Shown piece by piece: positions 1-64,000 of a DNA stretch of 64,000 nucleotides. The stretch is from Minisyncoccota bacterium (GTDB lineage: Bacteria; Patescibacteriota; Minisyncoccia; UBA6257; JAGOQP01), in the NCBI GenBank assembly GCA_041661795.1, contig JBAZTS010000005.1:768-64767 (forward strand). The letters run 5' to 3'. Under the pieces are notes generated by a model, which saw nothing but the letters and a program-made list of their open reading frames with translations, was not told where the DNA came from and ran no database searches. The translations under genes were made by a program, and so were the position numbers. Each line of letters opens with the position of its first letter. Within the stretch, counting starts at the first letter, position 1.

Positions 1-1480
1 GGGAGCTGGAACACCCGCTTTGGTTGTTTCCGGTTCAACTGATGCCAATGGAATCGTTAGATTCTCTAACGGTGCCGGATTGTTCAACGTTGTTCCAGGA
101 ACATCTGTCTATATAACTCTTAAAGGTGATATAGCTTCGGATGGATCCGGAACTTCCGGAGCCGACTCTGGAGACAATTTGAGATTGGCCTTGTACATGG
201 CTGATGACAACGCTGTTCAGGACTTTAGAGCTGTTGGTGTAAGTTCATCTACTGCTCTTCAGGAAGCTGACGCAGCTACCAACAACACAGCTCCAGTTAT
301 CGCTAACTTAACGTATGCCGATAACGTTGCTAACGTTGACGGAGACCTTGACACGACATTTATCGCCGGAAGCGATACTATTGTCAGAAAGTCAAAGCCA
401 ACTGTTGTCTCTACAGCCACAGCTGGAAGCTTGAGCAATGGTGATGACACCTTGCTTGAGTACACAATTTCAGCTACTGGTTCTGATGACGTAGCTCTAA
501 AGAGATTCCTCTTCAACTACTCTGAGACAGGAACATTCACATCTTCTGACTTCAAATTCTTTGAAGGAGGAACTGATATTACTTCTCAGGTAGCTATGAG
601 AGCTGTTGGTGACTTTGATGCCAACGGAGCTTTGGATCTGGAACAAGACATTGATTCAACCGCCGGTGACATTGGTGTTACCGATGGAGGATCAGCTATT
701 GTTTCCGTTACATTTACCAATGAGAAAACAATCTCATCTGGTTCATCCAAGACATTCTCTTTGAGATCATCTGTTGCCGGAGCCGGAACTGGAGAATCTA
801 TAACCGTTTCAATGAGAAACGACACGGTTAACGGAGGAACCACAACCGCTTTGGGACAGTACAGAGACATTGATGTCTACCTAAACACAACTGTAGCTTC
901 TGACTTCATCGCTGGTGGAGCCGAAGTTCTTAGTGTGTTCTGGGACTTGGACGGAGATGCCGTCTTAGATGCTACTGACCCATCAATCGTTGAAGCTGGA
1001 TTTACCGATGGTGCTAACCATGCAACCGCCGGTGAAGCTGTAAGCACATTCAACGTAAGATTAACTGGAGCTTGCGCCCTTCTTACAGAAGGAGGTGGAG
1101 CTGACACATTCACATTTGATGCTGATTGTGACGGAGCCATTGATGCAACGGAAATTACCATTGCAACTGGTGCTAGCGGTCTTACTAACGAGGCCTACAC
1201 GACCATCAACGACTTGAGACCTTACGCTTGGAGAACTGCAGCGGACACAGTGTTATATCTTGATATCAACGGCAGTGCTGCCGATGATGCCACAGAGCCA
1301 ACATTTGTTGTTCTTACAGGACACACAGCTACCGTTTCAGCTGGTGTTGTTTCCAATTTTGTTTGGTCTGATTCTTCAGCCGACATTCACGCTGAGAACA
1401 CTGCTGATTGGGCTAACGGATTTTACGTTAACGCTTCAGCTAGTTCGCTTTCTAACGTGAAGAAGACCTTGTCTTTGTAA
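1..1480 (+). CDS. Large Thr/Ser/Gly/Asp-rich surface (S-layer/adhesin-like) protein, 5'-partial. The reading frame stays open to base 2, so the gene begins upstream of the window.
   Basis: Open frame from the window edge to TAA at 1478-1480. Low-complexity T/S/G/D/A-rich composition with motifs shared with the 1717..4419 protein (TDANG, DGSG...GDN). A rho-independent terminator follows. Confidence 0.6.
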   Translation, partial: GAGTPALVVSGSTDANGIVRFSNGAGLFNVVPGTSVYITLKGDIASDGSGTSGADSGDNLRLALYMADDNAVQDFRAVGVSSSTALQEADAATNNTAPVIANLTYADNVANVDGDLDTTFIAGSDTIVRKSKPTVVSTATAGSLSNGDDTLLEYTISATGSDDVALKRFLFNYSETGTFTSSDFKFFEGGTDITSQVAMRAVGDFDANGALDLEQDIDSTAGDIGVTDGGSAIVSVTFTNEKTISSGSSKTFSLRSSVAGAGTGESITVSMRNDTVNGGTTTALGQYRDIDVYLNTTVASDFIAGGAEVLSVFWDLDGDAVLDATDPSIVEAGFTDGANHATAGEAVSTFNVRLTGACALLTEGGGADTFTFDADCDGAIDATEITIATGASGLTNEAYTTINDLRPYAWRTAADTVLYLDINGSAADDATEPTFVVLTGHTATVSAGVVSNFVWSDSSADIHAENTADWANGFYVNASASSLSNVKKTLSL

Positions 1481-1504
1481 ACTTGTTTACAGGACAGGCA
1501 AAAC

Positions 1505-1536
1505 AAAAACTCCCGTAAAAGGGAGTTTTTGTTTTT
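1505..1536 (+). terminator. Rho-independent terminator
   Basis: aaaaactccc-gtaaaa-gggagttttt hairpin followed by a T-run, directly after the stop at 1480. Confidence 0.7.
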
Positions 1537-1716
1537 ATAGGTTTATTTTAGTTATCCACATCTTTCTTAACTTATTTTGTTTTTTGATATATAATATATT
1601 AGTAAAAAATAGTTTTTAATCGCTATAAGGTCGATGCCTCTTTGGCTATGTTCACAGCGAATTTGAATTTGTCGGTATAAAATAAAAAATAATAAAATTA
1701 ATTAAAAAAAATAAAC

Positions 1717-4419
1717 ATGAATAAATTTGTGAAATTTTCAGTGATTGGATTTATGATTCTCTCCACTGTTATGTGGTCAGCCGGTTCGGCTTTAGCTGTA
1801 TCTGTTGCCGCCGATTATACCAAAAGTGATGTTGCCACTAATACGATTGGCAGAGGAGATACCAATCAATTGGTGTTTAACGTTCTTTTAAACAACGATG
1901 TTCTTATTACTAATGGAGGTGGCGCTTCTGCTGCTGGAAATGCATTGGCAACTTTACAAGGAGCCACTGATCCCGTTTTTGTTGACGGAACTTCAAATGA
2001 CAATACTTATACTAACGGTGAAGCAGTTATCTACAGCGTTGACTTAACATTGGATGCCGGAGTATTGAGCGGAGCCGGAACCGATGATGTTTTAATCGCC
2101 GGTCCGTCTGACATCAAACCTTTTCCGGGGACTATTTATGGTCTTGATGCCGCTGCCGGTACGGACGGTGCTTACGATGCTGGAGAAGTTCTTATTTCTT
2201 CCGCTGATACAAATTTGACTAACGGTGATACGGTTGTTACCGCCGGTACGGCTGATGTGACAAATTTTATTGCCGCTGATGGTGTGCTGTTTGATGATGG
2301 TGCTGAATGGGACACAGGAGTGGATGATATATTTATTGATTCTGATAATGACGATGTTTATACAACCGCAGCCGATGCATTGATTGATAATAATGCCGAT
2401 GCGCCAGCTGCTGGAGCGACAACATTTGATGTTGTGGCCGGTGATCAACTTTGTTCCGATAATGTCGTTGGAACTTTAGCGACCGCTGTCTGGACTTATA
2501 CAGGTACTGGAGCAGATGTTACCGCCTGTACAGCTGATGATGTAGTGGGAGTTCAGTATCTGGGGGCTGGAGCAGCCGCCGGTGGAACTTTGATAGTAAC
2601 CGGAATGAACTGGGCAAGCTCCGATAACGTTTTGGATGGAACAACTGATTTGTACGAAGAAAATGTTGCCGAGCAGTTAACTTACTCTGCCGCTGCTGAT
2701 GTTGTTCTTTATAATGGATCAGGAACTTTGACTTTAGGAGATGCCGGTTCAGAAATGGGTGTTGCTGATGCCGAAGCTATATATTTGGATTCTGATCATG
2801 GTGGTACCTACACCAATGGTGAACCAATAATTGATTTAGGAAATGGAAACACATTGGCTGATGATGGTAACTTGCCATTGACAGCAATATTTCTTGCTAA
2901 AGCCACAGGTAACTGGACGGTTGATTGGACAGCTATGAATGCTGCGGCCAATGCCGATATTGGATACGCTGACGCTAACCACGGTTCAACATTTACAACT
3001 GGAGAGGCGGTTATTATGGAAGCTGCCGCGGCTGCGACAGATACCATACTTGAAACAACCGATGTGGTGACTTCAACTGGTTCTGCGGAACTTACTCAAT
3101 TTCCCGTGGGTTTTAGATATGTAGATGTTGGAGGGGCTAACTATGATGCCGCTGATGACATTTATTTTGAGAACGACAACTCTGGAGATGGAGATAACGT
3201 TGTAGATAAACTTCAACTAAACTCTATTACGGTTCAAAATGCCGGAACAGCTGTTTTCAACGATATTGCCGCTGTTCATGTCTGGTGGGACGCTGACAGC
3301 AATGCAATATTAAACCCTGCCTTGGACACCGATTTAGGCGCAATGACAGCCGATGCTAATGGATGGGCGCTAACAGGACTTACTCAAGCTCTTTCGACTG
3401 TCAACTCAAGATTGTTTGTCTCGGTAAATATTTATTCAGGAGCCGATGACAACAGAACAATTCAGATGAGAATTCCATTAAGAGTTGATACTAATGCCAA
3501 TGGAACTTATGACGCAGGTGATGAAGGTATATTTGTTGATGCCGCTTCAACTGTTGGTGACGGACCAAGCGATGTCCTTATACTTAACGCCAACGTTCTT
3601 ACAATTGATGTTCCCTCTTCCACTGGTTCTGGTGGAGACATAACTCCTCCATCTGCTCCTTCTGGAGTCAGTGCGCAAGGAACTGGAATTGCAAATGAAA
3701 TAAAATTGATGTGGACTAATCCAACTGCTTCCGATTTTGCCGGAGTCAGAATATTCAGATCTCAGACATCGGGAAATGCGGTAGCTAATGGAGCTATTGT
3801 AGTGGTTTCCACAACTGGAACTTCTTACACGGATACCAACCTTGCTAATGGTTCTACTTACTACTATGTACTAAGGGCCATGGACAATACTGGTAACTAT
3901 ACAAATTCTTCTGAGGTTAGCGCTGTAGCCGGAAGTCAACCATCAAGCACAACGACTACAACTTCTACTTCTACAACTGCTACTTCAACAGAAGGAACGA
4001 CCACAACAACTACAACAACCACAACGACCACAACTCCTCCTGCTACGCTTCCTTATCCAAACCCAACCACTGTTGAACAGATGCAGGCAAATATTGTGGT
4101 TTTGCTGGCTCAATTATCTTTCTTACAGACCCAGTTAAGCCAAGCTCAGGAAACTGGAACGGAGCTTCCTCCTTTGGCTAAAGTTTATGTCTTTAACACT
4201 AACTTTGGACAAGGAATCAGAAGTGGCACGGTTACAAATCTCCAGACCATTTTGGCTCATGAGGGACTTTATGAGGTTAAATACATAACAGGATATTTTG
4301 GTCCTATTACCAAAGCAGCCGTTATAAAATTCCAAGCCAAATACGGAATTTCTCCTCAGAGCGGATATGTTGGACCTTTGACTAGAGCTCAACTTAGTAA
4401 GCTCTACGGAGGTAATTAA
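1717..4419 (+). CDS. Secreted cell-surface protein: signal peptide, T/D/G/A-rich repeat region, FN3-like module, poly-Thr linker and a C-terminal peptidoglycan-binding (PG_binding_1-like) domain
   Basis: N-terminal MNKFVKFSVIGFMILSTVMWSAGSALA signal-like sequence. FN3-like segment PPSAPSGV...LMWTNP...YYYVLRAMDNTGN. T-rich linker TTTTSTSTTATSTEGTTTTTTTTTTTTTPP. C-terminal ...TNLQTILAHEGLYEVKYITGYFGPITKAAVIKFQAKYGISPQSGYVGPLTRAQL matches the PG-binding fold. No SD, as is common in this genome. Confidence 0.75.
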   Translation: MNKFVKFSVIGFMILSTVMWSAGSALAVSVAADYTKSDVATNTIGRGDTNQLVFNVLLNNDVLITNGGGASAAGNALATLQGATDPVFVDGTSNDNTYTNGEAVIYSVDLTLDAGVLSGAGTDDVLIAGPSDIKPFPGTIYGLDAAAGTDGAYDAGEVLISSADTNLTNGDTVVTAGTADVTNFIAADGVLFDDGAEWDTGVDDIFIDSDNDDVYTTAADALIDNNADAPAAGATTFDVVAGDQLCSDNVVGTLATAVWTYTGTGADVTACTADDVVGVQYLGAGAAAGGTLIVTGMNWASSDNVLDGTTDLYEENVAEQLTYSAAADVVLYNGSGTLTLGDAGSEMGVADAEAIYLDSDHGGTYTNGEPIIDLGNGNTLADDGNLPLTAIFLAKATGNWTVDWTAMNAAANADIGYADANHGSTFTTGEAVIMEAAAAATDTILETTDVVTSTGSAELTQFPVGFRYVDVGGANYDAADDIYFENDNSGDGDNVVDKLQLNSITVQNAGTAVFNDIAAVHVWWDADSNAILNPALDTDLGAMTADANGWALTGLTQALSTVNSRLFVSVNIYSGADDNRTIQMRIPLRVDTNANGTYDAGDEGIFVDAASTVGDGPSDVLILNANVLTIDVPSSTGSGGDITPPSAPSGVSAQGTGIANEIKLMWTNPTASDFAGVRIFRSQTSGNAVANGAIVVVSTTGTSYTDTNLANGSTYYYVLRAMDNTGNYTNSSEVSAVAGSQPSSTTTTTSTSTTATSTEGTTTTTTTTTTTTTPPATLPYPNPTTVEQMQANIVVLLAQLSFLQTQLSQAQETGTELPPLAKVYVFNTNFGQGIRSGTVTNLQTILAHEGLYEVKYITGYFGPITKAAVIKFQAKYGISPQSGYVGPLTRAQLSKLYGGN

Positions 4420-4444
4420 ATTTTGTTGTGAAACAAAAATCAAA

Positions 4445-4470
4445 AGGAGACCACAAGGTCTCTTTTTGGT
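4445..4470 (+). terminator. Rho-independent terminator
   Basis: ggagacc-acaa-ggtctc stem followed by tttttggttt after the stop at 4419. Confidence 0.65.
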
Positions 4471-4509
4471 TTAAGGATAAATGCTGATATAATATAAGTA
4501 ATAAGTGAT

Positions 4510-6678
4510 ATGAAAATTTCTATAAAAATACTACTTTTGTCTTTAGGTTTTTTAACGCCTTTAATTGTTGATTCCTCTGTTTTTTTCCCTTACATTACCG
4601 GAAAATCAATGTTTATCCGCGGGATTGTTTCTTTGGCTTGGTTGGTGTTTTTTGTGGGACTAGCGGTATTCCCCAATTTTAGAAAAGAAATTCTAACCAG
4701 ATTAAAAAAGGTTTGGAAAAATCCCGTTTTTATTTCCGTCTTATTTTTTTGGGGAACAATACTTTTAAGCACTATTTTTTCTGTGAATAGATTCAGAGCT
4801 TTTTTGGGAGACACAGAAAGAGGGGAGGGTTTTATCGGGCTGACATTTTTTATATCTTTTTTTATTATCTCGCTTCTTGTTTTTGAAAAAAAGGACTGGG
4901 TTAACTTTTTCCGATTGAGTATTTTTACCGGGTTAATTCTTTTTGTTGGCTCGCTTATGGAACTTTTTAGAGGTGTTTCAAGACCAGCTTCTTTTACCGG
5001 AAATCCGATATATCTGGCGGCTTTTTTTCTTTTTGTAATATGCTCGGCTTTGGTTGTTATTTGGGATAGTTGGCAACAGAGAAAAAAGTTTTGGTTCTAT
5101 ACTTCACTGGCTGCTATTATTTTTTCTATATTTGGGATTTTTATCACACAGACCAGAGGAGTAATAATTGGACTTTTCGCTGGGGTTATTATGGCTTTAT
5201 TGTGGCTGGTTTTTTCTGCCAAAGAGATAAAAATATTCAACAAAGTGTCTTTGAAAAAACTATCTATTTGGACTCTTGTGGTTATGGGGCTTTTTTCTTC
5301 AATTTTTTATCTGACAAAAGATGGTTCTTTTTGGCAGAAAATTCCGGGATTTGATCGCTTATCGCAGCTTTCTTTGAAAGACCCAACTTTTCAAACGCGG
5401 TTGATATCTTTGGGAGTCAGTTTAAAAGCCATAAATCCGGTAACCAATGGATTTGAAAGATTGTTAATCGGATGGGGCCCAGAAAACTTTTCTTTTGCTT
5501 ATAACAAATACTATAACCCCGACTACTACCAATATGAGAATAGCTGGTTTGACAGAGCTCATAACAAGTTAATGGATGTTTTGGTAATGCACGGAATTTT
5601 GGGTTTATTGGCTTATCTTGTAATTTGGATTGGGGCCTTTTGGTCAATCTTAAAGTCAAAAAAGTTTAATATTGCCTCTTTTGGATTGATATTTTTTGGA
5701 GTTTCTTATTTTGTCCAGAATCTCTTTGTCTTTGATTCTGTCGCAACGTATATTCCCTTCTTTGCTTTTATGAGCTTTACTGTTTTCTGGAAAAGTCAGG
5801 AAGATTCAGAAGAGATTTCCAGCCCAACTAATCATTCTAAAAAAGATAATATTGTTGTTTTATCAATTTTTGGATTAACTTCTTTAGCGCTCTTAGTTCT
5901 TTTCTATTTTTATTCTCTAATTTCCTATGTCCAGATGAGAAATTATATATCTCTGATAAAAAGTGGAGACGGACCGACTATTTTAGAGAATATTGATAAA
6001 GTTATGTCGCCATATTCTTTTTCACAGGAAAACATCAGGACCCATTTTGCCGCCTTGGTGATTAATTATTTTGGTCAGGGTGGGTCTTCTGATGGGCTCA
6101 TACGAAAAGCCGTTTATTATTTTGAAGAGTTGTGGAAAAAAGAGCCGTATAGCCCAAGATATGCCCTACAGCTTGGTGAAATTTATACCAACATAGGTGT
6201 GGCTTCTAAAAATCCAGATTTGATTAAAAAAGGAGAGGACTATCTGAGAGCTTCTTTAGCGCTGGCTCCTTTAAGGCAGGATGTGAGGCATGTTCTTTCT
6301 AATAATCTTTCTCTGCAGGGGAGATATCAGGAAGCTATAGATTTAGCCAATAAAACGATTGATTTAAATAAAAACATCGGAGATTCTTATTTCCACCTGG
6401 CAATAGTTTTCTTAGAAATGGGAGAAGAAACTTATAATCAGGCATTGGAAAATTTAGAAAAGGCTTTTTCCAGTTTGGGTTTCTGGCAAAAGAATGATGA
6501 TTTTTTGTCAAACGCTTATGAAAAACTTTTTGATTATTTTTACAAAAAAAGAGACACTAAAAACTTTGTTGTAGTTGCGACCAGATTAATTCAAATTGAG
6601 CCCGAAAGAGAAGAGCTTTTAAAAAGTATTATTGTTTTGGCGCTCAACGGTCAATGGGATAAGATAAATCTAAAATAA
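4510..6678 (+). CDS. Polytopic membrane protein of the O-antigen ligase/polymerase (Wzy_C) type with a C-terminal TPR-repeat domain. Candidate O-oligosaccharyltransferase or ligase.
   Basis: About 12 predicted TM helices with a large loop typical of Wzy_C/WaaL-like proteins. The C-terminal ~250 aa has TPR-like repeats (YALQLGEIY..., HLAIVFLEMGEE...). Confidence 0.6.
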   Translation: MKISIKILLLSLGFLTPLIVDSSVFFPYITGKSMFIRGIVSLAWLVFFVGLAVFPNFRKEILTRLKKVWKNPVFISVLFFWGTILLSTIFSVNRFRAFLGDTERGEGFIGLTFFISFFIISLLVFEKKDWVNFFRLSIFTGLILFVGSLMELFRGVSRPASFTGNPIYLAAFFLFVICSALVVIWDSWQQRKKFWFYTSLAAIIFSIFGIFITQTRGVIIGLFAGVIMALLWLVFSAKEIKIFNKVSLKKLSIWTLVVMGLFSSIFYLTKDGSFWQKIPGFDRLSQLSLKDPTFQTRLISLGVSLKAINPVTNGFERLLIGWGPENFSFAYNKYYNPDYYQYENSWFDRAHNKLMDVLVMHGILGLLAYLVIWIGAFWSILKSKKFNIASFGLIFFGVSYFVQNLFVFDSVATYIPFFAFMSFTVFWKSQEDSEEISSPTNHSKKDNIVVLSIFGLTSLALLVLFYFYSLISYVQMRNYISLIKSGDGPTILENIDKVMSPYSFSQENIRTHFAALVINYFGQGGSSDGLIRKAVYYFEELWKKEPYSPRYALQLGEIYTNIGVASKNPDLIKKGEDYLRASLALAPLRQDVRHVLSNNLSLQGRYQEAIDLANKTIDLNKNIGDSYFHLAIVFLEMGEETYNQALENLEKAFSSLGFWQKNDDFLSNAYEKLFDYFYKKRDTKNFVVVATRLIQIEPEREELLKSIIVLALNGQWDKINLK

Positions 6679-7353
6679 ATGTTTTTGAAAAATATTAAAT
6701 ATATTTTTGCCTCAACGTTGCGAAGAAAAATATTGGATAAATTATTATCCGATAATGTTGGTTATTTTAAATCTGACTCGGTGGTTTTGGATATTGGTGG
6801 AAGAGATAGGGGGAAATTTATAAAACCAAAAAACAATGTAAAAAAATGGATTTTTGCTGATATTGACCCTTCTTACAATCCTGACGTTGTTTTAGATGTT
6901 TCTGATATGAAGCCGATTAAAAGCAATTCTATTGATGTGATTTTAGCAACGGAGCTTTTTGAACACGTGGCGGAACCCCAAAAAGGGATAAAGGAATGTT
7001 TTAGAGTTTTAAAAAAAGGAGGAATTTTTATAATATCAGCACCCTTTTTATACAGAATCCATGCCGACCCCGATGACTTTCAAAGATGGACGGATAAAAA
7101 ATGGATTTATGAACTGGAAACTATCGGTTTTAAATTGGAAAAAATTGAAGTGATGGGAAGGTTTTTTTCTGTGATGTCAGATAATTTCAGATTTTTTATC
7201 CAATCATTACCAAGATTGATAAAATACATACTTTATCCATTGGTTTTGATGTCGGATTTTATCTCTCTTTTGGATAGAACCAAACTGATTTTGAACAGTA
7301 AAATTCTTGATAGTTTTCATGGGGGGTATTTTATAGTTGCCACAAAGTCCTAA
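6679..7353 (+). CDS. Class I SAM-dependent methyltransferase
   Basis: Motif I VLDIGGRDRG and the post-I region ILATELFEHVAEP...LKKGGIFIISAP (Methyltransf_11-like). Start abuts the previous stop. Confidence 0.7.
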   Translation: MFLKNIKYIFASTLRRKILDKLLSDNVGYFKSDSVVLDIGGRDRGKFIKPKNNVKKWIFADIDPSYNPDVVLDVSDMKPIKSNSIDVILATELFEHVAEPQKGIKECFRVLKKGGIFIISAPFLYRIHADPDDFQRWTDKKWIYELETIGFKLEKIEVMGRFFSVMSDNFRFFIQSLPRLIKYILYPLVLMSDFISLLDRTKLILNSKILDSFHGGYFIVATKS

Positions 7354-7365
7354 TTTATTGAGTTT

Positions 7366-8163
7366 ATGGAAAAGAAAATAGATATTGGCATAGTTAATTT
7401 TAACTCATCAGATTTTATTGAAGTCAATCTTTTGGCTTTATCTAAACTGACAAAAAATGATTTTAGAGTTTTTATTTGTGACAATGGATCTTCAAAAAAC
7501 GATATAAAAAGATTGAAAAAGATTTCCAGTCAGTACAATAACGTCAGTTTGTTTTATAAAAAACAGGAAATAAATGGTTCTATTGGTCATGCTCAGGCAT
7601 TAAATTTCCTTTTAACAAAAATAGAAGCGCCTTACGGGTGTATCTTTGATGCTGATTGTGTTTTTCTGAAAAATGACTGGGATCAGATACTTATTAACCA
7701 AATTAACGACAAAATAAAAATTATTGGGACTCAAGCCCCGGAGCCAAAACCTCAGGATTTTCCTATTATGTTTGGAGTTTTATTTAAAACCAAAACTTTC
7801 AAAGATTTAAACATTAATTTTTTGCCCGACAAAAATGTTTCTAACGATGCCACCAAAGATACCGGTTGGGAAATGAGAGAAAAGTTTTTGAAAGCCGGGT
7901 ATTTAGGAAAAGTTATTGATATGAAAAGTACCAGATATTATAAAAATGGTCCTTTTACTAAAATAAGTGCCTGTGCCGAATATTATCTCAATGAAGATAA
8001 TCAAATATTTGCTTCTCATTTTGGCAGGGGCTCAAATCCTTTTGGAAAAAGATATTCTACTGTAAATATTCCTATCTTTAGCCAACTAATCAATTATTTT
8101 AGATGGAAGAAAGATAAACAAAATTGGATAAAAACAGCTTTGAGTATAATTTTTAAACAATAA
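7366..8163 (+). CDS. Glycosyltransferase family 2
   Basis: IGIVNFNSSDF...FICDNGSSKND and DxD-like FDADCVF, typical of the GT-A fold. Confidence 0.65.
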   Translation: MEKKIDIGIVNFNSSDFIEVNLLALSKLTKNDFRVFICDNGSSKNDIKRLKKISSQYNNVSLFYKKQEINGSIGHAQALNFLLTKIEAPYGCIFDADCVFLKNDWDQILINQINDKIKIIGTQAPEPKPQDFPIMFGVLFKTKTFKDLNINFLPDKNVSNDATKDTGWEMREKFLKAGYLGKVIDMKSTRYYKNGPFTKISACAEYYLNEDNQIFASHFGRGSNPFGKRYSTVNIPIFSQLINYFRWKKDKQNWIKTALSIIFKQ

Positions 8164-8166
8164 AAT

Positions 8167-9180
8167 ATGGACAACAATAGTTTTGATAAAATTGAATTTG
8201 AAACCGTTGACTGTCCCTTTTGTCGAGACGAGCAAGAGTTAAAAAATCTTTTTAGCGCCCCTGATAGATTAAACAATTTACCGGGAGAATTTTATGTGGT
8301 CAAATGTCAAAGATGCGGGTTGGTTTTTCAAAACCCAAGACCCAAAGAAAAATGGATTGAGTTATATTATCCTGACAATGCCGGATATTTTGTTCCTAGC
8401 GATGTTAGAATGGGAAAACTAAAGAAGAGAATAGATGAATTAATTCTTATCAATTTTTTTGGGTATAAAAATCTGGGAAGTAAAAATCTTGCCATAAAAA
8501 TATTACTTTTTCTTGTTTTTGTTTATTTTTACAGGTCAAAATCTATTCCCAGGTATGTTGAAAATGGGAAACTTTTAGAAATTGGTTGTTCCCATGGAGC
8601 TAAACTGGAATACTTAAAGGAGTTGGGATGGGAGGTTAAAGGTATAGAATTTAATAAAAAAGCGGCGCAATATGCCAAAGAAAAAAGAGGGCTTAATGTT
8701 TTAGCGGGATCTTTTTTTGAAGTTGATTTATCACAGGGACATTTTGATGTGGTTATTATGGATATGGTTTTGGAGCATCTTTATTGTCCCAAAGAAGCTA
8801 TTAAAAAAGTGTTTGAAATTTTAAAGCCGGGAGGGCAGTTAATTTTTTCCATCCCTTATTTCAATGGGCTGGAATACAAATTATTTAAGAATTTTTCCTA
8901 CGGACTTCAACTCCCGGCTCATATCTTTTTTCTTAATAAAGAGAATGTTGCTGATTTGCTAAAGGGCATGTTTATAAACACCAAAATCATTTTTCAACAT
9001 TTTGACAGAGATGTAGTTGCTTCGGCTTTCTATAAACATAAGGAAAAAGGGGGATTTTGGCTAAAGATTGTCTCTCAAAACAAAATTGTAAGATGGGTTT
9101 TTATTAAACCATCGGTTTTTATAATGTCACTTTTTGGATTAACAAGCAGAATAACCGTAAAGACAAATAAGATTAGGTAG
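8167..9180 (+). CDS. SAM-dependent methyltransferase with an N-terminal Cys4 zinc-ribbon
   Basis: CPFC...CQRCG zinc ribbon, then LEIGCSHGAKLEYL (motif I) and VIMDMVLEHL...LKPGGQLIFSIP. Confidence 0.65.
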   Translation: MDNNSFDKIEFETVDCPFCRDEQELKNLFSAPDRLNNLPGEFYVVKCQRCGLVFQNPRPKEKWIELYYPDNAGYFVPSDVRMGKLKKRIDELILINFFGYKNLGSKNLAIKILLFLVFVYFYRSKSIPRYVENGKLLEIGCSHGAKLEYLKELGWEVKGIEFNKKAAQYAKEKRGLNVLAGSFFEVDLSQGHFDVVIMDMVLEHLYCPKEAIKKVFEILKPGGQLIFSIPYFNGLEYKLFKNFSYGLQLPAHIFFLNKENVADLLKGMFINTKIIFQHFDRDVVASAFYKHKEKGGFWLKIVSQNKIVRWVFIKPSVFIMSLFGLTSRITVKTNKIR

Positions 9181-9954
9181 TTATTTTTCCGAAATAACCA
9201 TAAATCCTATGCTGGCATTAGGGTTATTTTCTACTTTTTTATGTTTCCACCGCCAAAGTTTCTTATAGAGAGACAGGTTTATTCCTCCTACAAGGTCAAT
9301 AAGTCCGGTTAAAGGGAAATCGTAAACTATTGGATTTATTTCTTTTATCTTAAATCCTGTTTTTTGGTGTTCCTTTATTATTTCTTCTTTTGAGTATTCT
9401 ATTTTATGGTCGGAATCGGAATAAAAATTAACTCTTGCTGATTTTTGAAATTCTTTCCAGGGCGTTTGACTGTTGGGGATAGCCAGCACCATTGCTCCTT
9501 TTGGTTTTAAAACCCTAAAACACTCCTTCATTATTTGCGCACGGTTGTTTAGGTGCTCTAGAACATCTAAGAAAAGTATCTTATCAAATTGGTTGTCTAA
9601 AAAAGGCAAAGAATTTTCTGCTGACAGACATGAAAAATCTATATTTCCAAAGCTGTATTTTTCCTGCCACTCTTTGGCTTGATTGATCGCCTTTCCCTCA
9701 TAATCAAAGGCGATTATCTTTTTAACCAAAGGAGATAGCTTAAAATCTCTTTGCCCGTTGTCGCATCCGATATCCAAAACCTCATCTTCTTTATTAAAGT
9801 ATTTTAACCACTCTGGATAGTCGTCTATTAAATGCTTTGGGTGTATGTATTGAGACGATTTTCCCGTCCACTTAACCAAGCGGATTGAAATCCCCGAACC
9901 AAGCCAGTTAATTAGCTTTATTGTCTTTATTAGGATTTTTTTAAGAAGTTTCAT
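9181..9954 (-). CDS. Class I SAM-dependent methyltransferase
   Basis: VLDIGCDNGQ motif I, ILFLDVLEHL, LKPKGAMVLAIPN. Confidence 0.7.
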   Translation of the reverse strand: MKLLKKILIKTIKLINWLGSGISIRLVKWTGKSSQYIHPKHLIDDYPEWLKYFNKEDEVLDIGCDNGQRDFKLSPLVKKIIAFDYEGKAINQAKEWQEKYSFGNIDFSCLSAENSLPFLDNQFDKILFLDVLEHLNNRAQIMKECFRVLKPKGAMVLAIPNSQTPWKEFQKSARVNFYSDSDHKIEYSKEEIIKEHQKTGFKIKEINPIVYDFPLTGLIDLVGGINLSLYKKLWRWKHKKVENNPNASIGFMVISEK

Positions 9955-11038
9955 CTAGAGATTTAATAAGTGTAATTTCCTTTTCCAATATATTTTTTAT
10001 ATCGTTATTTTTTAGAACAAAATCTCTAGCGTTTTTTGATATTTTTTCTCTAAGTTTTTTATCTTTTGTAAGCAATTCTATTTTGTGACAGATGTTTTCA
10101 GGGTTAAAATCACAAACAATTCCATTTTCTCTATCTTTTATAATCTGTTCGTGGCCGAGATATTTGCCGACAACACAGGCAAGTCCGCAGGACATAGCTT
10201 CTATAAGAACCTTTGGATATCCTTCTGAGAGAGAGGGGAGTAAGAAAATATCGGATTTCTGATAGTATTTTACAAGCTGATTATGTGGCACGGATGGGAT
10301 TATTTGATATCCGATATCGAGTTTAGCAATAAGATTTTTTTTAAGAGATCCATCTCCCACGAGAGTAATAAAATAATTAGAGCCGTTTTCTAAAATAGAT
10401 AGGGCTTCTGCCAGATTTAATATATTCTTTTCGGTCTCAAATCTTCCTATAAACAGTAAATTTATTTTTTTGTTTTCATTATTTATAGGTTTGAATATTT
10501 TAGTATCTACTCCATTGGGGAGTAGATTTATTTTCTTTTTATTAACCCCTCTTTTGAGCAGGTGATTTAGAGTGTTTTTATAAGTAACTATGTATTTATC
10601 GGGTCTATTGACCAAAAATCTTTCTAGAATATTCCAGATTATAGATTGTGTCTTTTTCTTTTGGGTTTTAAACAGATTGCCATAGATAAATCCGTAAGTG
10701 GCGATGATGGGTATTTTGTAAACAAATTTTGAGATGACGGCTGGAATTATGGGGGTCAACTGCATTAAGCGAATTACGGAACATTCTCTAATTTCTATTT
10801 TATTAATAAAGGGTAGAAAAAGATTATATAAATATGGGTTTATATTTCTTCTATTGGGAACCAGAAATACGTTCTTTATGGGAAAGCTATAAGTCTCGTT
10901 AATCCAACTGAAGATGTAAATTTTCTCAAAGTTTTTTGAGTATGGTTTTAAATAATATTCAATAAAGCGATTGTCTTGACCGACCCGCCTCATAATTTCC
11001 ATACTCTCCTTAAACGATAAAAATATGGCTAAATTCAT
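9941..11038 (-). CDS. Glycosyltransferase family 4 (GT-B fold)
   Basis: C-terminal EX7E-type motif PSLSEGYPKVLIEAMSCGLACVV. Overlaps the downstream gene by 14 nt. Confidence 0.75.
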   Translation of the reverse strand: MNLAIFLSFKESMEIMRRVGQDNRFIEYYLKPYSKNFEKIYIFSWINETYSFPIKNVFLVPNRRNINPYLYNLFLPFINKIEIRECSVIRLMQLTPIIPAVISKFVYKIPIIATYGFIYGNLFKTQKKKTQSIIWNILERFLVNRPDKYIVTYKNTLNHLLKRGVNKKKINLLPNGVDTKIFKPINNENKKINLLFIGRFETEKNILNLAEALSILENGSNYFITLVGDGSLKKNLIAKLDIGYQIIPSVPHNQLVKYYQKSDIFLLPSLSEGYPKVLIEAMSCGLACVVGKYLGHEQIIKDRENGIVCDFNPENICHKIELLTKDKKLREKISKNARDFVLKNNDIKNILEKEITLIKSLDETS

Positions 11039-11046
11039 TTTGATTT

Positions 11047-12051
11047 TTAAAACAATTTATTCTTAATTTTTGCCAAGAGCCAAATAATCTGAAGGTATAG
11101 AAAAACAAGCGTGTCTTGGTACCCAATTCTTTTTTTATTAGTATTCCCACCGGCGACAGATTTTATAAAAGTAACATATTCATTGCTTTTCTGAGACATT
11201 AAGTAATTCGGAATAGCTGAGAAATATTTTTGATAGTTCCTTAAAACCATCTCTATTTTATTTATAAAATCGTCTTTGCTGTTAAAAAGTTCTCCTCCCC
11301 TTCCGATTAATTCGGGATTCCCTCCGCTATTTAAAGCCACCACAGGAAGTCCGCAAGAAAGGGCTTCAATAATAGCATTAGAGCACGGCTCGTCTTTGTT
11401 GGGAGATATAAAAATGTCACTCTCTTTTAGTTCCTTAGCTATTGATTCAGAATCTAAAATTCCCAGTTCTTTGATGTTTTTAAATTCTATTGGAGATCTG
11501 CCTATGAAAATCATATCATACTTCTTCCAATCAAAATGATTGTCCAAGTATTGATAATATTCAAATCCTTTATTCCAGTTATCTGACCAGCTGACGGATA
11601 TTAACCTGGTTTTGGCTTCTTTATTAAAACCTTTCCTACCCTCTTGATTAAATATTTTATTATCAGGGGCGTTATAAATTATTATTTCCTGATTATCGCT
11701 TTTAAATCCCAATTTCTTTGATCTATCCAAACACCATTTTGATTGGAAAATTGTTCCGCTGGCTATTTTGGAATTGACATAAAATATTATTTTGTCTATT
11801 ATTTTATTTTTTCCTCTAACCAGAGAAATTGGCCCGTCAACCCGGTGAATAAACGTCTTGTTGGGATATTTTTTAGCCAGCTTCCAAACTTGAGATATAT
11901 CTTGAAAGCTGTTAAAAAGAATCACATCTGATTTTAATAGGTCTTTCTCGTAAATACCAAGGTTAATAAACTCGTTTCTAAGTCCCTTTAGAAACTGATT
12001 TCCTCCTCCCCAGGGGGAATTTTTTATTGGAAAAAATATATTAATTTTCAT
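11047..12051 (-). CDS. Glycosyltransferase family 4
   Basis: SPNKDEPCSNAIIEALSCGLPVVALNSGGNPE, a GT4 catalytic-domain signature. Confidence 0.7.
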   Translation of the reverse strand: MKINIFFPIKNSPWGGGNQFLKGLRNEFINLGIYEKDLLKSDVILFNSFQDISQVWKLAKKYPNKTFIHRVDGPISLVRGKNKIIDKIIFYVNSKIASGTIFQSKWCLDRSKKLGFKSDNQEIIIYNAPDNKIFNQEGRKGFNKEAKTRLISVSWSDNWNKGFEYYQYLDNHFDWKKYDMIFIGRSPIEFKNIKELGILDSESIAKELKESDIFISPNKDEPCSNAIIEALSCGLPVVALNSGGNPELIGRGGELFNSKDDFINKIEMVLRNYQKYFSAIPNYLMSQKSNEYVTFIKSVAGGNTNKKRIGYQDTLVFLYLQIIWLLAKIKNKLF

Positions 12052-13120
12052 TTCTTTTTGTTAATTCAATGATTTTGCTAATAGCTTCTTCCCAAGTAAA
12101 TTTTTTAACCCAATTTTTGCCCTGTTCCGAAAGTTTTTTAGCCAACTGAGGGTTTCTAATTATATTTTTTATTTCTCTTGCCCACAAATTCTTGTCTAAA
12201 GGAATAACAATACCTCCTTCTCCTACGGTTTCTGGCAAAGCTCCTCTGTCGCTGGCAACGACTGGAACTCCGAGGGCCATGGCCTCAAGAGGAGCCAAAC
12301 CAAATCCTTCCATTAAGGATGGAAAAACGAATATTTTAGATTGTCTGATTGCCTGATCTTTTTCTTTGTTTTTCAGGTTCGAGAGAATAAATATATTATT
12401 TTCTAATCCTAGCTTCTTTATTTTATACCCCAATTTATTTTTTAGTGGTCCATTTCCTATAATATTTAGCTTGATCCCGTCATTTTTTAATTCTCTCATC
12501 AATTCGATCAGAAAATTTACATTTTTTCTTTTTATTAATTTTCCGCAGAAGGATATTTCGTTTTGTCTTTTAACTGCAATTGGCTCTGGCTGGTCAATTC
12601 CGGGATAAATTATAGATATTTTCTCTTTCTTAATTTTGTAATCGGTTTTTATCTGTTGAGCTGTTGTTTGTGAAGAGGTGATTATATGATCCCATTTATT
12701 GATAAACATTCTATCTATTAAATTAAAGACGATTTTGTCTTCGAAATGAAAATAAGTAGTAACCAGTTTAACTTCTTTAGCAAATACGTTTTTAAATATC
12801 CATGCGCCTATACCTACATAATAGGGAGAATGAATTCTTAAAATCTTGAAATGAGTTTTTTTGTATATGGATATTAATTGGAGGATTATCGCTAAGTTAA
12901 AAAGATATGAATAGTGAATGAAAGGAATTTTTATATGGTGGACAAACCAATTTTTTTGATTTTGGTCATATTCTTTTCCGTAAGGAAGGATAATTTCTAC
13001 TTTTACACCTTTGTCGGCTAATCCCTTTAATATTTTCTCGTCATAAACCTCTCCACCGGCATCGGAATTTGGTTTTAATCCATATTGAGGAGAACATATA
13101 ACAATATCTTGTTTTTTCAT
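12041..13120 (-). CDS. Glycosyltransferase family 4
   Basis: FPSLMEGFGLAPLEAMALGVPVVASDRGALPE. Overlaps its neighbours by 4-11 nt. Confidence 0.75.
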   Translation of the reverse strand: MKKQDIVICSPQYGLKPNSDAGGEVYDEKILKGLADKGVKVEIILPYGKEYDQNQKNWFVHHIKIPFIHYSYLFNLAIILQLISIYKKTHFKILRIHSPYYVGIGAWIFKNVFAKEVKLVTTYFHFEDKIVFNLIDRMFINKWDHIITSSQTTAQQIKTDYKIKKEKISIIYPGIDQPEPIAVKRQNEISFCGKLIKRKNVNFLIELMRELKNDGIKLNIIGNGPLKNKLGYKIKKLGLENNIFILSNLKNKEKDQAIRQSKIFVFPSLMEGFGLAPLEAMALGVPVVASDRGALPETVGEGGIVIPLDKNLWAREIKNIIRNPQLAKKLSEQGKNWVKKFTWEEAISKIIELTKRNEN

Positions 13121-13812
13121 TTTCTTATTATCGCCAAAAATCTAACCACAAAACCCATTAAAAGCATAAGTGATCGATTTCTGGAAGTTATACCTGTTTT
13201 ATTTTGTCTATATTTTAACAGAAACTGGGGAATATTGGCTGTTTTAAACTTGGAAACTATCCGCGTCCACAATTCGTAGTCCTCAACGTGTTTGAGCTTG
13301 GGATTATATAATCCAACCGTTTCCATGATTTCCTTTTTGAACATTACCGAGGGATGTATAAAAGGATTGTGGAATATTATTCTTCTTTTAATTTCTTCGT
13401 TGTTTATTGGAGTTTTGTATTCTCCCATTTCTTCTCCTTTTTCGTCTATTATTTTTGCCCAAGTTCCACAAATAGCTATTTCTTTGTTTAATTCTAAAAA
13501 TTTTATCTGTTCCTCTAATCGGGTTGGTAGAGAAATATCATCAGCGTCCATTCTGGCAATATAACTTCCCTTGGACATTTTAATTCCTTCATTCAATGAA
13601 TGGGTTAGTCCCTTATTCTCTCTGGAAATTATTTTTATGCGTGGATCTTGGTATGTTTTGATTGTATCTAAAGATTTGTCGGTTGAACCGTCATTTATGA
13701 TTATGAATTCGAAATCGGTAAATGTCTGGCTTAAGATGCTGTTTATAGCTCCTTTTAAGAATTTTTCTCCGTTATAAACAGACATTACAACGCTGATTTT
13801 TGGGTTATTCAT
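13117..13812 (-). CDS. Glycosyltransferase family 2
   Basis: ISVVMSVYNGEKFLKGAINSILSQTFTDFEFIIINDGSTD and ARMDADDIS (DXD). Confidence 0.8.
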   Translation of the reverse strand: MNNPKISVVMSVYNGEKFLKGAINSILSQTFTDFEFIIINDGSTDKSLDTIKTYQDPRIKIISRENKGLTHSLNEGIKMSKGSYIARMDADDISLPTRLEEQIKFLELNKEIAICGTWAKIIDEKGEEMGEYKTPINNEEIKRRIIFHNPFIHPSVMFKKEIMETVGLYNPKLKHVEDYELWTRIVSKFKTANIPQFLLKYRQNKTGITSRNRSLMLLMGFVVRFLAIIRK

Positions 13813-14927
13813 AATAAATTGTTATATTCCTCTACCATTTTATCTAACGAAAATTTTTGGCTATTTTCTTGGTTTTTCTTCCCGTATTCGCTTCTGACTG
13901 GTTCGTTTTTTATAAGAAAGTTAATTTTTTCAAAAACCTCCTTTTTATTTTCCAAAGAAAATAATTGTCTTTTGTCGTCGTTTAAAATTTCGGAGTTTCC
14001 TCCCGTATCTGATGCCAAAACAGGCAGTCCGGCTTTAGTCGCCTCTATCATTGTTAACGATAGTCCCTCATAGATTGAAGGAAGTATAAAGATATCAAAC
14101 CCTCCAAGAAGCTCTGAGGCGTTTTTTATACCACCCAGCATAAAGAAGTTGCTCTCAATATTTAATTTGGATATAAAATTTTGATAACGTGGTTTCTCTG
14201 GTCCGTCTCCTATTAGAATAAAAGCCGTATCGGGATTTTCTTTGATAAGCACTGGGGCGGTTTCCATTAGTAATTCATAATTTTTGGGATAAGCTAATCT
14301 GCCTATTGATCCAATAATTAGTTTATTTGTTAATTTTTCTCCGATTATTTTCTCAAATATTTCTACACTTTCTTTTTTCGGAAGGAAATTTGCGTCTAAA
14401 CCGTTATGGATTATTTGTCCTCTTTTTATTAGTTTTGTTTTTAAAGCATATTCTAAATTGGTTTTGCTGACAAAAATATTTTTATCAACCAGAGGAAGTA
14501 ACAATTTAAACATTAACCAAAGAAAAAATTTGGACAAATGTTTTTTTGAATTTGGGTCTAAAAAGGATAATCCGTGGTGAGTAAATATTATTTGGGGTCT
14601 ATTTTTAACAAAACGCGCTCCAAGAGCGATAAAAAGAGCATTGGAACTATTAATTTGAATAACGTCAAATTGGGACTCAATGATATATTTTCTGGATTCT
14701 AAAACAAAAAACAAATTTTTTAGGGGAGAAAAACTTCTTGATAAGTTATAAAATCTTTTAAAATCTATCTTTTCTTCAGCCGCCGAATTTTCCAAAAAAT
14801 CTCCTTTATCATTGCCGATGGCTAAAGTTATAAAGTGTCCTTTATTTTTTAATCCGATGGCCAAATTTTTTGCAAAAATTTGAGCGCCTCCAAGTTCTCC
14901 TTTAGTTGTTACTATTAATATTTTCAT
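13809..14927 (-). CDS. Glycosyltransferase family 4
   Basis: PSIYEGLSLTMIEATKAGLPVLASDTGGNSE; N-terminal GT4 donor-binding-like region. Confidence 0.75.
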   Translation of the reverse strand: MKILIVTTKGELGGAQIFAKNLAIGLKNKGHFITLAIGNDKGDFLENSAAEEKIDFKRFYNLSRSFSPLKNLFFVLESRKYIIESQFDVIQINSSNALFIALGARFVKNRPQIIFTHHGLSFLDPNSKKHLSKFFLWLMFKLLLPLVDKNIFVSKTNLEYALKTKLIKRGQIIHNGLDANFLPKKESVEIFEKIIGEKLTNKLIIGSIGRLAYPKNYELLMETAPVLIKENPDTAFILIGDGPEKPRYQNFISKLNIESNFFMLGGIKNASELLGGFDIFILPSIYEGLSLTMIEATKAGLPVLASDTGGNSEILNDDKRQLFSLENKKEVFEKINFLIKNEPVRSEYGKKNQENSQKFSLDKMVEEYNNLL

Positions 14928-16425
14928 CTTTTGGGACCGACAAATTTCTTACTGACTCAATTATTTTCCAAGTAAATTCTTCTTTAAACAAAGTCAACAT
15001 TGAGACGTAGATTAGTCCTCCAAGCAATATATTTATAATTATATTAACTCCCATCAAATCCAACAGATAAACGGCTATGCCCATAGCAATAAGAGAAAAT
15101 AAGGGCTTTGACCAATTAAACTTTGGGAAAATGTTAATTTCTTTGGAGAGTGAGAAATATAAATAACAAAGACCTATTATTTGATTAATTACAGTTGAAA
15201 GAGCTGCTCCGGCTATTCCCCATTGCGGTATAAAAATGATATTAAATAAAGCGTTCCCTAGGGTTGATAAGATGACATATTTTAATAATATTTTCTCTTT
15301 TCTTATGGCAAAAATAGCGTTTCCAAAAACCGTTGCTATAAAAGCGGGAAGATAAGTTAGATTCATTAAGAGAAAAGCGGTAACTCCCGGCAAGTATTCT
15401 GCGCCATACAGAAGAGATATTATTGATTTAGAGAGTATTATTCCTCCCAAAGATAAAGGGGCTGCCAGTAAGATGAGGGCATAAATCTCCTGTTTAGAAA
15501 GATAAGAGAATCTTTCTTTGTCTTGATAGCTTTTGGCAAGTGATGGAAAAAAAGCGGTAGCGATAAGAGCGGGGATTATATAAATTAACTGGACTATTCT
15601 TTGTCCGGCGCTGTAATATCCCACATCTTCTATATTAGAGAGCCATCCTATCATTACAGAATCGGTATTGAGCATTATGGCTCCCACAAGTCCCATCATC
15701 CCAAAAACCCAGCTTGATTTAAATATTTCTTTGACAAAAGAGAAAGAAAAATTCTTAAAGGGATTTTTGATAAAGCGTCTAAAGGGAATAAAAGCAACTA
15801 TCATACCTAGTCCCGTTCCAATAATGTATCCCAAAGCCAATGATTTTCCCGAAGCAACGTTGTTAATGGCTATAAATCCGGCAATAACAATAATTACATT
15901 TGTAAAAATTTGAATAAAAGATTCTATTTCCATTTTTTCCCAAGCGCGACATAAAGAAGCGCCAAAATCTCTTAGTGTATCAAAGAGAACCACCAGTATC
16001 ATTAAGGGAACTAACATGGCCACCAAGTTGGCGTCTGCTTGGGAAGATGTGATATGGGGAGCTAATAAAGGATAAACAACAACTAAAATTATTCCTATCA
16101 AAAGACCCATAAAAATCTTTAAAGCCAAAGCGGTAGAAAAATATTTTTCCTGTTTTGATTTATCGGAGGCGGCTTCTCTTGTTATAACCGCGTTTATTCC
16201 AAAATCGGCAAAAATGGTGAAAAAAGCGGCAATACTCAAAGCATAATTAAAAGCTCCAAATTCGGTGGCTCCAATAACTCGGGCGGCATATATCAAAATA
16301 GCTGCTCTTATTAAGCGGGATATGATGTTTCCAAAAAACAGCCAAAAAGTGTTTTTAACTATTGTCTGCTTGGCGGTTTTATTTTCAAATAGAAATGACT
16401 TTATCTTATTCATTTTATATTTCAA
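14902..16425 (-). CDS. Polysaccharide/oligosaccharide flippase of the Wzx/MOP (PST) family
   Basis: 507 aa with ~12-14 TM helices and Wzx-like organisation. It sits inside the glycosyltransferase cluster. Confidence 0.7.
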   Translation of the reverse strand: MKYKMNKIKSFLFENKTAKQTIVKNTFWLFFGNIISRLIRAAILIYAARVIGATEFGAFNYALSIAAFFTIFADFGINAVITREAASDKSKQEKYFSTALALKIFMGLLIGIILVVVYPLLAPHITSSQADANLVAMLVPLMILVVLFDTLRDFGASLCRAWEKMEIESFIQIFTNVIIVIAGFIAINNVASGKSLALGYIIGTGLGMIVAFIPFRRFIKNPFKNFSFSFVKEIFKSSWVFGMMGLVGAIMLNTDSVMIGWLSNIEDVGYYSAGQRIVQLIYIIPALIATAFFPSLAKSYQDKERFSYLSKQEIYALILLAAPLSLGGIILSKSIISLLYGAEYLPGVTAFLLMNLTYLPAFIATVFGNAIFAIRKEKILLKYVILSTLGNALFNIIFIPQWGIAGAALSTVINQIIGLCYLYFSLSKEINIFPKFNWSKPLFSLIAMGIAVYLLDLMGVNIIINILLGGLIYVSMLTLFKEEFTWKIIESVRNLSVPKDENINSNN

Positions 16426-16463
16426 ACTCTTTACCCTTACCCCTTATCTCTTTACTCTATCTT

Positions 16464-17741
16464 TTAATAGTTGAAAAATACCATTTTTATGGTTCTTAAT
16501 ATTATCAGAAGATCCAAAGTTAACGAGCGATTCTTTATATAATAAATATCATACTGCATTTTGTTTCTGGTTTCTTCTACGGATAATCCATATCGATAAT
16601 TAACTTGAGCCCAGCCGGTCAGTCCGGGTTTTATTAAATGTCTTAAGTTGTAGTAGGGTATCTGCTTTTCAAATTCTTTAACAAATCCCAGCTGTTCCGG
16701 TCTTGGCCCTACAAAAGAAATATCTCCTTTGATTATATTAAGTAGCTGTGGGATTTCATCTAAATGAGTAAACCTAAGCACTTTTCCAATGGCAATAATT
16801 TTTTGGTCTTTTTCGTCAGTCATAGTTCTGAATTTGTAGATGATAAAATTTTTCTGGTTTTTACCCACGCGAACCTGTTTATATATTCCGGGTCCCCTTG
16901 AAGTAATTTTTATCAATACAAAAATTATCACCATTAAAGGCAAAAGAACAATCGCTAAGACCAAAGATATAAGAAATTCCAAAGGTCTTTTTATGGCTTG
17001 GTATATTTTTCTGCTTTTGGATATCTGGGTCATTAGAAAAATTTTCTGGCTTTCTTCTATGGGAGTTTTTTTAAACAATTCTTCATAAGCGGTAGCGCTG
17101 TCGGTTATTTCTAGTCCTTGTGATATTTTGTCATAAATAGTTTCAATTATATTTTTATTAACCAAATGAGGAACAAATATTATCTTGTTAATCTGATTTT
17201 CTCCTATAATCTTTTTTATTTCCAAATCGTTGTATTTATCGGGATCTTTTATTTGATAACTAATTTCATATCCCATCTGGGGATTTTTAATAAGAAATTC
17301 TGTCAGCTCTGATATTTCAGGACCAGTCCCAATTATCAGTGTTTTTCTTTGTGGGGTTTTTGAGATAAAACTGAAAATCCATCTCCAAGCAAAGGTAACT
17401 ACCATAAACAAAAATGAAAAAATAACCAAGTTTGTTTTTGGAGAGATGTAGAAATAAGGCACTAAGTAGAAAGTGACAATAGCCAAAATCATTCCTACCA
17501 GAACAGCCAAAAAAACGTTTTGGGCTATGTTATATCCAAATTTTAATTCTTTTATGTCATAGAGCCCTACTATATAGAAAGATATCAGCCACAACACAAA
17601 AACCACTGAAAATGGTCCCAAATGGTCCCCAAGAAAGCGGTTTATATCGCCGTATCTTAATAATAAGGTTAAAAACAGACAGCCATACAACAAAATTATA
17701 TCTCCGGCAATAAGTAGAATTTGCTTTATTCTTATCGGCAT
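16464..17741 (-). CDS. Undecaprenyl-phosphate sugar phosphotransferase (bacterial sugar transferase, WbaP/WsaP-like initiating enzyme)
   Basis: N-terminal TM helices plus the C-terminal Bac_transf signature ...FRTMTDEKD...FVGPRPEQLGFVKEFEKQIPYYNLRHLIKPGLTGWAQVNYR. Confidence 0.8.
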   Translation of the reverse strand: MPIRIKQILLIAGDIILLYGCLFLTLLLRYGDINRFLGDHLGPFSVVFVLWLISFYIVGLYDIKELKFGYNIAQNVFLAVLVGMILAIVTFYLVPYFYISPKTNLVIFSFLFMVVTFAWRWIFSFISKTPQRKTLIIGTGPEISELTEFLIKNPQMGYEISYQIKDPDKYNDLEIKKIIGENQINKIIFVPHLVNKNIIETIYDKISQGLEITDSATAYEELFKKTPIEESQKIFLMTQISKSRKIYQAIKRPLEFLISLVLAIVLLPLMVIIFVLIKITSRGPGIYKQVRVGKNQKNFIIYKFRTMTDEKDQKIIAIGKVLRFTHLDEIPQLLNIIKGDISFVGPRPEQLGFVKEFEKQIPYYNLRHLIKPGLTGWAQVNYRYGLSVEETRNKMQYDIYYIKNRSLTLDLLIILRTIKMVFFNY

Positions 17742-17794
17742 TTTATAATGGGCGTACTTTATTATTAAACATTGCTTAGTATAATCTTATCCTT

Positions 17795-18544
17795 ATGGAA
17801 AACACAAATCAAAGCAAAAACGGTCTTGTAATAGCCGGTAGTATAATAGTCGCTGGAGTTATCATTGCTGTTGCTTTAATCTATGCTGTCGGTTCGGGAA
17901 ACGGAGGAAACGTTGATGACAATAAAGATAATCCTGACAATAATACTGTCGTTGCCCAAGTGGGGGATGCTCCGGTATTAGGAGAAGAAAAGGCGCCTGT
18001 TACCATGATTGAGTTTGGAGATTTTCAGTGCCCGGCCTGTAACGTTTTTTATCAACAAATAGAACCTCTTTTAAGAGAAAATTACATAAATACTGGGAAA
18101 GCTAAGATGGCTTTTAAAACCCTTACTTTTATAGACAGCTTTGATGGAAGCAAAGACCCTAAAGAATCTTTTCTGGCCGGATCAGCCGGTGAATGCGCTA
18201 AAGAACAAGGAAAATTTTGGGCTATGCACGATGCTATTTATCAAGCCGAGAAAAAAGAAATGGACTTGGAGACCAGTTCAGAGAATAATGGAAATCTTGA
18301 TAAAGATTTCTTTCTAAAAACCGCCAAGGATCTAGAACTGGACGAAAATAAATTTCTTTCTTGTTTTAGCGACTCTTCAAAACATTTAAAAACTTTTGAG
18401 GATAATATGGGAGAAGCTGACGAGCTTATGGGAGGAAGAGTTTCTACTCCGACGTTATTTATCAACGGAAAAATGATTCAGGGTGTTTCACAATGGAGTG
18501 ATTATCAAAAAGCGATAGATGAGGCACTTGCTAAAACCAATTAA
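17795..18544 (+). CDS. Membrane-anchored thiol:disulfide oxidoreductase of the DsbA/BdbD family
   Basis: N-terminal TM helix and the thioredoxin-fold active site FGDFQCPACNVF. Confidence 0.75.
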   Translation: MENTNQSKNGLVIAGSIIVAGVIIAVALIYAVGSGNGGNVDDNKDNPDNNTVVAQVGDAPVLGEEKAPVTMIEFGDFQCPACNVFYQQIEPLLRENYINTGKAKMAFKTLTFIDSFDGSKDPKESFLAGSAGECAKEQGKFWAMHDAIYQAEKKEMDLETSSENNGNLDKDFFLKTAKDLELDENKFLSCFSDSSKHLKTFEDNMGEADELMGGRVSTPTLFINGKMIQGVSQWSDYQKAIDEALAKTN

Positions 18545-18594
18545 CAGTTATCAACTTACAACTAACATAATTATTATTAATAATTTTAAATATT

Positions 18595-18837
18595 ATGGTA
18601 AAAATATATTCAACAGAGACCTGTCCTTACTGCGAGTTGGCTAAAAAATATTTTAGCAAAATAAACGTTGAGTACCAGGAGTTTAATGTTCAGAAAGACG
18701 AGGAATCCTTCAAAGAAATGGTCAAAAAATCATCCCAAATGGGAGTTCCAGTAATAGACATAGACGGAACGATTATTGTTGGTTTTGACAGAGAAGCCAT
18801 TGATCATGCTTTGGGGATAGCAGACCATCAACACTAA
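18595..18837 (+). CDS. Glutaredoxin-like protein (NrdH/Grx family)
   Basis: 80 aa with CPYC near the N-terminus (YSTETCPYCELAKKYF) and a GVPVI motif. Confidence 0.75.
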   Translation: MVKIYSTETCPYCELAKKYFSKINVEYQEFNVQKDEESFKEMVKKSSQMGVPVIDIDGTIIVGFDREAIDHALGIADHQH

Positions 18838-18841
18838 TTCT

Positions 18842-19753
18842 ATGTACGATCTTATAATAATTGGAGGAGGACCCTCAGGAGTTGCTGCTGGAATATATGC
18901 CTCAAGAAAGGCCTTAAAAGCCCTTCTTTTGACTAAAGATTTTGGCGGACAATCAATTAATTCGGCCAGTATAGAAAATTTTATAGGATTTAAATCAATT
19001 TCCGGAATTGATTTTGCCAAAAACCTTGAGGAGCACTTGAGGGCTCAAAAAGGAATAGAAATAAAAGATGGAGTTTTTGTAACCTCTATTAAAAAAGACG
19101 AGCAAGGTTTTAAGATAACCGACTCACAGGGGAACGTCTTTCAATCAAAGACGATTCTTATTACTTTAGGAAGCAGTTATAAAAAACTTAATATTCCCGG
19201 GGAAAAAGAATTTGAGGGCAAAGGAGTTTTTTATTGCTCTATTTGCGATGCTCCGTTGATGAAAGATAAGGTTGTGGCAGTTATCGGGGGAGGCAATAGT
19301 GGACTTGAGTCGGCTATGGACCTAGTCCCTTATGCTTCTAAAATTTTCATACTTGAACATTCCGACAAACCCAAAGGGGATCAGGTGACATTGGAAAAGA
19401 TAGTTTCTAGTGGCAAAGTTGAATTACTTACTAACTCTAAAACGGAAAAAATTGAAGGCGAGCAATTCGTTAATAGTTTGGAGTATATAGATTCAAAAAG
19501 TGGAGAAAAGAAAAGATTAGAAGTTTCAGGAATTTTTGTGGCTATTGGATATAAACCCAACACCGATTTAGTTAAAGATCTGGTAAAACTGGATGATTAC
19601 GGAAGAATTGTTGTTGATCATAGAACTTATCAGACGTCTTGTACTGGAATTTGGGCGGCGGGAGATATAACCGATGGGCTTTATAACCAGATAAATCCAG
19701 CCATAGGTGACGCCATTAAGGCCGTTTTGAATATAAACGATTTTCTTAAGTAA
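18842..19753 (+). CDS. trxB: Thioredoxin-disulfide reductase
   Basis: FAD motif IIGGGPSGVAAGIYASR, redox CxxC in YCSICDAP, NAD(P) motif AVIGGGNSGLESA, and C-terminal GIWAAGD. Confidence 0.85.
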   Translation: MYDLIIIGGGPSGVAAGIYASRKALKALLLTKDFGGQSINSASIENFIGFKSISGIDFAKNLEEHLRAQKGIEIKDGVFVTSIKKDEQGFKITDSQGNVFQSKTILITLGSSYKKLNIPGEKEFEGKGVFYCSICDAPLMKDKVVAVIGGGNSGLESAMDLVPYASKIFILEHSDKPKGDQVTLEKIVSSGKVELLTNSKTEKIEGEQFVNSLEYIDSKSGEKKRLEVSGIFVAIGYKPNTDLVKDLVKLDDYGRIVVDHRTYQTSCTGIWAAGDITDGLYNQINPAIGDAIKAVLNINDFLK

Positions 19754-19804
19754 ACCCGTTCGCTCTGTTATAAAAGGGGCGATTTTTTGTTATAATAAAC
19801 AGTA

Positions 19805-20161
19805 ATGATTTTCATATTTGTCATTAAAACCGTTTACTACCGATTCCTTTATTTTTTCAAACACTGGTATGTGGACAGTTTTTATGTGATTAAGGGATGG
19901 ACTATGGGGCGCGTTAGAATCTTGGAAAAACGCTTAGCTCTTAGAATAAATCTTCATTTTTTATTTTCTCCCCTTTATCAGGAATATAATATATACGGGT
20001 ATGTTTTAGGTTTTCTTTTCAGATTATTTAAGATTATTACTGGGGGAATTTTCTATTTAATATTAGTGTTGTTGGGGGCTTTTGTTTATCTAGCGTGGAT
20101 TATCATCCCATTGTTTTTTGTTTATAAAATCTTTTTTGATGGCGTTAATTTAAATTTCTAA
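19805..20161 (+). CDS. Hypothetical small membrane protein; start uncertain (could be the internal Met at ~19904)
   Basis: Hydrophobic ORF upstream of the Clp-like gene. No recognisable family. Confidence 0.3.
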   Translation: MIFIFVIKTVYYRFLYFFKHWYVDSFYVIKGWTMGRVRILEKRLALRINLHFLFSPLYQEYNIYGYVLGFLFRLFKIITGGIFYLILVLLGAFVYLAWIIIPLFFVYKIFFDGVNLNF

Positions 20162-20164
20162 AAA

Positions 20165-22687
20165 ATGTTTAATCAAGAAAAAAACAAAAAAATAGAAACG
20201 ATTTTTAATAGACGACTTTTTGTTATGAGTGCTTTTTCTCGTTCCTTAATAAGGGTTCTGTTTTATTCTTTTTCAATAATAATGGTTGGAGTAATAATCG
20301 CTCTTTTTATATCTGACGTTGAAAAGTTGAATTGGCTGGGGGCTTTGATTTTTATAATTTTTGCGGATTATCTTTTGCACTACCGAACCTCTCATTATTC
20401 AATCAGTGATTTTTTCAACGGCAAAGTTCCTAAGAATAATGTCGCTCTATGTCTAAACAGGGAATCTCTTTATTTTTTAATTAATGCTTTTGAAAAAGCG
20501 TTAATTTTTGGGGGAGATCCAAGGATTTTTCTAACTTCACTTTTGATTGAAAAAGACAGTGTATCTAAAACTTTATCTCGATTGGATATATCTGCTAAAG
20601 AAATAAAAACCAAATTAGAGAATGAAATTAAAATTAGTGTCGGATCTAAAATAAGCAGAGAACAGGCCTTGGAGATAATAAAAGAGTTGGTAATCAAGGC
20701 CGCTGATGTTTCAAAATTTCACCTTCAGGAGGAAATTGACCCGGAAAGCTTGTTTGTAGCCGTGGCTAATTCTAATACCTCTTGGATGTCAAAAATTTTG
20801 GATTTTTTTGGGGTTACTCCAGACGACATAAATTCAGCAGCTGTTTTTTCAAAATTTGCTTATGGCAGAAAATCTCTTACTCCTCAAGTTACGGGCGGTT
20901 TTGCTATTAAAGGGTCAAAAATAAAATCCCATCGGGTCAACAGGTCTTTGACTTCTAAACCAACTCCTGTTCTTAATAGATTTTCAACTGATCTTACTGA
21001 TCTTGCCAGAATGGGACAGGCCGGATTTCTTATTGGGCATGGAAACGATTATGAACAGATGATTAACGGGCTTTCTCGTGTTGGTAAAAGAAACGTGTTA
21101 TTGGTGGGTGAGCCGGGAGTTGGGAAAGAAACCATAATCAATCACTTGGCATTTCAAATTATTAATGACAATGTTCCCGCTCCGCTTTTTGACAGGCGAC
21201 TGATTAAACTTTCTTTGGGGGAACTGGTTTCTGGGGCTTCTATGGAAGATTTGACTGATAGATTTAAAAAAGCGGTGGATGAAATTATTTTAGCCGGGAA
21301 CATAATTCTTTATATTCCAGACATACATATTTTGTCAAAAACTTCCCAAGGTAAGGAAATGGATCTTTCTGATATGCTAATGCCGGTTATTGAAAACGCT
21401 TCTTTTCCGGTTATTGGGACTACTTATCCTAAAGAGTTTAAGGAATTTGTTGAACCCAGATCTGATTTTGCTTCTTCCTTTGAAGTTCTAAGAATAGAGG
21501 AAATATCTAAAGAAGATGCAATAACTTTTTTGACTTATGATGCTATTTTACTTGAAAGACAGTATCGGGTGACAATTAATTTTTCTGCTATAAAACAATC
21601 GGTAATTCTGGCGTCCAAATATCTCCATTACAAACATCTACCATTAAGCGCTCAAGAAATTCTAAGAGAAGCGCTGGCATGGGCTACTCAAAAAGGAGAA
21701 AAATCAATTAATGGAGAAACAATTGTTTCTGTGGTTGAAAGAAAAACAAATATTCCGGTTCACAGAGCCGGCAGAGAGGAAGCTCAAGCACTTCTTAACT
21801 TAGAAGACCTTATCCATAATTCTTTTATAGACCAGGAAGAGGCGGTTATTAGCGTGGCAAGAGCGTTGAGGTCTTATCGGGCGGGTCTTGCCAGAAAAGG
21901 AGGGCCTATTGCCACCTTTCTTTTTGTGGGACCTACGGGGGTAGGGAAAACTGAGCTTTCTAAGATTTTATCTAAAATACACTTTGGGTCTGATAAAGCA
22001 ATGATTAGATTTGATATGTCAGAGTTCCAACAGAAAGATTCAATTTCTCGGTTGATTGGTTCTAACGATGGGAAAATTGCCGGCTCTCTTACCGAAACAA
22101 TTATTCAAAAACCCTATTCACTGGTGCTTTTAGATGAATTTGAAAAAGCCAACTCAGATATACTCAATTTATTTTTACAGGTCTTTGACGACGGACGGTT
22201 GACTGATAGTTTGGGAAGAGTAGTTGATTTCCAAAATACTATTATTATTACCACCTCCAATGCTCACTCGGTATTTATTCAGGATAAAATAAGAGCCGGA
22301 GAAAATATTAAGGACTTTGCCGATGAATTTAAGAAGAAGTTAACAGAATATTTCAAACCGGAACTTTTAAACAGATTTTCTGATGTGGTTGTTTTTAAAC
22401 CTCTGTCTTTGGAAGACATAAAAAAAGTAACTAAACTTAATTTAGACAAACTATCCAAGGATATTAAAGAATCTCAAAATATTATTTTGGAATTTAGTTC
22501 TGCGGCCAACGACAAAATAGCGGAAATTGGGTATGACCCGGCTTTTGGCGCAAGACCACTAAGAAAAGCGATTGACGATAATATAAAATCGGTTTTATCG
22601 GAAGCGATACTTTCCGAAAAAATCATTAAAGGAGGAAAGGTGTTTGTAGACATAAATCAAGAAGGAAATTTTTCTTTTAGTTTTTAA
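20165..22687 (+). CDS. Membrane-anchored AAA+ chaperone ATPase of the ClpA/ClpB (Hsp100) family with two nucleotide-binding domains. The first domain has degenerate Walker motifs.
   Basis: Two N-terminal TM helices and a Clp_N-like repeat. D1: LLVGEPGVGKETII (K followed by E instead of T/S) with IILYIPDIHIL in place of the hhhhDE Walker B. D2: FLFVGPTGVGKTELSK, LVLLDEFEKA, TIIITTSN, GARPLRKAI. No IGF/ClpP loop seen. Confidence 0.75.
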   Translation: MFNQEKNKKIETIFNRRLFVMSAFSRSLIRVLFYSFSIIMVGVIIALFISDVEKLNWLGALIFIIFADYLLHYRTSHYSISDFFNGKVPKNNVALCLNRESLYFLINAFEKALIFGGDPRIFLTSLLIEKDSVSKTLSRLDISAKEIKTKLENEIKISVGSKISREQALEIIKELVIKAADVSKFHLQEEIDPESLFVAVANSNTSWMSKILDFFGVTPDDINSAAVFSKFAYGRKSLTPQVTGGFAIKGSKIKSHRVNRSLTSKPTPVLNRFSTDLTDLARMGQAGFLIGHGNDYEQMINGLSRVGKRNVLLVGEPGVGKETIINHLAFQIINDNVPAPLFDRRLIKLSLGELVSGASMEDLTDRFKKAVDEIILAGNIILYIPDIHILSKTSQGKEMDLSDMLMPVIENASFPVIGTTYPKEFKEFVEPRSDFASSFEVLRIEEISKEDAITFLTYDAILLERQYRVTINFSAIKQSVILASKYLHYKHLPLSAQEILREALAWATQKGEKSINGETIVSVVERKTNIPVHRAGREEAQALLNLEDLIHNSFIDQEEAVISVARALRSYRAGLARKGGPIATFLFVGPTGVGKTELSKILSKIHFGSDKAMIRFDMSEFQQKDSISRLIGSNDGKIAGSLTETIIQKPYSLVLLDEFEKANSDILNLFLQVFDDGRLTDSLGRVVDFQNTIIITTSNAHSVFIQDKIRAGENIKDFADEFKKKLTEYFKPELLNRFSDVVVFKPLSLEDIKKVTKLNLDKLSKDIKESQNIILEFSSAANDKIAEIGYDPAFGARPLRKAIDDNIKSVLSEAILSEKIIKGGKVFVDINQEGNFSFSF

Positions 22688-22705
22688 TAATTGTAAAATA
22701 TTAAT

Positions 22706-23194
22706 ATGATCACAAAAAATAACCAAGAAGAGCAAGGACCCGGGGAGAAAATTGTCTCTTCTGGGGTTATTATTTTCAGAAAATCAGAAGAAGGTCCCAG
22801 ATTTTTGATGTTATATTATGGTCATAATTATTGGACTTTTCCCAGAGGCAAAATTGAGAAAGGGGAGAATGGTTTTTCAGCGGCTCTTAGAGAGACAAAA
22901 GAAGAAACAGGTCTTTCTAAAAGCGACCTAATGCTTTCTTCTTATTTTAAAGCCCACGAAAGATGGATTTTTGTAAGAAACAACAGGAAGATATTTAGAG
23001 TAATCATTTTTTATTTAGCCCAAACTCATCAGTCCAATATTAAAATCTCTTCTGAACACAAGGGTTATGGATGGTTTACTTATCATGAAGCCATAAAGAT
23101 ACTTGTTGGGGAGAAAAACAGCGAGAATAGGAAAGTATTAAAAAGGGCTTATGATTTCATAAACAAAAATAGCAACAAAAAAACAGCGGAATAA
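22706..23194 (+). CDS. NUDIX hydrolase
   Basis: Nudix box GKIEKGENGFSAALRETKEETGL (GX5EX7REUXEEXGU). Confidence 0.8.
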   Translation: MITKNNQEEQGPGEKIVSSGVIIFRKSEEGPRFLMLYYGHNYWTFPRGKIEKGENGFSAALRETKEETGLSKSDLMLSSYFKAHERWIFVRNNRKIFRVIIFYLAQTHQSNIKISSEHKGYGWFTYHEAIKILVGEKNSENRKVLKRAYDFINKNSNKKTAE

Positions 23195-23215
23195 TTGCTG
23201 TTTTTTTGTAGTAGA

Positions 23216-23560
23216 TTACGAGAGTGACTTTACTATCATTTCAAAAACTTGAGGATGTTTCTGAGCGATTTCTGATAAGATTTTTCTGTCCAGTTCTACT
23301 TTGTTATCCTTTAGTTTCTTTATAAATTGGCTGTAAGATATTCCTTGTTTTCTTGAGGCGGCGTTAATTCTTACCTGCCAAATCCTTCTAAAATCTCTTT
23401 TTCTTTCTTTTCTTCCTTTAAAACTTCTAGATTGAGAATGAAGCAGGGCCTCTTTGGCGGCTCTTTCCTTTGATTTTCTTCCCCACCTAAATCCTTTAAC
23501 TTTTTTTAATAACTTTTCCCTTTTTTTATGGGCAATGGTGCCTCTTTTTATTCTTGTCAT
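23216..23560 (-). CDS. rplT: 50S ribosomal protein L20
   Basis: MTRIKRGTIAHKKREKLLKKVKGFRWGRK... is a conserved L20 N-terminus. Operon order infC-rpmI-rplT. Confidence 0.9.
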   Translation of the reverse strand: MTRIKRGTIAHKKREKLLKKVKGFRWGRKSKERAAKEALLHSQSRSFKGRKERKRDFRRIWQVRINAASRKQGISYSQFIKKLKDNKVELDRKILSEIAQKHPQVFEMIVKSLS

Positions 23561-23564
23561 ATTT

Positions 23565-23744
23565 TTACAAAGTTCCTGGTTTTTTAAATATTCTTCTGGC
23601 TATAGAATCGGCCGATCTTGGGTTTGATTTCTGTCTTGTCTGCTTTCCTGTTCTTTTAGCGCGGAAATGGCACTGAGCAATCTGTCTTCGGACGGTCTTC
23701 CCATTTTTGGTTATTTTAATTCTTGTGGATATGGATTTTTTCAT
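23565..23744 (-). CDS. rpmI: 50S ribosomal protein L35
   Basis: Not in the ORF track because it is under 60 aa. Manual translation gives MKKSISTRIKITKNGKTVRRQIAQCHFRAKRTGKQTRQKSNPRSADSIARRIFKKPGTL (59 aa, basic, L35-like). It sits between infC and rplT. Confidence 0.75.
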   Translation of the reverse strand: MKKSISTRIKITKNGKTVRRQIAQCHFRAKRTGKQTRQKSNPRSADSIARRIFKKPGTL

Positions 23745-23745
23745 A

Positions 23746-24249
23746 TTATTTTTTCATTATCTGAACACTCATTCCTCTGCCGACAAACTTTTCTGGGGAA
23801 GTCACCTTATATTCATGTCCTATCATTGTCATAAATTCTGACATTTTGGTTTTAGCCCAATCACGATTGTATTTTTCTCTGCCTCTTAAGACCATATCTA
23901 TCTCTACGGTGTGATTTTCCTCTAAAAACTCGTCAACTTTCTTGGCTTTTATGTTTAAATCATTTTTTGCTGCTCGGGCCGATATTCTTACTTGCTTTAG
24001 CTCGTTTCCTGATTTTTTCTGGCGATTTTTCTTTTCTTCTTTCGTTTGCTGATACCTGAATTTATCAAAACTGATGAGTTTAGCTACCGGAGGGTTGGCC
24101 ATCGGGGCCGTTTCTATCAAATCCAAGCCCTTTTCTACGGCCAATTTTAGGGCCTCCTCCTTACTCATAACCCCCAAGCTCTCTCCTAATTCTCCTACTA
24201 CTCTTAGTGTTGGAGAGGTTATCTGATGATTGATTTTTGTCTGTTTAAT
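23746..24249 (-). CDS. infC: Translation initiation factor IF-3 with a non-AUG (AUU/AUA) start
   Basis: The ORF-track fragment starts ...LGVMSKEEALKLAVEKGLDLIE. The frame stays open upstream to ...KINHQITSPTLRVVGELGES, which is the IF-3 N-domain, with no in-frame ATG. The first in-frame ATT/ATA after the stop at 24268-70 lies at 24247-49 or 24253-55. A non-AUG start is the rule for infC. Confidence 0.75.
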   Translation of the reverse strand: MKQTKINHQITSPTLRVVGELGESLGVMSKEEALKLAVEKGLDLIETAPMANPPVAKLISFDKFRYQQTKEEKKNRQKKSGNELKQVRISARAAKNDLNIKAKKVDEFLEENHTVEIDMVLRGREKYNRDWAKTKMSEFMTMIGHEYKVTSPEKFVGRGMSVQIMKK

Positions 24250-24335
24250 TAATATATTTTTGCAGATTAATTACGGGTTTAAATTAGCATAAACATGAAG
24301 TGTTTGCAACCCCGTTATGGTAAGATATACATGAT

Positions 24336-25025
24336 ATGCCTCTTATTAAAATTCCCAAAAATTTAAAGGTGGTTTATGTTGACGGATTTAAAATCCGCAA
24401 CCATATTGATGATGATTTTGCCATAGCTCACGTTTTTTTTGACGAACTTTGTTATTTTCCTAAAAAATTCTATATTCCTAAAGATGAAATTTGGATTGAT
24501 TACCATTATCGCAATGAAACTGAATTTCTAATCAAAACTCAACACTATTTTTCTTTTTCGGCGAAATCATATTTACATATCAGGAATTTGATGAAAAAAG
24601 AATTATGCAAAAAAGGTCCTGTTCCCGACTTCAAATTAAAAATTTTTAGAAAGGATAGTAAAAAAATAGTTTATGTTGACGGAAAAGTTTTAAGGGAATA
24701 TATTGACCCAGAATTTGTCATGGGGGGCCATGGGCTTGTTTACTCTTATATTCCTGAAAATGAAATATGGATTGATGTTAAGGTTGATCTCAAAGAGGTT
24801 CCTTATATTTTGCTTCACGAACGGGTGGAGTATGATTTGATGAAAAAAGGAAAGAGTTATGATGTTGCTCATGAATATGCGGTTGTAGCTGATAAAGAAG
24901 AACGTAGAAAAAGGACCGGGGCTTCTTATGCCGGTGATTATAATTATCCATGGTATGGCCAAAGCAACAAAAAAATTATAAAAAAGATCACAGTTTCTCA
25001 AAAAATATGGAAAATAAAGAGTTAG
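24336..25025 (+). CDS. Hypothetical protein with an internally duplicated ~90-aa domain
   Basis: Two related segments: VVYVDGFKIRNHIDDDFAI...IPKDEIWIDY and IVYVDGKVLREYIDPEFVMGGHGLVYSYIPENEIWIDV. No known family recognised. Confidence 0.45.
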   Translation: MPLIKIPKNLKVVYVDGFKIRNHIDDDFAIAHVFFDELCYFPKKFYIPKDEIWIDYHYRNETEFLIKTQHYFSFSAKSYLHIRNLMKKELCKKGPVPDFKLKIFRKDSKKIVYVDGKVLREYIDPEFVMGGHGLVYSYIPENEIWIDVKVDLKEVPYILLHERVEYDLMKKGKSYDVAHEYAVVADKEERRKRTGASYAGDYNYPWYGQSNKKIIKKITVSQKIWKIKS

Positions 25026-25537
25026 AAAAAAAGGAAAAATCAATTGAAGTGGAAAAGTTTGTCCAGAGCCCGGGTTTTTGCGGTCCGGCTTCATTGAAAA
25101 TTCTTCTCTCGTATTTTGGTGTAAATCACTCCGAGGAACAATTAGGACAACTTTGTTATACCACTTACGATTCTGGGACCGAACATGAAGGGATGACACA
25201 GGCCGTTAAAGCTACAGGGGCTTATGTTTTTACCAAAGAAAACGGAACTATTGAAGAATTGGAGTATTTTATAAAAGAAGAGAAACTCCCGGTTATTATT
25301 GGGTGGTTTGATAAGGACGGAGACCATTACAGCGTATTGGTTAATATTACCGACAAAAATATTATTATTGTAGATCCGGCAGTTAATGACCCGGAAAGAT
25401 GGATAGACAAAGAAGTTTTTCCCCGTGTTTGGTTTGACTTTGTAGGCAAGGACAACAAAGTAGTTTCCTGGGGATGGTATTTGGTGGCTACTTTTGAGAA
25501 GAAGAGGTTTAAAGTAAAAGGAGGATACTACTATTAA
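25007..25537 (+). CDS. Peptidase C39-like (papain-fold cysteine peptidase) domain protein
   Basis: VQSPGFCGPASLKILLSYFG matches the C39 catalytic Cys motif (Q..CG.A.L..IL.YFG), with a downstream His region DGDHYSVLVNITDKNIIIVDPA. The start is taken as the internal Met (MENKELEKK) to avoid a 76-nt overlap with the upstream gene. Confidence 0.6.
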   Translation: MENKELEKKEKSIEVEKFVQSPGFCGPASLKILLSYFGVNHSEEQLGQLCYTTYDSGTEHEGMTQAVKATGAYVFTKENGTIEELEYFIKEEKLPVIIGWFDKDGDHYSVLVNITDKNIIIVDPAVNDPERWIDKEVFPRVWFDFVGKDNKVVSWGWYLVATFEKKRFKVKGGYYY

Positions 25538-25547
25538 TAATTTCTAA

Positions 25548-26255
25548 ATGGATTCTGTCTCTTTGTTGAGGTTTGATATAAATAAATTAAAAAGCTCTTA
25601 CCGAGCTAAAGTTTCCCAAAGTTTTTTTAAGACAGGTAAAGGACAGTATGGAGAAGGGGATATTTTTATAGGACTGACGGTTCCTCAATGCAGGATGTTA
25701 TCTAAAAAATATCTTGACCTTTCAAAATCTGAAGTTGGAAAAATTCTTAAATCAAAGATACATGAAGAAAGATTAATAGCTCTTTTGATTTTGGTGGAAA
25801 AATTTTCTAAAGGAGATAATAAAAAAAGAAAAGAAATATTTGATTTTTATCTTAAAAATATCAAATATATAAACAATTGGGACTTGGTTGATTTATCGGC
25901 AGATAAAATTGTTGGTGCTTATCTTTTGGACAAAGATAAGAATATTCTTTTAAAACTGGTTTTATCCAAAAATATTTGGGAAAGAAGGATTTCTGTAATA
26001 TCCACTTTTAATTTTATAAAGAATGGCAAATTTGATTGGACTCTTAAAATATCCAAAATTCTTTTAAACGATAGTCACGATTTAATCCAAAAGGCGGTCG
26101 GATGGATGCTAAGGGAAGTGGGTAAAAAATCAATTGCGGTTGAAAAAACTTTTTTAAATAAATATTACCGTAAAATGCCTCGTACCATGTTAAGGTATGC
26201 TATTGAGAGATTTTCAGAAAAGGAGAGGCAAAAATATTTAAAAGGTGTGGTATAA
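25548..26255 (+). CDS. DNA alkylation repair enzyme (AlkD/AlkC-like HEAT-repeat glycosylase family)
   Basis: FFKTGKGQYGEGDIFIGLTVPQCRMLSKKY...NNWDLVDLSADKIVGAYL...KAVGWMLREVGKK matches the DNA_alkylation family. Confidence 0.7.
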   Translation: MDSVSLLRFDINKLKSSYRAKVSQSFFKTGKGQYGEGDIFIGLTVPQCRMLSKKYLDLSKSEVGKILKSKIHEERLIALLILVEKFSKGDNKKRKEIFDFYLKNIKYINNWDLVDLSADKIVGAYLLDKDKNILLKLVLSKNIWERRISVISTFNFIKNGKFDWTLKISKILLNDSHDLIQKAVGWMLREVGKKSIAVEKTFLNKYYRKMPRTMLRYAIERFSEKERQKYLKGVV

Positions 26256-26297
26256 TAAAGTTATTATCCCCGACGCTTTGGTTGGGGCTATAATAAG

Positions 26298-26460
26298 TTT
26301 ACCCCCTCACTCATTGATACAAAGTTAATGAGTTAGTATCCAGACAGAGCCGTAAGGCGACTTTCGTCTCTATCTTATGCTATCACCCAAGGCATTGCTA
26401 CAATAAGTGAGTGGGTGCTCGGTTTTATAATTAATCGCTACGCTCTTAAATAAAAACGGC
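26298..26460 (+). repeat. Structured ~165-bp intergenic repeat element, copy 1: long imperfect hairpin plus a promoter-like tail that abuts the ATG of the downstream gene
   Basis: About 90% identical to 43034..43199. The outer stem ccccctcactcattg...caat(a/g)agtgag(t/g)gggg encloses a GNRA hairpin gcc-gtaa-ggc and is followed by ggtgctcggttttat and ttaattaatcgctacgctcttaaataaaaacggc immediately before the start codon. Confidence 0.8.
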
Positions 26461-26907
26461 ATGAAAATACCACAAAAACTTCCGCAATTTGAAAAAGAAA
26501 AATATTTTGTTATAGTAGCCGGACATCAGGAAGCCGATTTTTACACTGTTTTTGAGGGGAATATTGATAAAAAGGCGTCTTTTAAGTTTGAAAAGCCAAA
26601 ATATTCAGATAAGGAGGGTTTTACCGCCAGGGCTACTCAGGGAAAATCAATTGGTGGAGGTCCGGCTCTAGAGATATCAAAGGAAAAGATAACCCAGGAC
26701 TTTTTGAAAGAATTCAAGAAGATAATAAGAGCATTTTCAAACGATAAGAGTATAAAAAAAGTTGTTATTTTCTCTTCGCCTTATGTTATCAGCCACATAA
26801 AAGACAATCTTCCTGTTGGGCTTAGAGATAAAGTTAAAAAGGTTATTTCTGGAAATTATTCTAAAACCCATCCGTTAAAAATAGTGGAAATGATTTTTGC
26901 CCGCTAG
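26461..26907 (+). CDS. Hypothetical protein
   Basis: 148-aa ORF starting directly after the repeat element. No recognisable family. Confidence 0.45.
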   Translation: MKIPQKLPQFEKEKYFVIVAGHQEADFYTVFEGNIDKKASFKFEKPKYSDKEGFTARATQGKSIGGGPALEISKEKITQDFLKEFKKIIRAFSNDKSIKKVVIFSSPYVISHIKDNLPVGLRDKVKKVISGNYSKTHPLKIVEMIFAR

Positions 26908-26939
26908 AAGCGGGTCCGCCTCTGGCGGAAAAAATTATT

Positions 26940-27200
26940 ATGCCAATAACCTACGTATTGTTTAGTGAGAAAACGAACAGGTTTTATACTGGTTCGTCTC
27001 ATGATGATAATATAGAGATAAGAATGAGGACACATAATTTGGGAGGAGTGAGATCTACTAAATATGGAAGACCATGGAAGTTAGTTGAGGTTGAGAACTT
27101 TAGTAGTTATACTGATGCAAGAAAAAGAGAGTTATTCTTAAAAACTGGTGTTGGGAGGCAGTACATTCATAAAAATTTTGGATATTTGAAAGAGAAATGA
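26940..27200 (+). CDS. GIY-YIG nuclease-domain small protein (UPF0213-like)
   Basis: YVLFSEKTNRFYTGSSHDDNIEIRMRTHNLG...PWKLVEVENF...ARKRELFLK carries GIY-YIG motifs in an ~86-aa protein. Confidence 0.75.
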   Translation: MPITYVLFSEKTNRFYTGSSHDDNIEIRMRTHNLGGVRSTKYGRPWKLVEVENFSSYTDARKRELFLKTGVGRQYIHKNFGYLKEK

Positions 27201-27214
27201 TTCTCGCCTAAAGC

Positions 27215-27301
27215 GGAAGGTTGGCAGAGTGGTCTAACGCGCCGCACTTGAAATGCGGTATCCCGGAAACGGGATCGGAGGTTCGAATCCTCCACCTTCC
27301 G
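27215..27301 (+). tRNA. tRNA-Ser (anticodon UGA)
   Basis: 7-bp acceptor ggaaggt/accttcc, anticodon stem-loop ccgca-cttgaaa-tgcgg (anticodon tga), long variable arm atcccggaaacgggat, T-arm ggagg-ttcgaat-cctcc, discriminator G. Confidence 0.85.
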
Positions 27302-27390
27302 CTTTGTGCGGGAAAATATGGTGTGCCAAAAAGGCGTAAAGAGTATTTTTGAAATATTTCTCCGTTTGATTTGTAGTAATATGGAAGGTA

Positions 27391-27936
27391 ATGGATAAAA
27401 CCGACAAAGAATTGATTCTGCTTGCCAAAGACGGGGATAGCCAGGCCTTCGGTTTTTTAATTGACAGGTACGAGGACAAGATTTCAAGATATGCCAGAAA
27501 ATTTTTATCTAATACCCATGACATTCAGGATATAGTTCAAGAGGTTTTTATTAAAGCGTATATCAATATCCAAAGTTTTAATGAGGAAGAGAGCTTTTCT
27601 CCTTGGGTGTATCGGATTGCTCACAACGAATTTATTAACGCTCTTAAAAAGAAAAAAAGAGAACCGCTATCTTTTTTTGATGCCGATACTCTTTTCCCTC
27701 ATCCTGTGTCTTTGCAAAATGCCGATGATTCGTTAAACGAAAGAGAATCAAAAGAGATGGTTGATAAGTTCTTGGATCAAGTTTCGGTAAAATACAAAGA
27801 GCCATTGGTATTATATTATTTTGAAAATTTGAGTTATCAAGAGATTTCTCAAATTCTTAAAATTCCCATATCTACGGTTGGCGTTAGGTTACAAAGAGCT
27901 AAGAAAATGATAAAAAAAATATATGAGCGAGAATAA
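27391..27936 (+). CDS. RNA polymerase sigma-70 family, ECF-type sigma factor
   Basis: Region 2 (DIVQEVFIKAYINIQSFN...SPWVYRIAHNEFINALKK) and region 4 HTH (LSYQEISQILKIPISTVGVRLQRAKKMIKK). Confidence 0.8.
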   Translation: MDKTDKELILLAKDGDSQAFGFLIDRYEDKISRYARKFLSNTHDIQDIVQEVFIKAYINIQSFNEEESFSPWVYRIAHNEFINALKKKKREPLSFFDADTLFPHPVSLQNADDSLNERESKEMVDKFLDQVSVKYKEPLVLYYFENLSYQEISQILKIPISTVGVRLQRAKKMIKKIYERE

Positions 27937-28672
27937 AACAATAAAAGATTTCGTAATTGAAAAAATAAAAAGCGGTCAGGCAAAGATGAAACCCAAATGG
28001 CACTTTGTGTTAAAGGCCGTATTGTTTATTTTGGGGATTATCCTGATAACTTTGACGATTCTCTATCTAATCAGTTTTATTATTTTCTCTTTGAATCAAA
28101 CAGGCGCTATATTCGCTCCGTCTTTTGGTTTGAGGGGGTTTGGAATTTTTATGGCTTCTTTGCCTTGGGTGTTGATATTAGTTTCTGGGATCTTCATAAT
28201 TATTCTTGAGATTCTGGTAAAACATTATTCTTTTGCTTATAAAAAACCCATTTTTTATTCGGTGTTGGGGATTTTGATTTTGGTTTTGGCTGGGGGATTT
28301 ATAATCTCCAGATCCGGATTCCATCAGAAATTTTTTAGAGATGCTCGCAATTTTAAACTGCCTTTAGCTGGGCCCCTTTATCGAGAATTTGGAATGAAGA
28401 AGTTTGACGATATCCACATCGGAACAATCGTTAAAATAAATGAAAAAAGTTTTGTTTTAGAAAATAACAGAGGAGAAATGCTTAGTGTAAATATTTTATC
28501 AAATACTCGTTTATCTGTAGATTTAGACCTTAAGGAGGGTGATTTGGTTATGGTTGTAGGAAGGAGAAATGGAGACATTGTTGATGCTTTTGGTATAAGA
28601 AAAGCCGATGATCAAATGATGATGTTTGAAAGAGGCGCAATAATGAACCGCCCACCAGCGCCTTTGGAGTGA
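27923..28672 (+). CDS. Multi-pass membrane protein, putative anti-sigma factor or partner of the ECF sigma
   Basis: Overlaps the sigma gene by 14 nt. Has 4-5 TM helices and a C-terminal soluble domain. Assignment rests on gene context only. Confidence 0.4.
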   Translation: MSENKTIKDFVIEKIKSGQAKMKPKWHFVLKAVLFILGIILITLTILYLISFIIFSLNQTGAIFAPSFGLRGFGIFMASLPWVLILVSGIFIIILEILVKHYSFAYKKPIFYSVLGILILVLAGGFIISRSGFHQKFFRDARNFKLPLAGPLYREFGMKKFDDIHIGTIVKINEKSFVLENNRGEMLSVNILSNTRLSVDLDLKEGDLVMVVGRRNGDIVDAFGIRKADDQMMMFERGAIMNRPPAPLE

Positions 28673-28740
28673 AATATTTTTTTGTTTTAGTTGTAGTAAT
28701 AAGTAGCCGGCAAGATTATTACTATTAAAATAAAAAATAA

Positions 28741-29178
28741 ATGAAGAAAAAATTGATTTACGCGATTATTCCGGTAGTTGGAGCTGGGTTTATTCTAGCA
28801 GGAGTCGCTTCGGCTCACGGGTTCTTTATGGGAGAAGTTAGCGCCGAAGAAATAGCTTCTCGCCAAAAAACAATGTTTGAACACCAGGCAAATATTTTGG
28901 GGGTTGGTGCAGACGTCATAAAAGAAGGATGGGCTCAGGGTAAAACCATTTTTGATATAGCTAAAGAAAATGGAATAACTGAAGCTCAGCTTCAGGAAAA
29001 AATGAAGATTCAGCGTCAAACTCAGATGACAGCCCATATTCAAGCGTTGGTTGATCAGGGAGTCATAACTCAAGATCAGGCCAATAAGCGTTTGGAATTC
29101 GATAAAAGCAATACTGGAAAGAAAGGGATGGGCATGACGGGAAAAAGTAGAGGAGGGTTTGGAATGATGGGGTTATAA
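28741..29178 (+). CDS. Small secreted protein with a Gly/Met-rich C-terminus
   Basis: Signal peptide MKKKLIYAIIPVVGAGFILAGVASA and C-terminal GMGMTGKSRGGFGMMGL. Confidence 0.5.
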   Translation: MKKKLIYAIIPVVGAGFILAGVASAHGFFMGEVSAEEIASRQKTMFEHQANILGVGADVIKEGWAQGKTIFDIAKENGITEAQLQEKMKIQRQTQMTAHIQALVDQGVITQDQANKRLEFDKSNTGKKGMGMTGKSRGGFGMMGL

Positions 29179-29198
29179 ATTAAATTTAAGCCAGTGAA

Positions 29199-29243
29199 GA
29201 TTTCAGGTGCCTTGCTTTCCAATCTTGAGCAGGCACCTGAAAT
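29199..29243 (+). terminator. 13-bp inverted repeat (atttcaggtgcct...aggcacctgaaat) with a ~19-nt loop and an AT-rich tail. Terminator or regulatory hairpin between the secreted-protein gene and the HlyD gene.
   Basis: A perfect 13-bp stem seen directly. It lies inside the N-terminal extension proposed by the ORF track for the next gene, which argues for the downstream Met start. Confidence 0.45.
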
Positions 29244-29257
29244 TTATATTTATAAAT

Positions 29258-31081
29258 ATGTCTGGTAAAATAAAAAAGTATTTAATCAACCCGTTTCTTG
29301 AAGTGGTTAAATATTCTTTAGGACACAAATTTGTTTCTATCGGATTTATTCTGATTTTAATAATTGGTGGTTATTTTATTATTCCGTCTGTTTTTGTTGG
29401 AAGTAGTAAAATTCAGTATGTTCTGGCCAAAGTTCAAAAAAACGACATTGTCATATCTATATCCGGCAGTGGTCAGATATCGGCATCCAATCAGATAGAT
29501 TTAAAATCTAAGGTTTCGGGAGACGTCCTATCGGTGTCAGTTAAACAAGGAGATATAGTTAAATCTGGACAGGTTATAGCCAGAATTGATTCCGGTGATG
29601 TGGAAAAAACAATTAGAGATGCTCAGATAAATTTGGAAAGCGCTAAAATTTCATTTGAAAAAATAAAACAACCGGCCGACAACCTTTCTATAATACAAGC
29701 CCAAAACTCTTTAACTCAAGCAAAACAGTCAAAACAAGATGCTGAAGACAACTTAATCAAGAGTTTCGATGACGGGTTTAATTCGGTGGCAAATTCCTTT
29801 TTAGATTTGCCGTCAATAGTGTCTGGATTGGAAGACATTATAAATGGCGACGACATTAACAGTAGTCAAGGAAACTTTTATGCCTATTACGATTCGATAA
29901 AAAACATCAAAACAGAGGCTCTTCAGTTTTTGAATTCAGCCATAGAAACATATCAAAAAGCCAGAACAATTTATGAAACAAACCTTCAAAATTACAAAAA
30001 TATTAGTCGTTACTCAGAAACAGCTCAAATAGAAGATTTAATAGAGGAGACATACCAAGCAACCAAGCTTATTGCAGAATCCATAAAAAATGTAAAAAAC
30101 TTTCTTGATTTGGTTGATGACACTCAAACATCTCAAAGCATGTCTTCAATTTTATCTTCTCATCAAAACAGCATTCAAGAGTTTACATCAACAACTAATT
30201 CTCATCTTGGAAGTTTGCTTAATATCCAAAATACTATTAAAGATAATCGGAATTCAATAGTTAATACTCAATACTCTATTGACGAAAAAATAGAATCACT
30301 AAAAAATCTCCAAGATGGACCAGACGATTTAGATGTTCAATCTCAGGAGCTTTCATTAATACAAAAGGAGAATTCTTTACAAGACGCCAAAGAAAAACTA
30401 TCGGACTACTATGTAAAATCTCCTTTCAATGGGATGGTCGCTCAGATAGATATTAAAAAAGGAGATAACGTTTCTTCGGCGACAAGTATAGCAACGGTCA
30501 TAACTACCGAAAAAATAGCCGAAATTTCTCTTAACGAAGTTGATATAGCTAAAGTTAAGGTTGGTCAGGAGGCAACCTTGGAATTTGACGCCATTCCCGA
30601 CTTAAAAGTTGTTGGAAAAGTAGCTGAGGTTGACGTAATCGGAACTGCTACTCAGGGAGTGGTTAGTTATGATGTTAAAATATCTTTTAATACTGACAAT
30701 ATTCAAGTCAAACCTGGAATGAGTGTTTCTGCTTCAATTATTATTGAGCAAAAAAAGGATGTTCTTTCTGTGCTTAATACAGCGATAAAATCTTTAGGAG
30801 GAGCAAGTTATGTTGAGTTTTTTGAAAATACATCTCCAAACTCCAATCAGAGAAATCAAACAATTGAAACAGATAATTTGCCTAAAAAACAAAAAGTTGA
30901 AGTTGGTATATCGGATGATTCTTTAACTGAGATAACTGGCGGATTAGAAGAGGGAAGTTGGATAGTGGCTCGTTCGGTGGTTTCTAATTCTTCTAATTCT
31001 ACTCAAACTACTCAATCTAGTGTAAATACTATTAGGGCTTCTGGTGGTGGAGGTGTGGGAGGATTTATGATTCCAAGATAA
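29258..31081 (+). CDS. HlyD/MacA-type periplasmic adaptor (membrane fusion protein) with a long coiled-coil
   Basis: N-terminal TM anchor, biotinyl/lipoyl-like hairpin motifs (VSGDVLSVSVKQGDIVKSGQVIARID; SPFNGMVAQIDIKKGDNV), a long heptad-rich middle and a C-terminal beta-barrel region. Followed by ABC ATPase and FtsX permease genes. Confidence 0.75.
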   Translation: MSGKIKKYLINPFLEVVKYSLGHKFVSIGFILILIIGGYFIIPSVFVGSSKIQYVLAKVQKNDIVISISGSGQISASNQIDLKSKVSGDVLSVSVKQGDIVKSGQVIARIDSGDVEKTIRDAQINLESAKISFEKIKQPADNLSIIQAQNSLTQAKQSKQDAEDNLIKSFDDGFNSVANSFLDLPSIVSGLEDIINGDDINSSQGNFYAYYDSIKNIKTEALQFLNSAIETYQKARTIYETNLQNYKNISRYSETAQIEDLIEETYQATKLIAESIKNVKNFLDLVDDTQTSQSMSSILSSHQNSIQEFTSTTNSHLGSLLNIQNTIKDNRNSIVNTQYSIDEKIESLKNLQDGPDDLDVQSQELSLIQKENSLQDAKEKLSDYYVKSPFNGMVAQIDIKKGDNVSSATSIATVITTEKIAEISLNEVDIAKVKVGQEATLEFDAIPDLKVVGKVAEVDVIGTATQGVVSYDVKISFNTDNIQVKPGMSVSASIIIEQKKDVLSVLNTAIKSLGGASYVEFFENTSPNSNQRNQTIETDNLPKKQKVEVGISDDSLTEITGGLEEGSWIVARSVVSNSSNSTQTTQSSVNTIRASGGGGVGGFMIPR

Positions 31082-31085
31082 AAAC

Positions 31086-31802
31086 ATGATAGATTGTGAA
31101 AATATAACTAAGGTCTATATTAATGGTGGCATCGAGACGGCCGTACTGAAAAATATCTCATTTAAAATAAAAGAGGGAGAGTTTGTGGCGATTATGGGTC
31201 CTTCTGGATCTGGTAAATCAACTCTAATGCATATAATAGGAGCTTTGGACGTGCCCACTTCAGGAGTGTATAAATTAAATAGTCACGACGTTTCCAAGTT
31301 GTCCGACGATCAACTGGCAGAGATTAGAAATAAAAAAATAGGGTTTGTTTTTCAATCATTTAATCTTCTTTCTCGAGCGACTGTTTTGAAAAATGTAATG
31401 CTCCCTTTAATTTATTCCGATATTTCGGCATCTGAAAGAGATCAAAGAGTTGAAAAATCTTTAGAATCAGCTGGACTTCCTAAAGAAAGATGGGGCCATC
31501 TTTCTAACCAACTCTCTGGAGGTCAGATGCAAAGGGTGGCTATCGCTAGAGCTTTAGTAAATACCCCCTCAATTATATTAGCCGATGAACCAACTGGAAA
31601 TCTTGATACTAAAACCGGAGAGATAGTTTTGAAAACATTTCAGGAACTTAATGACGATCACGGACACACGATCGTTTTAATAACTCACGAGCTTTATGTT
31701 GCTCAGCATGCCGATAGAATTATTCATATTCAAGACGGATCGATTATTGAGGATAAAAAAAATGAAAGGAAGAGAGTTATTAATAGCAGTAATTTATTAT
31801 GA
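31086..31802 (+). CDS. ABC transporter ATP-binding protein, MacB/LolD family
   Basis: Walker A GPSGSGKSTL, signature LSGGQMQRVAIARAL, Walker B ILADEPTGNLD. Confidence 0.9.
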   Translation: MIDCENITKVYINGGIETAVLKNISFKIKEGEFVAIMGPSGSGKSTLMHIIGALDVPTSGVYKLNSHDVSKLSDDQLAEIRNKKIGFVFQSFNLLSRATVLKNVMLPLIYSDISASERDQRVEKSLESAGLPKERWGHLSNQLSGGQMQRVAIARALVNTPSIILADEPTGNLDTKTGEIVLKTFQELNDDHGHTIVLITHELYVAQHADRIIHIQDGSIIEDKKNERKRVINSSNLL

Positions 31803-33022
31803 GACTTACTGATTTACTTGAAGAAACACATTTTTCTTTGACTACCAATAAAGTTAGGTCTGGACTAACTATGCTTGGAATTGTAATCGGAATTGCTTCG
31901 GTTATTGCTATGGTATCCATAGGTCAGGGTGCTCAAGAATCAATCGAGTCCAATATTCAGTCAATCGGATCAAATTTATTAATGATAAGCCCGGGGGCTC
32001 AAAAAGGAGCTGGGGTTCAGGTAAGTTCCGGGAGAGGTTCGGCTCAAACCTTGACACAGGAAGATGCCCAAGCCATAAAAGAAGAAGTCTATTATGTTAA
32101 ATCTATGGCTCCAGAAATTTCCAAACGTTATCAAGTGACGGCCAAAGGAACAAATACGAATACACAGATTATTGGAACTACCGACTCCTATTTAAATGTA
32201 AGGAATATAGAAATTGATCAGGGGTCTTTTATAACTAATAGCAATGTTATTGGTTATAAAAGAGTGGCAGTTATTGGACCGGATGTTCTCATTGATCTTT
32301 TTGGAGATGGGTCTTTTCCGATTGGACAAACAATTAGAATCAATAAAGTTGATTTTAAAATTATTGGAATAACTAAAGAAAAAGGGGGGAGTGGATTTTC
32401 CAATCAAGACGACATGATTTTTATTCCAATCTCAACTGCCCAAAGATTTCTTTCAGGAGATGACTATTTAACATCGATAAGTGTTCAAGCGCTTGACCAG
32501 GAATCAATGACTTTAGCGCAAGAAGAAATAACCAATTTACTTTTAGCTAGACATAATATTAATGATTCGGCTCTATCTGATTTCAGCGTCTTGAATCAAG
32601 CCGATCTAGTGGAAACAGCTTCTTCAGTAACGGACACCTTCACTATTCTTTTGGGAGCTATTGCCGGAATATCGCTTTTAGTTGGAGGAATTGGGATTAT
32701 GAATATGATGTTAACAACCGTAACAGAGAGGACGAGAGAAATAGGATTGCGTAAAGCAATTGGAGCTAAAAGAAAAGATATTACTTATCAATTTTTAACA
32801 GAATCGGTAACTCTAACTTTTCTTGGTGGTTTTTTCGGAATTTTATTGGGATGGGGAAGTTCTTATTTGATAACCCAACTTTCTAATATGGCTACCAAAG
32901 TTTCCATATCGTCCGTTTTATTAGCTTTTCTTGTTTCTGCAAGTATCGGGATAATATTCGGATATTATCCTGCTAAGAGAGCTTCCAAATTAAATCCCAT
33001 AGAGGCACTAAGATACGAATAA
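31799..33022 (+). CDS. ABC transporter permease, FtsX/MacB-type with an N-terminal periplasmic domain
   Basis: One TM helix, a ~220-aa periplasmic domain, then a 3-TM FtsX domain. Overlaps the ATPase gene by 4 nt. Confidence 0.85.
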   Translation: MRLTDLLEETHFSLTTNKVRSGLTMLGIVIGIASVIAMVSIGQGAQESIESNIQSIGSNLLMISPGAQKGAGVQVSSGRGSAQTLTQEDAQAIKEEVYYVKSMAPEISKRYQVTAKGTNTNTQIIGTTDSYLNVRNIEIDQGSFITNSNVIGYKRVAVIGPDVLIDLFGDGSFPIGQTIRINKVDFKIIGITKEKGGSGFSNQDDMIFIPISTAQRFLSGDDYLTSISVQALDQESMTLAQEEITNLLLARHNINDSALSDFSVLNQADLVETASSVTDTFTILLGAIAGISLLVGGIGIMNMMLTTVTERTREIGLRKAIGAKRKDITYQFLTESVTLTFLGGFFGILLGWGSSYLITQLSNMATKVSISSVLLAFLVSASIGIIFGYYPAKRASKLNPIEALRYE

Positions 33023-33026
33023 AAAT

Positions 33027-34370
33027 GTGTTACAATTATTCCGTTGTATGAAAAAATATCTTATCTACGGAATATTTTTGGTAAATATTTTTATAATTCT
33101 TTTTTTCTGGTGGCAATCATCTCACTCTTTGTTTGGCTTTGGAAATTATGGCATTCTAACGGCCCTTGGAAGAATTTCGGGACTTTTGGCTGTTTTTTTT
33201 GTTCTTATTCAATTTGTTTTAATAGGAAGAAGTATTTGGATAGAACGAATTTTTGGATTGGATAAACTGACCAGAGTTCATCATTTAAACAGTTTTCTTT
33301 CAATATTCTTTATAATCTTCCATCCAATTTTGGTGACTTTGGGGTACGGCGTTGCCAATCAAAAGAGTTTTTTAGGACAGATGTCTGATTTTATATTTAA
33401 TTATGAGAATGTTTTTGGGGCTTTTATTGGTCTGCTTATTTTTATTGGTATCGTTATTGTTTCTTTGTCCATTGTTAGATTAAAATTTAAATACGAATCC
33501 TGGTATTACGTCCATATTTTCACTTACCTTGCTATCTTGCTGGCTTTTGGACACCAAATGGAAATCGGTGGAGATTTTTTGAACAGCGACATGTTCGGGT
33601 ACTACTGGTCTCTTTTATATCTAGTCGTTTTTGGGAACTTGATTGTTTTTAGATTTTTAAGACCCGTTTTTCTTCTTTATAGACATCGTTTCTATATTTC
33701 TAAAGTGGAAAAAGAAAACCCTTTTGTTGTCTCAATTTATATTTCCGGAAAAAATATGGATAAATTTCATGCTTTGCCGGGGCAATTTATCATTGTCAGA
33801 TTTCTTAATAAAAAATTTATTTGGCAGGCGCATCCATTTTCTATTTCAAACGTAGTTGAAGAAAATCAAATTCGCATCACGGTGAAAAACAGCGGTGACT
33901 TTACTTCAGAAATTCAAAACATATTACCTAACACTTTTGTTTTAATAGACGGGCCTTACGGAATATTTACGGAAAAAGCGGCTAATTTGAAAAAGTTTTT
34001 GTTTATAGCTGGAGGAATTGGTATTACTCCCATAAGAGCCATGATTGAAGGACTAACTCAAAAAAATGCTGACATAGTTTTAATTTATGGAGCTAAAAAA
34101 GAAAACGAATTTGTTTTTAAAAAAGAGCTTGAAGAATTATCTGGGAAAAATGATTTTCCCATCCATTATGTTGTTAGTGACGACTCAAGTTTTGTCGGGT
34201 TAAAGGGTCAAGTAACCGAGGCGATGGTGGAAAAACTCGTGCCCGATTTCAAAGAAAGAGAAGTTTATATCTGCGGTCCTACCCCTATGATGATTGGGTT
34301 AAAAAAATCTCTTACTCTGGCTGGGACAAATGAGAAAAATATACATTTTGAAATATTCTCACTTTACTGA
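33027..34370 (+). CDS. Ferric reductase/NADPH-oxidase-like (FRD superfamily) flavocytochrome: 6-TM di-heme domain plus FAD- and NAD-binding domains
   Basis: Paired His in TM helices (HHLNSFLSIFFIIFHPIL; HIFTYLAILLAFGHQ), FAD motif QAHPFSIS, NAD motif FIAGGIGITP, C-terminal YICGPTPM. Confidence 0.75.
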   Translation: MLQLFRCMKKYLIYGIFLVNIFIILFFWWQSSHSLFGFGNYGILTALGRISGLLAVFFVLIQFVLIGRSIWIERIFGLDKLTRVHHLNSFLSIFFIIFHPILVTLGYGVANQKSFLGQMSDFIFNYENVFGAFIGLLIFIGIVIVSLSIVRLKFKYESWYYVHIFTYLAILLAFGHQMEIGGDFLNSDMFGYYWSLLYLVVFGNLIVFRFLRPVFLLYRHRFYISKVEKENPFVVSIYISGKNMDKFHALPGQFIIVRFLNKKFIWQAHPFSISNVVEENQIRITVKNSGDFTSEIQNILPNTFVLIDGPYGIFTEKAANLKKFLFIAGGIGITPIRAMIEGLTQKNADIVLIYGAKKENEFVFKKELEELSGKNDFPIHYVVSDDSSFVGLKGQVTEAMVEKLVPDFKEREVYICGPTPMMIGLKKSLTLAGTNEKNIHFEIFSLY

Positions 34371-34404
34371 TTGTAAATTATTTAATAGGTAGTAAAATCA
34401 ATAT

Positions 34405-34836
34405 ATGGAAAATAGAAACTTTAGCTCTGAAGAAATAAGAACCTTACGAAGATCGGTCAGAAACATAAACGTTGAACACAAAGAGAATCTCTCTCGTCTT
34501 GAGATGGCGGCAGTGGTGGTAACTCAAAAAGTGGGTAGTGTCGGTTTTTTTGTGATTATCGCTCTTTGGAGTGCTGTCTGGATTTTGTGGAATATCTTTG
34601 CCCCGGCTAATTTAAGATTTGATCCATATCCGGCTTTTGAGTTGTGGCTGTTTATCGCCAACATTATTCAGTTGGCTCTTTTGCCTCTTTTAATGGTCGG
34701 CCAAAACCTTTTAGCTCGCCATGCCCAAGCTCGAGCCGATGCCGATTTTGATTTAAATAAAATCTCCGAAAAAGAAATCAGTTTTATATTGGAAAAATTA
34801 GATGAAATAAGCAGGAAGTTAGGTGATAAGAATTAG
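34405..34836 (+). CDS. DUF1003-family membrane protein
   Basis: Two TM helices with conserved DPYPAFELWLFIANIIQLALLPLLMVGQNLLARHAQARADADFDLN. Confidence 0.6.
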   Translation: MENRNFSSEEIRTLRRSVRNINVEHKENLSRLEMAAVVVTQKVGSVGFFVIIALWSAVWILWNIFAPANLRFDPYPAFELWLFIANIIQLALLPLLMVGQNLLARHAQARADADFDLNKISEKEISFILEKLDEISRKLGDKN

Positions 34837-34910
34837 AGAATATCGTATAGCGTATACCGAATACCGGATGCGAAATACAGTATACAGAATACGGTTGCCA
34901 GTATACGATA

Positions 34911-35618
34911 CTATGCCTTGGCTACCACCAGTCCGATAATTTTTCTTGCGCCGTTTTCTTTTAGAATCTTAGAGGCCTCTTTTAGAGTTGCTCCCGAAGT
35001 GGAAATGTCGTCTATAAGTATAAAACTTTTTCCTTTTACGTTTTCTGGATTAATCGCCAGAAAAGAATTTGAAATATTCTCTGCTCTCTTTTGGTTATTT
35101 TTGATTTGGGCTTGGGACTTTGTGTTTTTTATTCTTTTTAGTGTCTTTACAAGGGGAATATTAAAATACTGGCAAAAAATTTTGGCTATTTCCTCGGATT
35201 GATTAAACCCTCTTTTTCTCTCCTTATGAAAATGTAGAGGAATAAATGTTGTCAAAAAAGAACTTGTATCCAGTTGAGATTTTTTTATGTAGGTTATTAA
35301 AATAACCGAAAGAATTTTTGATATCTTTTCAAGTCGCCTGTATTTGAAGTTATGAACAAGCGAGGGTAGGGGAGATTTATAAAATGTGGCTGGAGCAAGA
35401 ACATAGTGATCTTTGCCGTGGCAAATATTTTGGGGGTCTGGCCTTCTTGCAAGGCATGTTGGGCAGTAGAATCCGTCATTTATTTGAATCATTGAAAAAC
35501 AATTATCACATAAAAAATTATCCTGGTTTTCTATGTTTCTTTTGCAATTGACACAAATAGGAGGGAAAAGAATATCCAAGATTAACTTATAACTTTTAAT
35601 CAATGGTCTCTTAAACAT
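34911..35618 (-). CDS. comFC: ComF family competence protein (ComFC), a phosphoribosyltransferase-domain DNA-uptake protein
   Basis: N-terminal double zinc ribbon (CVNCKR...CDNCF...CPTC) and C-terminal PRTase motif SFILIDDISTSGATLKEA. Confidence 0.8.
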   Translation of the reverse strand: MFKRPLIKSYKLILDILFPPICVNCKRNIENQDNFLCDNCFSMIQINDGFYCPTCLARRPDPQNICHGKDHYVLAPATFYKSPLPSLVHNFKYRRLEKISKILSVILITYIKKSQLDTSSFLTTFIPLHFHKERKRGFNQSEEIAKIFCQYFNIPLVKTLKRIKNTKSQAQIKNNQKRAENISNSFLAINPENVKGKSFILIDDISTSGATLKEASKILKENGARKIIGLVVAKA

Positions 35619-35678
35619 AAGCCAATTTTAATGTATAATTACATTATAAAATAGCTAAGTGCCGATTACTAATTACTA

Positions 35679-36767
35679 ATGTTTGATTTTATTAAAAATA
35701 TTTTTTCTGGAAATAAATCGTATGTAGGGGTGGATATAGGCACTACCTCTATTAAAGCCGTTGAGCTTTCTCTTAAAGGCCAAATTCCGTATTTAAACAA
35801 TTATGCCATTTTGGAAAGTTTTGGTCATTTCGAAAGAGCTAATAATGTTATTCAAGCCAATGCCGTCAAGATTTCGGAAAAAGAAACAGTTGCTATGTTA
35901 AAGATTTTATTTAAAAGTGGTGGATTTAAAACCAGATCGGTTATTGCTTCTGTTCCACAATTTTCTTCTTATATTTCTTTAATTGAGCTTCCTGATATGT
36001 CAGAAGAGGAAACCCAAAAAACGATGGTTTTTCAGATAAAACAAAATATTCCTTTGCCCTTGTCGGACATTGCTATTGATTGGATAAGAGTGGGTCAGAG
36101 AAAAGATGAGAACGGATTTGTTAAACAACAAGTCCTTTTAGTGGCTATTCCCAACGAAACTATCGCCAGATTTAAATCCATCTTTAAAAGCGCTGGATTA
36201 AATCTTCGGGCCTTGGAAGTGGAAAATCTTTCTTATGTAAGATCGGTTATCGGCAGTGATCAAACGCCAACTATAATTGTTGATATAGGAGCTCGTTCCA
36301 CGGGTATTAGTGTAGTAGAGCAGGGATTTTTAAAAGGCGTCACTCAGGTAGATTACGCCGGGGATTCTTTAACGTCGGCTATTGTTAAGGGTCTTGGCAT
36401 CAGCTATAAAAGAGCCGAGGAATTAAAAAAACAAAGAGGAATCACTGGGGGAGTAGGTGAATATGAGTTATCCACATTGGAAATACCATTTATTGATGTT
36501 ATAATAAACGAAGTCAAGAAAGTCAAAGCCAAATTTGAAGGCGAGTTTGGAGTGAATATTCAGAGAGTGATACTCATAGGTGGAGGAGCTAATTTGGTGG
36601 GAATAGAAGAATATTTTTCTGGTAAGTTTGATGTGCCGGTAGTTTTGGGGAACGGACTTTTGTATATTGAAGCTCCCTCAAGAATAAATGTAGTGGGAAA
36701 GGAAATTCAAACAAGATTTGCCGGAGCAATAGGGCTGGCAATAAAAGGATTTATGCAGTCCAACTAA
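35679..36767 (+). CDS. pilM: Type IV pilus assembly protein PilM (actin-like ATPase fold)
   Basis: YVGVDIGTTSIKAVEL N-terminus, actin-fold motifs, IVDIGARSTGISVVEQG. Confidence 0.85.
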   Translation: MFDFIKNIFSGNKSYVGVDIGTTSIKAVELSLKGQIPYLNNYAILESFGHFERANNVIQANAVKISEKETVAMLKILFKSGGFKTRSVIASVPQFSSYISLIELPDMSEEETQKTMVFQIKQNIPLPLSDIAIDWIRVGQRKDENGFVKQQVLLVAIPNETIARFKSIFKSAGLNLRALEVENLSYVRSVIGSDQTPTIIVDIGARSTGISVVEQGFLKGVTQVDYAGDSLTSAIVKGLGISYKRAEELKKQRGITGGVGEYELSTLEIPFIDVIINEVKKVKAKFEGEFGVNIQRVILIGGGANLVGIEEYFSGKFDVPVVLGNGLLYIEAPSRINVVGKEIQTRFAGAIGLAIKGFMQSN

Positions 36768-36775
36768 AAAAATAT

Positions 36776-37348
36776 ATGGCAGATTTCAATTTTGGAGCAA
36801 AAACAGTTCAAAAACAAAAAGAATCACCTTATTCTTCGGTGGGTTTTCCTTGGAGAATATTTGTTATAACTTTAGTTATATTCGTTTTGTCTTTGGTTAT
36901 TTATGCCGGAATGGATCTTGGATACAAACCATATTTAGAATCGCAATTATCTAAAGTTGATTCGGATTTTGATGCGCTTTCTGAAACTTTTAATGAGCAA
37001 CAACAAAAAGACCTTCTTAATCTTTATTCGCAACTTTATAATATAAAAAACATTTCCTTATCTCATCCTTATATTTCACAAATATTTAATTTACTGGAGT
37101 CATCTTTGTATCCAACCGTTAAATTAACCAATCTTCAAGCAAGCGTATCTTCGTACGAAGTGAGGGTTGAGGGAATTACGGTTGATTTTGATACTTTGGC
37201 TAATCAATTAGCCGCTTTAAAATCTCACGATAAAATTTCCAGTGTTTCCTTGGATACCTCCAGAAAGATGGAGCAAAAAGAAGGAGGAGGAGTTTTCTTT
37301 TCTATAAAAATAATTTTGGAAAAATCATTCTTTAATCAACCTTCTTAA
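36776..37348 (+). CDS. pilN: PilN-like type IV pilus assembly protein
   Basis: Short cytoplasmic N-terminus, a single TM helix, then a coiled-coil/periplasmic domain. Position directly after pilM. Confidence 0.6.
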   Translation: MADFNFGAKTVQKQKESPYSSVGFPWRIFVITLVIFVLSLVIYAGMDLGYKPYLESQLSKVDSDFDALSETFNEQQQKDLLNLYSQLYNIKNISLSHPYISQIFNLLESSLYPTVKLTNLQASVSSYEVRVEGITVDFDTLANQLAALKSHDKISSVSLDTSRKMEQKEGGGVFFSIKIILEKSFFNQPS

Positions 37349-37356
37349 ATAAAAAA

Positions 37357-37917
37357 ATGAAATCATCTTCAAAAAGAATAACCTTTATAGTAATTTCTCT
37401 AATACTGCTTTTAATGTCGGCTATGGTCTACTCTTCTTTAATTAGAAAATCCTATGGTGACGTGAAAGAGTCAATGTCTCAATTGTCGGCCAAAAGAGAT
37501 TCTCTAAATAAATATCAAACAACATTAAATCAGGTGAAGAGTTTACTTGATAGTTTGGAAAGTAACGCCGATATACAAAAAAAGGTTTCTCTGATGCTTC
37601 CTAAAGATAAAGACGTGGGATATCTGGCTAATCAGATAATTGGACTTTCAAAAATAAACGGTCTTAATTTAGAATCTCTCTCAACTCAAGTAGCTCCAAC
37701 TCAGCCGTCTAATTCAGCCATCATAAAAAATGTGGGAAAACTCAGAGGCGAGGTGAGATTATCGGGAAGTTATGCCGGGTTCAAATCATTTTTAAAACAA
37801 ATTGAAAGTAATATTTTAATTCTTGATGTGAGCGAATTTCGCATAGAAGGATCTTCTAAAAGCGACGCTCCGTTAAAATACACACTTTCGGTATCAAGTT
37901 ATTATCAATCCGATTAG
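37357..37917 (+). CDS. pilO: PilO-like type IV pilus assembly protein
   Basis: Single N-terminal TM helix, coiled-coil and C-terminal domain. Position after pilN. Confidence 0.55.
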   Translation: MKSSSKRITFIVISLILLLMSAMVYSSLIRKSYGDVKESMSQLSAKRDSLNKYQTTLNQVKSLLDSLESNADIQKKVSLMLPKDKDVGYLANQIIGLSKINGLNLESLSTQVAPTQPSNSAIIKNVGKLRGEVRLSGSYAGFKSFLKQIESNILILDVSEFRIEGSSKSDAPLKYTLSVSSYYQSD

Positions 37918-37996
37918 TTAGTAGTTTGTATTCGGTAGTTGGTATATGGAGAGACGATGCCATATACTAAATACCATATACTAAATACCAATCAAT

Positions 37997-38293
37997 ATGG
38001 CCATTTATATACAAGAAGAAAAAGAAGGAGGGAAAAGTTGGTTGAGTTTTGGAGTTATATTTGTGATTTTAGTGATACTTGGAATCGCTTCCTATTATTT
38101 ATTTTTTGTTAAACCGGATTTAATCAGTGGAATAGTAATCCCGGTTAAACTAAAGTCCATAGATGACCTTGCCAAAATGAATTTTAATCCTCAGGACATA
38201 GTTTCCAATCAGTTTTTCAAAATATCCAAACAGTATATTTCTCCTCCGACTCCGATTCCCGGAGGCAACATTTCTCCCTTTGGAGTGTTTTAA
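37997..38293 (+). CDS. Small membrane-anchored protein in the pilus locus, possibly a PilP-like component
   Basis: 98 aa with one TM helix, located between pilO and pilB. No recognisable motifs. Confidence 0.35.
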   Translation: MAIYIQEEKEGGKSWLSFGVIFVILVILGIASYYLFFVKPDLISGIVIPVKLKSIDDLAKMNFNPQDIVSNQFFKISKQYISPPTPIPGGNISPFGVF

Positions 38294-38298
38294 AGTTT

Positions 38299-40041
38299 TT
38301 GTCTATGGAAAATTCAGTTCTTATAAAAAAGTTAATTGATGATGGCTTTTTAAATCAGGAGAACGGTCAGAAGCTTCTTTCAGAAGCTTCTTTGTCCAGG
38401 ATACCGGTAGACGAAATAATCTATGAAAGAAGAGTAGTTTCCGAGGACGTTCTTTTGAAAGCCAAAAGTCAAATTTTATCAATTCCTTCAAAAAAAGTTG
38501 ACCCGGAAAGTATCTCGGATGATTTAATAAAACTTGTTCCTGAGCAAACCGTTAGAAATTTTAAAGTTATTCCTCTTTCTTTGCAGGATGACTTAATGGT
38601 GGTTGGAATGGTCAATCCTGACGATGAAAAAGCTCAAAACGCTATAAAGTTTGTTGCCAAACAAGCAAAAGTTAATCTGGGAATTTATCTAATTTCTTTT
38701 TCTTTATGGGAAACGGTTTTAAGAAAATATTCTCCTTATAAAAGCGAAGTTGAAGCCGCAATAAAATCAATCTATTCGCTTGGTACTAAAAAAACTTCTT
38801 CCGAACAAAGAGCGGTTCAACTTGAAAGCGGAGGAGGGAGTGAAGATGCTCCGATAATAAGAATTGTCGCTTCTACTTTAAAAGAAGCAGTTTGGCAACA
38901 ATCCTCCGATATTCATTTGGAGCCACAAAGAAATAGATTAAGAATTAGATTTAGATTGGACGGACAGTTAAAAGAAGTGGCTTCTATGCCCATAGAACTT
39001 CAACAGGCAATTATTTCTCGTGTTAAGGTTCTTTCTAATTTAAAAATTGATGAAACAAGAATTCCACAAGACGGAAGATTTAGGGCGTTTATTGCCGGAA
39101 GAGATATAGATTTTCGTGTGGCTTCTTTTCCTACTCCCACGGGTGAAAAGATAGCTATCCGCGTTCTTGACCCGCAAATAGGGTTAAAAGGTCTTGAAGA
39201 GCTTGGTTTAATTGAAACAAACTTGGAAATTACCAAAGAGGGAATAAAGGATCCTTATGGGATGATTCTTATTACAGGACCCACTGGTTCTGGTAAAACG
39301 ACCACTCTTTATGCTCTTATGCAGATTCTTAACAATGAATCGGTTAACGTTGTTAGTTTGGAAGATCCGGTTGAATATTATATAGACGGTTTAAATCAAT
39401 CTCAGGTAAGGCCAGAAATTGGATACGACTTTGCTTCTGGGCTCCGACAAATTTTAAGACAGGATCCGGACATTATTATGGTTGGAGAAATAAGAGACAA
39501 CGAAACTGCGGGTCTGGCCATACATGCCGCTTTGACTGGACATATTGTTCTTTCAACTTTGCATACCAATAATGCCGTTGGAGTTATTCCAAGATTGATT
39601 GATATGAAAGTTGATCCGTTTCTTTTGCCCTCTACGGTTAATTTAATGATAGCTCAAAGATTAGTTCCCAAACTTTGTCAAAAATGTTTAACAAAAAAAG
39701 ATCCTCCATCGGAAGTTAAAGCAATTATTGTGGAGGAGATAAAAAAGATGGATGTAGCTATTGTCAAAAGATTTAATATTCCCGAAAATTATACTGTTTT
39801 TGAATCAAAAGGTTGTGACGCTTGCGCTGGGAAAGGAATATCGGGAAGAATGGCTCTTTTTGAGATTTTAAAAATGACCAGAGAACTTGAAGAGGTTATC
39901 AATAAAAGACCAACTGAAGGAGATATTTGGCAGGAGGCCAAAAGACAAAAGATGATAACTCTAAGACAAGATGGAATTATAAAAGCTATAAGGGGATTGG
40001 TTTCAATTGAATCGGTTTTAAGGGAAACAGGAGAACTCTAA
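38299..40041 (+). CDS. pilB: Type IV pilus assembly ATPase PilB (GspE family)
   Basis: N-terminal GspII_E-like domain, Walker A GPTGSGKTTTLYA, Asp/His boxes and the tetracysteine motif CQKC...CDAC. Confidence 0.9.
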   Translation: MSMENSVLIKKLIDDGFLNQENGQKLLSEASLSRIPVDEIIYERRVVSEDVLLKAKSQILSIPSKKVDPESISDDLIKLVPEQTVRNFKVIPLSLQDDLMVVGMVNPDDEKAQNAIKFVAKQAKVNLGIYLISFSLWETVLRKYSPYKSEVEAAIKSIYSLGTKKTSSEQRAVQLESGGGSEDAPIIRIVASTLKEAVWQQSSDIHLEPQRNRLRIRFRLDGQLKEVASMPIELQQAIISRVKVLSNLKIDETRIPQDGRFRAFIAGRDIDFRVASFPTPTGEKIAIRVLDPQIGLKGLEELGLIETNLEITKEGIKDPYGMILITGPTGSGKTTTLYALMQILNNESVNVVSLEDPVEYYIDGLNQSQVRPEIGYDFASGLRQILRQDPDIIMVGEIRDNETAGLAIHAALTGHIVLSTLHTNNAVGVIPRLIDMKVDPFLLPSTVNLMIAQRLVPKLCQKCLTKKDPPSEVKAIIVEEIKKMDVAIVKRFNIPENYTVFESKGCDACAGKGISGRMALFEILKMTRELEEVINKRPTEGDIWQEAKRQKMITLRQDGIIKAIRGLVSIESVLRETGEL

Positions 40042-40153
40042 TTGGTATATAGGGTTTGGTATATCGTATATAGGGAAAACAAAAATAGGAAAGGACTTTA
40101 ATTTTCTTGACTGTTCCTATATACTAACTACTAATTACTAACTACTATTTATT

Positions 40154-41221
40154 ATGGATTACAAACAAAAACTTAATGAATTACTTTTAACCTGCGCCAA
40201 ACAAGACGCTTCCGATCTTCACATTGCCGTGGGAAGATATGCCACTTTAAGAATTGACGGCTCTTTAGTGCCTCTGACCAATCAGCCGATTTTAACACCA
40301 CAGGATGCGGAAGGATTAGTAATGTCTCTTTTGAGTGATGAACAAAAAAGGACACTTTTGGAAAAAAGAGAAATTGACTTTTCTTATACTTTTGAAGATA
40401 AAGCCAGATTTAGAGTAAACGCTTATTTTCAAAGAGGATATATGGCAGCGGCTTTGCGCTTGATTCCGGCTCAAATCAGAACCATTGAAGAATTACGACT
40501 TCCTCCCATTATTCATGATTTTTCTTCTCTCTCTCAAGGATTTGTTTTGGTTGTGGGTCCTGCTGGTCATGGCAAATCAACAACTTTGGCGGCTATACTT
40601 GATGAGATAAATCATACCCATACTCAACACATCATTACGGTTGAAGACCCTATAGAATATATTTTTGTACAAGACAGAAGCATAATTTCTCAAAGAGAAG
40701 TTAAAAGCGATACGTTGGATTTTTCTTCGGCGCTAAGATCGGTTTTAAGACAAGACCCGGATGTTATTATGATAGGAGAAATGAGAGATACTGAATCTAT
40801 CGGAATTGCTTTGACGGCCGCTGAAACCGGACATTTGGTTGTTTCAACTCTACACACTAATTCGGCTGCTCAAACCATAGATAGAATCATAGACAGCTTT
40901 CCTTCTGAACAACAAAATCAAATCGCTTCTCAATTAGCGGCAACTTTAGTGGGAATAGTTTCGGAGAGATTAATTCCAAGAGTTGATGGGGGAAGAGCTC
41001 CGGCTTGCGAAATTATGATAGCCAACCCGGCCATTAGAAATTTGATTCGCGAAAGAAAGACATATCAGATTGATTTAGTTATTGAGACCAATGCTCAAGA
41101 AGGAATGTTAACTCTAAACAGGTCATTGGCGGATCTAGTCAGAAGAAGAGAAATAAGTTTGGAGAACGCTGAAACGTATTCACTCAATCCTTCAGAGCTA
41201 AGAATACTTTTGGAAAAATAA
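40154..41221 (+). CDS. pilT: Twitching-motility/retraction ATPase PilT
   Basis: Walker A VGPAGHGKSTT and the PilT signature ...ACEIMIANPAIRNLIRE. Confidence 0.9.
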   Translation: MDYKQKLNELLLTCAKQDASDLHIAVGRYATLRIDGSLVPLTNQPILTPQDAEGLVMSLLSDEQKRTLLEKREIDFSYTFEDKARFRVNAYFQRGYMAAALRLIPAQIRTIEELRLPPIIHDFSSLSQGFVLVVGPAGHGKSTTLAAILDEINHTHTQHIITVEDPIEYIFVQDRSIISQREVKSDTLDFSSALRSVLRQDPDVIMIGEMRDTESIGIALTAAETGHLVVSTLHTNSAAQTIDRIIDSFPSEQQNQIASQLAATLVGIVSERLIPRVDGGRAPACEIMIANPAIRNLIRERKTYQIDLVIETNAQEGMLTLNRSLADLVRRREISLENAETYSLNPSELRILLEK

Positions 41222-41224
41222 AAA

Positions 41225-42442
41225 ATGGCAAAGTTTAAATATCAAGCAAGAAGTAAAAACGGAGAACTTCAGGTGGGCTTTGTTGAAGCTCCAACTCAAG
41301 AAATGGCGGCTAATATGCTTACTAGCCACGATCTTTTTGTTTTAAGTATCGCCTCCATAGAAAAAAAGGGAATTAAAGAAAAATTTTTTCAGGTTTTAAA
41401 CAGAGTCAAGATAAAAGATCTGATGATTTTTACCAGACAGCTGTCTACTCTGATTGAATCAGAAATGCCCTTGGATAATGCTCTAAAAACTCTTTATCAA
41501 CAAACTAGGAACATAACTTTAAAGGAATCTGTTTATCAAATTCAACAAGATATTGAATCGGGGTTGGCTTTATCGCAAGCATTTGAGAGACAGAAGCCAA
41601 TATTTTCTGATTTTTATGTAAGTATGGTTAGATCCGCTGAAGTTACCGGGCGACTCCAAGAAGCCATGTCTTTTTTGGCCTCTTATATAGAAAAGGAGGC
41701 CCAGTGGAAGGGAAGAATTATTAATGCTCTTATATATCCGATTGTTCTTTTGGGACTTTTTGTGGTGGTGGCCGGTGTTATGGTTGTTATTGTTTTTCCT
41801 AAAATTCAGCCGGTTTTTGAAGAATCAGGAGTCGCTCTTCCTTTGGTTAGTCGTGTTTTACTTTCTGGAGGAACTTTTATTTTAAATTGGTGGTGGTTAA
41901 CTTTAATAATATTTGCCGGACTTGTTTTTGTGGTGGTTGATTATTTTAGAAGCAAAGAGGGAATATTGGTCTCTAACCAAATGATTTTAGTGCTTCCTGT
42001 TTTTGGAGAACTTTTTAAAAAAATTTATATAGCTAGATTTTCTCAATCATTGAGTGTTCTTATCAGAGGAGGAATTCCCATAACTCAGGCCATAGAAATA
42101 AGCGCCGATACGGTTGGCAATGTTATTTATAAAGAGGTTTTAGTTTCAGTAGCTCAAGGGGTTAGAGAAGGAGGATTGTTTTCACAGTTAATGGCCAATC
42201 AGGAAAAATATTTTCCTTCTATGGTGGCGCAAATGGCAGCCATTGGGGAAACTACAGGAAGAATAGACGAGATGATGGTTAAAATTTCCGATTTTTATGA
42301 CAGAGAAGTAAATGACATGATGTCCAATCTATCGGAATTACTTCAACCAATACTGATACTTATAATTGGTCTTCTGATTGGTCTTTTATTTGCTTCCATT
42401 CTTCTCCCTATATATAATCTGGCTCAATCTTTCCAATTGTAG
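41225..42442 (+). CDS. pilC: Type IV pilus platform protein PilC (GspF family)
   Basis: Two GspF-type repeats and three TM segments, placed right after pilT. Confidence 0.85.
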   Translation: MAKFKYQARSKNGELQVGFVEAPTQEMAANMLTSHDLFVLSIASIEKKGIKEKFFQVLNRVKIKDLMIFTRQLSTLIESEMPLDNALKTLYQQTRNITLKESVYQIQQDIESGLALSQAFERQKPIFSDFYVSMVRSAEVTGRLQEAMSFLASYIEKEAQWKGRIINALIYPIVLLGLFVVVAGVMVVIVFPKIQPVFEESGVALPLVSRVLLSGGTFILNWWWLTLIIFAGLVFVVVDYFRSKEGILVSNQMILVLPVFGELFKKIYIARFSQSLSVLIRGGIPITQAIEISADTVGNVIYKEVLVSVAQGVREGGLFSQLMANQEKYFPSMVAQMAAIGETTGRIDEMMVKISDFYDREVNDMMSNLSELLQPILILIIGLLIGLLFASILLPIYNLAQSFQL

Positions 42443-42482
42443 TATAATTAAAAAGTCGAAAGTTTAAAGTTGAAATGATTTT

Positions 42483-42980
42483 ATGTTTAAAATAAAAAGT
42501 GAAAAAGGTTTTACATTGGTGGAAATGCTCGTGGTTGTCGCGATTATTGCCATTTTAGCGTCCATATTTTTGGTCGGACTCAGAGGTTTTAGAGGAAGTG
42601 CCTATGATTCCAAAAGATTAGCCGACCTTCAAAGATCCCAAAGTTATTTGGAAATTTATTACAGCAAAAACAGATCTTATCCTACTGGAATAACTCAATG
42701 GTCTGGGGCTGGCGGATCTCTTCAGGGAGCTTTGGCTGGGGCTGGAATAGGAGTCACTGCTATACCTAACGACCCTCAATTTGCCGATGTTCCCGCAAAT
42801 AATTACGGTTATAAATCTTGTGATAGCGGCCAAGGATATGTTATTTCCGCTTTTATTTCAGCAAACTCTTCATCTTTCAAAGATGCTCCCGGAGTTGGCG
42901 AAGAAAATTGCGATACGGGTACTGGTTTTACTTGCGCCGATACTTCCGGTGATTTAAAAAGATATTGTACCGGGTCCTAA
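42483..42980 (+). CDS. pilA: Type IV (major) pilin with a class III signal peptide
   Basis: MFKIKSEKG|FTLVEMLVVVAIIAILASI has the canonical G|FTLxE prepilin cleavage/methylation motif. The C-terminal domain has 4 Cys. Confidence 0.8.
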   Translation: MFKIKSEKGFTLVEMLVVVAIIAILASIFLVGLRGFRGSAYDSKRLADLQRSQSYLEIYYSKNRSYPTGITQWSGAGGSLQGALAGAGIGVTAIPNDPQFADVPANNYGYKSCDSGQGYVISAFISANSSSFKDAPGVGEENCDTGTGFTCADTSGDLKRYCTGS

Positions 42981-43033
42981 AGTTTTTATTAATTAATTTA
43001 GAGTGAAACGATACAATTAATTACTATAAAAAA

Positions 43034-43199
43034 TTTACCCCCTCACTCATTGATACAAAGTTAATGAGTTAGTACCCAAGACAGAGCCGTAAGGCGACAT
43101 TCGTCTCTATCTTAGGTTGATACACAGACATTGCTACAATGAGTGAGGGGGTGCTCGGTTTTATTAATTAATCGCTACGCTCTTAAATAAAAACGGCAT
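43034..43199 (+). repeat. Structured ~165-bp intergenic repeat element, copy 2 (perfect outer stem), abutting the ATG of pilD
   Basis: ccccctcactcattg...caatgagtgagggggtgctcggttttat followed by taattaatcgctacgctcttaaataaaaacggcat-ATG. About 90% identical to 26298..26460. Confidence 0.8.
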
Positions 43200-44099
43200 A
43201 TGATAGTTTTAAACAATCTTCAATACCTGTTGCTTTTTCTTTTGGGACTTTCCTTTGGGAGTTTCTTAAATGTCCTTTCTATAAGATATCGTCCTCATCG
43301 TGGTCTTTTTCACTCCGATCATATAGAAGGAAGGTCAAAATGTCTCTCCTGCCAAAAAACTTTAAGCTGGTATGAACTGGTTCCTATTTTCAGCTTTATC
43401 TTTCAAATGGGGAAATGTCGTTCCTGTAGTAAATCTCTTTTGTGGCAATACCCCATAGTAGAGATAATTTCGGCGGCGATATTTGTTATGACTCCCTATT
43501 TTATTAAGAGCTCATTTATTTTTTGGAATTTATCCTGGGGAAATTGGGTGTTTTGGGTGGCATCGGCAATTTGGATACTTGTTCTAATGCTCTTGGTTTT
43601 GGCTTTTATTATAGACCTTAGACATTATGTCATACCTAATTCTGTTAGTGCCTTAATTTTTGTATTGGGAATAATTTGGATAGCATTAGGGAATTGGCAG
43701 GGATTTTTCTCTTCCTCTTTTGATGGTTCTTTTCTTAGAAGTTTTTCTGGAATATTTCCGGTAATTGGAAGTTTTTGGATTTCCAGGTTGGTTGGTCTTT
43801 TGTTTGGTTCAGTTTTCTTTCTTTTGATTATTATTTTATCCAAGGGCAGAGCTATGGGTATGGGGGATGTTAAATTAATGGGAGCAGTTGGGCTTATCTT
43901 TGGGTGGCCAGACATTGTTATTATAGTTGCTCTGTCTTTTATTATAGGTCTTTTTGTCTCCTTGATTTTAATGGCTTTTAAACTCAAAAAAGTATCCGAC
44001 AGAATTCCTTTTGGCCCTCTTATTGTCGTTTCTTCCTTTATTGTCTTCTTTTTTGGCTCTGGATTAATGGGCTTGTATTTTAGTATAATTGGGATGTAG
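43200..44099 (+). CDS. pilD: Prepilin peptidase (A24 family) PilD
   Basis: N-terminal zinc-binding CLSCQK...CRSC tetracysteine, 8 TM helices, and the catalytic GMGDVKLMGAVG. Confidence 0.85.
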   Translation: MIVLNNLQYLLLFLLGLSFGSFLNVLSIRYRPHRGLFHSDHIEGRSKCLSCQKTLSWYELVPIFSFIFQMGKCRSCSKSLLWQYPIVEIISAAIFVMTPYFIKSSFIFWNLSWGNWVFWVASAIWILVLMLLVLAFIIDLRHYVIPNSVSALIFVLGIIWIALGNWQGFFSSSFDGSFLRSFSGIFPVIGSFWISRLVGLLFGSVFFLLIIILSKGRAMGMGDVKLMGAVGLIFGWPDIVIIVALSFIIGLFVSLILMAFKLKKVSDRIPFGPLIVVSSFIVFFFGSGLMGLYFSIIGM

Positions 44100-44208
44100 A
44101 ACTATAATTTCTAAATCCTAATATCTAATTTCTAATCAATTTAGAAATTTCTAAATTATGATTTGATTAGTTATTAGTAATTTAGATTTAAGATTTTATA
44201 TCCCCGTT

Positions 44209-44787
44209 ATGAACAAAAACTCTTTTTTCTTTGCAAAAAACATTGAATCAAAAGTTGCTGGATTCACCTTGATTGAGTTGATGGTGGTTGTTTCTTTAAC
44301 CATTCTTTTTGTTGGAGCGGCGGCTTCATATAATAAGACGTCTGATAAGCTCATTTCCTTATATAGAGAGGAGGGTAAAATTGTGGCTCAACTTCAACAA
44401 GCCAAATCTTTGACAGTGGCAACTTATTTGGAGAAAGATGATCCGGGGTGCGGTTATGGGGTTCATTTTGACGCGACTAAACAGGAAATCTATCTTTTTA
44501 AAGATATTCCCGAAACCGGAGTTGAAGAATTGGAAAAGTGTAAAAGTTTTGACGGGCTTCTTTTTTCTGATAGGGATTCTATTATAGATGTTACTAAACT
44601 AGAAACATCTAGATTTGATTTTGGCTCGGAAAAAACAATTTTAGATATTCTGTTTGTTCCTCCAGAGCCCAAAACGTACATTTATCCCCAGGAAGAAAAT
44701 GCTGTTATTCAACTTTCTTCAACCAGCGTTGATAACCTTTTTTTAACAATCAGAGTCAATAAATTTGGACAAATTTCGGCCGATTAA
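44209..44787 (+). CDS. Pilin-like (pseudopilin/minor pilin) protein
   Basis: G|FTLIELMVVVSLTILFVGAA prepilin N-terminal motif. Confidence 0.7.
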   Translation: MNKNSFFFAKNIESKVAGFTLIELMVVVSLTILFVGAAASYNKTSDKLISLYREEGKIVAQLQQAKSLTVATYLEKDDPGCGYGVHFDATKQEIYLFKDIPETGVEELEKCKSFDGLLFSDRDSIIDVTKLETSRFDFGSEKTILDILFVPPEPKTYIYPQEENAVIQLSSTSVDNLFLTIRVNKFGQISAD

Positions 44788-44788
44788 A

Positions 44789-45307
44789 ATGATTAATTTC
44801 AAAAACAAAAAAGGTCAGATGCTTGCTGAAACTATGGTGGGTCTTGGAATGGCCGTTTTGGGTATTTTGGGATTTCTGTCTCTTTTGTCTTACGCTATTG
44901 GGTTAAATAGGGTTATTTCCGACCAGTATGTATCAACTTATCTGGCTTCTGAGGGAATAGAAGTTGTAAAAAATATATTGGATGGAAAATGGCTTTCTGG
45001 AGACGGGTTTGGCTTGGGAGAGGGTTTTTATGAAGTTGATTATGACAGCGCTTCATTAAGGTATATTTCATCTTCCGAATCAGAAGCCAAAGATATTTCC
45101 CGATTTATGAATGTTGATTCCAGCAGCAAAAGATACTCATATAAATTAACCTCGCAAAGAGTAGTCACGCCCTTTAAAAGAATTCTTCATCTTCAGCAAG
45201 TTACTAACCCAGACAGGGTCATAGTCAATTCAAAAGTTTTTTGGGAGTCGCGCTCGGGGTCAGATTTTGAAATTAATTTAGAAGATGTTTTTTTTGGTTG
45301 GAGATAA
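44789..45307 (+). CDS. Pilin-like protein with a variant prepilin motif
   Basis: MINFKNKKGQMLAETMVGLGMAVLGILGF carries a G|QMLAE variant of the G|FTLxE motif. The start is set at the internal Met to avoid overlap with the upstream gene. Confidence 0.5.
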   Translation: MINFKNKKGQMLAETMVGLGMAVLGILGFLSLLSYAIGLNRVISDQYVSTYLASEGIEVVKNILDGKWLSGDGFGLGEGFYEVDYDSASLRYISSSESEAKDISRFMNVDSSSKRYSYKLTSQRVVTPFKRILHLQQVTNPDRVIVNSKVFWESRSGSDFEINLEDVFFGWR

Positions 45308-45328
45308 TTTAGCTACGAAATACGAATT

Positions 45329-45925
45329 ATGTACGAATATACTAACAAAACCACAAGATTTCTAAAACGAAACATCCTTTCGTACTTTCGTAAACTTTTC
45401 GTATTTCGTAGACAAAATGGTTCTACATTGATAGAGTTGCTTTTGGCTCTGGGAATATTTTCCATATTTATATCTGTTATTACCGGTGGTTTTATTCAGA
45501 TGCTTTCTAATCAACGTCTTCTTTTAAAATTAATGGCTTCTACCGACAACGTCAGTTTATCTTTGGAGCAAATAGCCAGAGAACTAAGAACCGGTGGTCA
45601 GTTTCAAACAAGTCCCGGAGGAGGAGATCTTATACAGTTTTTTAATGCCGATAAAAAATTTGTTAAATATTATTTGAATATCAACTCGTCAAGAGGACAG
45701 CTTGTAAGATCCGAAAGTTTGGCGGTTGACGATCCTTCGCCTGTTATAAGACCGATAACCGCCGATAACGTTGATGTTTCCCAATTTAACGTTGAGGTGA
45801 TGGATATAAACCCCTCCGGACCTCCAAGAGTTGTTATAAATGTCGGGGTTAGAGTATCAGAAAGAAAAATAAAAGAGGTTAATACGTTTATTCAAACAAC
45901 GGTTAGTCCAAGAAATATAGAGTAA
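45329..45925 (+). CDS. Pilin-like protein with prepilin-type N-terminal cleavage/methylation domain
   Basis: ...RRQNG|STLIELLLALGIFSIFISV has E at +5 and a hydrophobic helix, with an unusually long 29-aa leader. Confidence 0.55.
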   Translation: MYEYTNKTTRFLKRNILSYFRKLFVFRRQNGSTLIELLLALGIFSIFISVITGGFIQMLSNQRLLLKLMASTDNVSLSLEQIARELRTGGQFQTSPGGGDLIQFFNADKKFVKYYLNINSSRGQLVRSESLAVDDPSPVIRPITADNVDVSQFNVEVMDINPSGPPRVVINVGVRVSERKIKEVNTFIQTTVSPRNIE

Positions 45926-45929
45926 TTTT

Positions 45930-46373
45930 ATGAAAATTTGTAAACAAAATAATCAAGGGCAGGCCCGCCTGCCAACGACTGCGCCCGCCCGGCAATCGCC
46001 TGACGGCTCAAGCCGGATGGCGGACGGGCGTAGCAATGGCGGGCAGGCAATTTTAATGGTGGTTATGATTTTGGGAGCCACCATGCTTGGTGTTTCCACT
46101 ATTGCTGGATATATATTTTTGCAAAAGATAAAAACTGCCACTAATGTTATTAAATCCACCGAAGCTATTTTTGCCGCTGATTATGGAGTAGAGTGTTATC
46201 TTTATAAATTTTCCAAGGATAACAGTTATGATTGTTCTGCTTTGCCACCACTTTCCAATGGAACGACGGTTGAGGTTTCTTCTGTCCAAACCGGAGAAAA
46301 TTCCGAGTTGATAAAATCAATAGGGAAATCAGGAAATATTTCCAGAGCTTTTGGTATTTTCATTGGAGAATAA
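45930..46373 (+). CDS. Hypothetical pilin-like membrane-anchored protein. Its 5' region contains a GC-rich insert, and the true start may be the internal Met at 46017.
   Basis: Hydrophobic helix GGQAILMVVMILGATMLGVSTIAGYIFL after a basic leader. The first 30 codons are a GC-rich palindromic segment unlike the rest of the genome. Confidence 0.4.
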   Translation: MKICKQNNQGQARLPTTAPARQSPDGSSRMADGRSNGGQAILMVVMILGATMLGVSTIAGYIFLQKIKTATNVIKSTEAIFAADYGVECYLYKFSKDNSYDCSALPPLSNGTTVEVSSVQTGENSELIKSIGKSGNISRAFGIFIGE

Positions 46374-46380
46374 AATTGGC

Positions 46381-48477
46381 ATGAACAAACAACAAGCCAA
46401 AGAACGTATAGGAAAACTTCGTAAGTTAATTGATTATCATAGGAACCTTTACCATACATTTGATGAGCCGGAAATCAACGATTCTGCTTTTGATACTCTA
46501 AAAAACGAATTGGAGGAGTTGGAATATAAGTTTCCTGATTTAATAACATCTGATTCTCCGACACAGAAGGTCGGAGGAAAGCCATTGGATAAATTTGAAA
46601 AGGTTTCTCATGAAAAGCCAATGCTTTCTTTTAATGACGCTTTTTCGGAAGAAGAAATGAATGAATGGATGGAGCGTTTGGAAAATTATCTCGGTAGACC
46701 GCTGACTGACGCAGACAGTACGCGGACTAACGCAGAAAAAAGTCGGCGTAAGTCAGCGTCAAGTCCGCGCAAGTCTGCATCTCTGTTTTATTGTGAGCTA
46801 AAAATTGACGGGTTAGCAATTGAACTTATTTATGAGAATGGAATATTAAAACAGGGAGCTACTAGGGGCGATGGAATTATCGGGGAAGATATAACTCAAA
46901 ATTTAAAAACAGTTAAAGCTATTCCACAAAGGTTAGAACAATTGGGAAAATATAAAATTCCCAAGCACTTAGTTGTCAGAGGTGAGGTTTTTATAACAAA
47001 AAAAGATTTAGTAAGAATCAATAAAGAACAGCAAAAATTAGGATTGAAATCTTACGCCAACACCAGAAACTTGGCGGCGGGTTCTGTTAGACAGTTAGAC
47101 CCTCAAATTACTGCCTCAAGAAAACTTGATTCCTTCCAATACGATATCGTCACCAATGTCGGACAAAAAACTCACGAGGAAGAGCATAAAATATTGGCTT
47201 CTTGGGGATTTAAAATTAATCTTCATAATAAAAGCGTTACTGATTTAAATAATGTCTTTGAATTTAGAAATTATTGGGAGAAAAAAAGAGAATCTTTGGG
47301 GTATGAAATTGACGGGATTGTGGTTATTGTTAATGACAACAGTTCTTCTGACAAAGCCGGAAGTATAGGCAAAGCTCCCAGAGCCGCCATCGCTTATAAA
47401 TTTTCTCCTCGCCAGGCGACAACTATTATTGAAGATATAAAAGTCCAAGTGGGAAGAACAGGAACTCTGACTCCCGTGGCTATTTTAAAACCCGTTGAAA
47501 TTTCCGGGGTAACTATTACTCACGCCACTTTGCATAATTTTGACGAGATAAAACGACTTGGAGTTAAGATTGATGATACGGTTATTATTACCCGTTCAGG
47601 GGACGTTATCCCAAAAATTATCCAAGTAATAAAAGAACTGCGCACCGGGAAAGAAAAAGAATTTAAAGTTCCTTTAAAATGTCCGGTAGACGGTTCAGGA
47701 GTCATAAAAGATGGCGTGATGATAAAATGTTCAAATCCTTCCTGTGGAGCTAAAAACAGGAATCAAATCATTCATTTTGTTTCCAGAAACGCCTTTGATA
47801 TTAGAGGTCTTGGTAAAAAAATTATTGACAGATTTTTAGATGAGGGCCTCATAACCAACTCCGCCGACATTTTTAGTTTGGAAAAAGGAGACATATCCGT
47901 TTTGGAGAGATTTGGAAAAAAATCGGCTGATAATCTTATAAAAGAAATCAGTCAATCAAAAAAAATCAGAATTGATAAATTTATTTATGCTCTTGGAATT
48001 TTACATGTAGGACAAGAAACCGCATCTCTTCTTTCTAAAAAAATACAATCGTCCGGAAAAAAAGTAAGTATTGTTAATTTAAAAAAGTTTCTTTCTAATA
48101 TTTCTTTGGAAAAGCTTCAGGAATTACAAGACGTTGGCCCAAAGGTTGCTCAAAGTATTTATTCTTGGTTTTCTGATAAAAAGAACCAAAAACTTTTAGA
48201 TGATTTAAATAAATTTGGAATAGAGCTTGAAGTTATTAAAGAAAAAACATCAGGCGTCTTTAAGGGCTTAAATATCTGTCTGACCGGAACTTTAGAATCA
48301 ATGTCTCGCCAAAGGGCTAAGGAAATTATAGAAAGCCGAGGTGGGCATTTTCACTCAGATGTTTTGTCTTCAACTGATATTGTGATTGCTGGAGAAAACC
48401 CGGGTTCTAAGTATAATAAAGCCAAAGACAAGGGGATTGAGGTTTGGGATGAAAAGAAATTTTTAAATAAAATATGA
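46381..48477 (+). CDS. ligA: NAD-dependent DNA ligase LigA
   Basis: Adenylation motif ELKIDGLAI (KxDG), OB fold, Zn-finger Cys (CPVDGSG...C...C), HhH and C-terminal BRCT domains. Start set at MNKQQAKERI. Carries a ~30-aa low-complexity insert before KxDG. Confidence 0.9.
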   Translation: MNKQQAKERIGKLRKLIDYHRNLYHTFDEPEINDSAFDTLKNELEELEYKFPDLITSDSPTQKVGGKPLDKFEKVSHEKPMLSFNDAFSEEEMNEWMERLENYLGRPLTDADSTRTNAEKSRRKSASSPRKSASLFYCELKIDGLAIELIYENGILKQGATRGDGIIGEDITQNLKTVKAIPQRLEQLGKYKIPKHLVVRGEVFITKKDLVRINKEQQKLGLKSYANTRNLAAGSVRQLDPQITASRKLDSFQYDIVTNVGQKTHEEEHKILASWGFKINLHNKSVTDLNNVFEFRNYWEKKRESLGYEIDGIVVIVNDNSSSDKAGSIGKAPRAAIAYKFSPRQATTIIEDIKVQVGRTGTLTPVAILKPVEISGVTITHATLHNFDEIKRLGVKIDDTVIITRSGDVIPKIIQVIKELRTGKEKEFKVPLKCPVDGSGVIKDGVMIKCSNPSCGAKNRNQIIHFVSRNAFDIRGLGKKIIDRFLDEGLITNSADIFSLEKGDISVLERFGKKSADNLIKEISQSKKIRIDKFIYALGILHVGQETASLLSKKIQSSGKKVSIVNLKKFLSNISLEKLQELQDVGPKVAQSIYSWFSDKKNQKLLDDLNKFGIELEVIKEKTSGVFKGLNICLTGTLESMSRQRAKEIIESRGGHFHSDVLSSTDIVIAGENPGSKYNKAKDKGIEVWDEKKFLNKI

Positions 48478-49760
48478 AGATTTTTATTTTAGATGAGTTT
48501 GCTCCACAGGATAATGCTATGCTCCAGGCGCTTTATTCGCGCAGTTCAAAAAGCGTTGCCGAACACATAGAAAAAGTAAAACAATCCGGCTCGGGAAAAT
48601 TTATGGAGACGTATTATGTGGGCTATGGACATGCCAGTATCGCCGATTGCGGAAGCACTACCATTTTTATAGAAGGGTTAAGTATCTTGGCTGACAAAGC
48701 TGTACAGGATTGGCCTTTATATAGCGGTCAAGAAACAAGCACCCGCTATATTGATATGTCAAAACAACCGGTTATTGATCCTCTAAAAACTAAAGAAAGT
48801 GAGGAGATTATAAAAAAATGGATGGATTTTTATATCAACAATCAGGAAAGAATGATTGAATATATAAAGCAACTTTATCCCAGAAAAGAAAATGATGACG
48901 AAAAAATATACGAAAAAACAGTTAAAGCCAGGGTCTTTGATATTATGAGAGGATTTTTGCCCGCCGGTATAGCCACTCAATTGAGTTGGCATACGAATTT
49001 AAGGCAGGCCTACGATAAATTATCAACCATGATTTATCATCCCTTGGAAGAGGTAAGAAATGTTGCCGGTCAAATATTCTCCCAACTTAAAGAAAAATAT
49101 CCAAACAGCTTTTCCCATCAGGTTTATGAGAAACAGGAAGAATATCGAAAAAACATTACAGAAAAATACAATTATTACTTTGACCAAAATTGTCCTGAGT
49201 TTTCATCTTCAACTACTATAAATAACATTGAATTGGAAAAATATAAGGATATTATTTCTAACCGTCCAGAAAAAACATTGCTCCCGTATTTTATCGGTGA
49301 ATTAGGGCAAGTAACGTTTGATTTTCTTTTGGACTTTGGTTCCTTCCGGGACGTTCAAAGGCACAGAAGCGCCGTTTCCAGAATCCCACTTTTGACAACC
49401 AGATTGGGATTTGGCAATTGGTATTTGAAACAGCTTTCGGATGAATTAAGAAAGGAAGCGGAAGATTTAATAAAATTACAAACCGAAGCCATAAATAAAC
49501 TAGAAACTTCTGACGAAATAAAACAATATTATATTGCTATGGGATTTAAAGTGCCATGTAAATTTACATTTTATCTTCCTGGAGCCGTTTATACGTCCGA
49601 ATTGAGGTCCGGACATTTAGTCCACCCGACCCTAAGAGCTGTGGCTCAAAAAATGATAGAGGCCTTAAAAAATAATTTTCCTTTGCTGGTTCTTCATCCT
49701 GATTTAGAACCAAGCGAATGGGATATAAAAAGAGGGACACAGGATATTATCGGTAAGTAA
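48474..49760 (+). CDS. Hypothetical protein, possibly a divergent ThyX-like (flavin-dependent thymidylate synthase fold) protein
   Basis: The N-terminus ILDEFAPQDNAMLQALYSRSS resembles the ThyX start (ILD...AARVS). QDWPLYSGQETSTRY aligns to ThyX RHRIASYNELSGRY with RHR replaced by DWP. A separate RHR sits in the C-terminal half (QRHRSAVSRIP). At 428 aa it is about twice the ThyX length. Overlaps the ligA stop by 4 nt. Confidence 0.35.
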   Translation: MKIFILDEFAPQDNAMLQALYSRSSKSVAEHIEKVKQSGSGKFMETYYVGYGHASIADCGSTTIFIEGLSILADKAVQDWPLYSGQETSTRYIDMSKQPVIDPLKTKESEEIIKKWMDFYINNQERMIEYIKQLYPRKENDDEKIYEKTVKARVFDIMRGFLPAGIATQLSWHTNLRQAYDKLSTMIYHPLEEVRNVAGQIFSQLKEKYPNSFSHQVYEKQEEYRKNITEKYNYYFDQNCPEFSSSTTINNIELEKYKDIISNRPEKTLLPYFIGELGQVTFDFLLDFGSFRDVQRHRSAVSRIPLLTTRLGFGNWYLKQLSDELRKEAEDLIKLQTEAINKLETSDEIKQYYIAMGFKVPCKFTFYLPGAVYTSELRSGHLVHPTLRAVAQKMIEALKNNFPLLVLHPDLEPSEWDIKRGTQDIIGK

Positions 49761-49806
49761 AAAGTTCAGATTAGAAACGGGTCTCTTTTTAGGGTATAAT
49801 TGTCTT

Positions 49807-52263
49807 ATGTTAAAATATACAAAAGATTTGTCTTTAATAACTATAAAGAATGTCCCAGAGGTGGGGGGTAAAAATGCCTCTTTGGGAGAAATGATAAGAA
49901 CTTTAACTCCAAAAGGAATAAGCGTTCCCGGTGGATTTGCTACGACAGCAAAGGCATTCCGATACTTCTTAAAAAAATCAAAGATTGGAAAGGTGAGTTT
50001 GGAAAAATTTATAAAGGACGCGCTAAAAGATTTAAACACTCATAATTTAAGACAATTACAGGCCAAGGGAAAAATTATCAGAGAGGCAGTAAGATCAGCT
50101 CAGATTCCCAAAGATTTGGAAAAAGAAGTGAGGAGGGGATATCAGATAATGGAAAAAAAGTACGGCAAAAATGTTGACGTAGCCGTGCGCTCGTCCGCTA
50201 CGGCGGAGGACTTACCCGGAGCTTCTTTTGCCGGACAGCAGGAGACATATTTAAATATCCGAGGTGAAGATGATTTAATAATGGCGCTAAGAAGATGTTT
50301 TGCTTCTCTTTTTACCGACAGAGCCATATCTTACAGGCAAGATAAGGGATTTGGGCATTTTAAAATTGCTTTATCGGCCGGAATTCAAAAAATGGTTCGT
50401 TCGGACAGAGCTTCATCCGGGGTCATGTTTACTTTGGATACCGAATCGGGATTTAAGGATGTAGTTTTAATAAACGGTTCTTGGGGGCTTGGAGAAATGA
50501 TCGTACAAGGAGAAGTTATTCCAGATGAGTTTTTGGTTTATAAGAAGTTTTTATCCGATGATAAATTGACGCCAATTATAGGAAAAACTTTAGGTAAAAA
50601 AGACAGAAAAATGATTTATTCTTCTGGAGCAAAACCGACTAAAATTGTTTTTACAAACGAAAATGAAAGAAATAAGTTTACTCTAAGAGATGATGAAATC
50701 TTAAAATTGGCAAGATGGGGAGCTGAAATTGAAAAGCACTATACCCAAAAACATAAAAAGTGGACTCCTATGGATATTGAATGGGCTAAAGACGGAGTGT
50801 CAGGAGAGCTTTTTATAGTTCAGGCAAGGCCAGAAACAGTCCAGGCACAAAAAGATTTTTCAGTTATTCGGGAATACAAGCTACAAACTTCAAGTTCCAA
50901 GCTTCGCGTCTTAGTCAGCGGAGCTTCTGTTGGAAGTAAAATAGCATCTGGAAAAGCCAGAGTGATTTTGGATGTAAAGGGAATCCACGGATTTAAAAAA
51001 GGGGAGGTTTTAGTGACTGATATGACCGACCCGGATTGGGAGCCAATAATGAAAATTGCTTCGGCTATTGTTACTGATAAAGGCGGAAGAACTTCTCACG
51101 CGGCTATAGTTTCAAGAGAGCTTGGAATACCTTGTATAGTTGGGTCTCTTAGTGCCAGTAGAAAAATAAAAACGGGACAGATGATAACTATAGATACTAC
51201 TGGAAGTGAGGGATATGTTTATGATGGTCAGGTTAAATTTGAGGTAAAAGAACAAAGCATAAAGAAATTGCCTAAAGTTAAAACTAAAATAATGGTAAAC
51301 ATTGGAACTCCAGAAATTGCTTTTGAAAAATCATTTTTACCGGTTTCCGGGGTGGGACTTGCCAGAGAAGAATTTATCTTGGCTTCAAGTATCGGTATTC
51401 ATCCAATGGCTCTTGTTGATTTTAATAAGTTGAAAGTTGAAAGTAAAAAAGATAAAAATAAAGAAAGAATTGTAAGAGAAATAGATAAAAAAACTCTTGG
51501 GTATAAAGACAAGACAAAATTTTTTGTTGATAATTTGGCTTATGGAATCGCTAAAATTGCCGCCGCATTTTATCCACGAGAAGTGATTGTTAGATTTTCT
51601 GACTTTAAAACAAACGAATATAGACAACTTATTGGAGGGGATATTTATGAACCCTTGGAGGAAAATCCAATGATTGGCTGGAGAGGAGCGTCGCGTTATT
51701 ATCATCCTGATTTTGAAAAGGCCTTTGCTTTAGAAGTTAAGGCGATGAAAAGAGTTAGGGAACAGATGGGGCTTTCTAATGTAAATGTGATGATTCCTGT
51801 TTGTAGAACCGTTGATGAAGGTAAAAGGGTTTTAGCTCTGATGAAAAAGTATGGACTTACAAGGAAATCCTCCTTCGCTAAAGCTACGAAGGATGACAAA
51901 AATCTAAAGATTTTTGTCATGTGCGAACTTCCGGCTAACGTCATTTTGGCTGATGAGTTTTTGGACATTTTTGATGGAATGAGTATCGGCTCAAACGATT
52001 TAACCCAAATGACGTTGGGAATAGATAGAGATGGAAATGAAAAAATAAGAAGCATTGCTAATGAAAATAATGAAGCAATAAAAAAACTTATTTCCCAAGT
52101 TATCAAAAGATGTAATGCCAGAAAGAAATATATCGGAATTTGCGGAGATGCTCCTTCAACATTTCCCGAATTTGCCAGATTTTTGGCAAAAGAAGGGATA
52201 GGCAGTATGTCTCTTAGCCCGGACGCGGTAATAAAAACGATATTAGAACTATCCAAGAAATGA
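49807..52263 (+). CDS. ppsA: Phosphoenolpyruvate synthase (pyruvate, water dikinase)
   Basis: N-terminal PEP/pyruvate-binding ATP-grasp domain (VPEVGGKNASLGEM), phosphohistidine mobile domain GGRTSHAAIVSRELGIPCIVG, and C-terminal PEP-utilising TIM-barrel domain. Confidence 0.9.
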   Translation: MLKYTKDLSLITIKNVPEVGGKNASLGEMIRTLTPKGISVPGGFATTAKAFRYFLKKSKIGKVSLEKFIKDALKDLNTHNLRQLQAKGKIIREAVRSAQIPKDLEKEVRRGYQIMEKKYGKNVDVAVRSSATAEDLPGASFAGQQETYLNIRGEDDLIMALRRCFASLFTDRAISYRQDKGFGHFKIALSAGIQKMVRSDRASSGVMFTLDTESGFKDVVLINGSWGLGEMIVQGEVIPDEFLVYKKFLSDDKLTPIIGKTLGKKDRKMIYSSGAKPTKIVFTNENERNKFTLRDDEILKLARWGAEIEKHYTQKHKKWTPMDIEWAKDGVSGELFIVQARPETVQAQKDFSVIREYKLQTSSSKLRVLVSGASVGSKIASGKARVILDVKGIHGFKKGEVLVTDMTDPDWEPIMKIASAIVTDKGGRTSHAAIVSRELGIPCIVGSLSASRKIKTGQMITIDTTGSEGYVYDGQVKFEVKEQSIKKLPKVKTKIMVNIGTPEIAFEKSFLPVSGVGLAREEFILASSIGIHPMALVDFNKLKVESKKDKNKERIVREIDKKTLGYKDKTKFFVDNLAYGIAKIAAAFYPREVIVRFSDFKTNEYRQLIGGDIYEPLEENPMIGWRGASRYYHPDFEKAFALEVKAMKRVREQMGLSNVNVMIPVCRTVDEGKRVLALMKKYGLTRKSSFAKATKDDKNLKIFVMCELPANVILADEFLDIFDGMSIGSNDLTQMTLGIDRDGNEKIRSIANENNEAIKKLISQVIKRCNARKKYIGICGDAPSTFPEFARFLAKEGIGSMSLSPDAVIKTILELSKK

Positions 52264-53471
52264 AAGCCAAGGATATTAACGTAAAGATAATTTTGGATTC
52301 TCGCGGAGAGCCGACTTTAGAAGCCGAGTTTTTTGGTGAGAATTTCAGCGTTTTTTCCAGTGTTCCGGCCGGGAAAAGTAAAGGAAGTCATGAAATGGTT
52401 TCTTTGGAGCCGGAAATGTGTTTGGAGAAATTTCCTTCCATAAAAACACAGATTCTTGAAAAAGATTTTTCTGGGCAAAAAGAATTTGACGATTTTCTTA
52501 TATTTCTTGATGGAACTAAAGACAAATCAAATTTAGGGGGAAACTTGATTTTGGTATTGTCGTTGGTCTTTGCCAGAGCATTTGCTCGTTCTCAAAATGT
52601 GGAATTGTATAAATATATTAGCGCATTGCTATCTACCAGCTACCAACTACCAGCTACTAATTTCCCTTTGCCTATCTTCAACATCATTAATGGCGGAGCC
52701 CATGCCAAAATAAAATCATTGGAATTTCAGGAGTTTCAGATCATTCCTTCAACTAAAGATTACGCTATTGGGTTAAGCGTGGCCCAGGAATTTTATAAAA
52801 AACTAGGAAGATTTCTGGAGGAAAAATTTGGAAAAGAAAAAGTTTTATTGGGAGATGAGGCGGGTTTTTCTTGTCCCTTTAATTCAAACGAAGAAGCTTT
52901 AGATACAATTTACGAATTAATTCAAAAAAATAAATATCCTCTTAATATCGGAATGGATATTGCCGCATCCCAGTTTTTTGTAAAAGAAAGATATCTTGCC
53001 AACGGAAAAGAATATTCTCCTCAAGAAATGGCCGGATTTTATAAAGATATTATCAATAGGTATGGGATAATTTCTATTGAAGACCCGTTCTATGAGGAAT
53101 CATTTGGAGTTTTTACTGCTTTAACAAGTGAAGTTGGCGGTTCTGTTCTAGTGATAACCGATGACTTAACGGCCACCAATAAAGAACGACTCCAAAAAGC
53201 CATAGAAGAAAAGTCGGGAAATGCCATTTTAATAAAACTTAATCAGATAGGAACGCTATCGGAAACTTTGGAAGTTGTCGCTTTGGCTTATCAAAACAAT
53301 TGGAAATGTGTGGTTAGCCACAGAAGTGGGGAGACGATGGATGATTTTATAGCTGATTTGGCTGTGGGAATTGGCGCTTGGGGAATAAAAGCCGGAGCTC
53401 CGGCTAAACCCGAAAGAATGGCAAAATATAATAGGCTATTGGAAATCCAACAAAAAGGGTTGAAAATGTAA
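52260..53471 (+). CDS. eno: Enolase (phosphopyruvate hydratase)
   Basis: N-terminal ILDSRGEPTLEAE, enolase signature SHRSGETMDDFIADLAVG, and catalytic IKLNQIGTLSE. Overlaps the ppsA stop by 4 nt. Confidence 0.9.
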   Translation: MKAKDINVKIILDSRGEPTLEAEFFGENFSVFSSVPAGKSKGSHEMVSLEPEMCLEKFPSIKTQILEKDFSGQKEFDDFLIFLDGTKDKSNLGGNLILVLSLVFARAFARSQNVELYKYISALLSTSYQLPATNFPLPIFNIINGGAHAKIKSLEFQEFQIIPSTKDYAIGLSVAQEFYKKLGRFLEEKFGKEKVLLGDEAGFSCPFNSNEEALDTIYELIQKNKYPLNIGMDIAASQFFVKERYLANGKEYSPQEMAGFYKDIINRYGIISIEDPFYEESFGVFTALTSEVGGSVLVITDDLTATNKERLQKAIEEKSGNAILIKLNQIGTLSETLEVVALAYQNNWKCVVSHRSGETMDDFIADLAVGIGAWGIKAGAPAKPERMAKYNRLLEIQQKGLKM

Positions 53472-53495
53472 AGTTTGTAAAGTATATTTTTTTCT

Positions 53496-53807
53496 ATGTC
53501 ACAGATAAACGAAGAAGTATTAAAACATCTTTTCAAACTGGCCCGGATAGAGGAAGAACAATCGCCACAAAGAAGGGAAAAACTCTTAAAAGATTTGTCC
53601 AAAATATTGGATTATTTTAATGAGCTTAACGAGGTTGATACTTCAAACGTAGAACCTATGTCTGGTGGAACTTTTTTATCTGATGTTTTTAGAGAAGACG
53701 GGCAAAAGTCGGTTGATGATGATGCGCGAGGAAAACAGAGAAAAGAATCGGTGGAACAATTTCCCAAAAAAGAGGGCGATTATTTAAAAATTCCTCCGGT
53801 ATTCTAA
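53496..53807 (+). CDS. gatC: Asp/Glu-tRNA amidotransferase subunit C
   Basis: INEEVLKHLFKLARIEEEQSP...ILDYFNELNEVDTSNVEPMSG is the GatC consensus. Confidence 0.8.
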   Translation: MSQINEEVLKHLFKLARIEEEQSPQRREKLLKDLSKILDYFNELNEVDTSNVEPMSGGTFLSDVFREDGQKSVDDDARGKQRKESVEQFPKKEGDYLKIPPVF

Positions 53808-53860
53808 TAAGTAGCTGGTATCTGGTAGTTTGTATTTGGTATGAAGAAACAAAAATAATT

Positions 53861-55339
53861 ATGAAGGAGCTCTTTAGTAGAAAATTTGGAATTAAAGAAT
53901 ATCACCAGGGACTTTTGGATAAAGAGTTTTCCGTAACCGAAGCCATTTCGGAGTTTTTTGGTTTTATAAAAAAAGAAGATGAAAATATCGGAGCTTTTTT
54001 GAAAGTTATGGAAGAGGATGGAATTTCAAAGGCCAAAGAACTTGATAAGAAATTATCTTCCGATAATCAGATTTCAGAAATGTTTGGAGTGCCTATGGCT
54101 ATAAAAGACAATATTTTAATAGATGGATTTCAAGCCACCGCCGCTTCAAAAATTTTGGAAAATTATGTGGCTTCTTATGATGCTACGGTTATAAAGAATT
54201 TGAAAAATAGCGACGCTGTTTTCTTGGGAAAAACCAATCTGGATGAATTTGCCATGGGGGCATCAACCGAATATTCGGCTTTTAAACAAACCAGAAATCC
54301 TTTGGATTTATCAAAGGTTCCCGGGGGTTCTTCTGGGGGTTCGGCTGCGGCTGTGGCGGCTAATATGACTTTGGGGGCTTTGGGGTCCGACACTGGGGGA
54401 TCCATAAGACAACCGGCTGGATTTTGCGGAGTCGTTGGACTAAAGCCGACATACGGAGCTGTTTCAAGATATGGAGTCATTTCCTTGGCTTCAAGCTTGG
54501 ATCAGGTTGGGCCTTTTGCTAAAAGCGTTGCCGATGCCGCTTTGATTTTCAAAACCATAGCCGGTCAGGATAATTTTGATTCAACTTCCAATAAAATTAA
54601 TTGGTCGTCTGTTGATGAATATAAAAAAGAAGATGTTAAAAAACTTAAAATTGGAGTACCTAAAGAATATTTTGTTAAGGGTATGAACCCAAAAGTAGAG
54701 AAAGCAATTTGGGATGTTGTGGAGAAATTTAAAAAAGATGGATTTGATGTTAGAGAAGTATCTTTACCAAACAGCAAACACGCTATTTCTTGTTATTATA
54801 TAATCTTGCCAGCCGAGGCCAGCGCCAATTTGGCCAGGTATGATGGAATAAGATATTCGGATGTTAAGGAGTTAAAAGGAAAAGAATTGGGGCTTTTGGA
54901 TTATTATTTAAAACAAAGAGGACTTGGAATCGGAGACGAACCAACAAGAAGAATTCTTCTTGGAACGTTTGTTTTATCTTCTGGGTATTATGACGCTTAC
55001 TATTCTAAAGCCCAAAAAGTAAGAAGGTTAATATTTGAAGATTTTGCGAAAGTTTTTGACGACAAGAATGACGGAGTTGATGTAATCATAACTCCGGTTT
55101 CTCCATCAACCGCTTTTGGAATAGGGGAGAAGAAAGATGATCCGCTCTCAATGTATCTTGAAGATGTGTTTACTTTGCCTATAAATCTATCAGGGCTTTG
55201 CGGACTTTCTTTGCCGGTAGAAAATCCGGAAACATTTAGTAAAGAAAATATGCCAATAAACTTCCAGATTGTAGGACGTCATTTTGAAGAGAAGAATATT
55301 TTAGGACTAGGAAGATATTATGAAGAGGAATTAAAATAA
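53861..55339 (+). CDS. gatA: Asp/Glu-tRNA amidotransferase subunit A (amidase family)
   Basis: Amidase signature GGSSGGSAAAVAANMTLGALGSDTGGSIRQPA with the Ser-cisSer-Lys triad context. Confidence 0.9.
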   Translation: MKELFSRKFGIKEYHQGLLDKEFSVTEAISEFFGFIKKEDENIGAFLKVMEEDGISKAKELDKKLSSDNQISEMFGVPMAIKDNILIDGFQATAASKILENYVASYDATVIKNLKNSDAVFLGKTNLDEFAMGASTEYSAFKQTRNPLDLSKVPGGSSGGSAAAVAANMTLGALGSDTGGSIRQPAGFCGVVGLKPTYGAVSRYGVISLASSLDQVGPFAKSVADAALIFKTIAGQDNFDSTSNKINWSSVDEYKKEDVKKLKIGVPKEYFVKGMNPKVEKAIWDVVEKFKKDGFDVREVSLPNSKHAISCYYIILPAEASANLARYDGIRYSDVKELKGKELGLLDYYLKQRGLGIGDEPTRRILLGTFVLSSGYYDAYYSKAQKVRRLIFEDFAKVFDDKNDGVDVIITPVSPSTAFGIGEKKDDPLSMYLEDVFTLPINLSGLCGLSLPVENPETFSKENMPINFQIVGRHFEEKNILGLGRYYEEELK

Positions 55340-55359
55340 CGGCTTGTAGCCGTTATTTT
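55334..55359. terminator. Bidirectional stem-loop terminator between gatA (+) and tRNA-Asp (-)
   Basis: aaataacggc-ttgta-gccgttattt, a perfect 10-bp stem flanked by A/T runs on both sides. Confidence 0.6.
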
Positions 55360-55366
55360 AATTGTG

Positions 55367-55441
55367 CGGACCGAACGGGATTTGAACCCGTGATCTTCTC
55401 CTTGACAAGGAGACATGTTAACCAGGCTACACCATCGGTCC
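55367..55441 (-). tRNA. tRNA-Asp (anticodon GUC)
   Basis: Reverse complement GGACCGATGGTGTAGCCTGGTTAACATGTCTCCTTGTCAAGGAGAAGATCACGGGTTCAAATCCCGTTCGGTCCG. Anticodon loop TTGTCAA, T-arm ACGGG-TTCAAAT-CCCGT, 7-bp acceptor. Confidence 0.85.
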
Positions 55442-55547
55442 ATAACAAAAACAGTTTACCAATTTTTTGAGATAAATCAATATCAAAATAACCCTATTCA
55501 TCCCACCAAATAAAAATTACCCATAAACGAGTAATTTTTATTACATG

Positions 55548-55619
55548 TTGCGGGAGCCGGAATTGCACCGGCGATCTCAAGGTTATGGGCCTTGCGAGAT
55601 ACTACTTCTCCATCCCGCG
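55548..55619 (-). tRNA. Initiator-like tRNA (anticodon CAU) with atypical features; possible tRNA pseudogene or non-canonical tRNA
   Basis: Reverse complement CGCGGGATGGAGAAGTAGTATCTCGCAAGGCCCATAACCTTGAGATCGCCGGTGCAATTCCGGCTCCCGCAA. It has the C1xA72 mismatch and a CGCGGG start typical of bacterial tRNA-fMet with anticodon CAT. However, the D-loop lacks G18G19, position 33 is C, and the T-loop reads TGCAATT (G at 55). Confidence 0.4.
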
Positions 55620-55702
55620 ATAATAGTTTTGTGATTATATCAGCAAATATCAGGCATTTCAATACTTGATACTTTTGAGTTTTGATTTTATACTCTTTTT
55701 AT

Positions 55703-55774
55703 GCCGACGTAGCTCAATGGTGGAGCAGGGCTTTCATAAGGCCAAGGTTACAGGTTCGACTCCTGTCGTCGGTA
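55703..55774 (+). tRNA. tRNA with anticodon CAU (elongator Met or lysidine-modified Ile2)
   Basis: GCCGACGTAGCTCAATGGTGGAGCAGGGCTTTCATAAGGCCAAGGTTACAGGTTCGACTCCTGTCGTCGGTA. Canonical D-arm (GCTC/GAGC, GG in loop), anticodon loop TTCATAA, T-arm ACAGG-TTCGACT-CCTGT, and a 7-bp acceptor with G1-U72. Confidence 0.75.
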
Positions 55775-55870
55775 CTAGTAACTTTATTCATTTATTATCG
55801 TTTTTATACTTAACGGGACATCCTTTAAATAGCTCGTTTATTAGCGAGCTTCCTGTTGTTTTGCAAAAAT

Positions 55871-57670
55871 ATGTCATCCACCGTAAAAATATCAAAAAAC
55901 AAGTTCTCTAAAAAAGTATTTTTTGAGGGACTTAAAATAGTTTTACAGGAAATAAAACCCCACAAAAAGATGGTATTTTTTTTGGTTGCCCTGAGTATGG
56001 TTGGAGCGACTCTTGAAGCGTTTGTTCCTTTAATGGCGGGAAAAATTTTTGACGCTATAATTAAAATTTCCCAAAGTCCGGTTCTGGCCCTAACTTCCAT
56101 ATTTATAATTATCGCCGGTTGGTTTGTTTTAAGATTTTTAAGCGATACCATTAGTTGGAGAATAAATCACGACAACCAAAAATTAGCCGTTACTCTTGAG
56201 GCCGAATATATGGCCAATGGTTTTGGAAAACTTTTTGAACTCCCTATCGCTGTTCATAAAGACAAAAAACACGGCGAAATAGGGGACAGAATCATGAGAG
56301 CGGCCGGAAAATTATCTGAAATAATTAACAGGGTCTCCATTAACCTTCTTCCTAGTTTTCTTAGTATAATTGTGGCTTTGGTGATAACTTCCTTTATCAA
56401 CTGGCAATTGACGGTAATTTTATTGACGGCGATTATTTTGTATGCAGGAGTTTTAGTAAAATCGGTTCCTTCTTTGGCTGACGTGCAGTCCAAAATGCAC
56501 AAGGCCTACAACCGGGCTTTTGGCAAGGCCTGGGATTCTCTGGAAAATATTCAGGAAATAAAACAAGTGGCTACAGAAAAATACGAACAAAATAGGATAA
56601 GAGAAAATTTTCTGGGTAAAGCCGCTCCTTTGTGGGTTAGGATGATGAATATTTTTATGAAATTGAATTTTTTCCAGCGGTTTCTTATCTCTACATCACA
56701 ACTCTTGATTTTTATTGTTTCGGTATTTTTTGTAAGAAACGGAATGATTACTCCGGGACAATTAGTGGCCTTTAATGGATACGCGGCTATGATATTTGGA
56801 CCGTTTGTTATTTTAGGGCAGAACTGGCAAATAATTCAAAACGGATTTATAGCTCTGATAAGATCCAAAAGAATTCTTGAACTGACTAAGGAAAATTATG
56901 CTCCCGACAAATCAACTCCTTTTAAAAAAATAGAAGGGAATGTTTCATTTGAAAAAGTTTCCTTTGCTTATAAATCTTTGGAAAACAAAATTCTAAAAGA
57001 TGTATCGTTTAATGTTCTACCCGGAGAGAGAATAGCTATTGTCGGTGAATCTGGGGTGGGTAAAACTACTCTGATTAATCTTCTTTTGGGATTGTATTTT
57101 GCTCAGAAAGGAAAAATTTCTGTGGACGGACAAGACATCAGAAAAGTAGATTTAAAATCTTATCGTTCCAGAATAGGAGTGGTTTCCCAGGAGCCGACTC
57201 TTTTTAACGATACCATAGAGGGCAATATCAAATACGGAAATTTTATAAAACCTTTAAAAGAAATAATTGAGGCCGCCAAAGAAGCTCATGCTGATGAATT
57301 TATAGAAAAGTTTTCCAAGAAATACAAACAGATGGTCGGTTGGAAGGGGATAAAACTTTCTATCGGTCAAAAACAAAGAATAGCTTTAGCCAGAGCTTTT
57401 TTAAGAAATCCTGACATTCTGATTTTAGACGAGCCAACATCGGCTTTGGATGCCAGATCAGAACAGTTGATAAAGGAGTCATTGGAAAAATTAATGAAAG
57501 GAAGAACTACGTTTATTATCGCTCATCGCCTGAGCACAATAAGAGAAGCGGATAAAATATTGGTTTTTGAAGGAGGAAAATTGGTTGAGAACGGCAAGCA
57601 CGATGATTTGCTAAAAATTGATGACGGTGTTTACAAAAAATTCTACGAATTACAGAATAAATCCAGTTAA
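55871..57670 (+). CDS. ABC exporter, fused permease/ATPase (MsbA/type I exporter family)
   Basis: 6-TM domain plus NBD with Walker A GESGVGKTTL, signature LSIGQKQRIALARAF, Walker B ILILDEPTSALD. Start set at the internal Met (MSSTVK) because the upstream extension overlaps the tRNA. Confidence 0.85.
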   Translation: MSSTVKISKNKFSKKVFFEGLKIVLQEIKPHKKMVFFLVALSMVGATLEAFVPLMAGKIFDAIIKISQSPVLALTSIFIIIAGWFVLRFLSDTISWRINHDNQKLAVTLEAEYMANGFGKLFELPIAVHKDKKHGEIGDRIMRAAGKLSEIINRVSINLLPSFLSIIVALVITSFINWQLTVILLTAIILYAGVLVKSVPSLADVQSKMHKAYNRAFGKAWDSLENIQEIKQVATEKYEQNRIRENFLGKAAPLWVRMMNIFMKLNFFQRFLISTSQLLIFIVSVFFVRNGMITPGQLVAFNGYAAMIFGPFVILGQNWQIIQNGFIALIRSKRILELTKENYAPDKSTPFKKIEGNVSFEKVSFAYKSLENKILKDVSFNVLPGERIAIVGESGVGKTTLINLLLGLYFAQKGKISVDGQDIRKVDLKSYRSRIGVVSQEPTLFNDTIEGNIKYGNFIKPLKEIIEAAKEAHADEFIEKFSKKYKQMVGWKGIKLSIGQKQRIALARAFLRNPDILILDEPTSALDARSEQLIKESLEKLMKGRTTFIIAHRLSTIREADKILVFEGGKLVENGKHDDLLKIDDGVYKKFYELQNKSS

Positions 57671-57766
57671 ATTTGGACTCTTAAGTTATCCACAGGGGGG
57701 TTGTGGAACATTGAAATATATGGTTTAATGACATTAATACTGAATTTTGTGAGTGGCTGTCAATCC

Positions 57767-57795
57767 TTGACTTTTGTCTAGTACTATGCTATAAT
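57767..57795 (+). promoter_or_regulatory. Sigma-70-like promoter (TTGACT-17 nt-TATAAT) upstream of the small secreted Cys-protein gene
   Basis: ttgact tttgtctagtactatgc tataat. Near-consensus hexamers with a 17-nt spacer, about 45 nt upstream of the ATG at 57842. Confidence 0.55.
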
Positions 57796-57841
57796 GGCAG
57801 TATTAGAAGTAAAAGGCCGCAGATTTAAGAATTCAAAAAAT

Positions 57842-58102
57842 ATGAAAAAGTTATCAATGTTGGTAGGGATTATGACTGTTTTGGGCATTATGTCTATAGC
57901 GATCGCTCAAGCCAGACCTGTTTCCAGACAGCCAAGATTTATTGATCTCAGGCCTTCTCAAAAGCTTTGTCTGGCGGTTATGACTCCAGCTGTCAACGTG
58001 AGAACGGGAGAATGTAAAACATTTAGTAATTCATGTATTCCGGATGGATGGGTAAGAGCAGATTTTTCCAGTAGGTGCTCATATCCTGAATCTGATAGAT
58101 AA
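57842..58102 (+). CDS. Small secreted cysteine-containing protein
   Basis: Signal peptide MKKLSMLVGIMTVLGIMSIAIAQA and 4 Cys in an ~60-aa mature part. Followed by a strong terminator. Confidence 0.55.
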   Translation: MKKLSMLVGIMTVLGIMSIAIAQARPVSRQPRFIDLRPSQKLCLAVMTPAVNVRTGECKTFSNSCIPDGWVRADFSSRCSYPESDR

Positions 58103-58111
58103 AACAAAAAC

Positions 58112-58140
58112 AAAAAAGCGACCTTGGGTCGCTTTTTTGT
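58112..58140 (+). terminator. Rho-independent terminator
   Basis: aaaaaagcgacc-ttg-ggtcgctttttt, a GC stem with flanking A and T runs. Confidence 0.8.
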
Positions 58141-58188
58141 TGCTGGTTTTTATGGAAACAGTGATATAAAATGCTGTTATTTGGGGTA

Positions 58189-58217
58189 TTGTAAAAAAAC
58201 TACGAGTATGGTATAAT
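58189..58217 (+). promoter_or_regulatory. Sigma-70-like promoter (TTGTAA-17 nt-TATAAT) at the AT-rich side of the compositional boundary, pointing into GC-rich block A
   Basis: ttgtaa aaaaactacgagtatgg tataat. The downstream ~160-nt leader is GC-rich with an 8-bp hairpin (tttttcgc-taac-gcgaaaaa, 58255..58274) and the direct repeat GCGAGACGAA x2. Confidence 0.4.
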
Positions 58218-58379
58218 TGATTCAGAAACTGGGAGATTGGCTTCCAGTAGGCCCTTTTTCGCTAACGCGAAAAAGAGGTTAACTGTTCTTTAACATACCT
58301 AACTACAAACGACGAAAGTCGAGCGAGACGAAATCCGCCTACGCTTGAGAAAGCTACGGCGAGACGAAGGGAGGCGGTC

Positions 58380-59594
58380 ATGAACCGCAATCGCAAGAGC
58401 GTGTGGATCGTTACTGTCATGGCGGTCGCGATCGCCATGATCAACATTAACCTGGTGGAGGCAGTTACGCCTCTCACCAGACAGTGGATTCCTTCTGTGG
58501 GATCCGGCTCGGGTATCAACTCGGCGCAGTGGCGGACGACGGTGTGGATTCACAACCCGTCGTCGGTTTCCACCGCCAACGTGGAAGTTTCTTTCTTCGA
58601 GAGGGGATCTTCCATCGGCGTTCCTCTGGTGGTTGTTACTCTCCAGGTTCTTTCTGGGGAGGCGATGACCCACCAGAACTTTATGTCGGATGTCCTGAGA
58701 GTATCAAAGTACGGATCTCTCAGGTTCGTTTCCGACATCCCTGTGTCGGTGCGTTCGCGCATCTACAATGCCAACAGCCCCACTCCTTCGGGAGCTGGGA
58801 CTGCTGGTCAAGCGTTTGACGGCATCAACGAGAACGATGCCGTCGGAGTTGGCCAAAGCGTGACGCTCCAGTCGGTCCCCACAACTTCCGATTTCCGTTT
58901 CAACTTCGGATTCATAGAAGTGGGCGGAACTGAGACGACTGTCCGGGCCCAGAGGATCAATTCCCTGGGACAGCCCGTCGGTGGTGACCGGGTCTACCTG
59001 GCTGGCGAGTATCAGGCCAACCAATTCCCGGTGAGCGATCTTTCCGTTACCACTACCGACATCGGCAGTAGTAACGATCAGATCAAGATGACCGTCACCC
59101 AAGGGGGACGGATCATCGCCTTTGGGTCTCTTGTGGACAACAAGACGGGGGACCCTACCACGGTGACACAGGAGTCACCGCTGGTCCGACCGGGAGTGTA
59201 CAGCTATACCATCCGCGACTCCCAGAACGGCGCCGTGAAGGGGACTCTGATCCTCAACGTGGCTATTGTTGAGGGAGTTCCTACGATGGTGAAGATGAGA
59301 ACCATATACTTGTGCGAGTGCGGACGGAATTGGTACTTCTACATCGACAACAGTGGCACGCCATTCTCTTTACCTATGACAAGCGGAGTGGGGGCTACTG
59401 AAGTAAGCGTCGGTCCCCCTTATGTTGAATTCTGGCTTGGGTGGGTACCGACAGTAAACCCAGATGGCACGGGGGGAGGATACGCCGATTATATGATCAA
59501 GAGCACCAATGCTCCTTGGTCTGAGTGTAATCTACTAACCACCACTCATGATCTTGTGGGAGGGTGGAGTGAACCTCTTCCGGCTGAGCAGTAG
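58380..59594 (+). CDS. Secreted protein of unknown function encoded in GC-rich block A
   Basis: SD gaagggaggcggtc-ATG and signal peptide MNRNRKSVWIVTVMAVAIAMININLVEA. 404 aa, GC-rich codon usage unlike the host genome, no recognisable family, C-terminal Cys cluster (CECGRNWYFY...C). Confidence 0.6.
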   Translation: MNRNRKSVWIVTVMAVAIAMININLVEAVTPLTRQWIPSVGSGSGINSAQWRTTVWIHNPSSVSTANVEVSFFERGSSIGVPLVVVTLQVLSGEAMTHQNFMSDVLRVSKYGSLRFVSDIPVSVRSRIYNANSPTPSGAGTAGQAFDGINENDAVGVGQSVTLQSVPTTSDFRFNFGFIEVGGTETTVRAQRINSLGQPVGGDRVYLAGEYQANQFPVSDLSVTTTDIGSSNDQIKMTVTQGGRIIAFGSLVDNKTGDPTTVTQESPLVRPGVYSYTIRDSQNGAVKGTLILNVAIVEGVPTMVKMRTIYLCECGRNWYFYIDNSGTPFSLPMTSGVGATEVSVGPPYVEFWLGWVPTVNPDGTGGGYADYMIKSTNAPWSECNLLTTTHDLVGGWSEPLPAEQ

Positions 59595-59778
59595 TGTAGT
59601 TAGGTAACAAGTTCTCAAAAGGGGTGTCTCGCAAGAGCACCCCTTGAGCTTTTTATATTGTTTTAATTCTCTAAATGTGATTTAATATATAATAGAAACC
59701 AAGAGATTGTCTCTTGGTATAGCACATTAACAAGTCGTGTGATCTGGGTGAGACATCCCCGGAAAGGAGGTGAGAAGA

Positions 59779-59925
59779 ATGGGGAACGAAAAGCGCCAGA
59801 AGTGGGCGGAGGATCGCCAGAAGCGTTACGAGCCCAAGGGACCCAAGACCGACAAGGGAGGCGGTCGCGAAAGGAATGTTGGTCATCCCAAGGGGGAGGA
59901 ACACAGTCGCGTCAGCAAGAAGTAG
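59779..59925 (+). CDS. Small hydrophilic basic protein (48 aa), possibly KGG/stress-protein-like
   Basis: Strong SD ggaaaggaggtgagaagaATG and translation MGNEKRQKWAEDRQKRYEPKGPKTDKGGGRERNVGHPKGEEHSRVSKK. Followed by a ggggcga...tcgcccc hairpin. Not in the ORF track because it is under 60 aa. Preferred over the antisense hydrophobic ORF 59671..59943. Confidence 0.4.
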   Translation: MGNEKRQKWAEDRQKRYEPKGPKTDKGGGRERNVGHPKGEEHSRVSKK

Positions 59926-59932
59926 CACCATG

Positions 59933-59954
59933 GGGGCGAGCAAATGTTCGCCCC
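59933..59954 (+). terminator. GC-rich hairpin (ggggcga-gcaaatgt-tcgcccc) at the end of GC-rich block A
   Basis: A perfect 7-bp GC stem just after the stop of the small ORF, followed by an AT-rich stretch. Confidence 0.45.
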
Positions 59955-59991
59955 TGCTATTATTATATGGTATATTATTGGAAATACTTAT

Positions 59992-61248
59992 ATGAACGTT
60001 AAAGTAAAAAAATTAAAAAATGGATTTAAAATTATTTATTTGCCTTTTGACAACTTTTCTTCAACCGTCATTAGACTTCTTGTTCCGGCGGGTTCATTTT
60101 TGGACGGCAAACGACATGGATTGGCACACATGGTGGAGCATATGGCAACCAAATGGATTGAAAATAGGATACACGACATTACAAGCACTGTATGGGCCGC
60201 CGATCATCTTGTCACTCATTTTGAATCCGGAATAAATCGTCAATACGCATATTTTAGCTTTGATGTTCACCACAAAGACGCCAAACGCGTAGTTAATATA
60301 TTAAGAGATATGCTTATTTTAGACAAAATTTCATTGGGTGATTTAACGGGAGAAAAAAATATTATACTTTCCGAAATTCGCGACTCAATTGATTCTTCCT
60401 CATACAACTTTGAAAAAGACGCAAGTATATCACTGGGAGACATATTAGGAGTGGCGCACCCCGTGCTTGGATATTCTTCTTCTGTAAGACGTTTTACTAA
60501 CAAGATCATAAATAACTTTTTTGTTCATTATTATCAGAATACTAGCGCGATTCTTGTGGTTTCGGGTAAGGTGACATCTGACATACAAAAAGAAATAGAA
60601 ACATCTTTTAATAATGCCCATCTAACACCATCCACATCTCACTTTGTTGGTCTCAGAACTCTTCTTAAGCGATCCCGATTTCATATTGTGAATAATTTTA
60701 CGCGTCAATCTTATTGCACAATATTTTATCCTCTTCCTGTAAAAAATTTAAACGAGTTACTTGTGTGGAAATTTGTCGGTTTTGTGTTATATGATTACCT
60801 ACGTTACGTTTTAAGAGAAAATGGATATATTTCATATTCTACCGATGTTGACGTGGAGGATCTTTGGCAGCGCCCAGTATTAGCGGTAAGATTTTCTGTT
60901 GAGGTTAATAAAATGACGCACGCTTTACAACTCTGGCAAGATGCTTTATCTAAATTCTCGGATGTATTTACACAACACGAATATATAATCGCTCTCAGGG
61001 CTTATATTCAGGAAATAGAGCTTGATAAAGATTACCCAATTACACAGGCAAAAAATTTTGGTCATTACGCAATGCTATTTGGCCTAAATTCGGTACAAAA
61101 CATTAAGCGGGAGAACTATAAAAAATTGTTTTCTCAAAAAAGAGTTATAAAAAATATTCACACAATAATGCAAAATCCACACTTTCTTCATATTGTGGCA
61201 TCAAAAAAACGACTAGACGAGAAGAAATTACGCAAAGATTTTATATAA
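59992..61248 (+). CDS. M16-family (insulinase/pitrilysin-like) zinc metallopeptidase
   Basis: Inverted zinc-binding motif HxxEH in GLAHMVEHMATK near the N-terminus, typical of M16. The ORF-track start (59944) overlaps the upstream hairpin, so the internal MNVKVKKL is used. Confidence 0.6.
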   Translation: MNVKVKKLKNGFKIIYLPFDNFSSTVIRLLVPAGSFLDGKRHGLAHMVEHMATKWIENRIHDITSTVWAADHLVTHFESGINRQYAYFSFDVHHKDAKRVVNILRDMLILDKISLGDLTGEKNIILSEIRDSIDSSSYNFEKDASISLGDILGVAHPVLGYSSSVRRFTNKIINNFFVHYYQNTSAILVVSGKVTSDIQKEIETSFNNAHLTPSTSHFVGLRTLLKRSRFHIVNNFTRQSYCTIFYPLPVKNLNELLVWKFVGFVLYDYLRYVLRENGYISYSTDVDVEDLWQRPVLAVRFSVEVNKMTHALQLWQDALSKFSDVFTQHEYIIALRAYIQEIELDKDYPITQAKNFGHYAMLFGLNSVQNIKRENYKKLFSQKRVIKNIHTIMQNPHFLHIVASKKRLDEKKLRKDFI

Positions 61249-61285
61249 ATATAGAGACAATAAAAGTTTGGTTGTCGTTTACTAT

Positions 61286-61462
61286 ATGAAATTATTTTTA
61301 ATTCGTCATGGAGAAACCGAAGAATCTAAAAAAGGCATATTGCTCGGACATCTTTCAGGGCGTTTAACTGTTAGAGGAAAAAGGGAAATGTTGAATGTTG
61401 CTAAGAAAATAGAAAAACTAAATCCGGATATAATATTTTCAAGTGATTTAAAAAGAGCTTAG
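61286..61462 (+). pseudogene. Truncated histidine-phosphatase (phosphoglycerate mutase-like) N-terminal fragment
   Basis: MKLFLIRHGETEESKKGIL... carries the catalytic RHG motif of the PGM/histidine phosphatase family but stops after ~58 aa. Intact members are ~200 aa. Confidence 0.5.
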
Positions 61463-61501
61463 GTGGTTTTTATTTAAGATAAAATATGTTTTACTTAAAT
61501 T

Positions 61502-62221
61502 ATGATAAGATTGCGTTTTTACGTAAATAAATCGCTAGATAAAAGAATGGTCAAAGAATTTATCAGTGTCCAAGCTGGAGGAGTAAATTTTGGTCAAAAT
61601 ATTATCAAATTACATCCCCGATTAAGATTTGATAGGTTAAACAAAAGATCACAGCCTAAAATCATTGATGATTATTTTGATGTTTACTATAAAATTCACA
61701 AAGAAAAAATAAAACGGAAAATTAACGAAATAAGAAGAGAATGGATTAAATGGGAGGAAAATTTCGTTTCCATTACAGAAAAATACTTTGGAGGTTTTAA
61801 ATTTTCTAAAGGAAGATATATAGCATATCCGTCAATCATAAATTGCAACCCACGTTTTCTTGATTCAAAAACATTTCAATTTTTCTATAAAAAAGAAATT
61901 CCGGATGCCGTTCATACTATAGCCCACGAACTTCTTCACTTTATATTCTTTGATTTTGTAAATAAAAAACTTCCTAAAATAAAACATGAACTTTCTGACG
62001 ATGAGTTATGGGACCTATCAGAAATATTTAATGTTGTTTTGTTGAGAATGCTATATAAAAACATTATAAATCATAGATATATTCATCCCTATCCTGATCA
62101 TAAAAAATATTTACGTGATATAATACAAACTTTTCTAAAATCCACCAATATAAAAGAATTTATTATAAAGAGTGCCAGCGTCATCAGACAAAGAAAAACA
62201 GAAATTAGAAGAGGGAGCTAA
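61502..62221 (+). CDS. Hypothetical protein with an HExxH motif (putative metalloprotease-like)
   Basis: HTIAHELLHFIFFDF. 239 aa with no other recognisable motifs. Convergent with the rSAM gene. Confidence 0.4.
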   Translation: MIRLRFYVNKSLDKRMVKEFISVQAGGVNFGQNIIKLHPRLRFDRLNKRSQPKIIDDYFDVYYKIHKEKIKRKINEIRREWIKWEENFVSITEKYFGGFKFSKGRYIAYPSIINCNPRFLDSKTFQFFYKKEIPDAVHTIAHELLHFIFFDFVNKKLPKIKHELSDDELWDLSEIFNVVLLRMLYKNIINHRYIHPYPDHKKYLRDIIQTFLKSTNIKEFIIKSASVIRQRKTEIRRGS

Positions 62222-62229
62222 AAGCTCCC
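62213..62229. terminator. Bidirectional stem-loop (gggagct-aaa-agctccc) between convergent genes, overlapping both stop codons
   Basis: A perfect 7-bp inverted repeat at the junction of the AT-rich segment and GC-rich block B. Confidence 0.55.
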
Positions 62230-62231
62230 TC

Positions 62232-63614
62232 TTAAGATCTGTTCTCTGCCACCCATTTCTCCTTCTGTTTCTCCCAAAGATCCTGAATGAGAAAAAGAGT
62301 GGCTGATTTCGCGTGCGCGCAGAAGCGCGTGTCCAGCGCTTCCAATGATCCAGTTAAGCGATATGCGTTGTAGGGACACCCACCTCCGCAGTTACCGAGT
62401 GCTAGACACCCGAGACATTCTTGGTTGCTCAACGGTGAGCGCCGTCTCCAGAGTTTCCAGAAAGGGTGCATCTCGGGTTGAAAGGTCTCCAGGGATTCTT
62501 CTACAAAGAACTCCTTTTGCCCGCAGAATGCTTGACACACTCCGATCTTTCCGTCTGGGCTTACGACCACCTGAAGACCACAACCTCCGCAGTCACTCAG
62601 AACTGGCGTCTTGTCTATAAAGTTGCGAACTCGCCTCATCATCCTATCTTCATAGACGCCTCTCTCACGAGCGATTTTAAAGCACTCAATAAGTTCTTGA
62701 GCAATGGTTTCTGCATAGTCATGGTTTCCATGACCATCTCCATCGTTTTCAATGAGAATATTGAATCCCATCCCCTTAGCACCAAGTTCATCGGTGAGCC
62801 AGGTTACTATCTCCCTCATGTGTGAGAGATTGTGACGATCGACAGTGACGCAAACTCCAGTGTGCACACCCATCTGCTGAGCGAGACGGTAGGAACGAAT
62901 TACATCATCAAACGTTCCTTCGCCGGTAGAGTAAACCCGCATTTGATCGTGAATCTCTTTCGGCCCGTCTATGGAGATAGCAACTACTGCGCCGCTCTCC
63001 TTACACGAAGTCAAAATCTCTTCGTCAAGAAGAATACCGTTGGTATTCAGGGTAACTCCCATGCTTTGTGGAAGTACTTCCGCTTCCTTGTTCTCCTTGA
63101 TGTACTGCAGAACTTCAAGGAGGACCTTACGATTCAGCGTTGGTTCACCTCCGTAGATGACTATCTGCTGGTCGGTATGTCCCTTGGCAATACTCCTCTT
63201 CACACACCTAGCAAAGAAATCGATAGCAGCATGCGCCGTCTCCGACTTCATTTGTGAAAAGCGGTAGTGAGGAGGCATATTGGCCAAGAAATAGCAGTAC
63301 CGACAACGGATATTGCAAGCATCAGAAAGAAGTAGATAAAGGATGTTGATGGATGGATCGTCTAACGCTTTCTGATACTCCCGATAATGTTCACATCCGT
63401 CATCATTCTCTGCTAGGAGAAAACCCAATGACTGGAGCGATTCCAGGAGTTGCTCTGACTCAGCGTCAGATGACGTGAACCAACCATCTTCTTGACACTG
63501 TTTCACGGTCGATGCTTTGATAAACACTGTTTCCAAGTCAAGGCTGTGATACAATGCCACGTACTCCTCATCTACCGGAATGATGTACAGGAAAGGACTT
63601 TGTTGTAGTCTCAC
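62232..63614 (-). CDS. Radical SAM enzyme with a C-terminal SPASM domain: a RiPP maturase of the SCIFF/ranthipeptide (or anSME-like) type
   Basis: GTG start preceded by SD AAGGAGGT. CxxxCxxC motif in DACNIRCRYCYF, glycine-rich SAM motif IYGGEPTL, and a C-terminal Cys cluster CGGCGLQVVVSPDGKIGVCQAFCG...CLGCLALGNCGGGCPYNA (twitch/SPASM auxiliary clusters). Roughly 50% GC. Confidence 0.8.
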   Translation of the reverse strand: MRLQQSPFLYIIPVDEEYVALYHSLDLETVFIKASTVKQCQEDGWFTSSDAESEQLLESLQSLGFLLAENDDGCEHYREYQKALDDPSINILYLLLSDACNIRCRYCYFLANMPPHYRFSQMKSETAHAAIDFFARCVKRSIAKGHTDQQIVIYGGEPTLNRKVLLEVLQYIKENKEAEVLPQSMGVTLNTNGILLDEEILTSCKESGAVVAISIDGPKEIHDQMRVYSTGEGTFDDVIRSYRLAQQMGVHTGVCVTVDRHNLSHMREIVTWLTDELGAKGMGFNILIENDGDGHGNHDYAETIAQELIECFKIARERGVYEDRMMRRVRNFIDKTPVLSDCGGCGLQVVVSPDGKIGVCQAFCGQKEFFVEESLETFQPEMHPFWKLWRRRSPLSNQECLGCLALGNCGGGCPYNAYRLTGSLEALDTRFCAHAKSATLFLIQDLWEKQKEKWVAENRS

Positions 63615-63641
63615 TTTAAACCTCCTTTCTTTTTAGAAAGT

Positions 63642-63669
63642 TGGGGGTGGCATAACTCAACCACCCCCA
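63642..63669 (-). promoter_or_regulatory. Intercistronic GC hairpin (9-bp stem tgggggtgg/ccaccccca) between the precursor peptide gene and the rSAM gene; candidate attenuator or partial terminator
   Basis: Perfect 9-bp stem with a 10-nt loop, located 20 nt downstream of the precursor stop and ahead of the maturase SD. Confidence 0.55.
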
Positions 63670-63688
63670 TTCCTAATTTCTGTTTCAC

Positions 63689-63841
63689 CTACTTGCTCGA
63701 CTTGCACGGCGTGCAACGGCATGAGCTACAAGATGTGCAGTCGCACGGGCGGGAATTGACCGCTTCGTTGAGATCGATCCTCCCGACGATCTTCGAGCGT
63801 GTTTCCGCCGCAGGAACTACGAGAACATTGGCTTTACTCAT
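63689..63841 (-). CDS. RiPP precursor peptide with six cysteines in the C-terminal 14 residues (SCIFF/ranthipeptide-like)
   Basis: SD GGAGGTG 8 nt before ATG. Translation MSKANVLVVPAAETRSKIVGRIDLNEAVNSRPCDCTSCSSCRCTPCKSSK (50 aa). The ORF track extends to an upstream GTG. Immediately upstream of a radical SAM/SPASM gene on the same strand. Confidence 0.7.
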   Translation of the reverse strand: MSKANVLVVPAAETRSKIVGRIDLNEAVNSRPCDCTSCSSCRCTPCKSSK

Positions 63842-63901
63842 TCTCATCACCTCCTCTCTGGGGAAAGAATCACCCGACCTCACAACTTGTTAATGTGCTA
63901 T

Positions 63902-63954
63902 ATCCAGAGCCAATCTCTGGATTTCTAAGATTATATTAAATCATATTTTGTCAA
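63902..63954 (-). promoter_or_regulatory. Putative promoter region for the precursor-maturase operon with a perfect 8-bp palindrome in the leader
   Basis: On the minus strand: TTGACA (63949-54), a 13-nt spacer, TATAAT (63930-35), then the inverted repeat atccagag-ccaat-ctctggat (63902..63922) between the -10 and the SD. The short spacer keeps confidence low. Confidence 0.35.
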
Positions 63955-64000
63955 AAACAACAATAAGAATTTCTTGTATTACTAGTAGTTCCGTTTACCC

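Follow-up and report, generated by a model that had tools for sequence, protein, structure and literature searches.

Patescibacteria are usually described as bacteria without specialised metabolism. Zero BGCs were recorded for the Patescibacteria MAGs of one survey (PMC11613949). The stretch of 64,000 nucleotides analysed here (the window) raises the question of whether a member of this group encodes a RiPP system and, if so, to which class that system belongs. The original prediction placed a two-gene operon near the end of the window, consisting of a six-Cys SCIFF/ranthipeptide-like precursor and a radical-SAM/SPASM maturase in a CPR-type genome. The type of host is borne out by a neighbouring protein that NCBI assigns to Candidatus Paceibacterota. 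The claim that such a system had gone unreported in Patescibacteria also stands, as no paper describing it was found in the literature on ranthipeptides in Patescibacteria, RiPPs in Patescibacteria/CPR or FibroRumin.

What the locus contains is a three-gene cassette of about 2.4 kb that comprises a six-Cys precursor, a radical-SAM/SPASM maturase and an HExxH metalloenzyme. It probably represents a RiPP cassette whose subfamily is uncurated, mainly Patescibacterial and allied to the FibroRumin systems for Cys-rich peptides, and in which leader-guided thioether cross-linking of Cys residues would be followed by removal of the leader by a zincin.

Precursor, maturase and a third conserved gene

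The precursor gene (63689-63841, minus strand; ATG at 63841, stop at 63689) was read from the sequence and is the only plausible Cys-dense open reading frame (ORF) in the six frames of the 64 kb. Its 50-residue product, MSKANVLVVPAAETRSKIVGRIDLNEAVNSRPCDCTSCSSCRCTPCKSSK, has the C-terminal part CDCTSCSSCRCTPCKSSK and the core RPCDCTSCSSCRCTPCKSSK; six Cys lie within 14 residues and are followed by KSSK, so TPC is not the literal C-terminus. As predicted, the ORF has a good SD (GGAGG at 63850-63854, 8 nt upstream of the ATG), and its leader carries the motif VLVVP...KIVGRIDL. In related loci, 49 distinct homologous precursors were recovered that adjoin a maturase and/or an HExxH gene. The motif C[DN]C[ST][AS]CxSCRCTPCK is common to ~43 of these 49 peptides, and the first Cys always follows the IP motif at a distance of 22 residues. 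When metagenomes were scanned for the core, 72 stretches came up; ~60 are true precursors, and nearly all of these adjoin the HExxH gene and the maturase where the contig allows. The precursor core is under strong purifying selection, with a pN/pS of 0.07 (pS 0.88) versus 0.46 for the leader.

The maturase gene (62232-63614, minus strand; GTG at 63614, stop at 62232) is preceded by a GGAGG SD at 63621-63625, 6 nt upstream of the GTG, and encodes a 460-residue protein that was identified by Pfam, NCBIfam, a PDB profile search and AF2/Foldseek. Both the CxxxCxxC motif and the C-terminal SPASM-type Cys cluster that had been proposed for this protein are in place. The radical-SAM motif is C100-x3-C104-x2-C107, with all three Cys invariant in 19 homologues, and the match to Pfam Radical_SAM PF04055 scores 70.8 bits (cutoff 29.5). 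The seven-Cys SPASM motif is complete (C345-x9-G355-x4-C360; C400-x2-C403-x5-C409-x3-C413; C432), and six of its seven Cys are invariant in the 19 homologues down to 38% identity, C409 being substituted in one. The Pfam SPASM model reported no match on the maturase, and the SPASM call rests on the motif together with full-length alignment to SPASM enzymes. More than 85 maturase homologues were found at 52-72% identity, and the few whose source is named are from Patescibacteria.

The operon as first drawn was one gene short, since the conserved unit has three genes and the HExxH gene (61502-62221, plus strand), convergent with the maturase gene, had been overlooked. This gene, with 28% GC the most AT-rich nearby, encodes a 239-residue HExxH...E zincin-like protein, a putative leader peptidase, and adjoins the maturase in 29 related genome loci. 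The HExxH protein co-diverges with the maturase (r = 0.88 between their pairwise identities over 276 pairs). A comparison of neighbourhoods found the precursor, the maturase and the HExxH gene to be the only conserved genes; no exporter or immunity gene was conserved with the cassette in this comparison, which counts against the preferred model. An M16 peptidase (59944-61248) and an ABC exporter (55856-57670) were considered as further members and rejected because neither is conserved beside the cassette in other loci.

These data bear on an explanation that would remove the system altogether. In it, either an anSME- or QhpD-like radical-SAM enzyme with no RiPP function stands next to a spurious small ORF, or the GC-rich block arose as an assembly chimera or was freshly acquired as a foreign island. 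We regard this explanation as extremely improbable. The small ORF was indeed missed by gene callers, yet strong purifying selection acts on the peptide in loci whose discovery did not depend on it, and it is conserved beside the enzyme in those that were found through the enzyme alone (L004-L016, L024). The short precursor gene, with its leader/core layout, is kept beside its modifying enzyme, which is the generic mark of a RiPP system. Base composition seems at first to favour foreign origin: GC is 48% in the maturase, 56% in the precursor and 36% in the window, and GC3 reaches 0.50 and 0.67 in the maturase and precursor, far above the 0.22-0.34 of neighbouring genes. However, a GC-rich maturase/precursor stands beside an AT-rich partner in 53 of 54 related loci, and the maturase and HExxH gene diverge together. 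The GC contrast is therefore a family-wide property and not a simple foreign block; the GC-rich island that had been proposed covers the maturase and precursor, but the third gene is AT-rich and the contrast recurs. Contigs from two sequencing runs (SRR6484324 and SRR18595301) match the window at 100% identity for 9.9-11.8 kb, GC/AT junctions included; two independent assemblies agree across the junctions, and therefore the locus is no chimera. Both contigs end 26 nt past the window end, at a palindrome. Phage carriage was also rejected, since the HExxH gene, the one query used, found no relative among IMG/VR viral contigs, a result that likewise speaks against a foreign island.

Affinities of the maturase and the proposed chemistry of the core

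The maturase was ranked against NCBIfam models, with FibroRumin TIGR04136 first at 273.7 bits, followed by PapB (149.4), CefB (136.2), the SCIFF maturase TIGR03974 (129.5), QhpD (121.9) and anSME (119.2). The equivalog cutoffs are 400 bits for TIGR04136, 340 for PapB, 425 for TIGR03974, 453 for QhpD and 349 for anSME, so the enzyme falls below the FibroRumin, SCIFF, PapB, QhpD and anSME thresholds alike. The grouping with anSME or another non-RiPP clade that might have undone the prediction is not borne out by these scores: the best matches are peptide maturases, and the QhpD and anSME models are the lowest among the relevant matches and far below their cutoffs. For the precursor, a search of NCBIfam and Pfam gave no family at E <= 1, TIGR03973 included. 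Because neither the enzyme nor the peptide meets any curated family threshold, the function of the cassette rests on distant homology.

Of the curated families, FibroRumin (TIGR04136 maturase/TIGR04135 precursor) gives the enzyme its highest score, and the match covers its full length (model positions 13-454 of 458). Both systems place a short Cys-dense core beside a radical-SAM/SPASM enzyme, with a putative RRE in the case of the cassette. Close maturase relatives score 240-290 bits against TIGR04136, and a Campylobacter homologue scores 633.8. Unlike FibroRumin members, the window enzyme stays below the family cutoff, the window peptide has no match to TIGR04135 (cutoff 45 bits), the core motif is distinct, and there is a conserved HExxH partner. 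Peptides of some relatives match TIGR04135 weakly and below cutoff, at 14-36 bits (17 bits for L010, 35.9 bits for a Campylobacter peptide).

Among characterised enzymes, CteB (PDB 5WGG, SCIFF) and PapB (freyrasin) are the closest by sequence and fold, and they share with the maturase the radical-SAM domain and twin-cluster SPASM domain, and probably also the N-terminal RRE. A maturase profile matched CteB in the PDB at E = 1e-40 (residues 12-442 against 19-443), RRE region included, and maturase residues 1-85, which the AF2 model predicts as four strands and three helices at pLDDT > 90, align to the N-terminal region of CteB. The originally predicted canonical SCIFF/ranthipeptide system is nonetheless very improbable. 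The six Cys in a C-terminal core and the homology of the maturase to CteB are what the two have in common; the enzyme, on the other hand, reaches less than a third of the TIGR03974 cutoff, is scored higher by the FibroRumin and PapB models than by the SCIFF model, and its peptide lacks the TIGR03973 match. In addition, the Cys spacing is tighter than in SCIFF, a difference the prediction had itself pointed out, there is no Cys-x3-Asp repeat, and the leader differs. The cassette also has an obligatory HExxH partner, which is not known to be part of SCIFF loci.

Without the SCIFF label, the claim is upheld that a Cys-rich precursor and a radical-SAM/SPASM maturase with a putative RRE form a genuine pair of the RiPP type. 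All characterised top sequence matches of the enzyme (PapB, SCIFF maturase/CteB and QhpD) form thioethers from Cys, and by analogy with these nearest relatives the same chemistry is proposed for the cassette. By homology to CteB, the RRE-like N-terminal domain of the maturase would hold the leader motif (three hydrophobic residues and P, then I/V-x-G/E-x-I). The radical-SAM cluster would cleave SAM to give a 5'-deoxyadenosyl radical that could abstract H from a core residue, a Cys thiolate at the SPASM auxiliary cluster would presumably close the thioether, and repeated rounds may cross-link the 15-residue core C-D-C-T-S-C-S-S-C-R-C-T-P-C-K.

Two features of that core count against thioethers, in that it has few of the classic acceptor residues and several homologues carry Asn in place of the Asp that follows Cys1. 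The maturase might instead modify the peptide without thioethers, through a different cross-link or some other modification, or the six Cys might serve chiefly to bind a metal or Fe-S cluster and so yield a cofactor-like or metal-binding product. The AF2 model (pLDDT 87.8) gives Foldseek TM values of 0.73 for TigE, 0.70 for CteB and 0.61 for both anSME and ChlB, so structural relatives at comparable TM carry out unrelated reactions. TigE makes cyclopropylglycine (PMC10878394). Other RS-SPASM relatives of similar fold include ChlB, which makes cyclophanes, and anSME, which makes formylglycine, and this also weighs against the thioether model. Furthermore, the core is almost invariant though the enzymes are just 58-72% identical, a pattern that suits cofactor or housekeeping peptides better than antimicrobials, and the lack of a conserved exporter points the same way. 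For the nearest curated family, FibroRumin, no experimental characterisation was found in the literature. However, known relatives that form C-C links use Val, Trp, Tyr or His, none of which occurs in the core, and all characterised top matches form thioethers from Cys. We therefore consider a product without thioethers unlikely and retain thioether cross-linking as the preferred reading.

The HExxH partner

The step that follows cross-linking would fall to the convergently encoded HExxH...E zincin, which most likely cuts off the leader. The protein has a zincin fold, and its invariant set is exactly the gluzincin tetrad, HExxH plus a Glu 28 residues downstream. The window protein and 33 diverse homologues gave sub-threshold zincin-like matches in Pfam/NCBIfam and no peptidase family, and a profile of the family found only chance-level matches among PDB sequences. 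The family comprises 723 clusters at 50% identity, with members of about 230 residues; all those scanned have no Pfam/NCBIfam assignment. HExxH proteins known from RiPP clusters are zincin leader peptidases and the Fe/alpha-KG oxygenases ChlH, BpmH and PflC of IPR026337. By sequence the protein falls neither in IPR026337/TIGR04267 nor in any peptidase family, and it stands apart by its small size and its invariant, gluzincin-like downstream Glu.

The same motif invites a different assignment. Rather than acting as a leader peptidase, the partner would hydroxylate the peptide or cleave it oxidatively, as an Fe(II)/alpha-ketoglutarate-dependent HExxH oxygenase like ChlH, BpmH or PflC. Such oxygenases, which have a zincin-like fold and are found together with radical-SAM RiPP maturases, were formerly mis-annotated as peptidases (PMC12636437). 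The resemblance of the maturase to the radical-SAM domain of ChlB is in line with this assignment, as is a nearly invariant Arg118 that could bind a carboxylate. On the other side, neither the window protein nor the 33 homologues match TIGR04267/IPR026337 even at E <= 1, and the invariant residues are those of gluzincins. In addition, most Patescibacteria are anaerobic fermenters and the radical-SAM partner is O2-sensitive, so an O2-dependent step fits poorly. An oxygenase is accordingly a doubtful identification, and leader removal by the zincin remains the reading we favour.

RNA signals and possible place in Patescibacterial biology

The precursor would be transcribed from its own promoter, for which a -10-like TATAAT box (63930-63935, minus strand), read from the sequence, is the candidate. 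The promoter is putative because the consensus scan did not list this site, and its -35 is non-canonical, with TTGACA just 13 nt upstream of TATAAT. Just past the -10 box lies the leader palindrome that had been predicted, CCAGAGATTGGCTCTGG (63904-63920, minus strand; predicted 8-bp stem), which would be a stem-loop at the 5' end of the transcript or else an operator. A paralogous copy, CCAAGAGATTGTCTCTTGG, at 59698-59718 has both arms changed and the pairing kept; two full copies and one partial copy occur, only in this genome. A TATAAT box also precedes a 48-residue ORF at 59779, whose leader shares with that of the precursor the 5'UTR box TATAGCACATTAACAAGT (63885-63902, minus strand; exact 18-nt match at 59718 on the plus strand and 63902 on the minus strand). 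This box is absent from all related loci, and a family-wide promoter/5'UTR regulatory element was rejected because these elements are confined to this genome.

A GC hairpin between the precursor and the maturase is present as described (63642-63669, minus strand), with a stem that fold prediction puts at 10 bp, not 9 bp. For the whole intergenic stretch of 101 nt the predicted folding energy is -28.7 kcal/mol (z = -3.0), and a small second stem beside the hairpin abuts the maturase SD. As a putative attenuator or partial terminator past the precursor stop, the hairpin would probably pass only part of the transcripts into the maturase gene. A strong hairpin of differing sequence occupies this position in every relative with a precursor-then-maturase order (L008-L010, L085, L092, L106, L138, L150 and L151). 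The bidirectional terminator expected to close the unit is found at 62209-62233 on both strands; its 11-bp stem (z = -4.9 on the plus and -4.4 on the minus strand) is common to the convergent maturase and HExxH genes and overlaps both stop codons. Searches of Rfam, with the whole window at the gathering threshold and 57.5-64 kb at E <= 1, returned three tRNAs and chance-level matches that do not account for the palindrome or hairpins. An intergenic motif of the cassette is AGACCYRAGCATGTCTATAAACTGCTC, and relatives have a conserved pseudoknot-like RNA between the precursor and the HExxH gene.

The cassette is recurrent but patchy across Patescibacteria, and a core that varies so little implies that the molecular target or role is conserved and that the product is no fast-evolving antibiotic. 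A more far-reaching proposal, which we put forward tentatively and think unlikely in full, is that the cassette represents a RiPP class that is new and confined to ultra-small Patescibacteria. Such a class would combine an almost invariant Cys6 15-mer, a new RS-SPASM clade and a new HExxH family; the product would be a conserved redox, metal-binding or host-interaction molecule and no antibiotic, and the GC contrast and pseudoknot-like RNA would form a dedicated regulatory layer. Since the cassette is compact, recurrent and cloneable, with a nearly invariant core, heterologous reconstitution should be straightforward. It could bring to light new peptide chemistry by radical-SAM enzymes and a new enzyme for leader processing or tailoring, and the cassette could also yield a molecule relevant to the interaction between an episymbiont and its host.

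The precursor and its HExxH partner

The precursor ORF (50 aa; ATG at 63841 to stop at 63689, - strand; GGAGG 8 nt upstream) is translated as MSKANVLVVPAAETRSKIVGRIDLNEAVNSRPCDCTSCSSCRCTPCKSSK and is the only credible Cys-dense ORF in 64 kb. A peptide ending ...ARPCDCTAC(G/S)SCRCTPCK adjoins the maturase in the 8 closest loci (58-72% maturase identity), and a second clade (about 42% maturase identity) has a peptide with CSCTACSSCRCTPC[KRH] and a short follower. In a metagenome scan, the back-translated core picked out 72 stretches, of which about 60 are true precursors; in total there are 49 distinct precursor peptides, of which about 43 have the core C[DN]C[ST][AS]CxSCRCTPCK, and in these 49 the spacing between the leader (I/V)P and the first Cys is a constant 22 residues. 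Compared with these relatives, the SSK tail is the sole unusual feature of the window precursor. In 8 loci that were located via the maturase, so that the peptide played no part in their selection, the core has a pN/pS of 0.07 (pS 0.88) and the leader one of 0.46, so constraint is far stronger on the core than on the leader, the reverse of the pattern in most antimicrobial RiPPs. The window precursor matched no curated precursor model, and some relatives' peptides match TIGR04135, the FibroRumin precursor model, weakly. The precursor is a genuine, conserved gene.

The original prediction described a two-gene SCIFF/ranthipeptide-like operon, and every element it listed (precursor, hairpin, maturase motifs, terminator and palindrome) is found in the sequence. 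The unit itself is larger than proposed, because the AT-rich gene for the 239-aa HExxH partner (61502-62221, + strand, convergent with the maturase) also belongs to it: its homologues adjoin the maturase in 29 genome loci and are present in 31 of 33 long precursor-carrying loci, among which no conserved neighbour gene was found beyond the cassette. Pairwise identities of maturase and HExxH partner are correlated (r = 0.88, 276 pairs), so the two proteins are inherited together, and the HExxH gene is the third member of the cassette. Most commonly the precursor is followed by the HExxH gene, with the maturase convergent; in a second order (the window, related loci L008-L010, L085, L092 and others) the precursor is followed by the maturase, with the HExxH gene convergent; and in the second clade all three genes are co-directional.

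The HExxH family forms 723 clusters at 50% identity in a library of 1.8 billion proteins and has no assignment in Pfam or NCBIfam; none of its 185 close homologues has a Pfam domain or is given a functional name by any source. At 23-37% identity, H142, E143, H146 and E174 are its sole invariant residues, and they make up the gluzincin tetrad. Foldseek again returned peptidases, with weak E-values. A leader peptidase is the favoured role, and an oxygenase (PMC12636437) is a serious rival; we infer one or the other activity for this partner.

Hairpins, promoter copies and a spacer RNA motif

After the precursor stop and before the maturase lies a GC hairpin with a 10-bp stem (63642-63669, - strand), and the 101-nt precursor-maturase spacer has a folding energy of -28.7 kcal/mol (z = -3.0). 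A strong hairpin, of a sequence that varies among loci and often with a U-run, occupies this position in all relatives that have the precursor-then-maturase order; its presence at the same place in all of them supports an attenuator, which may set a high precursor:enzyme ratio. An 11-bp terminator hairpin (62209-62233) overlaps the stop codons of both the maturase and the convergent HExxH gene.

The palindrome CCAGAGATTGGCTCTGG (63904-63920, - strand) is downstream of a TATAAT box. The precursor promoter/5'UTR (roughly 120 nt) is duplicated 5' of an unrelated 48-aa basic ORF (59779-59925), with the two copies close to 80% identical (alignment read by eye) and the palindrome changes compensatory, and a partial copy of the palindrome lies upstream of a 404-aa ORF at 58380. 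When looked for in related loci, the promoter/5'UTR element was found in the window genome only. The 48-aa ORF, in the stretch 59670-59925 (+ strand; MGNEKRQKWAEDRQKRYEPKGPK...), is GC-rich (GC3 0.73), and its very basic, Cys-free product has no homologue in any related locus fetched; this ORF and the precursor gene have nearly identical promoters, 5' hairpins, 18-nt boxes and SDs, and a terminator follows the ORF (59931-59956).

Relatives with the precursor-then-HExxH order have a highly conserved motif, AAAGACCYRAGCATGTCTATAAACTGCTC plus a U-run, in the spacer after the precursor stop; it occurs in loci L004, L006 and L007 and about 27 metagenome loci (e.g. L110 128-154, L145 276-302), and not in the window. 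Its complementary segments (AGAC/GTCT and GAGCA/TGCTC) could pair as an H-type pseudoknot, and the precursor stop codon lies within another hairpin. Across the motif, 92% of cells are paired versus 23-63% in slid controls, five pairs show double changes, and conservation is well above that of synonymous sites in the flanking genes; Rfam gave no match.

GC contrast and neighbouring genes

The GC contrast of the cassette is present at synonymous sites, where the maturase (GC3 0.50) and the precursor (0.67) stand above the HExxH gene (0.22) and other neighbours (0.23-0.34). An assembly artefact or chimera, raised earlier as a possible objection, is ruled out by two contigs from separate runs, which span the junctions and show 100% identity to the window along 9.9 and 11.8 kb. 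The GC-rich island originally proposed is real as a GC3 contrast, but a simple fresh foreign insert is contradicted by 53 of 54 related loci, in which maturase GC3 likewise exceeds that of the adjacent HExxH gene (means 0.45 versus 0.30); the contrast persists within one co-inherited cassette despite co-divergence of both proteins (r = 0.88). A short way upstream of the precursor promoter is a palindrome, CCCCCACACTAAT-AGA-ATTAGTGTGGGGG (about 64000 and the 26 nt past the window; 1-29 in locus L001), where both independent Logan contigs end; it probably acts as terminator for the next gene and probably marks a break in the assembly.

Two further GC-rich units in the neighbourhood seem to have been acquired separately. 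For example, the gene for a 404-aa signal-peptide protein (58189-59594, + strand; 55% GC, GC3 0.65) has a related palindrome, CTGGGAGATTGGCTTCCAG, downstream of a good sigma-70-like promoter (58189-58217); homologues of this secreted protein are all distant (38% identity or less), and the two with a named source come from Acidobacteriota. The gene was probably acquired horizontally in a separate event. A His_Phos_1 (histidine phosphatase) ORF of 64 aa (61268-61462, + strand), whose end is 40 nt from the HExxH gene, seems to be truncated and was possibly cut on cassette insertion. The moderately GC-rich stretch at 20-4419 (+ strand) encodes two very large Ala/Thr/Gly/Asp-rich proteins, a truncated one of 486 aa and one of 900 aa whose N-terminal signal peptide and poly-Thr linker make it look like a surface protein; composition of the first 4.4 kb is due to amino-acid content and is not an island. 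Of three tRNA genes (27215-27301, +; 55367-55441, -; 55703-55774, +), two flank the start of the region with an ABC exporter and the GC-rich units.

The maturase and its relation to known systems

The maturase ORF (460 aa; 62232-63614, - strand; GTG start, GGAGG 6 nt upstream) contains the radical-SAM motif C100-x3-C104-x2-C107 and a complete seven-Cys SPASM pattern (C345, C360, C400, C403, C409, C413 and C432). Across 19 homologues, with identities as low as 38%, six of the seven do not vary and C409 is substituted in one. A profile of 19 homologues matches the SCIFF maturase CteB (PDB 5WGG) with E = 1e-40 over residues 12-442, and superposition of the AlphaFold model (pLDDT 87.8) gives a TM of 0.70 for CteB and 0.73 for TigE. 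Its N-terminal 85 residues are confidently modelled as a small strand-rich domain, consistent with an RRE.

The maturase is below cutoff for all six NCBIfam models ranked: TIGR04136, the FibroRumin maturase (273.7 bits, cutoff 400), PapB (149.4, 340), CefB (136.2, 600), TIGR03974, the SCIFF maturase (129.5, 425), QhpD (121.9, 453) and anSME (119.2, 349). With this TIGR03974 score and a precursor lacking a curated-model match, the system is not SCIFF as first proposed, and membership tests likewise place the cassette outside PapB, QhpD, anSME and FibroRumin. On TIGR04136, a Campylobacter homologue found by the same search reaches 633.8 bits and Patescibacterial relatives 240-290 bits, which places the window maturase in a sister subfamily and not in FibroRumin proper.

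A genome scan found 80 loci encoding maturase relatives, only eight loci are close in a collection that represents 185,579 species by one genome each, and IMG/VR viral contigs yielded no copy of the HExxH partner gene; a literature search returned no description of the cassette, nor any paper on FibroRumin. In Patescibacteria, the cassette is recurrent but patchy. By analogy, it would share the mode of working of ranthipeptide and sactipeptide systems, in which an RS-SPASM enzyme guided by an RRE acts on a Cys-rich core, and its product may contain thioether or other chemistry. The precursors of the cassette form a family of their own, and its obligatory HExxH partner is unclassified.
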